Part shown: positions 1 to 33,068 of the stretch, piece after piece
How positions within the stretch are numbered: position 1 is the first letter of the stretch
Layout of the letters: each line of letters opens with the position of its first letter
Assembly (NCBI RefSeq): GCF_006345805.1
Contig: NW_021836046.1
Span: 1 to 33,068, forward strand
Direction of reading: 5' to 3'
Length of the DNA: 33,068 bases
DNA from: Octopus sinensis
Taxonomy: Eukaryota
Notes under the pieces: generated by a model
Told to the model about the DNA's origin: nothing
The model's input: the letters and a program-made list of their open reading frames with translations, nothing else
The model's database searches: none
Made by a program: the position numbers and the translations under genes

Positions 1-94
1 CCATTCCGAAATACATAAAATAAAATATTAAATATAAAATATGAAGGGATAAGTATACTTTCTTGCATTATAGCAGTCTTCAAGGTCCCATGTT

Positions 95-575
95 GTGATA
101 CTCCTGACACAAGATTTTCAAGCCAGCAAGGGCTGGTCTGATCGTTTCCAGAAGCGGTTTACAATAATGTGTGTTTCCTTGCATGGAGAGACAGCATCAA
201 CCGACAATGAAGCCGCCGAGAAGTACCTCCGGACCTTCAGGCAGATCATCGAGGACAAGGGATACAACCCGGAGCAGGTTTTTAATATGGACAAGGCTGG
301 CTTGTTCTGGAAGAAGATGCGTTCCACAACGTACATCATGAAGGATCAAGCCAGAGCTGCCCCAAGATTTAAGGGACAGAAGGACAGAGTGACGTTAATT
401 ATGTGTGGCAATGCTACTGGATTCACTCTGATACCAGGATTTACCTACAAGTCCGCGAAGCCCAGGGCCTTCAAACATAGGAATAAAAACCGGCTGCCTG
501 TCCACTGGATGCACAACCTCAAGGCCTGAATTACCAAAAGTCTAACTTTGAATTGGTTCCACCAATGCGTCATCT
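95..575 (+). pseudogene. Tigger/pogo-family transposase fragment (end of CENP-B-type HTH plus start of DDE_1 domain)
   Basis: ORF 95-529 has FQASKGWSDRFQKRF, SLHGETAS, YNPEQVFNMDKAGLFWKKM, KDRVTLIMCGNATG and KPRAFK. Homology continues past the stop (ITKSLTLNWFHQC). No TIRs seen. Confidence 0.9.
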
Positions 576-762
576 GGCAAAGGTACATGGTGGCGAAGGT
601 TTTGACGATATCAAATCTTCATTCACATTTGTATATACATACAGCCTCAAATAGACCTACATATGTTTCTAATGGGTTTATATATACTAACCGTTGAAAA
701 ACCAATTTTGAATACCTAACTGTGAGCAAACTGGTAAAAGTTTTGGAGAAATCCCTTATTAA

Positions 763-763
<1 letters not shown>

Positions 764-816
<53 letters not shown>

Positions 817-907
817 GGTACGTATATATGTATATGTGTGTGTACATACATACATACATACATACATACATACATACATACATACATACATACATACATA
901 CATACAT
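764..907. repeat. (CA)n/(TA)n/(TACA)n microsatellite
   Basis: Direct reading. Confidence 0.95.
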
Positions 908-1009
908 TATGGCTGCCCCCTCGTTATCGAGTATGGCCATTGCACGAAGCTTAACTGTTACTGGTGCTGTGACCGAATGTGACTTTTTAGCCCAGCTAAA
1001 GATCTTCAA
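908..1009 (-). mobile_element. RTE-clade LINE extreme 3' end
   Basis: Minus strand reads RSLAGLKSHIRSQHQ* (the GLxSHxRxH end motif of RTE ORFs), then a short UTR (ctcgataacgagggggcagcca) and an (ATGT)n tail. Confidence 0.6.
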
Positions 1010-1403
1010 TACATACATACATACATACATACATATGTATACGCTATATAGAAGGGCCTCTGTAAGCTTGCTCATCTCCAAGACTCGCGTCTCCATTACA
1101 GAGAGTTGAAAACCAAGATTGCGTAATGCATTTAATAACAGACTTCTGACTAAATCACTGGTCGATACAGCGATCATTTTTCGATATTTTACGTTCCGTT
1201 ATTGAATTTATAAAATGAAATCACTTGAATTTGCTTTTTCCACCTTTAACTTGACAACTTTGAACTCGATAACAATAAAATAGTGAGTTTAAAATGATTT
1301 AGTATGAAATCGATAGAGCATAATTGACATTTCAAATTGATTTATTACAAGAACAGATCTCAATGGCATTATATTTCAAAACAAGCAACGAATTTAAATA
1401 TTC

Positions 1404-1796
1404 GGTTATAGCTAGTTAAGAAGCAAGTTTTAGAACCTAATGGTTTTCGGTTCGCGCCCACTGTGCAGCACCGTAGGAATGTGTCTTCTACAATACCTGT
1501 GGAACGACCAATGCCTTGTGTGTGAACTTGGTAGCGTAGAAGTCCATTTTGTAAATGTGTGTGTATGTGTGTGTTTGTGTGTATGTATGTGAGCGTACCT
1601 TTGTGTCTGCGTTTATTCCACTTGTTGAGAACAGGTGTTGTTAAGTTACAACCTCGTTACTTAGCGGTTCGCTAAAAGAGACGATATAATAAGTAGCAGA
1701 TTTTGAAAAACAAGTACTTAGGTTAATTTCTCCGAATAAAATCTTCACGGCAGCGCCCCAGGACAGACCGAGTCTAAGGACTAGAAAGCCAACAGA
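1404..1796 (+). mobile_element. SINE family A (tRNA-derived, CORE-like, internal microsatellite), old diverged copy
   Basis: Diverged reverse complement of the copies at 4438-5130 and 15160-15588. Confidence 0.8.
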
Positions 1797-1921
1797 TCTG
1801 TGTACATCAGGTTACGAATTGCCACGAAATCTAGAAGATTGATTGATTAACAGATTGATTAATTAATCAAACTCTCGAGTATTTAATTGAATGATTAGTT
1901 AACCAATTGACAAATGAAAAT

Positions 1922-2035
1922 AAAGGCTTTTGTCGGCCCAGGGCTATAGAATAAGACATTGGCTCAAGTTGACACGGAGTGGAACTGAACTCAAAACCAC
2001 ATAGCTACAAAGTAAGCATCTTAGCCACATAACTA
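1922..2035 (-). mobile_element. SINE family A head fragment
   Basis: aaggcttttgtcggcccc...gctatagaataagaca matches family A. Confidence 0.75.
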
Positions 2036-2054
2036 GAAACGTTATCTGTATTGT

Positions 2055-2423
2055 GTGAGGCGCATTGGCTAAGTGGTTAGGGCAGCGGACTCGCGGTCGT
2101 TGGATCGCGGTTTCGATTCCCAAACCGGGCGTTGTGAGTGTTTATTGAGCGAAAACACCTAAAACTTCACGAGGCTCCGGCAGTGCTGTACTCTTTCACC
2201 ACAACTTCCCCACACTCTTTCTTCCTGTTTCTGTTGGACCTGTATTTCAAAGGACCAGCCTTGTCACACTCTGTGTCACGCTGAATCTCTCCGAGAACTA
2301 CGTTAAGGGTACACATGTCTCTGGAGAGCTCAGCCACTTGCACATTAATTTCACGAGCAGGCTGTTCCGTTTATCGGCTTCAACTAGAACCACCGTCGTC
2401 GTAACCGACGGAGTGCCACGTCG
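2055..2423 (+). mobile_element. SINE family B (tRNA-like head) with tail X
   Basis: A box tggctaagtgg, B box gtttcgattcc. 11-bp TSD atctgtattgt at 2044-2054 and 2424-2434. Confidence 0.9.
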
Positions 2424-3145
2424 ATCTGTATTGTTCTGGGTTTTGAAGTTTAATAAGGGAGTATTTTTAGAACTTAATTTAATCTCTTGATTCCTTTCCG
2501 TGTGTCCATTACGACGTTAATATCGTCCACATATCTGGTGGATATTGGGAGTTCATATTTTCTTACCAACTTCTCGATTGTGACCACGGAGAAAGCTGCG
2601 AATTTTTGCCATATGGGAAAGCCTATAACTACTTCATCTTTATTCATATAAAATTTGCCTCGAGGACAAAGAAAACACGTTTCTTCTACGTGACATTAAT
2701 AATTTCTTCCGTATATTAGCTTCGCTTGTATCATAGTGAATTTTATTCCTCTAGGTATTTTATATCGCTTCTATTTTTTCTTCGATTAGAACCCAAAATA
2801 ATCAATCATTACACGTGTAAGAATGAGAAGCAACTTTCTTCATCAATCTCATCTAAAATTCCTGAATGTTTCATACAATGTTTAACAATGTTATTTTATT
2901 GTTTAGCGCTCATTTATGTTGAAGTATTTATTTGAGAAAATATAGGTCAGATAGGGGTTATCTTCCTTTATTTTTAATGAACCATAATTAACAACCCATG
3001 TGAATTCTCGTTCAGTGCGAGGGAAACGGAAGAAACCAATTTGTGCATTATTACTGTAATTAGTTTATTCAATTTAATTCTTAATTGGGGGGTATTATCT
3101 TTCTAAATCCTGCTAATTTCGATTTAGTCGTTCAGCAAACTTATT

Positions 3146-3649
3146 GGATCTTTTCGGTTTGAACGGCAGTTTTTTCTAGCGGTGTTATATGAAATTGTCA
3201 CCCATAATTATGACCCTAGAATCGATCTATTGCATTTCAATCTCTTTTAGGGTTAGGGTTAGAGTTAGGGTTAGGGTTAGAGGTGGGGGGAAAGGGTATT
3301 TTTTTTTTCTTCACAAATGTAAATTAACCCAATCTGATTCTTAAGCGAGGGACATATTCATACGGCACAGAATTCTTTTTGACTCAATAGACGTCACTGT
3401 TTCGTTGAAATTGTAGAAATTAGGCAGGAACAAAAAAAAAATTAAAGGTGGGTGCCAGATAAAATAACAGTACAGTACCAATAATAATGGAGGCACAGAA
3501 ACAACAAATATCTTACAAACTATAGAATTTTCTCAATAAAGCCAAGAGAAAAAGATGTTTTATAACCACATTCTACCAGTATACGAAGTTAAAAATTTTT
3601 AGTTACCTAGAAATTATGTTAAAAACTGCCGTTCAAACCGAAAAGATCC
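3146..3649. mobile_element. MITE with 29-bp TIRs and 8-bp TSD (Merlin-like), containing TTAGGG repeats
   Basis: TIR ggatcttttcggtttgaacggcagttttt / aaaaactgccgttcaaaccgaaaagatcc. TSD aacttatt at 3138-3145 and 3650-3657. GG...CC termini. Confidence 0.9.
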
Positions 3650-3970
3650 AACTTATTAACTTTTGCAATGCATTTGCCCTTATCCATAATTAGGAAATTA
3701 TTACTGGTGTCTTTCTCACATATTATGGATATTGTCATTATTTTATAAATTACGTAGAGCTTGCTGAGTTTAGCGTTTAGCATGTTATTATATATTTGTG
3801 GAAGCATACATTTTGAGAGCTTTAGGTTTGAATTAGATACTGTATCATATACGTCATTAGATTCCTTTATTATTTTTGTTTTGTATTTCGGTGACGTGTA
3901 GAATCAACCGACGGACCGACTCAAGGAAACCACGCGCGCATGCTTCTGTGAATGTCTTTAGTTTTTATCG

Positions 3971-4185
3971 TTTACTTGTTTCAGTCACTAGACTGTGGCC
4001 ATGCTGGGGCATCGCTTTGAAGAATTTTTAGTCGAATGAATCGACCACAGAACTTTTTTTTTTCTTAAGCTGGTATTTACTACGTCGCTTATGTAACCGA
4101 ACAGGGACGGAAACACCAACACCGGATGTCAAGCGGTGGCGGGCACAAGCACAAACACAAAGGCGCGCACACACACACACACAAA

Positions 4186-4253
<68 letters not shown>

Positions 4254-4434
4254 CACGCACACACATACATATTTATACAACAAGTTCCTTTCAGTTTCCG
4301 TCAACCAAATTCACTGATAAGGTTTTGGTCGCCTCGAAGTTATAGTAGAAGACAGTTTCTCAAGATGCCGCGCACTAGGATTGAAACCGGAGCTATATGG
4401 TCGGGAAAAAAACAAGCTTCTTACCACACAGCTA
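3971..4434 (-). mobile_element. SINE family A copy
   Basis: tttacttgtttcagtca...(CA)n...cagtttccgtcaaccaaat...ccacacagc. Confidence 0.85.
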
Positions 4435-4437
4435 CGT

Positions 4438-4718
4438 CTTTTTACTTTGTTACTATTTTACTTGTTCCAGTCAGGTGACTGTGGCCATACTGGAGCACCG
4501 CCTTTTAGTCGAGCAGATCGCCCCCCCCACCAGGACTTATTCTTTGTAAGCCTAGTACTTATTCTATCGTTCACTTTTGCCGAACCGCTAAGTTACGGGG
4601 ACGTAAACACACCAGCATCAGTTGTCAAGCGATGTTGGGGGGGAGACAAACAGACACACAAACATATACACACACATACATATATTTATATATATATACA
4701 TATATATATAATATATAT

Positions 4719-4752
<34 letters not shown>

Positions 4753-5130
4753 AGGCAGCGAGCTGACAGAAACGTTAGCACGCCGTATTACGTTCTGAGT
4801 TCAAATTCCGCCGAGGTCGACTTTACCCTTCATCCTTTCGGGTTCGATAAATTAAGTACCAGTTACGCACTGGGGTCGATATAATCGACTTAATTCGTTG
4901 GTCTGTCCTTGTTTGCCCCCTCTATGCTTAGCCCCTTGTGGGCAGTAGAGAAATATATATACATATATACGACGGGCTTCCTTCAGTTTCCGTCTACCAA
5001 ATCTACTCAAAAGGCTTTGGTCGGCCCGAGGCTATAGTAGAAGACACTTGCCCAAGGTGCCACGCAGTGGGACAAAACCCGGAACCATGTGGTTGGTAAG
5101 CAAGCTACTTACCACAGAGCCATTCCTACA
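4438..5130 (-). mobile_element. SINE family A copy interrupted in its (TA)n by a family C SINE
   Basis: Both halves match family A. The minus strand carries the CORE-like ccttgggcaagtg. Confidence 0.9.
4752..4954 (+). mobile_element. SINE family C (Meta-domain-like), internally deleted head
   Basis: ggcagcgagctg...cttcatcctttcgggttcgataaattaagtaccag...agccccttgtggg. Confidence 0.9.
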
Positions 5131-5544
5131 TCTGTGCAATACTCTGTCATTAGAGACCAATATATCGACATCATATGACCAGCCCAGTTACTTGGCATTT
5201 TAACATCAGGCGTTATATACGATCACTATTTTACGATCAACATACAATCACTGTTGTACACTTTTCGATGAAATCCGATACTTAATTCTTTCTAATCTAA
5301 CGTATATATCATGTTAGATTTTAAACTGGAAGCAAACGTAGCACTTGTCAGTTTTGCAACGTTCCTACTATTACATGCTATGGTGAGTTATTTCTACTCT
5401 TTGGTACTTAGTTACTGTTATGTTGCCTGATATACTTGTGAATTATATGACCTGGCACCGGACAAGATAAGAACTATTATCATATAATCCGGAACGATCT
5501 TTCTCGTTTCACTCTCCTGACCTTTGAAAATTAAAATGTAATTA

Positions 5545-5546
<2 letters not shown>

Positions 5547-5631
<85 letters not shown>
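5547..5631. repeat. (ATT)n microsatellite
   Basis: Direct reading. Confidence 0.95.
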
Positions 5632-5632
<1 letters not shown>

Positions 5633-5956
5633 GGTTTGTTGTTGTTTGTTTGTTTGTTCCTTCTCGAGCCACGCCTGGCTCATAGGGCCGGTTTCCCTGT
5701 TCCTTTGGCGTATAAGTTCCCCACCTGGTCCGGACGCCGGTCCGTCGCAGGTGAGCTGCAAAATGCAGAAGGAAAGAGTGAAAGAAAGTTGTGGCGAAAG
5801 AGTTAGCAGAAGTTTCGCCATTACCTTCTGCCGGAGCCGCTTGCAGCTTAGGTGTTTCGCTCATAGACACACACACACATCGCCCGGTCTGAGATTCGAA
5901 CCCACAATCCTTCGACCGCGAGACCGCTGCTCTAACCACTAGGCCATGTGCCTCCA
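5632..5956 (-). mobile_element. SINE family B head with V-domain-like tail Y and (CAA/CAAA)n end
   Basis: Head ggaggcacatggcctagtggttagagcagcggtctcgcggtcg. Internal cctgcgacggaccggcgtcc. Confidence 0.85.
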
Positions 5957-6228
5957 TTATTATTAGTATTGTACTGTTATTTTACCTGGTAACCGCCTTT
6001 ATTTATTTTTTTTGTTCCTGCCTAATTTTTATTGATATTTCTTATACCGAACTTGTTGCTGTTGCTGTTGTTACTGTAGTACTTTTTATTTCATCTCTTG
6101 TTACTACCACTGCTGTCGCTGCTACATATCTTGCTATTTTCCTAGTTCCTGCCATAGTCGTTTCACCTGTTTCCACAATTCATAAATTCCAATATCACAA
6201 AAAAATCAAACCCCCCCAAAAAAACAGA

Positions 6229-6232
6229 AATA

Positions 6233-6285
<53 letters not shown>

Positions 6286-6579
6286 TAATAAAGATGATGA
6301 TGATGATGATGATGATGATGAGGTTGATGATGGTGGTGATGGTGGTGGTGATGATGATGATGATGATATTAATAATATTATTATTATTATTATTAATAAT
6401 AATAATAATAATAATAACAATAATATTAATAATAATAATAGTAATAATAATAATAGTAGTAATAATAACAATAATAATAATAATAATAATAACAATAATA
6501 ATAATAACAATAATAATAACAATAATAATAATATAATAATAATAACAATAATAACCTACATAATATTAATAATAATAAC

Positions 6580-6610
<31 letters not shown>

Positions 6611-6664
6611 TAACAATAATAATATAATAATAATAATAATAATAATAATATACAATAATAATAA

Positions 6665-6695
<31 letters not shown>

Positions 6696-6818
6696 ATACA
6701 ATAATATAATATAATAATACTAATAACAATAATAATAATAATAATAATAATAACAATAATATAATAATAATAATAATAATAACAATAAGAATAATAATAG
6801 AATAATAATAATAATAAC

Positions 6819-6849
<31 letters not shown>

Positions 6850-6862
6850 TAATATAAATAAC

Positions 6863-6912
<50 letters not shown>
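6229..6912. repeat. Compound (AAT)n/(GAT)n tract
   Basis: Direct reading. Confidence 0.95.
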
Positions 6913-7029
6913 TTATACGGCAAGTCATTTCCCTTCTATAATTTCATTTAATTAATAATGCGTAAGGAAGGCTGCCATTGCTTGCGTTGTTTTTGTTGAT
7001 ATTATTTTTGTTGTTGACATTCTTATAGA

Positions 7030-7456
7030 CATTGTTGTGGTCGTTGTTGTTGTTGCTGCTGCTGCTGCTGCTGCTGATGCTGCTGTTGTTGTTGTTGTTC
7101 TTCTTGTTTTGCACTTTAATCATTTCAGGAAATTTCATTGGTTCGTTGCTTGTTCAGTTTTAATTTGTTTGCAACTGTTACTGGATGTTGTTCTTGTTGT
7201 TGTTGTTTTAGCGATTTTATAGTCATCGTCGTCGCCGCCGTCATCATCGTCGTGTTGTTGCTATTGTCGCAGTTGGTAATGTTCTCGATTATTGTTGTTC
7301 TATGCTAATAAAATTAGCCATTTTAGTCGGTTAGCCATTCTGTTGGTTTAATTTGTTGTATTTCTTTGGTCTTTCATTTTGTATTAGTGCTTGTGTGTGT
7401 TACCGGCGTTGCTGCTGGTGCTGTTGGGAGTGGTTGTTATGGTGGTGGTGGTGGTG

Positions 7457-7518
<62 letters not shown>

Positions 7519-7716
7519 GCTGGTGGTGGTGCTGGTGGTGGTGGTGCTGGTGGTGGTGCTGGTGGTGGTGGTGGTGATGGTGTTGGTGTTGGTTGTGGTG
7601 GTAGTAGTGGTAGTAACAGTAGTAGTAGTAGTAGTAGTAGCAGTGGTGCGGTGGTGATGATGGTGATGGTGGTGGTGGTGGAATTGGTAATGGTGGTAGT
7701 GGTGAGTAGTCAGTAA

Positions 7717-7748
<32 letters not shown>

Positions 7749-8700
7749 GCAGCAGCAGCAGCATTGCTGTGGTGATTTTCGTGACCATGGTGGTCGAGGT
7801 AGTAATAGAATTAAACGTAGTGTTGGTGGTGGTGGTGGTGGTGGTGGTATTGTTGGTTGTAGTGGTGGTAGTGGTGGTGCTGGTGGTTGCAGTAGTGGTT
7901 CTGCTCGTAGTAGTGATGATCTTAATGGTATCGGTGAGGGTGGGCATGGTGGTGAAATCGCCACCTTCGTTGTCGTTGACGTCTTCCAATTAGCGGTGAC
8001 GTTGATGAAGCCAAAGGCGTTACGAGGAGTGGTACAGGTGAAACGAACAGTGGTGCTAGTTGCACTTTTAGCGTTATTAACAGTGCTAGTAGTGGTAGTA
8101 GTAGTAGTGGTGGTGATACTAGTAGTATAGGCGATGGTAGTAGTGGTCACGGTAGTAGTACTAGAAGATGGGGTAGTTGTAGAACTGGTGTTGATAGTGA
8201 AGATGACGAGGGTGCGTGCAGGTGGTGGTGGTGTTGGTGGCGGCAGTGTTGCTGTTGGTATGGTGGTGGTCGTGGTGATGGTGGTCGTCGTCGTCGTCGT
8301 CTTCGATGTCGTGGAGGCGGCGGCGGTGGTGGTTTTGGTGGTGGTTGTGGAGATGTTGGCGGTGGTTGTAGTGTGGGGGTGGGGATGGGGGTGGCTGTCG
8401 GTGGTGATATTGGTGATGGTATGGTTTTGTTTGGTAATGGTGGTAGTGTTACTGCTGATGATGATGGTGGTGGTGGTGGTGGTTGTGGTGGCGGTGATGG
8501 TTTTAGAAGTTATATTATAGTTGTTGCTATTGTTGTTGGGGGTGGGATGGTTTCCGGTGATTCGGTATTTGTGCCGTTATTGGTGGACGAGTTGATTTCA
8601 ATGCTGGGGTTCGTATAGGTGGTATTGGTGCTCATAGTCTTAATGGTCATGGTGGTGGTGGTGATGTTGACGGCGGGGTCATGGCGGCGGTGATGTCATT
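7030..8700. repeat. Degenerate compound trinucleotide tract (GGT/GTA/GCT/GTT)n
   Basis: Direct reading. Produces poly-V/T/G pseudo-ORFs. Confidence 0.9.
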
Positions 8701-8733
8701 AATGATAACGTCTGTAGCTGTATTATGTTAATA

Positions 8734-8972
8734 CTTATTTCTTTATTACCCACAAGGGGCTAAACACAGAGGGGACAAACAAGGACAGACAGACGGATTA
8801 AGTCGATTATATCGATCCCAGTGCGTAACTGGTACTTAATTTACCGACCCCGAAAGGAGGAAAGGCAAAGTCGACCTTGGCGGAAATTGAACTCACAACG
8901 TAACGGCAGACGAAATACCGCTCGGCATTTCGCCCGATGTGCTAACGATTCTGCCAGCTCGCCGCCTTACAT
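8734..8972 (-). mobile_element. SINE family C full copy
   Basis: 13-bp TSD tattatgttaata at 8721-8733 and 8973-8985. Confidence 0.92.
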
Positions 8973-9014
8973 TATTATGTTAATAATATCGACAAAGTTA
9001 AAATCAACAATGTG

Positions 9015-9183
9015 CAGTTCTATATTTAAGAGATGAGGAATTATGTGCATTATTTACATATGCCAACGGATATATGGCGTAGTGGCTAAGAGCGCGGGGC
9101 TACTAACCTCAAGATTCCGAGTTCGATTCCAGCACTGTCCTAAATAATAATAATAATATAATAATAATAATAATAATAATAAT
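9015..9183 (+). mobile_element. SINE family D: inverted 3' terminus (9015-9073), tRNA-like head (9074-9141), (AAT)n
   Basis: Head matches 28272-28336. 9015-9073 is the reverse complement of 28675-28738. Confidence 0.85.
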
Positions 9184-9309
9184 TAAAAATATTTTATCTG
9201 TGAATTTGCGCGTGTAATCTCGGATGCATACAATGAGCTTCTCTGCCCTAGGTGTATGGAAAACACTCGGCAAGAAACGGAAGAAAATTTGAAGAAGGAA
9301 AAGAAAATC

Positions 9310-9870
<561 letters not shown>

Positions 9871-9871
9871 G

Positions 9872-9980
9872 AAAACCGGTGTTGGGGTGTTTACATCTCC
9901 GTTCAGCAAGAGAGGCTGATAGAATAAGTACCAGGCTTTAGAAAAGAAATAAGTCCTGGGGGTGGATTCTTTCGACTAAC
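9872..9980 (+). mobile_element. SINE family A 3'-half fragment
   Basis: gatagaataagtaccaggctt...aataagtcctgggg. Confidence 0.7.
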
Positions 9981-9981
9981 T

Positions 9982-10297
9982 CCCCTTAATTATTATGTGT
10001 GGTGCGCAGTAGAGCGAGAGGCCAAGAAAACTCCTTGTAACGCAACAGATGAACGGATGGCAAGGATTATGGCAGCATTCGCCAACTTAAACAAGGAGAC
10101 TGTCCAGAAGAGCTGCAGGAGATTCCGAAGTCGTCTGGAGGCCATGGTTGAATCCAACGGCGATTTTATGTGAATAAATTTACTCTTTAGTATTTCAAAA
10201 TATATTTATGTAATTTTGGTAAATATATCTGTTAAAATGAAACGTCAGTCTTATTTTCAGTTTTGCGTAATTTAGACGACAGATTATCACACCGTGT
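9982..10297 (+). mobile_element. Tc1/mariner-superfamily (maT/DD37D-like) 3' fragment
   Basis: 9982-10173 translates to PLNYYVWCAVEREAKKTPCNATDERMARIMAAFANLNKETVQKSCRRFRSRLEAMVESNGDFM*. Likely TIR ends ...cacaccgtg|TA. Confidence 0.8.
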
Positions 10298-10356
10298 ATA
10301 TATATATACATACATATATTATATAAAATTATATTATATATTATATATATATAAAA

Positions 10357-10401
<45 letters not shown>

Positions 10402-10540
10402 ATAAATATATTTCTTATACAATCTATATACATATATACATTATATATATATATATATATATAAAACTTATTATATACTATGTATATATATATATATTTA
10501 TATAAATATATATATATTATATATATATACATATATATAC

Positions 10541-10590
<50 letters not shown>

Positions 10591-10672
10591 ATACAACACA
10601 AAAATACATGTATATATAAACACAAACACACCACACAATTATATATGCATAAACGTATACATACATATATAT

Positions 10673-10722
<50 letters not shown>

Positions 10723-10787
10723 GTATATATGTATGTATGTATGTATGTATGTTGATGTATGTATGTATGTATGTATGTATGTATATG
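10297..10787. repeat. (TA)n/(TATG)n tract
   Basis: Direct reading. Confidence 0.95.
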
Positions 10788-11162
10788 GAGACAGATCAAA
10801 AAAGAGGAAGACAAGGAAAGTCGTTAGACGTGGATAAGGCAGTGAATGGGGAGAGATGCAGAAAAATGTCGGAGGATGGAATGAAAGAGAGAGAGAGACA
10901 AAACAAAGCAGACCTGCGCTTAAACACAGATCTCTGTATCTGCGCTTCTGTGAATGTAACTATCAGAATATGTGGATGAAGAAGATTTCTTTTCATATTC
11001 CCCTGCATGGATTTCAGATTAAGTGAGAAGCAGATGCATTATTTAATTTTCCTTGAAAATTATTTCATTTCAGCCAAAGCAACACGATTCTGGAGAATGC
11101 TGTCACATTAATCGGTTCCTACATATTTATCTCGTACACACATTTGATTGTTTGCATAAATT

Positions 11163-11600
11163 TATATATGTGTGTATGTATGGGTATGTATACATATGTA
11201 TATATATGTATGTATATATATATATATATCTATGTATATATATATATATAATAATATATCTATATATATCTATATATGTATGTATATATATATATACATA
11301 CACACTATATCTACACACACACACACTATATATACATATATTATATATATATACATATACATTATATAAATATATCTATAGATATATAATTATATATATA
11401 TATATATATATTATATATAATACATGCACCATATATCTACACATTTTATATACATATACATATATATAAATATATCTATAGATATATAAATAAATATATA
11501 TATATATATCTATTAATCTATATATATGTATATATATATATATATATATATTATCTATATATATATATATATATATATTATATATCTTATATATAACACA
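11163..11600. repeat. (TA)n tract
   Basis: Direct reading. Confidence 0.95.
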
Positions 11601-12220
11601 TACGTTTATAATAGATGTCTAAGTAAAGTATACTTAATACCTGTGGAGATGATTATATACATTGCATAAACACACACATACATTCATGCACACATATACA
11701 AGAGCATATATATATATATATATATATATACATGCACACACAATTTCCTATTATAATTGCGCAGCTTCATAACTTCATACACGAATGCCATGCCAGCTGA
11801 GGATAATCATGAATTATAATCTCTTCTTTTTCCTGAAGAATACTCTGCGGAAATTTTTCCAAGACATATTGTCTTCGGGGCATCTTCCTAATTGATGCTA
11901 TTTTGAACGTAAAATAAAAACAAGTTGAATAAAGTTGAATAAAACAACGTTAAATATTTCGTTTTGGGTATTTTACATTTTACATCCAGTTTTAAGTTAC
12001 TCAAGCATGGAACTTAAATATGGTTGTACAGGGGTGAGCAGCACTTATGTACCCTACAGATCCTTTGAGACTGATATTGTCAATACATTTTGTGTTCACC
12101 TTTGAGCATCGGCAATTTAAGGGAACTTTCTGAAAAACGATGGCTTGAGAGTTAAACGATTGATCAAATTATTTAGTACGGTGGTTACTAGATGTGATAT
12201 ATTATGGATATTCAGATGAG

Positions 12221-12515
12221 TACCGTAAATCCTCGAGTATAATCCGCATTTTTCCCCAAAATTTAAAGGTCAAAATCCCTAGTGCGTACTATATACGAGG
12301 TTAATAATGAAAATTATTTTCTAATTATTGTCCGAGTCTCTATTTTCTGACGCATTTTGTGATGTCGGGCGCGAAAATACCTTAAGTAAGCCTGAAAGCA
12401 ATGAAGTCATAAAAGAATCACCCATAACTTGCAACATTTATTAAACGTTATTGCTGTTATTTCTGTATTTTTTGCAAAGAAAATGCACAAAAAAGCTACA
12501 TGTTTACATTAAGAT
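12221..12515 (+). mobile_element. pogo/Tc2-type DNA transposon end (solo terminus)
   Basis: TA|ccgtaaatcctcgagtataatccgca with subterminal inverted tgcgtactatatacgagg. No partner TIR seen. Confidence 0.55.
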
Positions 12516-13017
12516 CTATTGGCCTTGCCTTTCCCTTGGATAACATTAGTGGCGTAGTCAGGGGAGGTTAGTATGCATGGGAAACTTCTAGTCCTCTATA
12601 AACAACATTTCCCGGACTTGTGTCTCGGAGGGTGCAATCCTATGGTCATTCCCAATATATATATATAGAAAATTTAGAGACCTTGTTAGGATTATGTATA
12701 TAATTATAAAATATTTCATAATAATAATAAATATATTTCTCCGTGTAAGCGTTGATATGTGGGTTCGATTCTGGCTAGGTTTAGCTCATCAATTTTCAGT
12801 CATTTTGTTTATATATAAAAATGGCTTTTTATCGGAGAATATATATATTATTATTATTGTGATATATTATTACAGAGTCAAGACTATTGAAAAGGTTGCA
12901 ACGAAAATAATTGGAAAATAAAAATAAGAAATAAGTGGTAATTTTACAGGTGATTGTGTTAAATCATAACGCACAAAAAGAAAATCACTCTCCCCAGACA
13001 CAACAGATTATTACAGT

Positions 13018-13048
<31 letters not shown>

Positions 13049-13238
13049 GTGTGTGTGTGTATATATGCTTGTGCGTGCGTCTGTGTGTGAATGTGTGTGT
13101 GCGTGTGTAGTCGTCCACTACAATATCAGGATGAACATCATTCAAAATAATCTTATTCTATATGTTAAAGACAATTACTGTCACCAATGCTTGTGCTGAA
13201 AGTGAAAGTAGATGAAGCAGCTTGCTCAAGTCACTCAC

Positions 13239-13326
13239 CTACAGAACAAAGTAATCCAGAAACAAGCAAGTGCATAATTTCCGGTTTCGTAATGAGGCGG
13301 ATGTCCTTTCTGGATTTCCTTTCCAT
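13239..13326 (-). CDS. Candidate first coding exon (MERKSRKDIRLITKPEIMHLLVSGLLCSV, phase-1 donor)
   Basis: Perfect AG|GTGAGT donor (13233-13240) in unique sequence and a basic-then-hydrophobic peptide. No homology recognised. Confidence 0.25.
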
Positions 13327-13575
13327 AGACAGATGTTTAAACGACGACTAAAGGTCTTCTATTCCCCCAAGCAGTTAGATGGCCGTTCTCTCCACTGAAT
13401 CCATCAGGTCTTTGACAAGTTTTAATTTTCATCCTCCAGGGTTATCCAACGGAAATCACACTCGTTAGCAAGTAGACTTGCCACTTCTCTTGCAAACAAC
13501 CCAACAATGCGAAAGCTTGTACAATAGCACTAAGAATCACCTGTCATAAGATGCGTACAGACATACCTTCACAAA

Positions 13576-13606
<31 letters not shown>

Positions 13607-13720
13607 CACACACACATACACACACGCACGCACAGTCATTGACAGCGAGTCAAACGAAGATCTTTCGTATTATTCGTGATCACATCAGACGTATCCCAAT
13701 AAATTCTTTTATGCCTATTA

Positions 13721-14041
13721 ACGATAAATGATAAACGTCGCCCTTTTCGGGCCTAGCCAGGCTCATGAGCCCGGTTTCCCGGTTTCTGTGACGTATGTGT
13801 ACCCCCACCCCGAGCTGGACGGGACGCCAGTCCATCGCAGCGTTTCTCAAGAAACAGGAAGAGAGAGTGAGAGAAAGTTGTGGCGAAAGAGTACAACAGA
13901 GATCGCCACCACCCCTCCCGGAGTCTCGTGGAGCTTTTAGGTGTTTTCTCTCAATAAATACACACAACGCCCGGTCTGGGAATCGAAACCGCGATTCTCC
14001 AACCGCGAGTCCGCTGCCCTAACCACTGGGCCAGTGCCTCC
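13721..14041 (-). mobile_element. SINE family B head with V-domain-like tail
   Basis: Minus strand gctgcgatggactggcgtcccgtccag. TSD tttatgc(c/t)tatta at 13708-13720 and 14042-14054. Confidence 0.9.
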
Positions 14042-14293
14042 TTTATGCTTATTACCAGACTGCAAGAACGTGATGTAATGAAAATGAAGATGATGTAAAA
14101 GTTGGAATAACGAGAAAACTGCATCATTAAGCTTAAATATAAAAGAAAATGTTAATCAAAGTACAAAATAGATGTAATGATAAAGATAAAAGTGGAATAA
14201 GGTGATGCGTGGATAGGAAGGTATTGAGAAATATAGACAAGCATTTCAGGCCAACAGGCAGATAGACTGGCTGTCCTACAGACGAGCAGATAC

Positions 14294-14419
<126 letters not shown>

Positions 14420-14633
14420 TAGTAAAAATAGAGAAAAAGAAGAACGCCAAGATAAAAGCTGCATTCAATAAATAAAAAGATAGAACGATAGACAGACGGG
14501 GATTATAAACTAACACACACACACATTCACAGAGACACACACATATATATATACACATATAATATATATATATATATATATATCTATATATATATATAGG
14601 GAAACTTTGTCACTAACTACGCCTAGCTGTTTC

Positions 14634-14676
<43 letters not shown>

Positions 14677-14892
14677 ATATGTCAGGCATATATGTGGTGT
14701 CTATATATATATACCCGTATATATACTTGTATAGATATATGCATGCATACGTATATGTATATAACACACGCATATGCATACACACACACACACACATGTT
14801 TTGATTGATGCCGAAGCTTCTGTGCTGCATTCAAAGACTTCAGCCTTTGAAAGCATTGCACCATCCTTTCTGTACCGAATCGAGAAGTTCAT

Positions 14893-15017
14893 TTGGTAAT
14901 TATTTTATCGATCACTGAACGATGAAAAGCAAAGTTTCCCTGGGTTGTATTTGGACAGAGTGTACAAAGGATCTTAAGTAAATACCCTAAGGTCTTGTTT
15001 GCGACGCTCTACTGATT
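14893..15017 (-). mobile_element. SINE family C, highly diverged fragment
   Basis: ttttatcgatcactgaacgatgaaaagcaaagt resembles tttatcgaccccgaaaggatgaaaggcaaagt. Confidence 0.6.
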
Positions 15018-15159
15018 TTTTTTATACACACGGCGACGAAAACACGTTTGCATACATAAAATATACACACTCACACACATGCTTGTGTATACTAACAATA
15101 ACACCAACACATACATACACACACACAATTGCCTTTTGCAAACATATATAAACAGCCGT

Positions 15160-15383
15160 TTACTCTTTACTTTCTTTTACTTGTTTCAGTCATTTGGACT
15201 GCGGCCATGCTGGAGCACCGCCTTTAGTCGAGCAAAGCGACTCTAGGACTTATTCTTTGTAAGCCTAGTATTTATTCTATCGGTCTCTTTTGCCGAACCG
15301 CTAATGTTACGGGGACGTAAACACAGCAGTATCGTTTGTCAAACGATGTTGGGGAGACAAACACAGACACACAAACACACACT

Positions 15384-15454
<71 letters not shown>

Positions 15455-15588
15455 CATATACATATATACGACGGGCTTCTTCAGTTTCCGTCTACCAAAT
15501 CCATTCACAAGGCTTTCGTCAGCCCGAGGCCATAGCAGAAACACTTGAAGACTGAACTCGGAACCATGTGCTACTACCACACAGCCAT
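15160..15588 (-). mobile_element. SINE family A copy
   Basis: Collinear with 4438-5130. Confidence 0.9.
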
Positions 15589-15778
15589 GTTATATATATA
15601 TATATATAATATATATATAACATAGGACTAAAGTAAAGCCATTTGAATATGGCTAGGGACAGGGCAGGGTGGTGGGGGTGTTACTGTTGCATTTAGCCCC
15701 AGGCGAACATCGACGTCGCCAGATAGGCTTGACACCATCACGGTGTCCTTAACCTGCAAAGGGAGATAATTCCCCGAT

Positions 15779-15852
15779 GAAGCGGAAACCACACACGGAC
15801 CATGGTTTCAAGGTGTATTGCCTATCATCAACGTGTGGTAGGCCCCCGCTTC
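15779..15852 (-). ncRNA. Type I hammerhead ribozyme motif (U3 variant)
   Basis: Minus strand: cacacg UUGAUGA u-agg-caauaca-ccu-u GAAA CCAUGG UC^ cgugug. Stem I is extended by gaagcgg/ccgcuuc. Confidence 0.75.
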
Positions 15853-16153
15853 CTCGACGAAATCTCACTCTGCAGGATATTCATATATAATTTTCAAGCA
15901 AAATACATTTGCTGATTTCGAAATCTGTTCGACAGCAATAATATTACTGGCTAAAAATGCAACAGTACACCCCACCACCCTGCCCTGTTCCTAGCCATAT
16001 CAAATGGCTTTAGTCCCTTATGTTATGGAGCAGTACTGTCTATATCTCATTTAGAGAATTATTATTGCTGTCGAACAGATTTTCGAAATCAGCAAATGTA
16101 TTTTGCTTGAAAATCTCTAATATGAATATCCTGCAGATTGAGATTTCGTCGAG

Positions 16154-16226
16154 GAAGCGGGAGCCTACCACACGTTGATGATAGGCAATACACCTTGAAA
16201 CCATGGTCCTGTGTGGTTTCCGCTTC
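16154..16226 (+). ncRNA. Type I hammerhead ribozyme motif (U3 variant)
   Basis: ccacacg (16168-74), TTGATGA (16175-81), stem II, GAAA (16197-200), CCATGG, TC^ (16208), ctgtgtgg. Confidence 0.72.
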
Positions 16227-16780
16227 ATCGGGGAATTATCTCCCTTTGCAGGTTAAAGGACACCTTGATGGTGTCAAGCCTATCTGGCGACGTCGATGTT
16301 CGCCTGGGGCTAAATGCAACAGTAACACCACCCTGCCCTGTCCCTCGCCATATTCAAATGGCTTTAGTCCCTTATGTTATGGAGCAGTTACTGTCTATAT
16401 CTCATTTAGAGAATTATTATTGCTATATATATATATATATATATATACATGCACACACACGTACGTACACACACTCATACATACATACATACATGCATAC
16501 ATACATACAAACATACATATTAATTAGTTTTGAAAATATCTTAATATGAAACCCGATGATTTTGTACTTTTCAAAGGGTTATTACACTTATAAATAACAC
16601 ACGCAATTGTTTTTGTTTATTTCGGTTTAATTGCTAACTAGATTAATCAATTAAGTATTGACAAGCTAATCAATACGTAATTAATTGATTAACATATTAG
16701 TTTTGCTAGAAAATCATGTAAACGTCAGCAAGTTCTTCGTTTTAATTGCAAACTAATTTTCCCAATATAAACTACACACA

Positions 16781-16820
<40 letters not shown>

Positions 16821-16857
16821 TACATATATACATATATATATATATATATGTATAATA

Positions 16858-17165
16858 GGCGCAATGGCCCAGTGGTTAGGGTCGCGGACTCGCGGTTGTA
16901 GGATCGCGGTTTCAATTCCTAGACCGGGCGTTATGGGTGTTTATTGAACGAAAACGCCTAAAGCTCCAAGAGGCTCCGCCAGGGGCTGGTTGCGATCCCT
17001 GGTGTACTCTTTCGCCACAATTTTCTCTCACACTTTCTTCTGTTGGTCCGTTTGCTTAGCCAGCGGGGTGGCGTCATTTGAAGGCTAAAACAATGCGAAG
17101 CGCATTGTGACCAGCGATGTGTAGCAACATCTGATGGCCTGGTCGGACACGGTGATCACGGTGAT
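16858..17165 (+). mobile_element. SINE family B head with tail Z ending in (cacggtgat)2
   Basis: Head near-identical to 2059-2220. Tail unrelated to X or Y. Confidence 0.88.
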
Positions 17166-17214
17166 ATATATATATGAGAGAGAGAGAATGTGCGTGTATG
17201 TGTGTTTGAATAAT

Positions 17215-17282
17215 TGGTCGACTAAAGACGGTGCTCCAGCATGTCTGCAGTCAAATGTTTGAAACAAGTAAAAGAATAAACG
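17215..17282 (+). mobile_element. SINE family A 3' end
   Basis: cgactaaagacggtgctccagcatg...gaaacaagtaaaag. Confidence 0.75.
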
Positions 17283-18271
17283 AATACAAGAATATATATT
17301 AACCGAAGTACACAGTATCATATATCGATTACGGACAATCTTACAAATCAGTTTCGAACTAGAGGTTCAACAGATTGTTAGGTTACACACACACACACAC
17401 ACACACAAACACATATAGTGAGATGAATAATCTTACCTGTATATTCGAATGTTCTTTTATATACAACTTTTGACTGTGGATGAATGATTTCTTCTAAAAG
17501 AAATTATATGTCGTTTGAAATCTCGAGTCGAAAGTCTTCAGAGGCAATCCAAAGCGTTTTCACATCTGTCTTGTGTATATTCCGTTACTCGTACTTAAAT
17601 TCATATATCAGAGTGAAAAAGATGCCTTATTTAAGCAAATATAAACCTTATAGGGAAGTCTTTTGGGTGATTATATAACTTTTGATAAGCTGTGTACTTG
17701 GATTTTGAATGAAGAAGAAATCACAATAAGGATTTCACTTACCAGATATGTCAGTGTTTGAACAATATGGAGACTATGGCATCATTCGATAACTGGAAAC
17801 CAGCTGAGTTATTACCATTATCTCAAAACGCTTTGTCATATCTATTTCCTTTTTAATTAGCTTTTTCCAAGGAGAGAAAAACGGTTTCTATGATTCGAGG
17901 CCTTTCAGTCCGATCTTTACCAATTTTCTGTATCATATTCCATATAAGATTCATTTCTCATCAAACCTTCAGTTACTCTACCCCCAGGTCTTCCTCATGC
18001 TGTCATAACACAAAGGAAACTCTTAAATAATTGAAGCAATTTCTCGGGACAGCAACACTTCATCATAACTATTCAGAGGCTTCCTCGCTTGACAAGATCA
18101 AGTGATTATCTCATTGATGTAAATTGTTACCATACAAATTGCAGTTTTGTTCGTCGTGTTTCCCCATCGTTTGCCGGAGAGAGAATATCAATGTTTACAC
18201 TTTTACGCATGTTTGCTAATGTGGACGCGTGTATTCCTTTTTGTACGAGTATGCATGTATGTGAGTGAGTG

Positions 18272-18411
18272 GATGTGCGGGTGAACGTGTGTGTGTGTGT
18301 GTGCGGGTGAACGTGTGTGTGTGCGGTGAACGTGTGTGTGCGTGTGTGTGCGGGTGAACGTGTGTGTGTGTGTGTGTGTGTGTGCGGGTGAACGTGTGTG
18401 TGTGTGTGTGT
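18272..18411. repeat. Minisatellite of (GT)n-gcgggtgaac units
   Basis: Five cg(g)gtgaac units separated by GT runs. Confidence 0.9.
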
Positions 18412-18599
18412 ACATATGCATCTAGATGTGTCTGTATACGAACATATCGATTAAAACCATACGAAACAAACAATTTCATCCGCAAATGTCAGTTGTAAAA
18501 TTAACACACAAATATGGTGTAATGATTCTCAGAAGTGGGGGGGGGGGGAATCAGTAAAAGCCATGGGATCAAGATGGAAAGTGGTGGAACTATAAAGGA

Positions 18600-19960
18600 A
18601 TTCGGAGAGGAAGGATATATGCACCAGGGTATCATTGAAAGAGATAAGATGAACTAACACAAGATGAAAAAAATGCGCCGGAAAGGGTGTTTGAGGAGAA
18701 CTCGGTTTGTGCTCCAAAGCTAAATGGTCGCTATAAGATTAGACCAATTATCATGTGGGCGGTGGCTTTGATGAAATATGGGGCAGGAATAGTATCTTGG
18801 AAGAAGGATGAGTTGCAAGAGATAGACCGGAGAACACGTAAATTAATGACAAGGAACAAGGAACTACACCCCAAGAGTGATGTGTCATAGTTGTATGTAA
18901 AGAGGAAGGTCGGGCGGGGATTGCTGTGTTGTGAAGTTTGTTTAACCCTTTTGTTACTGCATTTATTTTGAGATGCTCTGAGTTTCTTTCAATTATTTTA
19001 AATATTACAAAGAATTTAGTAAAATAACTTAGTTATCATTAAGTTAGTGTTAGGAACATTAATTGTGACTAAGGTTTGGTGGAAGATTTTATTCAAAACT
19101 TATGAAAACAAGACATTTGTACTGAAAGCCAGAGCCGGTTTCAGCCGGGTTGGTATCAAAAGGGTTGGGAAGAGAAGAATAGCGTGGCTTGGTATGTCAA
19201 GGGGAGTAAAGAAGAAATGACTGAAGCAGGGAAAATGCAGGGAACCTTAAAAGTCTACGAAGCTGTAGATCCAAAGCAATTCAAGAAAGACCAGAGTTAG
19301 CAGATGAAGAAAATTTGGCAGGACAAGAAAATGCACAGTCAGTTCTTGAAGAATAAAGATGAAATTGATTGGAATAGAACCCGGCAATGGCTGAAAAAAG
19401 GAGACTTAAAAGGGCCCGTTGAGGCATTAGTGTGCAGCGCTCAATAACAAGCTCTCAGAACAAACTACTCAAAATATATCACATTGATAAAAGCACTGAC
19501 TCGCCACTGTGTGGGATGTGCTCTGAGAAGGGAGAAGGTATAAGCTATATTGTTAGTGAGCGCTGTAAGCTCGCACTACGTGAATACAAAAGGAGACGCG
19601 AAAATGTGACCAGATATGTCCACTGGCTCTTGTACGGTAAAGCAAATCTCGAGAGAGCTGAACAATGGTATGAACACAAACCAGAGGTAGTAATGGAAAA
19701 TGAACATTAGAAAATACTCTGGGATTTTAACATGACATGCGACTAAGTCATAGAGGTGAGACGACCAGATATCGTGCTGATCCATAAAGATGAAAAAGGA
19801 GTAATGATAATAGATGTTGCAACACCAGGCGATTCGAGGCTGAAATGTAAAGAAACAGAAAAGATTGAGAAATACCAACCACTGCGGGACAAGATAGGAA
19901 AGTTATGGGGCATATGGAAAGTAATGGTGATACCGGTGGTAAATTGAGCTTGGGTATTAT
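18600..19960 (+). pseudogene. R4/Dong-clade non-LTR retrotransposon fragment (RT thumb, CCHC knuckle, restriction-like endonuclease)
   Basis: KLNGRYKI..WAVALMKYGAGIVSWKKDELQEIDRRTRKLMT..LHPKSDV, then PLCGMC, ILWDF and RRPDIVLIHKDEKGVMIIDVATPGD..EKIEKY. Stops and frameshifts present. Confidence 0.88.
18946..19164. mobile_element. piggyBac-like MITE nested in the LINE
   Basis: TTAA|cccttttgttac ... gtatcaaaaggg|tt. Right TSD imperfect (ttgg). Confidence 0.75.
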
Positions 19961-19979
19961 GAACGAGCAGCTAGAAGAA

Positions 19980-20757
19980 AACCTCTCCTTCAACCAATTA
20001 ATATCATGAAAAGAAAGAAATGGGCTGAGGAGATGTCAGAAAAATCCAGTTCATTTTGGGATAGAGTGATTTTCTCAGATGAATCCAGATATGCTTTATT
20101 TTCAGACAGTGGACGTGTTTGGGTCTAGAAGCTTCCCAATCAAGAATTTGATTTGAAACGACTCCAACTAACTGTGAAACATGTCGGTATCTCTGTAATG
20201 GTACGGGGAGCTGTCACCAGCAATGATCGTTCTGAGCTGATCGAATGTGTTGGAGCCATAAACTCTGAAAAATACATCGAAATACTTAAGCAAGGACTAC
20301 TTCCGATGTATTCACACAATAACATAACGAAAAATGAGTTTTATTCATGGAAGATGGGGCTCCATGCCACAAAGCGAAAAGGAATCAACAATGGCTGACT
20401 GAAAATGGGATGAAAACGCTTCCTTGGCCCAGCCGATCTCCTGACATGAACCCAATTGAAATCTTTGGAGCATACTAGATAGAGCTATACGATAAACTCG
20501 ACAGAAACCTAAATCTAAAGATGAATTGTTTCGATTGTTGCGTGAAAAGTGGGCAGAAATTCCACAAGAGACAATCACAAAGCTCATCAGTTCAATGCCA
20601 AAAAGAGACACTGAATAAAAAAACTGCAAAGGGAATGTCAACTAAATACTAAAGAATGTAGTCCTCCCTCTCGATTACATGTCAATTATTCGCTTTGCGT
20701 ATTAAATAAAAGATTTTGAAAATGAAAGGTGTCTATTTACTTCCTGCATGTTTGTGT
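19980..20757 (+). pseudogene. Tc1 (DD34E) transposase, catalytic half, and 3' end
   Basis: [39 protein letters not shown] and LISSMPKR motifs with stops and frameshifts. Confidence 0.9.
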
Positions 20758-20989
20758 ATAACATAAAACAATAATATGCATGAAAATATATAATATGTAA
20801 TGGACAATTACGACGACGACGACGACGAAGCTGACAACTGCAACAAGATTATCAAGAACGACAACAAGGAAGAATTAAAACCTGGATTAGGAATTATCTA
20901 GGAATATGTTGTCGAAGCAAGAACTCATTTCCTAATGGAATAATCAAAAAACCAATTTCCTGCACTATAACGACTCAGCTAGTGAATAC

Positions 20990-21285
20990 ATAAATAAGAT
21001 AAATAAAATAAATAAATAAATAAAATAAATAGATAAAATGAATAAATTATAAAATAATATAAATAAAACAAATAAATTATAAAATAAATAAATAAATAAA
21101 ACGAATAAATTATAAAATAAATAAATAAAATGAATAAATTATAAAATAATATAAATAAAACAAATAAATTATAAAATAAATAAATAAATAAAACGAATAA
21201 ATTATAAAATAAATAAATAAAATGAATAAATTATAAAATAGATAAATAAAATGAATAAATTATAAAATGAATAAATAAATGAAAA
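20990..21285. repeat. AT-rich minisatellite (aataaattataaaataaataaataaaatg-like units)
   Basis: Direct reading. Confidence 0.9.
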
Positions 21286-21473
21286 GAAACAAAATAGGCA
21301 TAAAATTTGTTTTTTGATAGAAAAATTAAAAATTTAAGAATATTTTTTTTTTATTTTAAGAGAAAAATGAATAGAGATAAAAACGATCATAAAGATTTTT
21401 TTACAATTTTTAACCTAATTCCCATGTGTTACTTGTTTCTGGTCACATCCGATTGCAGGAAAACACAAGGAAA

Positions 21474-21726
21474 ACTACAACAACAACAACAACAACTACT
21501 GCTGCTGCTGCTACTACTACTACTACTACTAATAATAATAATAATAATAATAATAATAGTAATAATGATAATGATGATGATGATGATGATGCTGATGATG
21601 ATAATAATAATAATAATAATAATACTAATATAATAATAATAATAATGATGATAATAATAATACTAATAATAATAATATTAATAATAATGATAATGATGAT
21701 GATGATGATGATGCTGATGATGATAA

Positions 21727-21801
<75 letters not shown>

Positions 21802-22525
21802 TAATAATAATAATAATAATGATAATAATGATGATAATAATAATAATAATAATGATAATAATGATAATATTGCTCCTGCTAATGGTGCTGTTGCTGTAGC
21901 TTATGCTGTTGCTGCTGCTGCTGCTACTACTACTACTGCGAGAAAATCAAGAAGAAGAAGAAGAAGAAGAAGAAGAATGACTGATCTGAAATTTTGGGGC
22001 ATGTGATGGTGATGATGATGGTGAAGGTTGTAGTGATCTTGGTCGTGGTGAGCATGGTGGTGGTGGTGTGGTTGCGGTGGTGCGTGCCGGGAGAAAAAAA
22101 ATGGATAACATAATCATCATCATCATCATCATTGTCATAGAAGTGGAGATGTAGAGCGAAAGAAAATGGAAAGTAGCGGAAATTGAGGCGGAGAAGCTGC
22201 AACGAGATCACGTCTGTGGTTACGTGGTCTATTTTCCGTGGTCATGTTCTTTGGTCGTGGTGTAATACGCCGGCAGAGAGAGCGAGAGGGGGGAGAGAGA
22301 GGAAGAGAGAAACAGAACTGGAACGAAGGAAAAAAATGCAGGAGAGTGAACAAAAAAATGACAAAAATAATAACGAACAAAAGATGCTGCTGCTGCTGCT
22401 GATGATGATGATGATGATAATGATGGTCGTGGTTGTGGTAGTGGCGGCGATGGTGATGGTAGTGGACATTTTTCTTCTTCTCCTTCTTTATCTTCTTCTC
22501 CTTCTTCTTCTTCATCTTCTTCTTC

Positions 22526-22567
<42 letters not shown>

Positions 22568-22810
22568 AGAAGAAGAAGAAGAAGAAGAAGAAGAAGAAGA
22601 AAAGAAGAAGAGGGAGAAAAGAAAAAGAAGAAGAAGAAGAAGAAGAAGAAGAAGAAGAAGATGATGATGACGATGAGTAGGATTAACAATATTATTAAGA
22701 ACAGCAACTGTAATATATGGGTAACAAAAGCAATAACGATAACAAGAATAAAAACGAAATCTACAACACCATCAACAACAACAACAACAACAACAGCGAT
22801 AACAATAACA
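21474..22810. repeat. Compound trinucleotide tracts (AAT, GAT, CAA, GAA, CTT)
   Basis: Direct reading. Confidence 0.9.
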
Positions 22811-22939
22811 ATTAAAATAAGGAATACAAAAGTAAGATGTAAGGAGATGAAGAGAAGGAAAGAATGACAGGTAGAGGAGAGTAAGTTAGAGAGTCGCGGA
22901 ATTTATATGTGAGAAATGGAGGAGAGAGGTTTACCAAGA

Positions 22940-23163
22940 AAAAAATATAGAAGGAAAAAGGAAAAATATAGAAGGAAAAATATAGAAGGAAAAAGGAAAA
23001 ATATAGAAGGAAAAATATAGAAGGAAAAAGGAAAAATATAGAAGGAAAAATATAGAAGGAAAAATATAGAAGAAAAAGAAATATAGAAGGAAAAAGGAAA
23101 AATATAGAAGGAAAAAGGAAAAATATAGAAGGAAAAAGGAAAAATATAGAAGGAAAAAGGAAA
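22940..23163. repeat. Purine-rich minisatellite, 14/21-bp units aaaatatagaagga(aaaagga)
   Basis: Direct reading. Confidence 0.92.
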
Positions 23164-23729
23164 CGAAACACAATGGCGATAATAGAGACGAAAGAAAAGA
23201 AAGTAAAAATAAACAAACAAACAAAAAGAATATTGCAAAAAGAAGAGATATATAAAGAAAGAACGGAAGGTTAGGGAAAAGAAGAAAATTTCAGGACAAA
23301 ACTAAGAAAAAATTGGAAAAGCATTTATGGCTAAAATAAATATTTGATATTTGGATATTTCTCAGTTATATTGACATATATGCTATTCGCTGGTTGTATC
23401 AGAGGACTTGAGAGAATATTTTTATGTCTTATATTAAAAGTGAAACTGTCAGTCATTTTACATGCATCGATTTATTTGGGGTCTTGGTTGTCTTTGGGGG
23501 CTCTATGTACGCGCATATGACAGAAGGGATTTGTTGGTTTTTTTACTATTTGTAGGTTTTTTTTACTATTTCTATGATATTGAATTTTTTTATTGCGGAG
23601 ATGTACTTGCATAGCAGGTGACCTGATCTGAGATCGTGTGCTGGAACGAAAACAATTGCAGCGTGGAAGGTGTTTATAAGCCATTTAAGAAAGACACGAA
23701 ATCAGTTAGATTCACTTCAACATTTAAAT

Positions 23730-24219
23730 TTAATGGTCATTCGGAATGCTCACAGCAGCCATATTCCTACCGCTCTATGTCACGCTGGTGAGACCCATAT
23801 TGGAGTACGGGATTCAAGCCTCTTCTCCTTATCTCCTCCAAAGACATACATTATCTCGAAGAGTCCAGAAGCTGGCTACCTGCATGGTTCTTGGTCTCAA
23901 GCATTTGTCTTATGAAGAAAGGCTGAGGACGCTCGACCTTTATTCTCTTGAAAAACGCCGCCGCCGTGGTGATCTCATTCTCGCCCACAACATCATAAGC
24001 GGAAAGTGTAACCTCTCGAAAGAGCTGTTCTTCACTCCTGCTCCAGAGCGTCGGCTGCGGAGTCACTCCGAAAAGCTCTATCTGCGACGATTTCATCTCA
24101 ATCGAAGGAGAGGGGCTTTGTCTGTCCGGGTTGCATGAACACCCTCCCTGTACATAACTCCATGTCCCCCTACATGGCCTTGCTTTTTGCTTTTTGAGCC
24201 AAAAAATTAACTTAACTTA
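23730..24219 (+). pseudogene. CR1-clade LINE 3' fragment
   Basis: LYVTLVRPILEYG..SPY..VQKLAT..LSYEERLRTLDLYSLEKRRRRGDLI..RSHSEKL, with a ttaacttaactta tail. Confidence 0.9.
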
Positions 24220-24948
24220 TTAAAATCCATTTCTAACAAGTACATTATAGGCACAAAAACTAAGAATTCATACAAAAAGGCTTTGTTCGGTCTAATCTAT
24301 TTTTCTTTCTGTGTGTGATAGCGTATTTTAGGCACGACCTTTGTAGAAATTTGATGATTATATTTCAGCTATGCAGCAGCAACGTGAACAATGGAGAAAA
24401 TTCGCTGCATTAATACCTATTCAGGGCCTATTTTATGTATTAGCTGATCAATTCAATCAATGGTCGATAATGGCGGATCAATTGAAAGAGCAACCATAAC
24501 TAGCCTGTAGTAACAAGGTCAATACGAAGACAAACGAACGAAAAAAAATAGAAGAAAGAATGAAAGCTAATGGTTTTCATTGAAAATAGTAACCGGTCTT
24601 CCTTTAACTCATTTACGCAATATTACAGTATTCTTTTAAACATGGCATTACGTCAACATATGAATACTCACAGACACGCACAACCCTTCGTAATAAAAAT
24701 GAAACCAAAATTGGAACAGAGAAACCAATAAGCACAACAATACAATCTATAAAGATCACGCAGTCATCATCTTCAACGTGATGTTGGCGTAGGGCAGGAG
24801 GTGCACTGGCTCTACATTATTTCATTTTGGACTCGGTTATATAAACTGAGTTCAAATACTACTGGGGTTGATTTTATCTATAATCGAAAAAAAATATATA
24901 TTTAACAAATAATCAGGCATTGCATCGACTATATTTTCCATAATAACA

Positions 24949-25180
24949 GGCGGCGAGCTGGCAGACACGTTAGCGCGCCGGGCGAAATGCGTAGCAGTAT
25001 TTCGTCTGCCGTTACATTCTGAGTTCAAATTCCGCCGAGGTCGACTTTGCCTTTCATCCTTTCGGGATCGATAAATTTCGTACCAGTTTCCCACTGGGGT
25101 CGATGTAATCGATTTAATCCATTTGCCTGTCCTTGTTTGTCCCCTCTGTGCTTAGCCCCTTGTGGGTAATAAAGAAACAT
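24949..25180 (+). mobile_element. SINE family C full copy
   Basis: 18-bp TSD atat(t/c)ttccataataaca at 24931-24948 and 25181-25198. Confidence 0.93.
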
Positions 25181-25445
25181 ATATCTTCCATAATAACATC
25201 AAAGGTACATTTCCTTGGTTGCTCTTTTACATGTTTCAGTCATTTGACTGTGGCCATGCTGGAGCACCGCCTTTAGTCGAACAAATTGACCCCAGGACAT
25301 ATTCTTTGTAAGCCTAGTAATTATTCTATCGGACCCTTTTTGCCGAACCGCTAAGTAACGGGGACGTAAGCACACCAGCATCAGTTGCCAAGCGAAGTTA
25401 GGGGACAAACACAGACACAAACATACACTACACACACACATAAAT

Positions 25446-25670
25446 CGAGCTGGCAGACACGTTAGCGCGCCCGGCGAAATGCTTAGCGGTATTTCGTCTG
25501 CCGTTACGTTCTGAGTTCAAATTCCGCCGAGGTCGAGTTTGCTTTTCATCCTTTCGGGGTCGATAGATAAAGTACCAGTTTCGCACTGGGGTCGATGTAA
25601 TCGACTTAATACCTTTGTCTGTCCTTGTTTGTCCCCTCTATGTTTAGCCCTTGTGGGCAATAAAGAAATA
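25446..25670 (+). mobile_element. SINE family C copy
   Basis: Matches 24949-25180. Confidence 0.92.
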
Positions 25671-25727
25671 TATATTATATATATGTATTTATATATATAA
25701 TATATATATATATTGTATATATATATT

Positions 25728-25757
<30 letters not shown>

Positions 25758-25762
<5 letters not shown>

Positions 25763-25938
25763 TATTTATTTTATAGAAGGAGCTTCTACAGGACTAGAAC
25801 TGTTTCATTCAAAAGAAATCATCAGGAATGAACAGTTCTAGTCCTGTAGAAGCTCCTGCTATAAATAAATTAATTTACTCTGCTATGTATTGAGTACCTT
25901 ATTTACTGTGGTTAACCCCGACTCAACCCGGGACCTAC

Positions 25939-25939
<1 letters not shown>
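25758..25939. mobile_element. Inverted (Penelope-like) remnant with an HHR core on the minus strand
   Basis: Arms 25758-25810 / 25826-25872. Minus strand 25825-25798 reads CTGATGA t-ttc-tttt-gaa-t GAAA CAGTT. Confidence 0.7.
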
Positions 25940-26009
<70 letters not shown>

Positions 26010-26100
26010 GACTGCTTCTTTCAGTTTCGGTCAACCAAATCCACTCACAAGGCTTTGGTCGGCCCCAGGCTATAGTAGAAGACACTTGCCAAAGGTGTCA

Positions 26101-26305
26101 TGCCGGGAATAATGCTTAGCGGCATTTCGTCCGTCTTTACATTCTGAGTTCAAATTCCGCCGAGGTCGAGTTTGCCTTTCATCCTTTTGGGGTCGAATAA
26201 ATTAAATAAGTACCAGTTACGCACTGACGTCAATATAATCGACACACCCTCTTTTCCCCACCCCTAAAATTTCAGGCCTTGTACCCATAGTAGAAAAGAT
26301 TATTA
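26101..26305 (+). mobile_element. SINE family C variant with alternative tail
   Basis: Meta-like core followed by ccctaaaatttcaggccttgtacccatagtagaaaagattatt. Confidence 0.8.
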
Positions 26306-26334
26306 TTCTTATTGTTGCTATTGTTGCTATTGTT

Positions 26335-26797
26335 TAAGGGTTCACACTTGCAGAATCGTTACCACGTCGGACAAAAAGTGCTTGGCAATATTTTGTCCGT
26401 CTACTGGTTCTGATTTCAAACGTCGCTAAGACCATCTTCGTCTTTCAACTTTTCAAGTGCAGTAAAATAAATACCTATTTCTTTACTACCCACAAGGGGC
26501 TAAACACAGAGGGGACAAGCAAGGACAAACAAACGGATTAAGTCGATTACATCGACCCCAGTGCGTAACTGGTACTTAATTTATCGACTCCAAAAGGATG
26601 AAAGGCAAAGTCGACCTCGGCGGAATTTGAACTCAGAACGTAGCGGCAGACGAAATACTGCTAAGCATTTCGCCCGGCGTGCTAACGTTTCTGCCGCAAT
26701 AAAATAAATACCAGTTGTGTACTGGGGTCGATGTGATCGACTAGCTTCCCCTCCCCTAAAATTTTTACGTCCTGTACCTATAGTATAAAGGATTATT
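26335..26797 (+). mobile_element. Old family C variant SINE split by a younger copy
   Basis: Halves at 26335-26475 and 26700-26797. Confidence 0.7.
26476..26699 (-). mobile_element. SINE family C young copy
   Basis: 13-bp TSD taaaataaatacc at 26463-26475 and 26700-26712. Confidence 0.9.
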
Positions 26798-27202
26798 GTT
26801 GTTGTTATTGTTAGAGAATTCTTCGTTTTCGTCTGATTTCTTTGTTGTTTTTGGTGCTGCAATTGAGGATGTTATTATTTCTCATTCTCCTTCTTATTTT
26901 CTTCTATCTCTCCTCTTTTACCTTCTCCTCCTCCCCATCATCATCATCGTCATCATTCTCAGAAAACATTCCTGATATTTCCTGAATTTCGTCAAAATCA
27001 ACTTACGGCAAACCTCATAGGCGTTTGTCCCCCTGCCAAACCAAATCTAACGTTAAACAAAACTACCCCCACAAAACATTGTTTTATTACTCAATACTAT
27101 AGCTTCTTATGGCATCTTATAGCTTCACCAACTACCTGTAGACTATTCCTATCCGTTTGATCCTACACAATACTTCTGCTTGCTTTCTTTCGTTTCAAAA
27201 TA

Positions 27203-27739
27203 TTGGGTTATCCGGAAAGTTCGTACCGATTTTTAAAGGAAAGAAAAAGGTCAATAAATATTTGCCATTACATTTTTAATCAACCAGATACCTTCTTCCC
27301 AGAATTGAAAATACCCTCTTCCCAGAATTGAGGTGGTTTTATGACAAAGAATTCATGAAGGTATCTTTTTATGTCATCCAAGGAATTGAAATTTTTACCA
27401 TTAAGTCTATTCTGCAGAGACCTCAATAAGTGGAAATCCGAAGGAGCAATATCTGGTGAATATGGAGGGTAGGGTAACACATCCCAGCCGAGCTGCAGCA
27501 ATTTTTGTCTGGTTCCCAAAGCATCAAGTGTCGAAAATGAACTTTCTTATCTCCCATTTTAAAGGGTTACAGAATTAACACAGGTTATAGGAACATAGAC
27601 CTTCTTCCATGAAAAGATAGCTTAGACTGAGCCCTAAATGGAGGTGTAGTCAAATCCTATTTTATGGACTCAACCATGTTCTAAAATAAATCGAAAGGTA
27701 AGCTACTATAAATCGGCACGAACTTTCCGGACAACCCAA
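27203..27739 (-). mobile_element. Internally deleted mariner with both TIRs and TA TSDs
   Basis: TIRs ttgggttatccggaaagttcgtaccgattt / aaatcggcacgaactttccggacaacccaa. GWDVLPYPPYSPDIAPSDFHL motif. Confidence 0.95.
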
Positions 27740-27860
27740 TAGTTATTTATATTTTATTTTCTCGAACTATGCTCCTGGCTATATGGCTGATGGGAAAGTA
27801 GATTTTAGCTATTAGATGAAAATTCAAAAATATCCATACAAGCATTAAAAAAAACCCTAA

Positions 27861-28150
27861 CATTCCGTCGTTTACGACGATGTGTGTTCCAATCGATCCG
27901 ATCAACGAAATAGTCCGCTCGTGAAATTAAAGTGCAACTGGCTGAGTACTCCACAGACATGCGTACCCTTAACGTAGTTTTCAAGGAGATTCAGCGTAAC
28001 ACTGAATGTGACAATGCTGATCCTTTGAATTAAAAGTACGATTCATTTTTACTATTAGAGTGGAATGGAATAACGTGAAATAAGGTATTCTGCTCAAGGA
28101 TACAGTGCGCCGTCAGGAATCGAACCCACTACCTAACGAAGCGGATGATT
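27861..28150 (-). mobile_element. SINE with a different (CORE-like) head and tail X
   Basis: 27861-28030 is the reverse complement of ~2245-2415. Head has ggttcgattcc and tccttgagcag. Confidence 0.8.
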
Positions 28151-28271
28151 CACTCAGTCTCCTCTGAAAATTTTCGAACAGATGACAAATAGACGAAGGA
28201 GAGAAATGAGAGCTGACTGCTCCTAATCACTAAGCCACGCCACTTCATCCCCATACAACATAGAAACAATA

Positions 28272-28466
28272 TGGCGCAGTGGTTAAGAGCGCGAGTTACT
28301 AACCCAAAGATTCGGAGTTCGATTCCAGGTAGTGACTTATTATTATTATTATTAAAGTCAAACAACTGACAAGCAAATCTGTGGCATTGAGCAAAATATT
28401 TGCTGTAGCCCATTTTTATTATTATTATTATTACTATTATCACTATTATTATTATTATTACTATTA

Positions 28467-28518
<52 letters not shown>

Positions 28519-28738
28519 CATCATCATCATCATCATCATCATTATTATTATTATAACATCGAAAAATACCTCAGGAATGAGAACACAGGTCCGAAATTTC
28601 CCCAAGACACCTGATGAAGGCTGGAGGGTATATCAGCCGAAACGTTGTGTTGACAACAAACAAGATGAGGACAAATATCCGTCAAATGTAAATAGTGTAA
28701 ATAATGTACATAATTCCCCATCTCTTAAATATAGAACT
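28272..28738 (+). mobile_element. SINE family D: tRNA-like head, microsatellite, HHR-containing tail
   Basis: A box tggcgcagtgg, B box gagttcgattcc, (TTA)n, tail at 28553-28738. Confidence 0.8.
28606..28651 (+). ncRNA. Minimal type I hammerhead ribozyme motif
   Basis: gacac CTGATGA a ggctgg-agggtata-tcagcc GAAA CGTT^ gtgtt. Palindromic AACGTT stem III. Confidence 0.8.
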
Positions 28739-28829
28739 ATAAAAAACAATACAGATTGGTATGGAATCTATTAGCATACTCTGTAATTAAAGATTCGAAA
28801 TAACCGTGTAGATAAGTAAAGCGCTAGAG

Positions 28830-31318
28830 CAGTCATGGGCATCCTGTGGCCCACGAAGATTTCTGAATGGCTCACCTAAATTTGAAACGAAAAAAATTGC
28901 CATCGTCAGACAACTGTATAATTTTCAAAGTGCCTCAGAGTCGATCCACAGCAATCCAAATATTCAAGACCGTATTGATTTAATGTTCAATTTCTGATTC
29001 CAATGTTTATAATGACTTGTGATAGTTCAGCGACTGTCAACACACGTGATATTCGTGTAACGTTGTCAAGCAGGATTAATGGAATTTTCAAAGAATTAGT
29101 GTGCAAAATGCTGTGTTTTTTTTTTTTGGGAATTTTAATTTTTGATGTCTAAGCTAATGGCTTTATTCCCAAAAAAAGAATGATTTCCGAAGAAATGAGA
29201 ACATTCCAGGAAAGCTGGACAAATGATTATTTATTTCATGACGTAAAAAACAAAACAATATGTTTAGTATGTCTCCACTTTATGCAGCGAGCTGGCAGAA
29301 ACGTTAGCACGCCGGTCGAACTGCGTAGCCGTATTTCGTCTGCCGTTACGTTCTGAGTTCGAATTCCACCGAGGTTGACCTGGCCTTTCATCCTTTCGGG
29401 GTCGATAATTTAAGTACCAGTTACGCACTGGGGTCGATATAATCGACTTAATCCGTGTGTCTGTCTTTGTTTGTTCTCTCTGTGTTTAGCCCCTTGTGGG
29501 TAGTAAAGCAATAAGTAATTCGTCTGTCGTAACGTTCTGAGTTCAAATTCTGCCGAGGTCAACCTGGCCTTTCATCCTTTCGGGATCGATAAATTAAGTA
29601 CCAGTTACGCACTGGGGTTGATGTAATCGACTTAATCCCTTTGTCTGTCCTTGCTTGTCTCCTCTATGTTTAGCCCCTTGTGGGCAATAAAGAAATATAT
29701 TTTAATGCGTAGCCGTATGAAGGCAGCGAGCTGGCAGAAACGTTAGCACGCCGGGCGAAATGCGTAGCCGTATTTCGTCTTAGAAGAACTTGAATCAGAG
29801 TATGGTAACCTTGTTTACTACTGTGCAGCTCGTTGGCTAAGTAAGGGGAAGATGTTTCGACGATTTTATAGCCTGCGAGAAGAGGTGTGTACCTTCTTAG
29901 AAAAAAAGGGTAAATTTGTTCCGGAGCTGAAAAATGATAACTGGATTTGTGAACTTGCATTCCTCGTGGAGATAATAACACATTTAAATGATTTAAATTT
30001 AAAATTGCAAAAGCAAAATCAGTTAATCCATGAGATGTATTCCCATGTCAAAGCTTTTCAAGCAAAACTTCAAATTTAGGAGAATCAACTCAGGATTGGT
30101 GATGCTTTTCATTTCCCCATTCGCGGGTCAACATCTAGATATGATGATTTTGCTGCAGAGCTTAAATGACCTGAAAAAATTGAACTGAACACCAGATTTA
30201 ATGACTTTAATCTTTTCAGAAATTTCTTTAACGCTGATGGGGAAAAAGTTCGGAAGGAATTGCAAATGGATCTAATTGAGTTTTCAGAGTGATGAATTCC
30301 TTCGGCAAAAATTTAAAGAGGAATCATTTAATGCATTTTTATATGGAACTCTACCCGAAGAAAACTGCTTGAAATTAGTGTGCTTTGCTAGAAGATATAC
30401 CACCATGTTTGTTAGTACGTATAAATGCGAACAACTCTTTTCTAGAACGAAAATAATAAAGTCGAGAACCAGGTCAGGATTGACTGATATTCATCTGGAA
30501 GGCAACTTACGAGTCGCAACATCGCAAATTCTTGTAAACATTGAGAAACTCACAGAAAATGCACAATACCAGGTTTCTCATTAAAATTAGTAAATTATTC
30601 CTATTAACATCAATAACAAATGGCTGATAAATACGATTTTATTTGTCTGTATTTTGTTAAGCATGGTGTGTGGCGTAGTCGAACTATTTTCATCGTCTGT
30701 ACTGCTCTATTTTATTCTTTTGTTATACTTCAGGTAAATTAATTTGTTTTTCAAATTCTTTCCTTTTTTCTATTTTTTAGTTTCTTTCCTTTATCATAGA
30801 TAGATAACGCGTAATGTTAAATGCACATATCTTAATTCTTTTTAATTGTTTGTTTACATCTTTTAAGCATTTTCCCTAAGTACAATAGCTTGAAACGGTT
30901 CGACTGAACCACATACGTAACAATGACTAAGTACTATATTTCTTGAATTTTGCAACCTTTCGTTGAAAGTAAGGTTTTCGGTATTTAAAAATATTGGCGG
31001 ATATTTACATGTTTTGTTCCAAAAACAAAACGTTCATAATAATTCTTTTCTCCGGAGAAATATTTTTGGCGCTAATTAACATATCAGAATAATAAAATCT
31101 ACGATGAAATGTAAATAAAACCTTTCTGATGTTTTTACCTCAACTTTTCATTTGTAATTTATGTTTCTATCATAAACAACATGCACGAATTCTGGAAAAA
31201 ATAGATCAGAACAACCTGAGTTACCACTCTTTTTTAATGTGGGCACGAATGTAAATTAGCGCTTGCGGCCCGCTTAATTATGAGACATATCTCATGCAAG
31301 AAAGGTTGCCCATGTCTG
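28830..31318 (+). mobile_element. hAT (Charlie/SPIN/GTF2IRD2-like) transposon, decayed
   Basis: TIRs cagtcatgggcatcct / aggttgcccatgtctg. 8-bp TSD cgctagag/tgctagag. RWLSKGK, LAFLVEIITHLNDLNLKLQ and STYKCEQLFS..RSGLTD motifs at 29782-30584. Confidence 0.93.
29284..29780 (+). mobile_element. Cluster of family C SINEs (full, partial tandem, head) inside the hAT ORF
   Basis: Units at 29284-29514, 29515-29696 and 29721-29780. Confidence 0.9.
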
Positions 31319-31460
31319 TGCTAGAGCTTAAAATGGCGTGATGCATTGTCATTCAAGTGCATACTAAACTGACGTTAGTTGAATACAAATTTTCTTAAAG
31401 AGAGATTCAAATTTTAAAAAGGAAATCATAGCATATACGAACAGTGGTAGATCTATTTTG

Positions 31461-31902
31461 TAGGCGGCGAGCTGGCATTAAGGCGGCGAGCTGGCAGAAA
31501 CGTTAGCACGCCGGGCGAAATGCTTAGTCGGTATTTCGTCTGCGTTACGTTGTGAGTTCAAATTCCGCCGAGGTCGGCTTTGCCTTTCATCCTTTCGCGG
31601 TCGATAAATTAAGTACCAGTTACGCACTGGGGTCGATGTAATCGACTTAATACCTATGTCTGTCCTTGTTTGTCCCCTCTGTGTTTAGCCCCTTGTGGGT
31701 AATAAAGAAATAGAAATAGGTATTTCGTCTGCCGTTACGTTCTGAGTTCAAATTCCACCGAGGTCGACTTTGCCTTTCATCCTTTCGCGGTCGATAAATT
31801 AAGTACCAGTTACGCACTGGGGTCGATGTAATTGACTTAATCTGTTTGTCTGTCCTTGTTTGTCCTCTCTGTGTTTAGCCCCTTGTGGGTAATAAAGAAA
31901 TA
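31461..31902 (+). mobile_element. Family C SINE with partial tandem duplication, single insertion
   Basis: 15-bp TSD ggtagat(c/g)tattttg at 31446-31460 and 31903-31917. Confidence 0.92.
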
Positions 31903-32387
31903 GGTAGATGTATTTTGAAATAGAAACAGAACCATCCCCACGCGACGTAATTAATCTTCTAGCGTGACGTCATCGCGATGGATACATAACACGCTGTCGC
32001 AGCACAGATTTTCAAGTAATTACAGAACCAACTGCTAATAACAAAACAACACTTCATTAGATATCAACCATATGGATAATTAACATACATTAATAATTGA
32101 GAAACGTTAATTAGTGAAAGAAAACAGTGTTGCTAATAATACAAGCTATATTGAAAGTGAGCGGCGAATGGTTATTCAGTTACGGGTAATATACGTGCGG
32201 GTTGGTAAAGTAGATAATCTCGGATATGGGGTTGGGGTTTTGAGGGTGCGCAGATGTATGAGGCAGGATTCAGTTACTCTGTTCTTGTGATATCTATGAT
32301 GAAGAATATGATAGTAGTGTGTTGGCTGCAGTATAGAGACGTATTACTCACGAACGAGGATACTTTGGCAGCATACTCTATGCACTG

Positions 32388-32698
32388 TTTACTCTTTTAC
32401 TCTTTTACTTGTTTCAGTCATTTGACTGTGGCCATGCTGGAGTACCGCCTTTAGCCGAGCAATTCGACCCCAGGACTTATTCTTTGTAAGCATAGTAGTT
32501 ATTCTGTCGGTCTCTTTTGCCGAACCGCTACCTTACGGGGATGTAAACGTACCAGCATCGGTGGTCAAGCGATGTTGGGGAAAACAAACACAGACGCACA
32601 AACATATACACACACATACATACATACATATATATACATATATACGAAGGGCTACTTTCAGTTTCCGTCTACCAAATCCTCTCACAAGGCCTTAGTCG
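32388..32698 (-). mobile_element. SINE family A copy, head truncated
   Basis: Matches 15160-15520. Confidence 0.9.
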
Positions 32699-32830
32699 AC
32701 ATTTTTTCGGCCATCTCAGAAACGTCTGAACCACTCGTACACTTGTAGGCGACTCATACACTCCTCTCCATAAACTTTCTGCAAATTTGCGTCGGCCTCT
32801 GAGAAGATATCGCCATCAAAACTTTCATTG
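32698..32830 (-). pseudogene. mariner transposase N-terminal HTH fragment
   Basis: NLQKVYGEECMSRLQVYEWFRRF*DGR. Confidence 0.8.
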
Positions 32831-33068
32831 CGACAATCACACGCTACACATGTTCCTTCCGGGCACTGCTGTAAACAGCAGAAGAGCGCTACAACATTAA
32901 AACATATAATGTATATATATATATATATACAATTTGTATATGCCACAATTTGTATATGTCTTTGCATATGGGTATGTGTGTGTGATTGTATATATGTTAA
33001 TGTTTTATATAAATATATACATTCATATCTATTTACCTATGTAACTAAGTATCTATCTATCTATCTAT

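Follow-up and report, generated by a model that had tools for sequence, protein, structure and literature searches.

SINEs are defined as parasites of LINEs. Which enzyme, then, moves a short octopus element whose tRNA-like head is preceded by an inverted copy of its family's 3' terminus? The element occupies positions 9016–9183 of a 33,068-nt stretch of Octopus sinensis DNA (contig NW_021836046.1), hereafter the window, which was analysed at its full length. An initial annotation of the window took the inverted segment as independent evidence for mobilisation by Penelope-like element (PLE) rather than LINE machinery. That assignment is probably right, but it is reached through a hammerhead ribozyme and through other copies of the family; the argument from this locus is incomplete, as LINE twin priming fits it too. 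We consider it likely that the family is a Pol III-headed, non-autonomous octopus element mobilised by PLE. Family-level features carry this reading, and the single locus at 9016–9183 contributes a modest part of the case.

The inverted segment itself was correctly identified in the initial annotation, which had described 9015–9073 as the reverse complement of the family end. In a self-search of the window, 9016–9058 agrees with the reverse complement of 28696–28738 at 41 of 43 nt (E 6e-15), and the match to the tail at 28.7 kb runs on imperfectly as far as 9073. Positions 9016–9058 thus hold, on the minus strand, the long form of the family 3' terminus, including an optional tail of ~30 nt, with the 3' end facing outward to the left. 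Both the self-search and a sliding local alignment found this to be the only second copy of the 28696–28738 end in the window. The last 8 nt of the inverted segment (9066–9073, minus strand) match the reverse complement of 28675–28682 at all eight positions; this 8-mer occurs at just these two sites in the whole window, and by a hand estimate the probability of such a match by chance is ~3e-4. Between the two matching blocks lie 7 nt here and 13 nt in the 28.7-kb copy, a discrepancy due mostly to one extra 9-nt repeat unit in the latter, which is missing from the O. bimaculoides record P0001. Compared with a two-unit tail, the junction segment at 9059–9065, which was assigned to neither strand, carries roughly one substitution and an insertion of 3 nt. 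The same 7 nt are also a 6/7 inverted copy of positions 9075–9081 in the head, giving a short junction hairpin; a match this good was reached by 1481 of 200,000 random 7-mers, in a test picked after the match had been seen.

The tRNA-derived head follows at 9068–9142 on the plus strand, with an A box at 9075–9085, a B box at 9121–9129 and no T-run of four or more. It is identical at 53 of 61 positions to the head at 28269–28328, the window's one other head of this kind. Its resemblance to the Rfam tRNA model is weak (13.5 bits, E 3.6, under the gathering score), and ARAGORN found no tRNA at the head. The inverted segment had been said to abut the head directly. A head-to-head junction is indeed present, but the two parts overlap. 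Counted from 9072, the first position homologous to the other head, the overlap is 2 nt; with tRNA position 1 placed at 9068, where the weak Rfam alignment begins, it is 6 nt. Judged from the sequence, this overlap of 2–6 nt at 9066–9073 reads as microhomology at the inversion junction.

Downstream of the head, a plus-strand (AAT)14 linker spans 9143–9183, and there the element ends, lacking a forward ribozyme, a forward tail and a target-site duplication (TSD). Apart from the separate copy at 28.3–28.7 kb, no forward ribozyme or tail was found downstream of 9183 in the window, sliding local alignment placed the pre-ribozyme and ribozyme segments at that copy alone, and no TSD for 9016–9183 was found at the three possible right ends tried. 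The annotated inversion of the element's "own" 3' terminus is therefore half correct: the inverted piece is a 3' terminus of the family, but this copy has no forward 3' terminus. Read on the minus strand, 9016–9183 consists of an inverted 5' part from the linker, a deleted middle and a forward 3' end.

An inverted segment at the 5' end is, as the initial annotation held, a published feature of PLEs. Their insertions often carry an inverted, 5'-truncated copy beside the 5' end, which generates inverted repeats around the unit (PMC8557442), and the inverted copies are described as mostly head-to-head with palindromic junctions (PMC3846280). The octopus locus shares the outward-facing 3' end and the head-to-head junction. 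In the published cases, however, the inverted segment flanks a forward copy, which is missing here. Because no forward 3' end comes after (AAT)n, 9016–9183 does not have the terminal inverted repeats that PLEs typically form.

Within the window, the family that combines this head and tail has two members only, 9016–9183 and a full-length copy at 28269–28738. The head of the latter (28269–28337, plus strand) has its A box at 28272–28282 and its B box at 28317–28325, so that A and B boxes are intact at tRNA spacing in both copies. The plus-strand linker microsatellite at 28338–28554 is composed of (TTA)n/(ATC)n instead of (AAT)n and is interrupted at about 28355–28411 by an unrelated piece of ~57 nt, which carries the only T5 run. 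The (TTA)n and the (AAT)n of 9143–9183 run in opposite strand senses, and the foreign piece is found nowhere else in the window. Head and tail contain no Pol III terminator and no T4 run. The pLTR-like 3' module, or tail, takes up 184 nt on the plus strand (28555–28738) and has relatives, as translations, in P0001, P0002 and 27 more records. Its final part, 28706–28738, is a putative optional extension lying between a short and a long 3' end, as judged from 29 own-family records. The 3' end at 28738 is without a poly(A) or simple-repeat tail. A frame that begins in the ribozyme core (28614–28738) stays open to the 3' end save for two stops inside the 9-nt repeat units; it could be the N-terminus of the partner PLE, although by itself it is not significant. 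Terminal repeats of PLEs are reported to include the ORF start (PMC11167929, PMC3846280).

The full-length copy is flanked by a candidate TSD of 8 nt, with its left copy at 28264–28271 and its right copy at 28744–28751 (both plus strand), 5 nt beyond the 3' end. The candidate encloses both head and tail. Shared runs of at least 8 nt arose by chance in 0.5% (any flank) to 1.05% (GC-matched) of 20,000 draws, but this is one match among nine junction pairs tried and is weak once all nine are counted. Among the tested junctions, the insert pair gave simple repeat only and no TSD. The initial annotation had proposed the absence of standard TSDs as a test for PLE involvement. That test does not distinguish PLE from LINE insertions, since TSDs of 8–10 bp are reported for PLEs (PMC3846280) and the full copy has its 8-nt candidate. 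Separately, we discarded the possibility that terminal inverted repeats at 9016 and 28738 delimit a 19.7-kb unit, since the flanks share only 6 nt, offset from the junction.

The 3' module of the full-length copy contains a minimal type-I hammerhead ribozyme motif at 28606–28651 (plus strand), with its core at 28611 and a predicted cut after 28646. Stem I has 5 bp, and stem II has 6 bp, opening with G10.1-C11.1 and preceded by a bulged base; the stem III loop is absent, and positions 15.2/16.2 are palindromic. The motif shares the features listed for minimal hammerheads in the terminal repeats of metazoan PLEs, namely a long stem II, a short stem I, a bulge at 9/10.1, G10.1-C11.1 and the palindromic 15.2/16.2 (PMC4209133). 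A generic minimal-hammerhead scan, whose descriptor was composed after the site had been seen, matched only here in the window and in none of 200 window shuffles or 5000 local shuffles. Searched against the window, the full copy and the 76-nt motif, Rfam hammerhead models gave no match, which we read as a limit of these models for a motif lacking stem III, and not as support. In minimum free energy folding of six segments, the ribozyme was unremarkable (z −0.18).

The distance from the ribozyme to the end of the element also has a counterpart. The long 3' end at 28738 lies 92 nt beyond the predicted cut. In an anole PLE the cut falls at +26 and reverse transcription starts at +111–118, that is, 85–92 nt apart, and both DNA strands are cut and extended, with ATT preferred (PMC11167929). 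The same report describes insertion in vitro as independent of ribozyme cleavage. As anole insertion proceeds without need for cleavage, the hammerhead motif would mark ancestry more than use.

Further copies of the tail were found as chance translations. A phmmer search for chance ORF calls, with the open frame at 28556–28738 as query, gave 85 matches at E ≤0.001, which were sorted by pattern and by eye into 28 of the element's own family, 54 of a sister family, 2 unrelated records (P0017 and P0065, set aside) and 1 unassigned record (P0080). Adding P0002 to the 28 phmmer matches gives the own-family set of 29 records. Such translations have protein-level resolution and are biased toward frames starting at an internal ATG. 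P0001 (O. bimaculoides UniRef A0A0L8FV75) is 81% identical to the tail translation across 89% of the query; for P0002, which is isoform X2 of O. sinensis LOC115224785, the identity is 89% and the coverage 59%. Residues 1–35 of P0002, a cysteine-rich, receptor-like gene model, correspond to the translated ribozyme part of the repeat at 89% identity; this N-terminus may be either an exonisation or an annotation artefact. The sister family has the ribozyme and the downstream segment in common with the own family. Two exact-pattern scans of GTDB genomes and blastn searches of phages and plasmids found no outside DNA copies.

These records define two 3' ends. Nine of the 29 own-family records end at 28705–28714 and then continue into unrelated sequence, and six end at 28738; one more is long after a frameshift, and the other 13 are uninformative (7 stop by ORF end, 6 early). 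At protein-level resolution, the two ends are ~25–33 nt apart, resembling the optional 30–40-bp tail of PLEs (PMC8557442, PMC11167929). Two fixed 3' ends ~30 nt apart are described as PLE-specific (PMC11167929). No N- or I-run comes after any of the 15 informative 3' ends, indicating that the microsatellite is internal to the element and not its target. We accordingly rejected insertion of the tail into (AAT)n targets, as no informative 3' end continues into such a run.

Inverted copies recur among the same records. A reverse-frame tail lies N-terminal of a forward tail in 9 of the 85 matches and C-terminal of it in none, the reverse-frame match being reached in at most 1 of 200 shuffles. Two of these nine head-to-head records belong to the own family (P0014 and P0039) and seven to the sister family. 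In P0014, the reversed 3' end is followed by the ribozyme-to-end segment in forward orientation; judged from its translation, this would be the classical terminal-inverted-repeat form of PLEs, which twin priming could not make. In P0039, the order is an inverted module, a frame match to the B-box part of the head, an I-run linker and a forward module. The head match covers 7 residues, with 5 of 7 identical, and was reached in 8 of 2000 shuffles against a background of 15 in 1026, so that P0039 apparently retains a head remnant. The initial annotation had suggested counting the fraction of copies with an inverted tail upstream of the head. The outcome is mixed: only six of the 29 own-family records have at least 10 residues upstream, and while P0014 and P0039 are inverted, the other four of these six informative records show neither head nor inversion.

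The link between head and tail was pursued in the same material. Scanning all matches for head translations gave no strong match, a position-restricted test gave P0039 alone, and a search of reverse reading frames for head–tail contiguity in other copies produced no candidate. The link therefore comes from the two window loci plus one degenerate record (P0039). Head-to-tail tandems occur in 15 of the 85 matches, all in the sister family, with units of 120–129 nt wherever measured (12 records, of which 10 have 129 nt), and in none of the 29 own-family records. The ~129-nt sister tandems, like the seven sister inversions, are absent from the window and may be retrozyme-like or pLTR tandems.

The reading of the family as PLE-mobilised stays well supported by the hammerhead, the two 3' ends, the inverted relatives and the sister tandems. 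Of the alternatives, the one that survives best, though it is unlikely, holds that the element is not a SINE; head, linker and ribozyme would together make up the terminal pLTR or 3' UTR of some longer autonomous element with a tRNA-like segment, and both loci would be 5'-truncated. Only two heads were seen as DNA, and P0010, with what we take to be LINE-like coding sequence upstream, was counted in favour of this explanation. Most PLE hammerheads are described as single motifs from truncated PLEs (PMC4209133), and solo pLTRs are reported (PMC3846280). Nevertheless, in both copies the start lies no more than 4 nt from the tRNA 5' end, and nothing further upstream is shared. The intact A and B boxes at tRNA spacing, and a head and tail free of Pol III terminators, also argue against a longer element.

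It is likewise improbable that the family is a LINE-dependent SINE, in which the 3' module would be a PLE relic, a LINE (Dong-R4, RTE, CR1 or Tx1) would do the mobilising and 9016–9183 would be twin-primed inside (AAT)n. In L1 twin priming, an inverted 5' part is joined to a forward 3' part as the cDNAs anneal at short complementarity (PMC2912911). This is exactly how the locus is laid out; microhomology is present at its junction, and its 3' end is not duplicated. By itself, then, 9016–9183 is not diagnostic of PLE, because LINE twin priming yields identical geometry. LINEs are also abundant and recently active in O. vulgaris (PMC13282606), and the full copy has a TSD candidate. Twin priming cannot, however, duplicate the 3' module, which P0014 and P0039 have in both orientations. 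Additionally, L1-mobilised SINEs are very seldom found inverted (1 of 5554 Alu and 4 of 477 SVA copies; PMC2912911), so the inverted layout favours a non-L1-like enzyme, without proving it. Further points against a LINE are the 3' end without a poly(A) or simple-repeat tail, the pair of fixed 3' ends described as PLE-specific (PMC11167929) and the lack of a flanking TSD at the inverted locus. Host content does not decide the matter, since PLEs account for 6.83% of the O. vulgaris genome in 190 families (PMC13282606 supplement) and Dong-R4, RTE and CR1 LINEs are abundant there too (PMC13282606, PMC8967140).

We give very little weight to two independent insertions side by side, a simple head-plus-(AAT)n SINE and a truncated PLE-derived fragment, which the initial annotation had itself named as the case that would overturn it. 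Repeats are dense around the locus, and the linker is (AAT)n at 9143 against (TTA)n plus foreign sequence in the other copy. Under random placement, however, the chance that the sole extra tail piece in the window lies next to a head is ~0.0006–0.002 (clustering of insertions would raise it), and the two parts overlap by 2–6 nt at the junction. Neither piece has its own TSD, the rest of the interrupted tail is absent, and head and tail also occur together at 28.3–28.7 kb and probably in P0039. The low chance of adjacency, the lack of separate TSDs and the missing tail remainder together make two insertions unlikely. A later rearrangement or an assembly error in this microsatellite-rich stretch is just as improbable; there are several long AAT arrays after the locus, assemblies are known to struggle with PLE structures (PMC8557442) and such an event could still account for the missing forward tail, but the sequence at the inversion junction is non-repetitive, the window contains no N and inverted forms recur elsewhere.

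Returning to mobilisation by PLE, the anatomy of the copies, the ribozyme motif, the two ends and the inverted and tandem forms that recur in relatives are observed, and from them we infer how transcription, cleavage, the partner enzyme and the order of events might fit together. The element would comprise a tRNA-derived Pol III head, a triplet microsatellite linker and a 3' module that was taken from, or mimics, the pseudo-LTR of an endonuclease-positive PLE. Its RNA would be made by Pol III, as the A and B boxes and the lack of terminators suggest. A PLE RT/GIY-YIG protein would bind the 3' module and nick both strands of AT-rich DNA, and cDNA would start at one of two internal sites to give the two 3' ends, by analogy with the anole PLE. 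If both DNA ends served as primers, two cDNAs could meet head-to-head and be joined by microhomology. The locus at 9016–9183 would have arisen in this way, from the joining of the head to a 58-nt cDNA that started at the long 3' end. Its missing forward module might reflect priming of the second end inside the (AAT)n linker or a later deletion, which we rate about equal. On this model the family would work like a non-autonomous PLE with a SINE head. We give roughly even odds to the full proposal of a widespread octopus tRNA-promoter SINE family that is partnered with a PLE and not a LINE, that has a ribozyme, a two-terminus tail and inverted insertions, and in which 9016–9183 arose by two-end priming with the second primer internal on (AAT)n.

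No ORF or pLTR of a partner PLE was found in the window. Neither locus contains an ORF for RT plus GIY-YIG, and Pfam searches of 10 of the 109 listed frames found none. The window is otherwise repeat-rich, with 73 tandem-repeat rows, several dispersed families and transposase remnants. An abundant SINE-like family of ~230 nt is present at 4788–4954, 8721–8979, 24948–25177, 25446–25670, 26469–26695, 29284–29780 and 31479–31916; two of these loci are partial tandems with periods of 184 and 190 nt, and one copy sits 40 nt to the left of the 9016–9183 locus. Between two (AAT)n arrays, 134 nt at 9455–9588 are bounded by a perfect 14-nt inverted repeat (9455–9468 and 9575–9588) and look MITE-like. 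A long inverted repeat at 15634–16366 is 88% identical over about 750 aligned columns, with more internal copies to 16423. Decayed non-LTR retrotransposon coding sequence with the look of a restriction-like endonuclease type occupies 18648–19960; it is presumably Dong/R4-like, Pfam gave no match in two of its frames, and it does not end in a tRNA-like head. DNA-transposon remnants lie at 74–526, 30276–30581 and 32719–33036, with DDE_1 (E 3.7e-6), hAT dimerisation (E 0.004) and mariner HTH (E 6e-5) domains, the latter two below cut-off. A short interstitial (TTAGGG)n-like run is found at 3247–3282.

If the reading as a PLE-mobilised family is true, a tRNA-headed family using a telomerase-related PLE RT would widen the definition of a SINE. 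The ~185-nt 3' module would also be a natural minimal substrate for the poorly understood PLE insertion cycle, and many genomic copies would show how often the tail is used, how often inversion and internal priming occur and how long the TSDs are. The reading would bear on octopus annotation as well, in which 1279 SINE families are unclassified (PMC13282606 supplement).

How does the family compare with known systems? It is short, non-coding, dispersed and multi-copy (two window loci, plus the tail in 29 outside records). tRNA-derived SINEs, including OK, OR1 and OR2 of octopus, have the same kind of tRNA head with A and B boxes, measure ~0.3–0.5 kb and are dispersed; the element departs from them in lacking a poly(A) or simple-repeat 3' tail. 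The octopus SINEs OK, OR1 and OR2 were reportedly described by Ohshima and Okada in 1994. We presume that this work may already describe the family of head and ribozyme-bearing tail as a plain SINE. Searches of the literature, with Repbase, Dfam, SINEBase and subscription journals outside their scope, found no description of a tRNA-headed, PLE-mobilised SINE or of the octopus family itself, which may well be catalogued already. According to published accounts, SINE tails derive from LINEs and are recognised by them (PMC4824008), whereas the tail of the octopus family is of PLE type; mollusc SINE papers attribute tails to LINEs (PMC4758252, PMC4824008). In the giant squid genome, 235 hammerheads are reported, none linked to SINEs in that description (PMC6962438). 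The tRNA-bearing non-autonomous LTR elements Helenus and Ajax provide a precedent, as described, for small-RNA-derived parts on a non-LINE retroelement, but they use LTR machinery, and the word "Penelope" is absent from the text (PMC10886601).

The closest known systems are schistosome Sm-alpha and the non-LTR retrozymes. Sm-alpha and Sj-alpha of Schistosoma are short non-coding retroposons in which a Pol III promoter is followed by a type-I hammerhead, the same combination as in the octopus family (PMC6765202). They are often tandem, and the description names no partner RT (PMC6765202); the long-known hammerheads of S. mansoni are reported as canonical (PMC4209133). Unlike Sm-alpha, the octopus family has the minimal PLE-type motif and a microsatellite linker; its copies are single and dispersed, they end at either of two 3' termini, and some insertions appear to be inverted head-to-head. 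Non-LTR retrozymes and related PLE derivatives (Xenopus retrozymes, Chlamydomonas MRC1 and the short Penelopes of Heliconius) are short, non-coding and pLTR-related and are proposed to use PLE enzymes (bioRxiv 10.64898/2026.07.22.740005, PMC7229834, PMC8557442, PMC6685494). Retrozymes, like the octopus family, have type-I hammerheads (bioRxiv 10.64898/2026.07.22.740005). A tRNA head does not appear in the descriptions of these elements that were consulted, and retrozymes are defined by tandem units with complete hammerheads and by circular RNA, whereas the window holds a single hammerhead and the octopus family is non-tandem in all 29 records, tandem forms being confined to its sister family.

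Endonuclease-positive PLEs (Penelope/Poseidon, Neptune, Nematis, Hydra) are described with the same minimal hammerhead, the ~30-nt optional tail and a similar distance from ribozyme to end (PMC4209133, PMC8557442, PMC11167929). Their insertions include head-to-head inverted truncated copies, as those of the octopus family appear to, and TSDs of 8–10 bp can accompany them (PMC8557442, PMC3846280). The octopus family differs from them in having no ORF and in carrying a Pol III head. A Pol III promoter joined to a hammerhead and non-autonomous pLTR derivatives are each already known, and it is the partnership of a SINE with a PLE that would be new to the literature searched.

Follow-up and report, generated by a model that had tools for sequence, protein, structure and literature searches.

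Penelope-type insertion anatomy in a young family of hammerhead-bearing, retrozyme-like units of Octopus sinensis

The stretch of DNA analysed here, termed the window, comprises 33,068 nt of the Octopus sinensis genome (contig NW_021836046.1). Near its middle lies an element with a (TA)n microsatellite on both sides. The left half of this target site (15591..15616) is followed by an inverted arm on the minus strand (15617..15943), which contains unit positions 1-317 with about 10 nt of the preceding unit and is 95% identical to the plus unit. A 5-nt inter-arm junction, read from the sequence (15944..15948), leads into the plus-strand arm (15949-16424), a partial unit followed by a whole one. 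The partial copy (15949..16069) is 5′-truncated, retaining the last ~120 nt of the upstream unit and no hammerhead. The single full unit (16070..16424) is non-coding and structured, with a length of 355 nt here and 361 nt in most copies. Its last 44 nt (16381..16424, plus strand) are a ‘tail’ located between the two fixed end sites of the family, unit positions 317 and 361, and present at one end of the element only. The right half of the target site occupies 16425..16448. TA is found at the end corresponding to the left half in 46/56 inverted-arm loci and at that corresponding to the right half in 62/76 loci. The outer ends of the element, 15617 and 16424, coincide with the two fixed end sites, 317 being the tail-less one; the inverted arm ends at 317 when a 5-nt duplication is read past by eye.

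Each strand of the element encodes one type I hammerhead. The copy of the inverted arm (15777..15855, minus strand) has U3 at 15831 and predicted cleavage after C17 at 15798, and that of the plus unit (16151..16229) is predicted to cleave after C16208. The latter is composed of an outer stem I, a UAC/U internal loop, an inner stem I which has lost one G, and UUGAUGA with U3 at 16175. These are followed by a U·U pair with a 3-bp stem II (U-AGG/CCU-U), a CAAUACA loop, GAAA, the palindromic ACCAUGGU and GUC. A preliminary description of this DNA had placed the parts correctly, from U3 (16175) through UUGAUGA, stem II, GAAA, ACCAUGGU and GUC to C17 (16208). The terminal redundancy that it reported is also present, as a direct repeat of 15955-16069 and 16312-16424 with 92% identity over 117 alignment columns, and corresponds to the truncated upstream unit. 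Its period of ~359 nt needs correction to 353-357 nt in the window, 361 in most copies and 360 in cyclic contigs. Two hammerheads do exist, but they lie on opposite strands and the upstream plus piece (~120 nt) carries none, contrary to the earlier statement that each unit has a ribozyme. Stem I, given as cacacg/cgtgtg, is intact in the minus-strand copy only; the plus copy is short of one G after C1.1, which may reflect a mutation or an assembly error.

The pair of hammerhead units on the same strand by which a retrozyme is recognised does not occur in the window. As a transcript of the window holds one ribozyme, a long hairpin is predicted rather than the release of a monomer, and the copy is probably a dead-end, inert insertion product. 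The description of a retrozyme-like unit is upheld at the level of the family, whose non-coding, structured, circularly permuted unit of ~360 nt contains a type I hammerhead with a palindromic stem III of the dimer type, but not for the window locus, which cannot release a monomer. Read-through RNA of 15617-16424 from either strand would form a near-perfect hairpin of ~320 bp, a layout present in 56/76 loci, and this hairpin could serve RNA editing or the production of small RNAs as a substrate. The circular fold of the full unit has a z score of -4.9 (40 shuffles). Minimum-energy folds mispair stems II and III and do not display the active core. A coding role was rejected, as the one longer frame of the unit has no Pfam match and frame-breaking indels separate the families.

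Several other repeats are found in the window. Decayed DNA transposons occur at 74-529, 29768-30584 and 32716-33036 (DDE_1/Tc5 of pogo/Tigger-like type, hAT dimerisation and Mos1-type HTH), with weak Pfam matches, two of the four over the cut-off. The segments 19423-20035 and 23734-24138 have the look of LINE fragments by eye, and the two frames tested gave no Pfam match. Tandem pairs of a 184-190 nt repeat are located at 29331-29697 and 31530-31903, and inverted copies of another short interspersed repeat at 13936-14052 and 16846-16962; these short repeats are probably of SINE type. A short interstitial (TTAGGG)n tract of 5.7 copies lies at 3247-3282.

The unit is not confined to the window. 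A 34-nt core matches the genome exactly at 123 places, whereas its reversed control has 0 matches, which excludes chance. Searching the 2.72 Gb assembly with the unit returned 1177 candidates, of which 40 were scored, mostly 91-97% identical. Copies diverge from the column majority by ~2%, and the family is young and dispersed. Among 76 examined loci, 56 have an inverted arm, 62 a (TA)n 3′ end, ten have two same-strand hammerheads and none has three; for C3-C4 loci, defined below by their core, two same-strand hammerheads occur in 1/26. No array beyond ~2.4 units was seen in the 76 loci. The tandem organisation assumed previously does not hold in the genome, where copies are dispersed and two same-strand hammerheads (10/76 loci) are the maximum. 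The counts leave out duplicates of the same place (L016, L026, L179, L182, L188, L189, L212, L214, L224, L225 and L227), and two probable duplicated loci were excluded, L018 from the comparison of arm divergence onwards and L196 from the tree analysis onwards. The unit of the family is non-coding, falls within the 150-450 nt typical of retrozymes and has one type I hammerhead, as theirs do. Among the papers listed by literature searches, none described a cephalopod or octopus hammerhead, retrozyme or ribozyme circRNA family. In a DNA run, the summed contig depth at unit ~222-300 (locus L002:1722-1800) reaches 300,000-700,000, while the rest of the unit stays between a few thousand and 30,000. 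This part of the unit may be shared with a much larger relative; family G, with 106 exact tail motifs, is no obvious explanation.

The hammerhead core deviates from the canonical C3-U4-G5-A6-N7-G8-A9 / G12-A13-A14 / A15.1-U16.1 / H17, as U3 stands opposite G8 in the window. For the 100 copies listed out of 150 in the family, 84 are U3-U4, 15 C3-C4 and one U3-C4, with no canonical core; the remaining core positions are near-invariant. The sister families B, C and D are canonical, and G has U3-A8 in 23/23 copies. Maximum-likelihood trees nest the C3-C4 subfamily (A′) inside the U3 copies, although the U3 copies as one clade are not rejected (AU p 0.47). The nesting suggests that, on the sequences compared, U3·G8 may have preceded C3-C4. 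At position 10.1/11.1, the window's family (A) has U·U and G has G-C, whereas C·A is found in B, C and D. The U·U mismatch, which the preliminary description had listed as a caveat, weighs little, since weakly active hammerheads with U·U or with U4C occur in nature (PMC3088659, PMC7229834). The only precedent found for U3 opposite G8 is a halophile variant with an insertion (PMC7151607), and the literature searched gave no measured cleavage rate for such a core; the caveat raised on U3 in the preliminary description stands. The U3·G8 ribozyme of the window is probably slow rather than dead, and measurable cleavage by U3·G8 dimers is given slightly less than an even chance.

The three-stem type I architecture is supported by covariation, which had been proposed as a test of the ribozyme. 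The alignment used comprises 28 rows, 24 of them distinct, picked as intact-looking from the matches to a fixed-spacing pattern in A, A′, B, C and D. Pairing is preserved in 95.6% of its 432 cells, and 14/18 pairs show double changes; slid controls gave 13-52%, and 0/500 shuffles reached the score. The palindrome of stem III is present in 112/114 family-A copies. The palindromes differ between families and are intact in 10/21 copies of B, 7/10 of C, 6/6 of D, 22/23 of G and 0/2 of B2. Loop III is either CAUG or CUAG in all 100 listed family copies, and the swap occurs within the U3 background, a restriction which fits selection for dimer pairing. Rfam reports no hammerhead in the window; it also misses a canonical-core sister copy, so that this blank is uninformative.

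Family B has an older 357-nt unit with 3278 candidates, while the 360-nt unit of family G, the nearest sister, is 78% identical to that of the window's family. Families C and D came from a loose pattern (858 matches vs 17). At least five further related hammerhead groups (B, B2, C, D and G) are represented at loci L073-L102, L150-L169 and L200-L229, B and G having ~360-nt units with matching end sites. Two more hammerhead groups occur at L161-L163 and at L151/L152/L164/L169.

The most informative feature of the locus, overlooked by the preliminary description, is an insertion anatomy of the Penelope type, consisting of the inverted arm, the 44-nt tail and the TA target. It has been reported that Penelope-like elements (PLEs) are marked by partial tandems, an inverted 5′ copy, an optional one-end tail of 30-40 nt and a (TA)n target (PMC8557442, PMC3846280). 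The octopus family displays a 5′-truncated partial tandem with an inverted 5′ copy (56/76), a tail at one end (47/54) and a TA target (62/76). Of 129 contiguous arms, a count that leaves out 2 non-contiguous ones, 49 have their end at 317, 47 have it at 361 and 11 have it at 357. The two fixed end sites, 317 and 361, are 44 nt apart, and 47/54 two-armed loci combine one end at 317 with another at 357-361, in either arrangement. The same anatomy is shared by families B, G and A′. In an anole PLE, the tail has been traced to two internal start sites of the reverse transcriptase (RT), with both target strands cut and extended, and ribozyme cleavage is dispensable for insertion in vitro (PMC11167929). 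PLE-type mobilisation of the octopus family is regarded as highly probable.

The genome also contains autonomous elements with RT and GIY-YIG domains, in intact frames of 762-781 aa with a Neptune-type CxxC linker. Intact ORFs of 775-781 aa (RT + GIY-YIG, CxxC linker) are located at L062:1032-3374 and L065:2245-4569. The 3′ ends that were read for one autonomous PLE family also enter (TA)n, and an abundant autonomous family carries a minimal U3-A8 hammerhead ~70 nt ahead of its (TA)n end (L038:2360-2400). No PLE protein from the same genome matches the flanks of the 76 loci, in which the sole case of a shared 5′ flank is one duplicated locus. A search for the autonomous partner by DNA similarity to the unit was negative for 30 GIY-YIG loci (from 5029 candidates, 150 of which were scored), and no widely spaced hammerhead pairs pointing to a partner were found. 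A family sharing the tail was considered as the partner and turned out to be another non-coding sister family. Fragments of autonomous PLEs are found no more than ~1 kb from the retrozyme-type copies at L057, L187 and L205, which is consistent with a shared (TA)n target.

The near-identity of the copies allows the origin of the arms to be followed. Opposite-strand arms of one locus differ by 0.94% (156/16535 columns) and tandem ones by 1.1% (104/9417), compared with 2.9% between loci. Locus-private variants are common to the arms at eight loci, the window included, with 9 and 5 discordances between arms at diagnostic sites. Both arms of a locus share the same variant, as these comparisons show, which favours a single template; gene conversion could homogenise them too. 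Self-priming fold-back has been discussed for PLEs (PMC3846280). When fold-back of one cDNA was scored at 59 of 99 loci, the other 40 being single-armed, irregular or with other ends, 36/59 two-armed loci were compatible and 23/59 fitted neither geometry. Two separate cDNAs per insertion would account for the 23, which trimming could also mimic. The arms exceed one unit in 64/129 cases and two units in five, lengths that are biased upward as loci were chosen for a full unit or hammerhead; the longest arms, 765-879 nt, are also the longest loci seen. The tandems look to have been formed at insertion.

The predicted cleavage site is crossed 122 times by the arms, with six stops nearby and no excess over background. 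A truncation pile-up at this site was accordingly rejected, the hazard being 0.0032 per nt at positions 121-140 vs 0.0027 overall. The lack of excess indicates that the template was not a cleaved linear monomer, which leaves an uncleaved multimer or a religated circle. A circular template, as proposed before for retrozymes (PMC4209133, PMC7229834), is reasonably likely, as it would best account for a length restored in each round when no array above ~2.4 units is seen.

Traces of the unit were also found in sequencing runs. Of the sampled words, 32-44% occur in fourteen runs guessed to be RNA, which come from five studies, and next to none in four other such runs; the RNA status of runs is a guess, none being on record as RNA, and they were available as contigs only, which give no strand, ends or circularity. 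Three probable RNA runs (X1, X5 and X7) and one genome-scale DNA run (76%) were examined by contig. X5 and X7 each contain one 390-nt contig, equal to a closed 360-nt cycle with a 30-nt overlap, at depths of 8 and 104. A 324-nt piece in X1 spans the same unit joint, which is present in the DNA run too. These cyclic contigs and the X1 piece are of the C3-C4 type, of which 31 genomic copies have the same anatomy, and not of the U3 type of the window. Within the three probable RNA runs, U3-type pieces are found in X1 only, at a depth of 2-3. X1, X5 and X7, from three studies with two organism labels, share an A to G change at unit 191 and a 1-nt loss at 186/187. The changes of this expressed C3-C4 variant are absent from 26 genomic C3-C4 loci, the DNA-run contigs and the assembly (two exact patterns, 0 matches). 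The cyclic contigs are a hint of a ~360-nt circle and not proof, as linear multimers or an unassembled array also yield cyclic contigs.

The explanation preferred for these observations is that a hammerhead-bearing 361-nt unit is inserted into (TA)n in trans by the RT-endonuclease of an autonomous PLE, with a circular RNA probably copied twice, once per cut strand (probability about 0.7). The dimeric ribozyme would cut the transcript of a locus with two same-strand hammerheads, and ligation would close the product into a ~360-nt circle. The PLE protein, for which the Neptune type is the best guess, would then nick both strands of (TA)n and prime at unit 361 and 317. Each cDNA would run a variable distance, often more than one turn, and joining of the cDNA ends would generate the head-to-head arms.

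A related but unlikely alternative is that the family is a non-autonomous PLE derivative whose template consists of linear uncleaved multimers from a master locus, with a weak or vestigial ribozyme and no need for a circle. The deviant core in every listed family-A copy agrees with this, as do the stepwise series of subfamilies, which resembles master lineages, and the missing truncation pile-up at the cleavage site, which an uncleaved template also explains. In the assay of the anole PLE, insertion persists when the ribozyme is mutated (PMC11167929), and 8/9 Xenopus retrozyme dimers remained uncleaved in vitro (10.64898/2026.07.22.740005). However, as the longest arms (765-879 nt) equal the longest loci, linear templates would imply shrinkage in each round unless a longer array exists, and none occurs in 76 loci. 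The double change that keeps the palindrome arose among U3 copies, and unbranched cyclic contigs were obtained in two studies; both speak against this alternative. The idea that the unit is the pseudo-LTR (pLTR) stump of an autonomous PLE after severe 5′ truncation is largely refuted for the sampled loci and very improbable. Its ends, tail and target are those of PLEs, vertebrate retrozymes often match pLTRs (24/57 Xenopus families match Repbase; 10.64898/2026.07.22.740005), and PLE fragments lie near three sister-group copies (L057, L187 and L205). Nevertheless, what precedes position 1 is either the end of the unit itself, an inverted arm or unique sequence, 0/76 flanks match a PLE protein, and A, B and G align across the whole unit with frame-breaking indels. 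At L057 and L187, the PLE piece is set apart from the unit by a microsatellite and other DNA. The refuting possibility named earlier, that the unit is simply the pLTR of an autonomous PLE, is not borne out, with an adjoining PLE ORF at 0/76 loci.

The variant shared by the probable RNA runs (191 G, 186/187 loss), with no match in the DNA contigs, 26 loci or assembly, would fit a unit that persists as a circular RNA replicating itself from RNA to RNA, of which the genome contains occasional reverse-transcribed snapshots. Circles of the mussel retrozyme are likewise unmatched in the genome (PMC7229834). Only slight probability is attached to this, because the comparison covers one assembly and 76% of one DNA run, probably from individuals other than those of the RNA, and because contigs can demonstrate that a variant is present but not that it is absent; nor can the strand be read from them. 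It would be simpler to assume A-to-I editing at 191 together with a source locus that is polymorphic or unassembled. A broader and rather improbable conjecture is that ~360-nt ribozyme circles evolve at the RNA level, possibly RNA-to-RNA, with the core tuned via U3-A8, U3·G8 and C3-C4 to cut slowly and a twin-primed Penelope RT writing the circle into the genome. If such an RNA-level lineage existed, a variant in today's RNA would have no DNA copy.

Insertion in trans of a PLE-copied circle, as preferred here, bears on a wider question, since the mobilising enzyme of animal retrozymes and the circle as template have so far been argued from co-occurrence and pLTR homology only. The Penelope footprint is seen here on young ORF-free ribozyme copies whose near-identity lets single insertion events be read. 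The start sites 317 and 361 represent a defined substrate for the existing in vitro PLE assay. The natural core series C3-G8, U3-A8, U3·G8 and C3-C4 in one scaffold could indicate how much cleavage a retrozyme needs.

The family would act in the manner of an animal non-LTR retrozyme, and its insertions resemble those of a non-autonomous PLE, with cleavage, circle and partner enzyme predicted. Animal non-LTR retrozymes, of ~350-390 nt in mussel and 330/350 nt in axolotl, are similar in their non-coding unit of a few hundred nucleotides, GC content below 50%, self-paired fold, and single type I hammerhead in each unit, whose stem III is short and palindromic (PMC7229834). In the axolotl HHR_Amex2, stem II likewise begins with U·U at its base and stem III has 2 bp (PMC7229834). 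In contrast to the retrozymes described there, the octopus family is dispersed, with at most ~2.4 units and not in arrays, lacks the canonical core among the copies listed, and has a putative circle; the part covered of that account makes no mention of inverted arms, of twin fixed end sites or of a TA target.

Similarities to PLEs with a Neptune/Naiad-type endonuclease include the partial tandem with an inverted truncated copy, the one-end tail, the microsatellite or AT-rich target and a hammerhead in the repeat (PMC8557442, PMC3846280, PMC11167929). The octopus unit differs from the elements as covered in these sources by the absence of an ORF, a tail of 44 nt vs the 30-40 reported, and no pLTR homology found. 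Its hammerhead is full-size, with an extended stem I and an internal loop, whereas that of the genome's own autonomous PLEs is minimal. The non-autonomous elements of Chlamys, e.g. MRC1, are also non-coding PLE passengers that form pLTRs and head-to-tail copies, but, according to PMC8557442, they resemble their autonomous partner at the 3′ end and belong to a clade without canonical hammerheads. Retrozymes have already been argued to be non-autonomous PLE derivatives moved by PLE enzymes (10.64898/2026.07.22.740005), so that the kind of element is known, and the octopus family agrees with this. That study was based on co-occurrence and pLTR homology in 31 vertebrates, three insects and one coral, with tandems attributed to local amplification, whereas the evidence from the octopus is the anatomy of the insertions themselves.

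What the first reader, a model, noticed from the sequence alone, without database searches (positions are those of the whole stretch)
28272..28738. tRNA-derived SINE with a hammerhead ribozyme tail (candidate Penelope-dependent SINE)
Seen: a Pol III A/B-box head, then trinucleotide repeats, then a tail with gacac-CUGAUGA-a-stem II (6 bp)-GAAACGUU^-guguu and a palindromic AACGUU. Established: such minimal dimer-acting HHRs mark PLE termini, SINE tails normally derive from LINEs, and Schistosoma Sm-alpha is a precedent for an HHR in a SINE-like repeat. Inference: a SINE that borrowed a PLE 3' end. The head-tail link is supported by the second locus at 9015. A 64-bp island (28354-28417) interrupts the linker.
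Basis: partly seen in the sequence, partly recalled or inferred. Interest (0 to 1): 0.85.

Follow-up and report, generated by a model that had tools for sequence, protein, structure and literature searches.

The report
Penelope retroelement with tRNA-derived promoter
This is a short copy of the end module of a very abundant Penelope-like jumping gene that carries a tRNA-derived stretch right in front of its own coding sequence and ribozyme motif; that stretch likely marks where the element's RNA starts, which would make it a rare protein-coding jumping gene read by the cell's tRNA-making polymerase.

Summary
The A/B-box head and the minimal hammerhead are real and linked genome-wide (79 of 87 heads have the tail; about 20,000 insertions). 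But this is not a SINE that borrowed a Penelope end. The head sits 36 nt behind the stop codon of an autonomous Penelope/Poseidon-type RT + GIY-YIG element (30 of 30 ORF-end loci), and the 'tail' is the first 54 codons of that ORF. Short and ORF-bearing copies show no diagnostic differences. Insertions carry Penelope marks: target duplications and head-to-head arms, of which exactly one has the extra ~35-nt tail (39 of 41). The locus at 9015 is such an inverted pair, not head-then-tail. New: 5' ends pile up 3-16 nt before the A box (27-fold hazard), where Pol III would start, also in ORF-start copies; and the element has no shared TTTT terminator, unlike 80 relatives. Best reading: a PLE whose RNA begins at a captured tRNA-type promoter; short copies are run-off cDNAs. 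Pol III use and ribozyme cleavage are untested; whole-ORF Pol III transcription is suggestive only (p about 0.001-0.06). A family search of Repbase/Dfam was not possible.

The parts
28264..28271 (+). left copy of probable target-site duplication (8 nt exact; last 3 nt overlap the head)
   Evidence: 8-nt score reached by 5 of 174 shuffled flank pairs
28269..28336 (+). tRNA-derived head of the PLE pseudo-LTR; begins 3 nt before the A box, i.e. about 10 nt short of the family's usual 5' edge
28272..28282 (+). A box
   Evidence: sequence; motif consensus recalled
28317..28326 (+). B box
   Evidence: sequence; motif consensus recalled
28337..28555 (+). microsatellite linker, here (ATT)n/(ATC)n, opposite in orientation to the family's (AAT)n; secondarily altered
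28354..28417 (-). 64-bp fragment of another abundant (AAT)n-associated, about 500-bp tandem repeat; puts a T5 run (28413-28417) on the plus strand that would stop Pol III before the hammerhead in this copy
   Evidence: terminator role inferred
28556..28738 (+). 'tail' = short 5' UTR plus first 54 codons (ATG 28577) of the PLE ORF, ending at the distal of the family's two 3' end sites
28606..28651 (+). minimal type I hammerhead inside the reading frame; predicted cut after 28646
   Evidence: cleavage untested
28744..28751 (+). right copy of probable target-site duplication
9016..9058 (-). second insertion: inverted arm, last 43 nt of the tail
   Evidence: 95% to 28696-28738
9063..9132 (+). second insertion: forward arm, head starting near the family's 5' edge; forward tail not found
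   Evidence: 87% over 61 nt

Best explanation
The stretch is a short retrotransposed copy of the end module (pseudo-LTR) of an autonomous Penelope/Poseidon-type element, and the tRNA-derived head belongs to that element, where it likely sets the RNA start as a Pol III-type promoter. Shown: unit order is head - (AAT)n - ORF start with the hammerhead inside its first 25 codons - RT - GIY-YIG - stop - 36 nt - head again; insertions have target duplications and head-to-head arms that end at two alternative sites about 35 nt apart. Inferred: the RNA starts about 13 nt before the A box and is longer than one unit; the protein nicks both target strands and primes reverse transcription at the two internal sites (as shown in vitro for the anole element PAc). 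Priming at the sites near the RNA's 5' end runs off at the start site and gives short, SINE-looking copies such as this one (about three quarters of heads); priming at the downstream sites passes the head and gives 5'-truncated ORF copies. The hammerhead would cut only as a dimer or with protein help. Whether Pol III also reads the whole ORF is the open step.
For: Head directly after ORF stop in 30 of 30. RT and C-terminal GIY-YIG/CCHH, homologs 40-68% identical with PF00078, PF26215, some PF01541. Tail reads in frame into the conserved N-terminal domain; homolog P0003 has the same peptide over the hammerhead. Tail runs into the ORF start in 16 of 18 ORF-start loci. No diagnostic base between 67 short and 20 ORF-bearing copies; divergence 5.4% vs 6.4%, p 0.23. 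One long and one short arm in 39 of 41 inverted pairs, none with two long. Target duplications score >=10 in 22 of 58 vs 1 of 174 controls. 5' ends: 46 of 87 fall 3-16 nt before the A box, hazard 27 times that in the ORF end; still 43 of 78 after removing mirror-image junctions; exact 21-mers 3,847 in the head vs 814 at 59 nt upstream. All 5 ORF-start copies that include head sequence upstream stop at or after -14. No shared T4 run in about 2.46 kb examined; 12 sporadic vs 90.8 expected; 80 relatives have 480 vs 327.5 expected.
Against: No RNA evidence for the start site or polymerase: three RNA-seq runs of a related organism gave equal depth on both strands, about 70% of reads running into flanks and no start pile-up. 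The pile-up window was chosen after seeing the data and coincides with a small palindrome that could favour junctions or stall RT. The T4 result rests on one ancestral sequence: p 0.0007-0.005 by Poisson, only 0.03-0.06 conditional on TTT sites, and single-ORF shuffles were not significant; 3 of 68 relatives also lack T4 in their matched part. A TATA-like TTTATAA over the stop codon, 24-30 nt before the inferred start, fits Pol II as well. Only 5 upstream heads were seen, too few to be significant. At least 2 'short' copies (L264, L268) are internal deletions of long ones. No intact ORF was seen among the copies examined.
Confidence: 0.62

Rival explanations
1. Same PLE anatomy, but the head is a passive old tRNA/SINE insertion in the UTR; the RNA is made by Pol II (TATA-like box over the stop codon) or the 5' pile-up comes from RT stalling or joining at the small palindrome.
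For: Palindrome at -14..-3 with both loop orientations at mirror junctions; TTTATAA kept in most ORF-end copies; Drosophila Penelope uses an internal LINE-like promoter (PMC2377424, abstract); no RNA start seen.
Against: Pile-up persists without mirror junctions and in copies that abut plain flank (20 of 45); ends reach through the palindrome to a sharp upstream edge rather than stopping before it; A-box distance fits Pol III (recalled rule of about 10-20 nt); absence of shared T4 runs and of the T-rich UTR that relatives have before the hammerhead.
Confidence: 0.22
2. One reading: short copies are a true PLE-dependent SINE, transcribed from solo copies by Pol III and moved in trans, but too young or too constrained to have diverged from the parent PLE.
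For: Short copies outnumber ORF-bearing ones about 3 to 1, carry intact A/B boxes and have no T4 between head and tail in the shared state; non-autonomous PLE derivatives are known (PMC8557442; bioRxiv 10.64898/2026.07.22.740005).
Against: No diagnostic variants; solo copies end at the RT start sites, while PAc needs RNA beyond those sites (first 172 nt of ORF vs starts at 111-118; PMC11167929); long copies start at the same edge.
Confidence: 0.14

Closest known systems
Penelope/Poseidon-clade EN+ PLEs, e.g. PAc of Anolis (PMC11167929, main text read) and min-HHR-bearing PLEs (PMC4209133, main text read)
   Same: Single RT + C-terminal GIY-YIG ORF, partial tandem pLTR, adjacent inverted truncated copy, 30-40 nt optional tail, minimal hammerhead overlapping the ORF start.
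   Different: tRNA-derived A/B-box module and (AAT)n in place of a T-rich UTR; sharp 5' edge at Pol III distance; no shared T4 run. None of this is described in the papers read.
Schistosoma Sm-alpha / Sj-alpha (seen only through the review PMC6765202, passages; the original papers were not held)
   Same: Pol III-type promoter followed by a hammerhead in a short, abundant repeat.
   Different: Sm-alpha is non-coding, tandem, with an active canonical hammerhead; here the module is contiguous with a coding PLE, arranged as inverted pairs, with a minimal hammerhead inside the reading frame.
TRIMp3 elements Cassandra, Helenus, Ajax (PMC10886601, passages)
   Same: Small-RNA-derived Pol III promoter captured inside a terminal repeat.
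   Different: Those are non-autonomous LTR elements of 0.3-1.3 kb; the author argues autonomous partners must use Pol II. Here the captured module is in the autonomous element.
Animal non-LTR retrozymes and non-autonomous PLE derivatives (PMC7229834 passages; bioRxiv 10.64898/2026.07.22.740005 part 1 of 5 plus term search; MRC1 in PMC8557442 passages)
   Same: Short pLTR-related hammerhead units spread by PLE machinery.
   Different: Retrozymes are head-to-tail tandem arrays; the preprint has no occurrence of tRNA, pol III or promoter. Here copies are single or head-to-head and not a separate lineage.

Membership tests
EN+ Penelope-like element (Penelope/Poseidon clade) | One ORF with RT and C-terminal GIY-YIG (CCHH) | tested here: met
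   RVT_1 hits over cut-off in L233 and L230; GIY-YIG/CCHH motif read in L073, L076 and aligned with homologs. Pfam missed L229 and L076. All copies seen are broken.
EN+ Penelope-like element (Penelope/Poseidon clade) | Partial tandem (pLTR-ORF-pLTR) | tested here: met
   L219; tail runs into ORF start in 16 of 18
EN+ Penelope-like element (Penelope/Poseidon clade) | Inverted truncated copy at the 5' end and 30-40 nt tail at one end only | tested here: met
   42 of 67 short copies have an inverted arm; 39 of 41 pairs have one long arm
EN+ Penelope-like element (Penelope/Poseidon clade) | Minimal hammerhead in the pLTR | tested here: met
   (core chosen by pattern, so only stem covariation is a test)
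EN+ Penelope-like element (Penelope/Poseidon clade) | No zinc-finger linker between RT and EN (separates it from Neptune/Nematis); placement in an RT tree | tested here: inconclusive
   No shared Cys motif in the linker by eye; no tree with named clade members was built
tRNA-derived SINE | tRNA-derived head with A and B boxes at the 5' end | tested here: met
tRNA-derived SINE | Transcribed by Pol III | not testable with these tools
   RNA-seq lay uninformative
tRNA-derived SINE | Separate non-autonomous lineage, head absent from the autonomous partner | tested here: not met
   Head is in the autonomous element in 30 of 30; no diagnostic bases
tRNA-derived SINE | 3' end shared with a LINE and closed by an A-rich or simple-repeat tail | tested here: not met
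   3' ends fall at two fixed PLE sites inside a reading frame
tRNA-derived SINE | Target-site duplications, 100-700 bp length | tested here: met
   about 280-470 bp
Non-LTR retrozyme | Head-to-tail tandem array with a hammerhead in each unit | tested here: not met
   Short copies examined are single or head-to-head
Hammerhead ribozyme (active) | Self-cleavage after the NUH triplet | not testable with these tools
   needs a bench assay

The most novel reading that the evidence does not exclude
An autonomous, protein-coding retroelement whose whole longer-than-unit RNA (about 3 kb) is made by Pol III from a captured tRNA promoter, with the ORF purged of T4 terminators and translated without a cap; its run-off cDNAs show how a SINE can be born from inside its own autonomous partner.
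Probability: 0.3. Interest if true: 0.85.

Novelty: new variant of a known kind. Interest (0 to 1): 0.62.

Why it matters
PLE promoters and RNA start sites are barely known; here tens of thousands of copies mark the likely start and the two RT priming sites, giving in-genome support for two-strand priming at the two sites seen in vitro. If Pol III drives the element, it breaks the usual split (coding retroelements on Pol II, SINEs on Pol III) and offers a direct route to SINE origin. In practice, such copies will be mis-annotated as tRNA SINEs.

Tried and rejected
Rfam and ARAGORN: no hammerhead or tRNA call. Single-strand folding: no stability signal; a dimer cofold had a faulty structure string and is not used. 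Independent SINE lineage: no diagnostic bases. Locus 9015 as head-then-tail: rejected. Parent tRNA: unresolved, only 7 isotypes sampled. Run search: no RNA holder listed; RNA lay gave no start or end pile-up; the lay over a full tandem copy was not obtained, so expression of the whole unit is open. A/B-box pattern in 80 distant relatives: 0 hits, but the pattern finds only 12 of 30 family loci and many relatives are cut by contig ends; low-threshold ARAGORN there was noise. Five T4-poor relatives all have T4 runs elsewhere in the locus and no Pol III head seen. Phe codon bias (TTC over TTT) is present but also in some controls: not used. Closer relatives with DNA context: none in viral or prokaryote collections. 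Random 1.2 Mb gave too few copies for a 5'-end test. Rows dropped: L263, L265, L266 (duplicates of L262); L215-L217 (near-copies of L223); L237 was mis-oriented in my script and so fell out. Literature: searches listed no PLE with a tRNA/Pol III promoter; subscription journals, Repbase and Dfam were not searchable, Ferbeyre 1998 and Lunse 2017 were not held, and no supplements were read, so the family may already be catalogued.

Full report
Observation. The window is from a 2.72-Gb, microsatellite-rich animal genome. Rfam and ARAGORN do not detect them. The hammerhead stems covary with those of 8 of the 14 distant PLE relatives in which a pattern found a hammerhead (10 of 11 pairs change on both sides; 0 of 500 shuffles reach the 86% paired). 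The head is tRNA-like (best local scores to Arg-TCT, Ala-TGC and Thr-AGT genes of this genome, z 5-7.5), parent unresolved. The second locus is not head-then-tail: the tail's last 43 nt lie on the minus strand directly before a plus-strand head. The island is an antisense fragment of another abundant repeat and brings a T5 run, so this copy is likely dead as a Pol III unit.

Family. Head and tail are linked: 28 of 30 best head loci (window included) and 79 of 87 heads picked by an exact internal 21-mer. Ten insertions in 1.2 Mb of evenly spaced samples give about 23,000 genome-wide (95% interval 11,000-42,000).

The head belongs to an autonomous element. [quoted passage not shown] All 30 loci picked by the ORF's last 200 nt have the head 36 nt after the stop, 29 also the tail. 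The tail is the ORF's own start: from ATG 28577 it reads 54 codons open, the hammerhead core spells P-D-E-G...P-K-R, homolog P0003 has the same peptide, and the last codons enter the conserved N-terminal domain. In 16 of 18 ORF-start loci the tail runs straight into the ORF. This is the layout of the anole element PAc, whose ORF starts in the hammerhead and whose RT starts internally at two sites that define the optional tail (PMC11167929).

Short copies are not a separate lineage. Between 67 short and 20 ORF-bearing copies no position has a different majority base; divergence is 5.4% vs 6.4% (58 and 17 copies scored, p 0.23). Insertions have target duplications (score >=10 in 22 of 58 vs 1 of 174 shuffled pairs). 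3' ends are bimodal (about tail position 141-158 and 178-186). Of 41 head-to-head pairs, 39 have exactly one long arm, none has two, and the long arm is forward in 22 and inverted in 17. This is what two priming events, one per target strand and one per start site, would leave (inference; PAc cuts and extends both strands in vitro).

The 5' edge. Of 87 heads, 46 end 3-16 nt before the A box, 6 in the next 13 nt, and only 6 in the following 145 nt of ORF; 15 run further (hazard ratio 27; window chosen after seeing the data). Exact 21-mer counts agree: 3,847 in the head, 814 at 59 nt upstream. A small palindrome lies at the edge, but removing the 9 mirror-image junctions leaves 43 of 78, and 20 of 45 copies without a detectable partner arm at the junction end there too. 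ORF-start copies with an upstream head also stop at or after -14 (L219, L461, L462, L466, L467); five is too few for significance. The simplest reading is an RNA 5' end about 13 nt before the A box, the distance expected for Pol III (recalled). A TATA-like TTTATAA over the stop codon lies 24-30 nt before it and could serve either polymerase.

T runs. In 41,960 aligned nt from 26 ORF copies there are 12 runs of 4 or more T against 90.8 expected and none of 5 against 19.9; none is shared, over 2,190 of 2,412 body nt plus head and tail. Eighty distant relatives have 480 against 327.5 expected, other PLE-like ORFs of this genome 29 in 6,744 nt, and the 9 relatives printed have T-rich sequence before the hammerhead where this family has the head and (AAT)n. 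But it is one ancestral sequence: p 0.0007-0.005 (Poisson), 0.03-0.06 given the TTT sites, single-ORF shuffles not significant, and 3 of 68 relatives also lack T4 in the matched part. Suggestive, not shown.

RNA. Three RNA-seq runs of a related organism put 6,699-9,705 reads on a copy, equally on both strands, about 70% running into unrelated flanks, with no start pile-up: no information on start site or polymerase. Contigs of another organism span ORF end to head (table 8), so the link is not private to this assembly.

Mechanism. Shown: unit anatomy, shared ancestry of short and long copies, two end sites, target duplications, 5' pile-up. Inferred: a longer-than-unit RNA starts at the head; priming at the upstream start sites runs off as short copies, priming at the downstream sites gives ORF copies; the head is a Pol III-type promoter captured from a tRNA or SINE. 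Untested: polymerase, cleavage, translation. In PAc the hammerhead needs protein and is dispensable for insertion in vitro (PMC11167929); in head-to-head pairs the two hammerheads are on opposite strands and cannot dimerise in one RNA. Ribozyme cleavage can allow cap-independent translation in some viruses (PMC13725137, abstract), but here the cut falls after the first ATG, so that route is unclear.

Comparison. It is a Penelope/Poseidon-type PLE by the features tested and works like a SINE at its short end, but fails SINE membership on lineage and 3' end. Sm-alpha, TRIMp3 elements and retrozymes are the nearest analogues. Ten library searches listed no PLE with a tRNA/Pol III promoter; Repbase, Dfam and subscription papers were not searchable. 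Earlier scan notes describe clustered 5' ends in other PLE end copies and tRNA-bearing non-coding PLE parasites; unchecked leads only.

Verdict. New variant of a known kind; interest 0.62. The bold case, Pol III transcription of the whole coding element, has about 0.3.

Noticed in passing
window 28354-28417; L332-L342, L050, L454, L469: The island's parent is an abundant, (AAT)n-associated repeat that occurs in about 500-bp partial tandems and also sits in or before other copies of this PLE; it may be another microsatellite-targeting retroelement. Not classified.
   Followed up: partly
window 27900-28249 (minus strand); 2243-2375: A second repeat with an A-box and a B-box-like motif about 100 nt apart lies head-to-head with the finding; its body matches 2243-2375 at 84%.
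   Followed up: no
window 8731-8975, 24940-25184, 26469-26695, 29284-29706, 31530-31906: Very abundant ~190-bp SINE-like family, twice in tandem.
   Followed up: no
window 16861-16960 (+) and 13940-14040 (-): Another tRNA-like SINE family with A and B boxes, two copies.
   Followed up: no
L462 (G000:C4:154069944-154070481): Head-to-head pair in which both arms run on past the tail into the ORF start.
   Followed up: partly
L100, L112, L134, L136, L146: Other, distant PLE-like ORFs turned up in the random sample; they are T4-rich.
   Followed up: partly
window 3247-3282: Short interstitial (TTAGGG)n, 5.7 copies.
   Followed up: no
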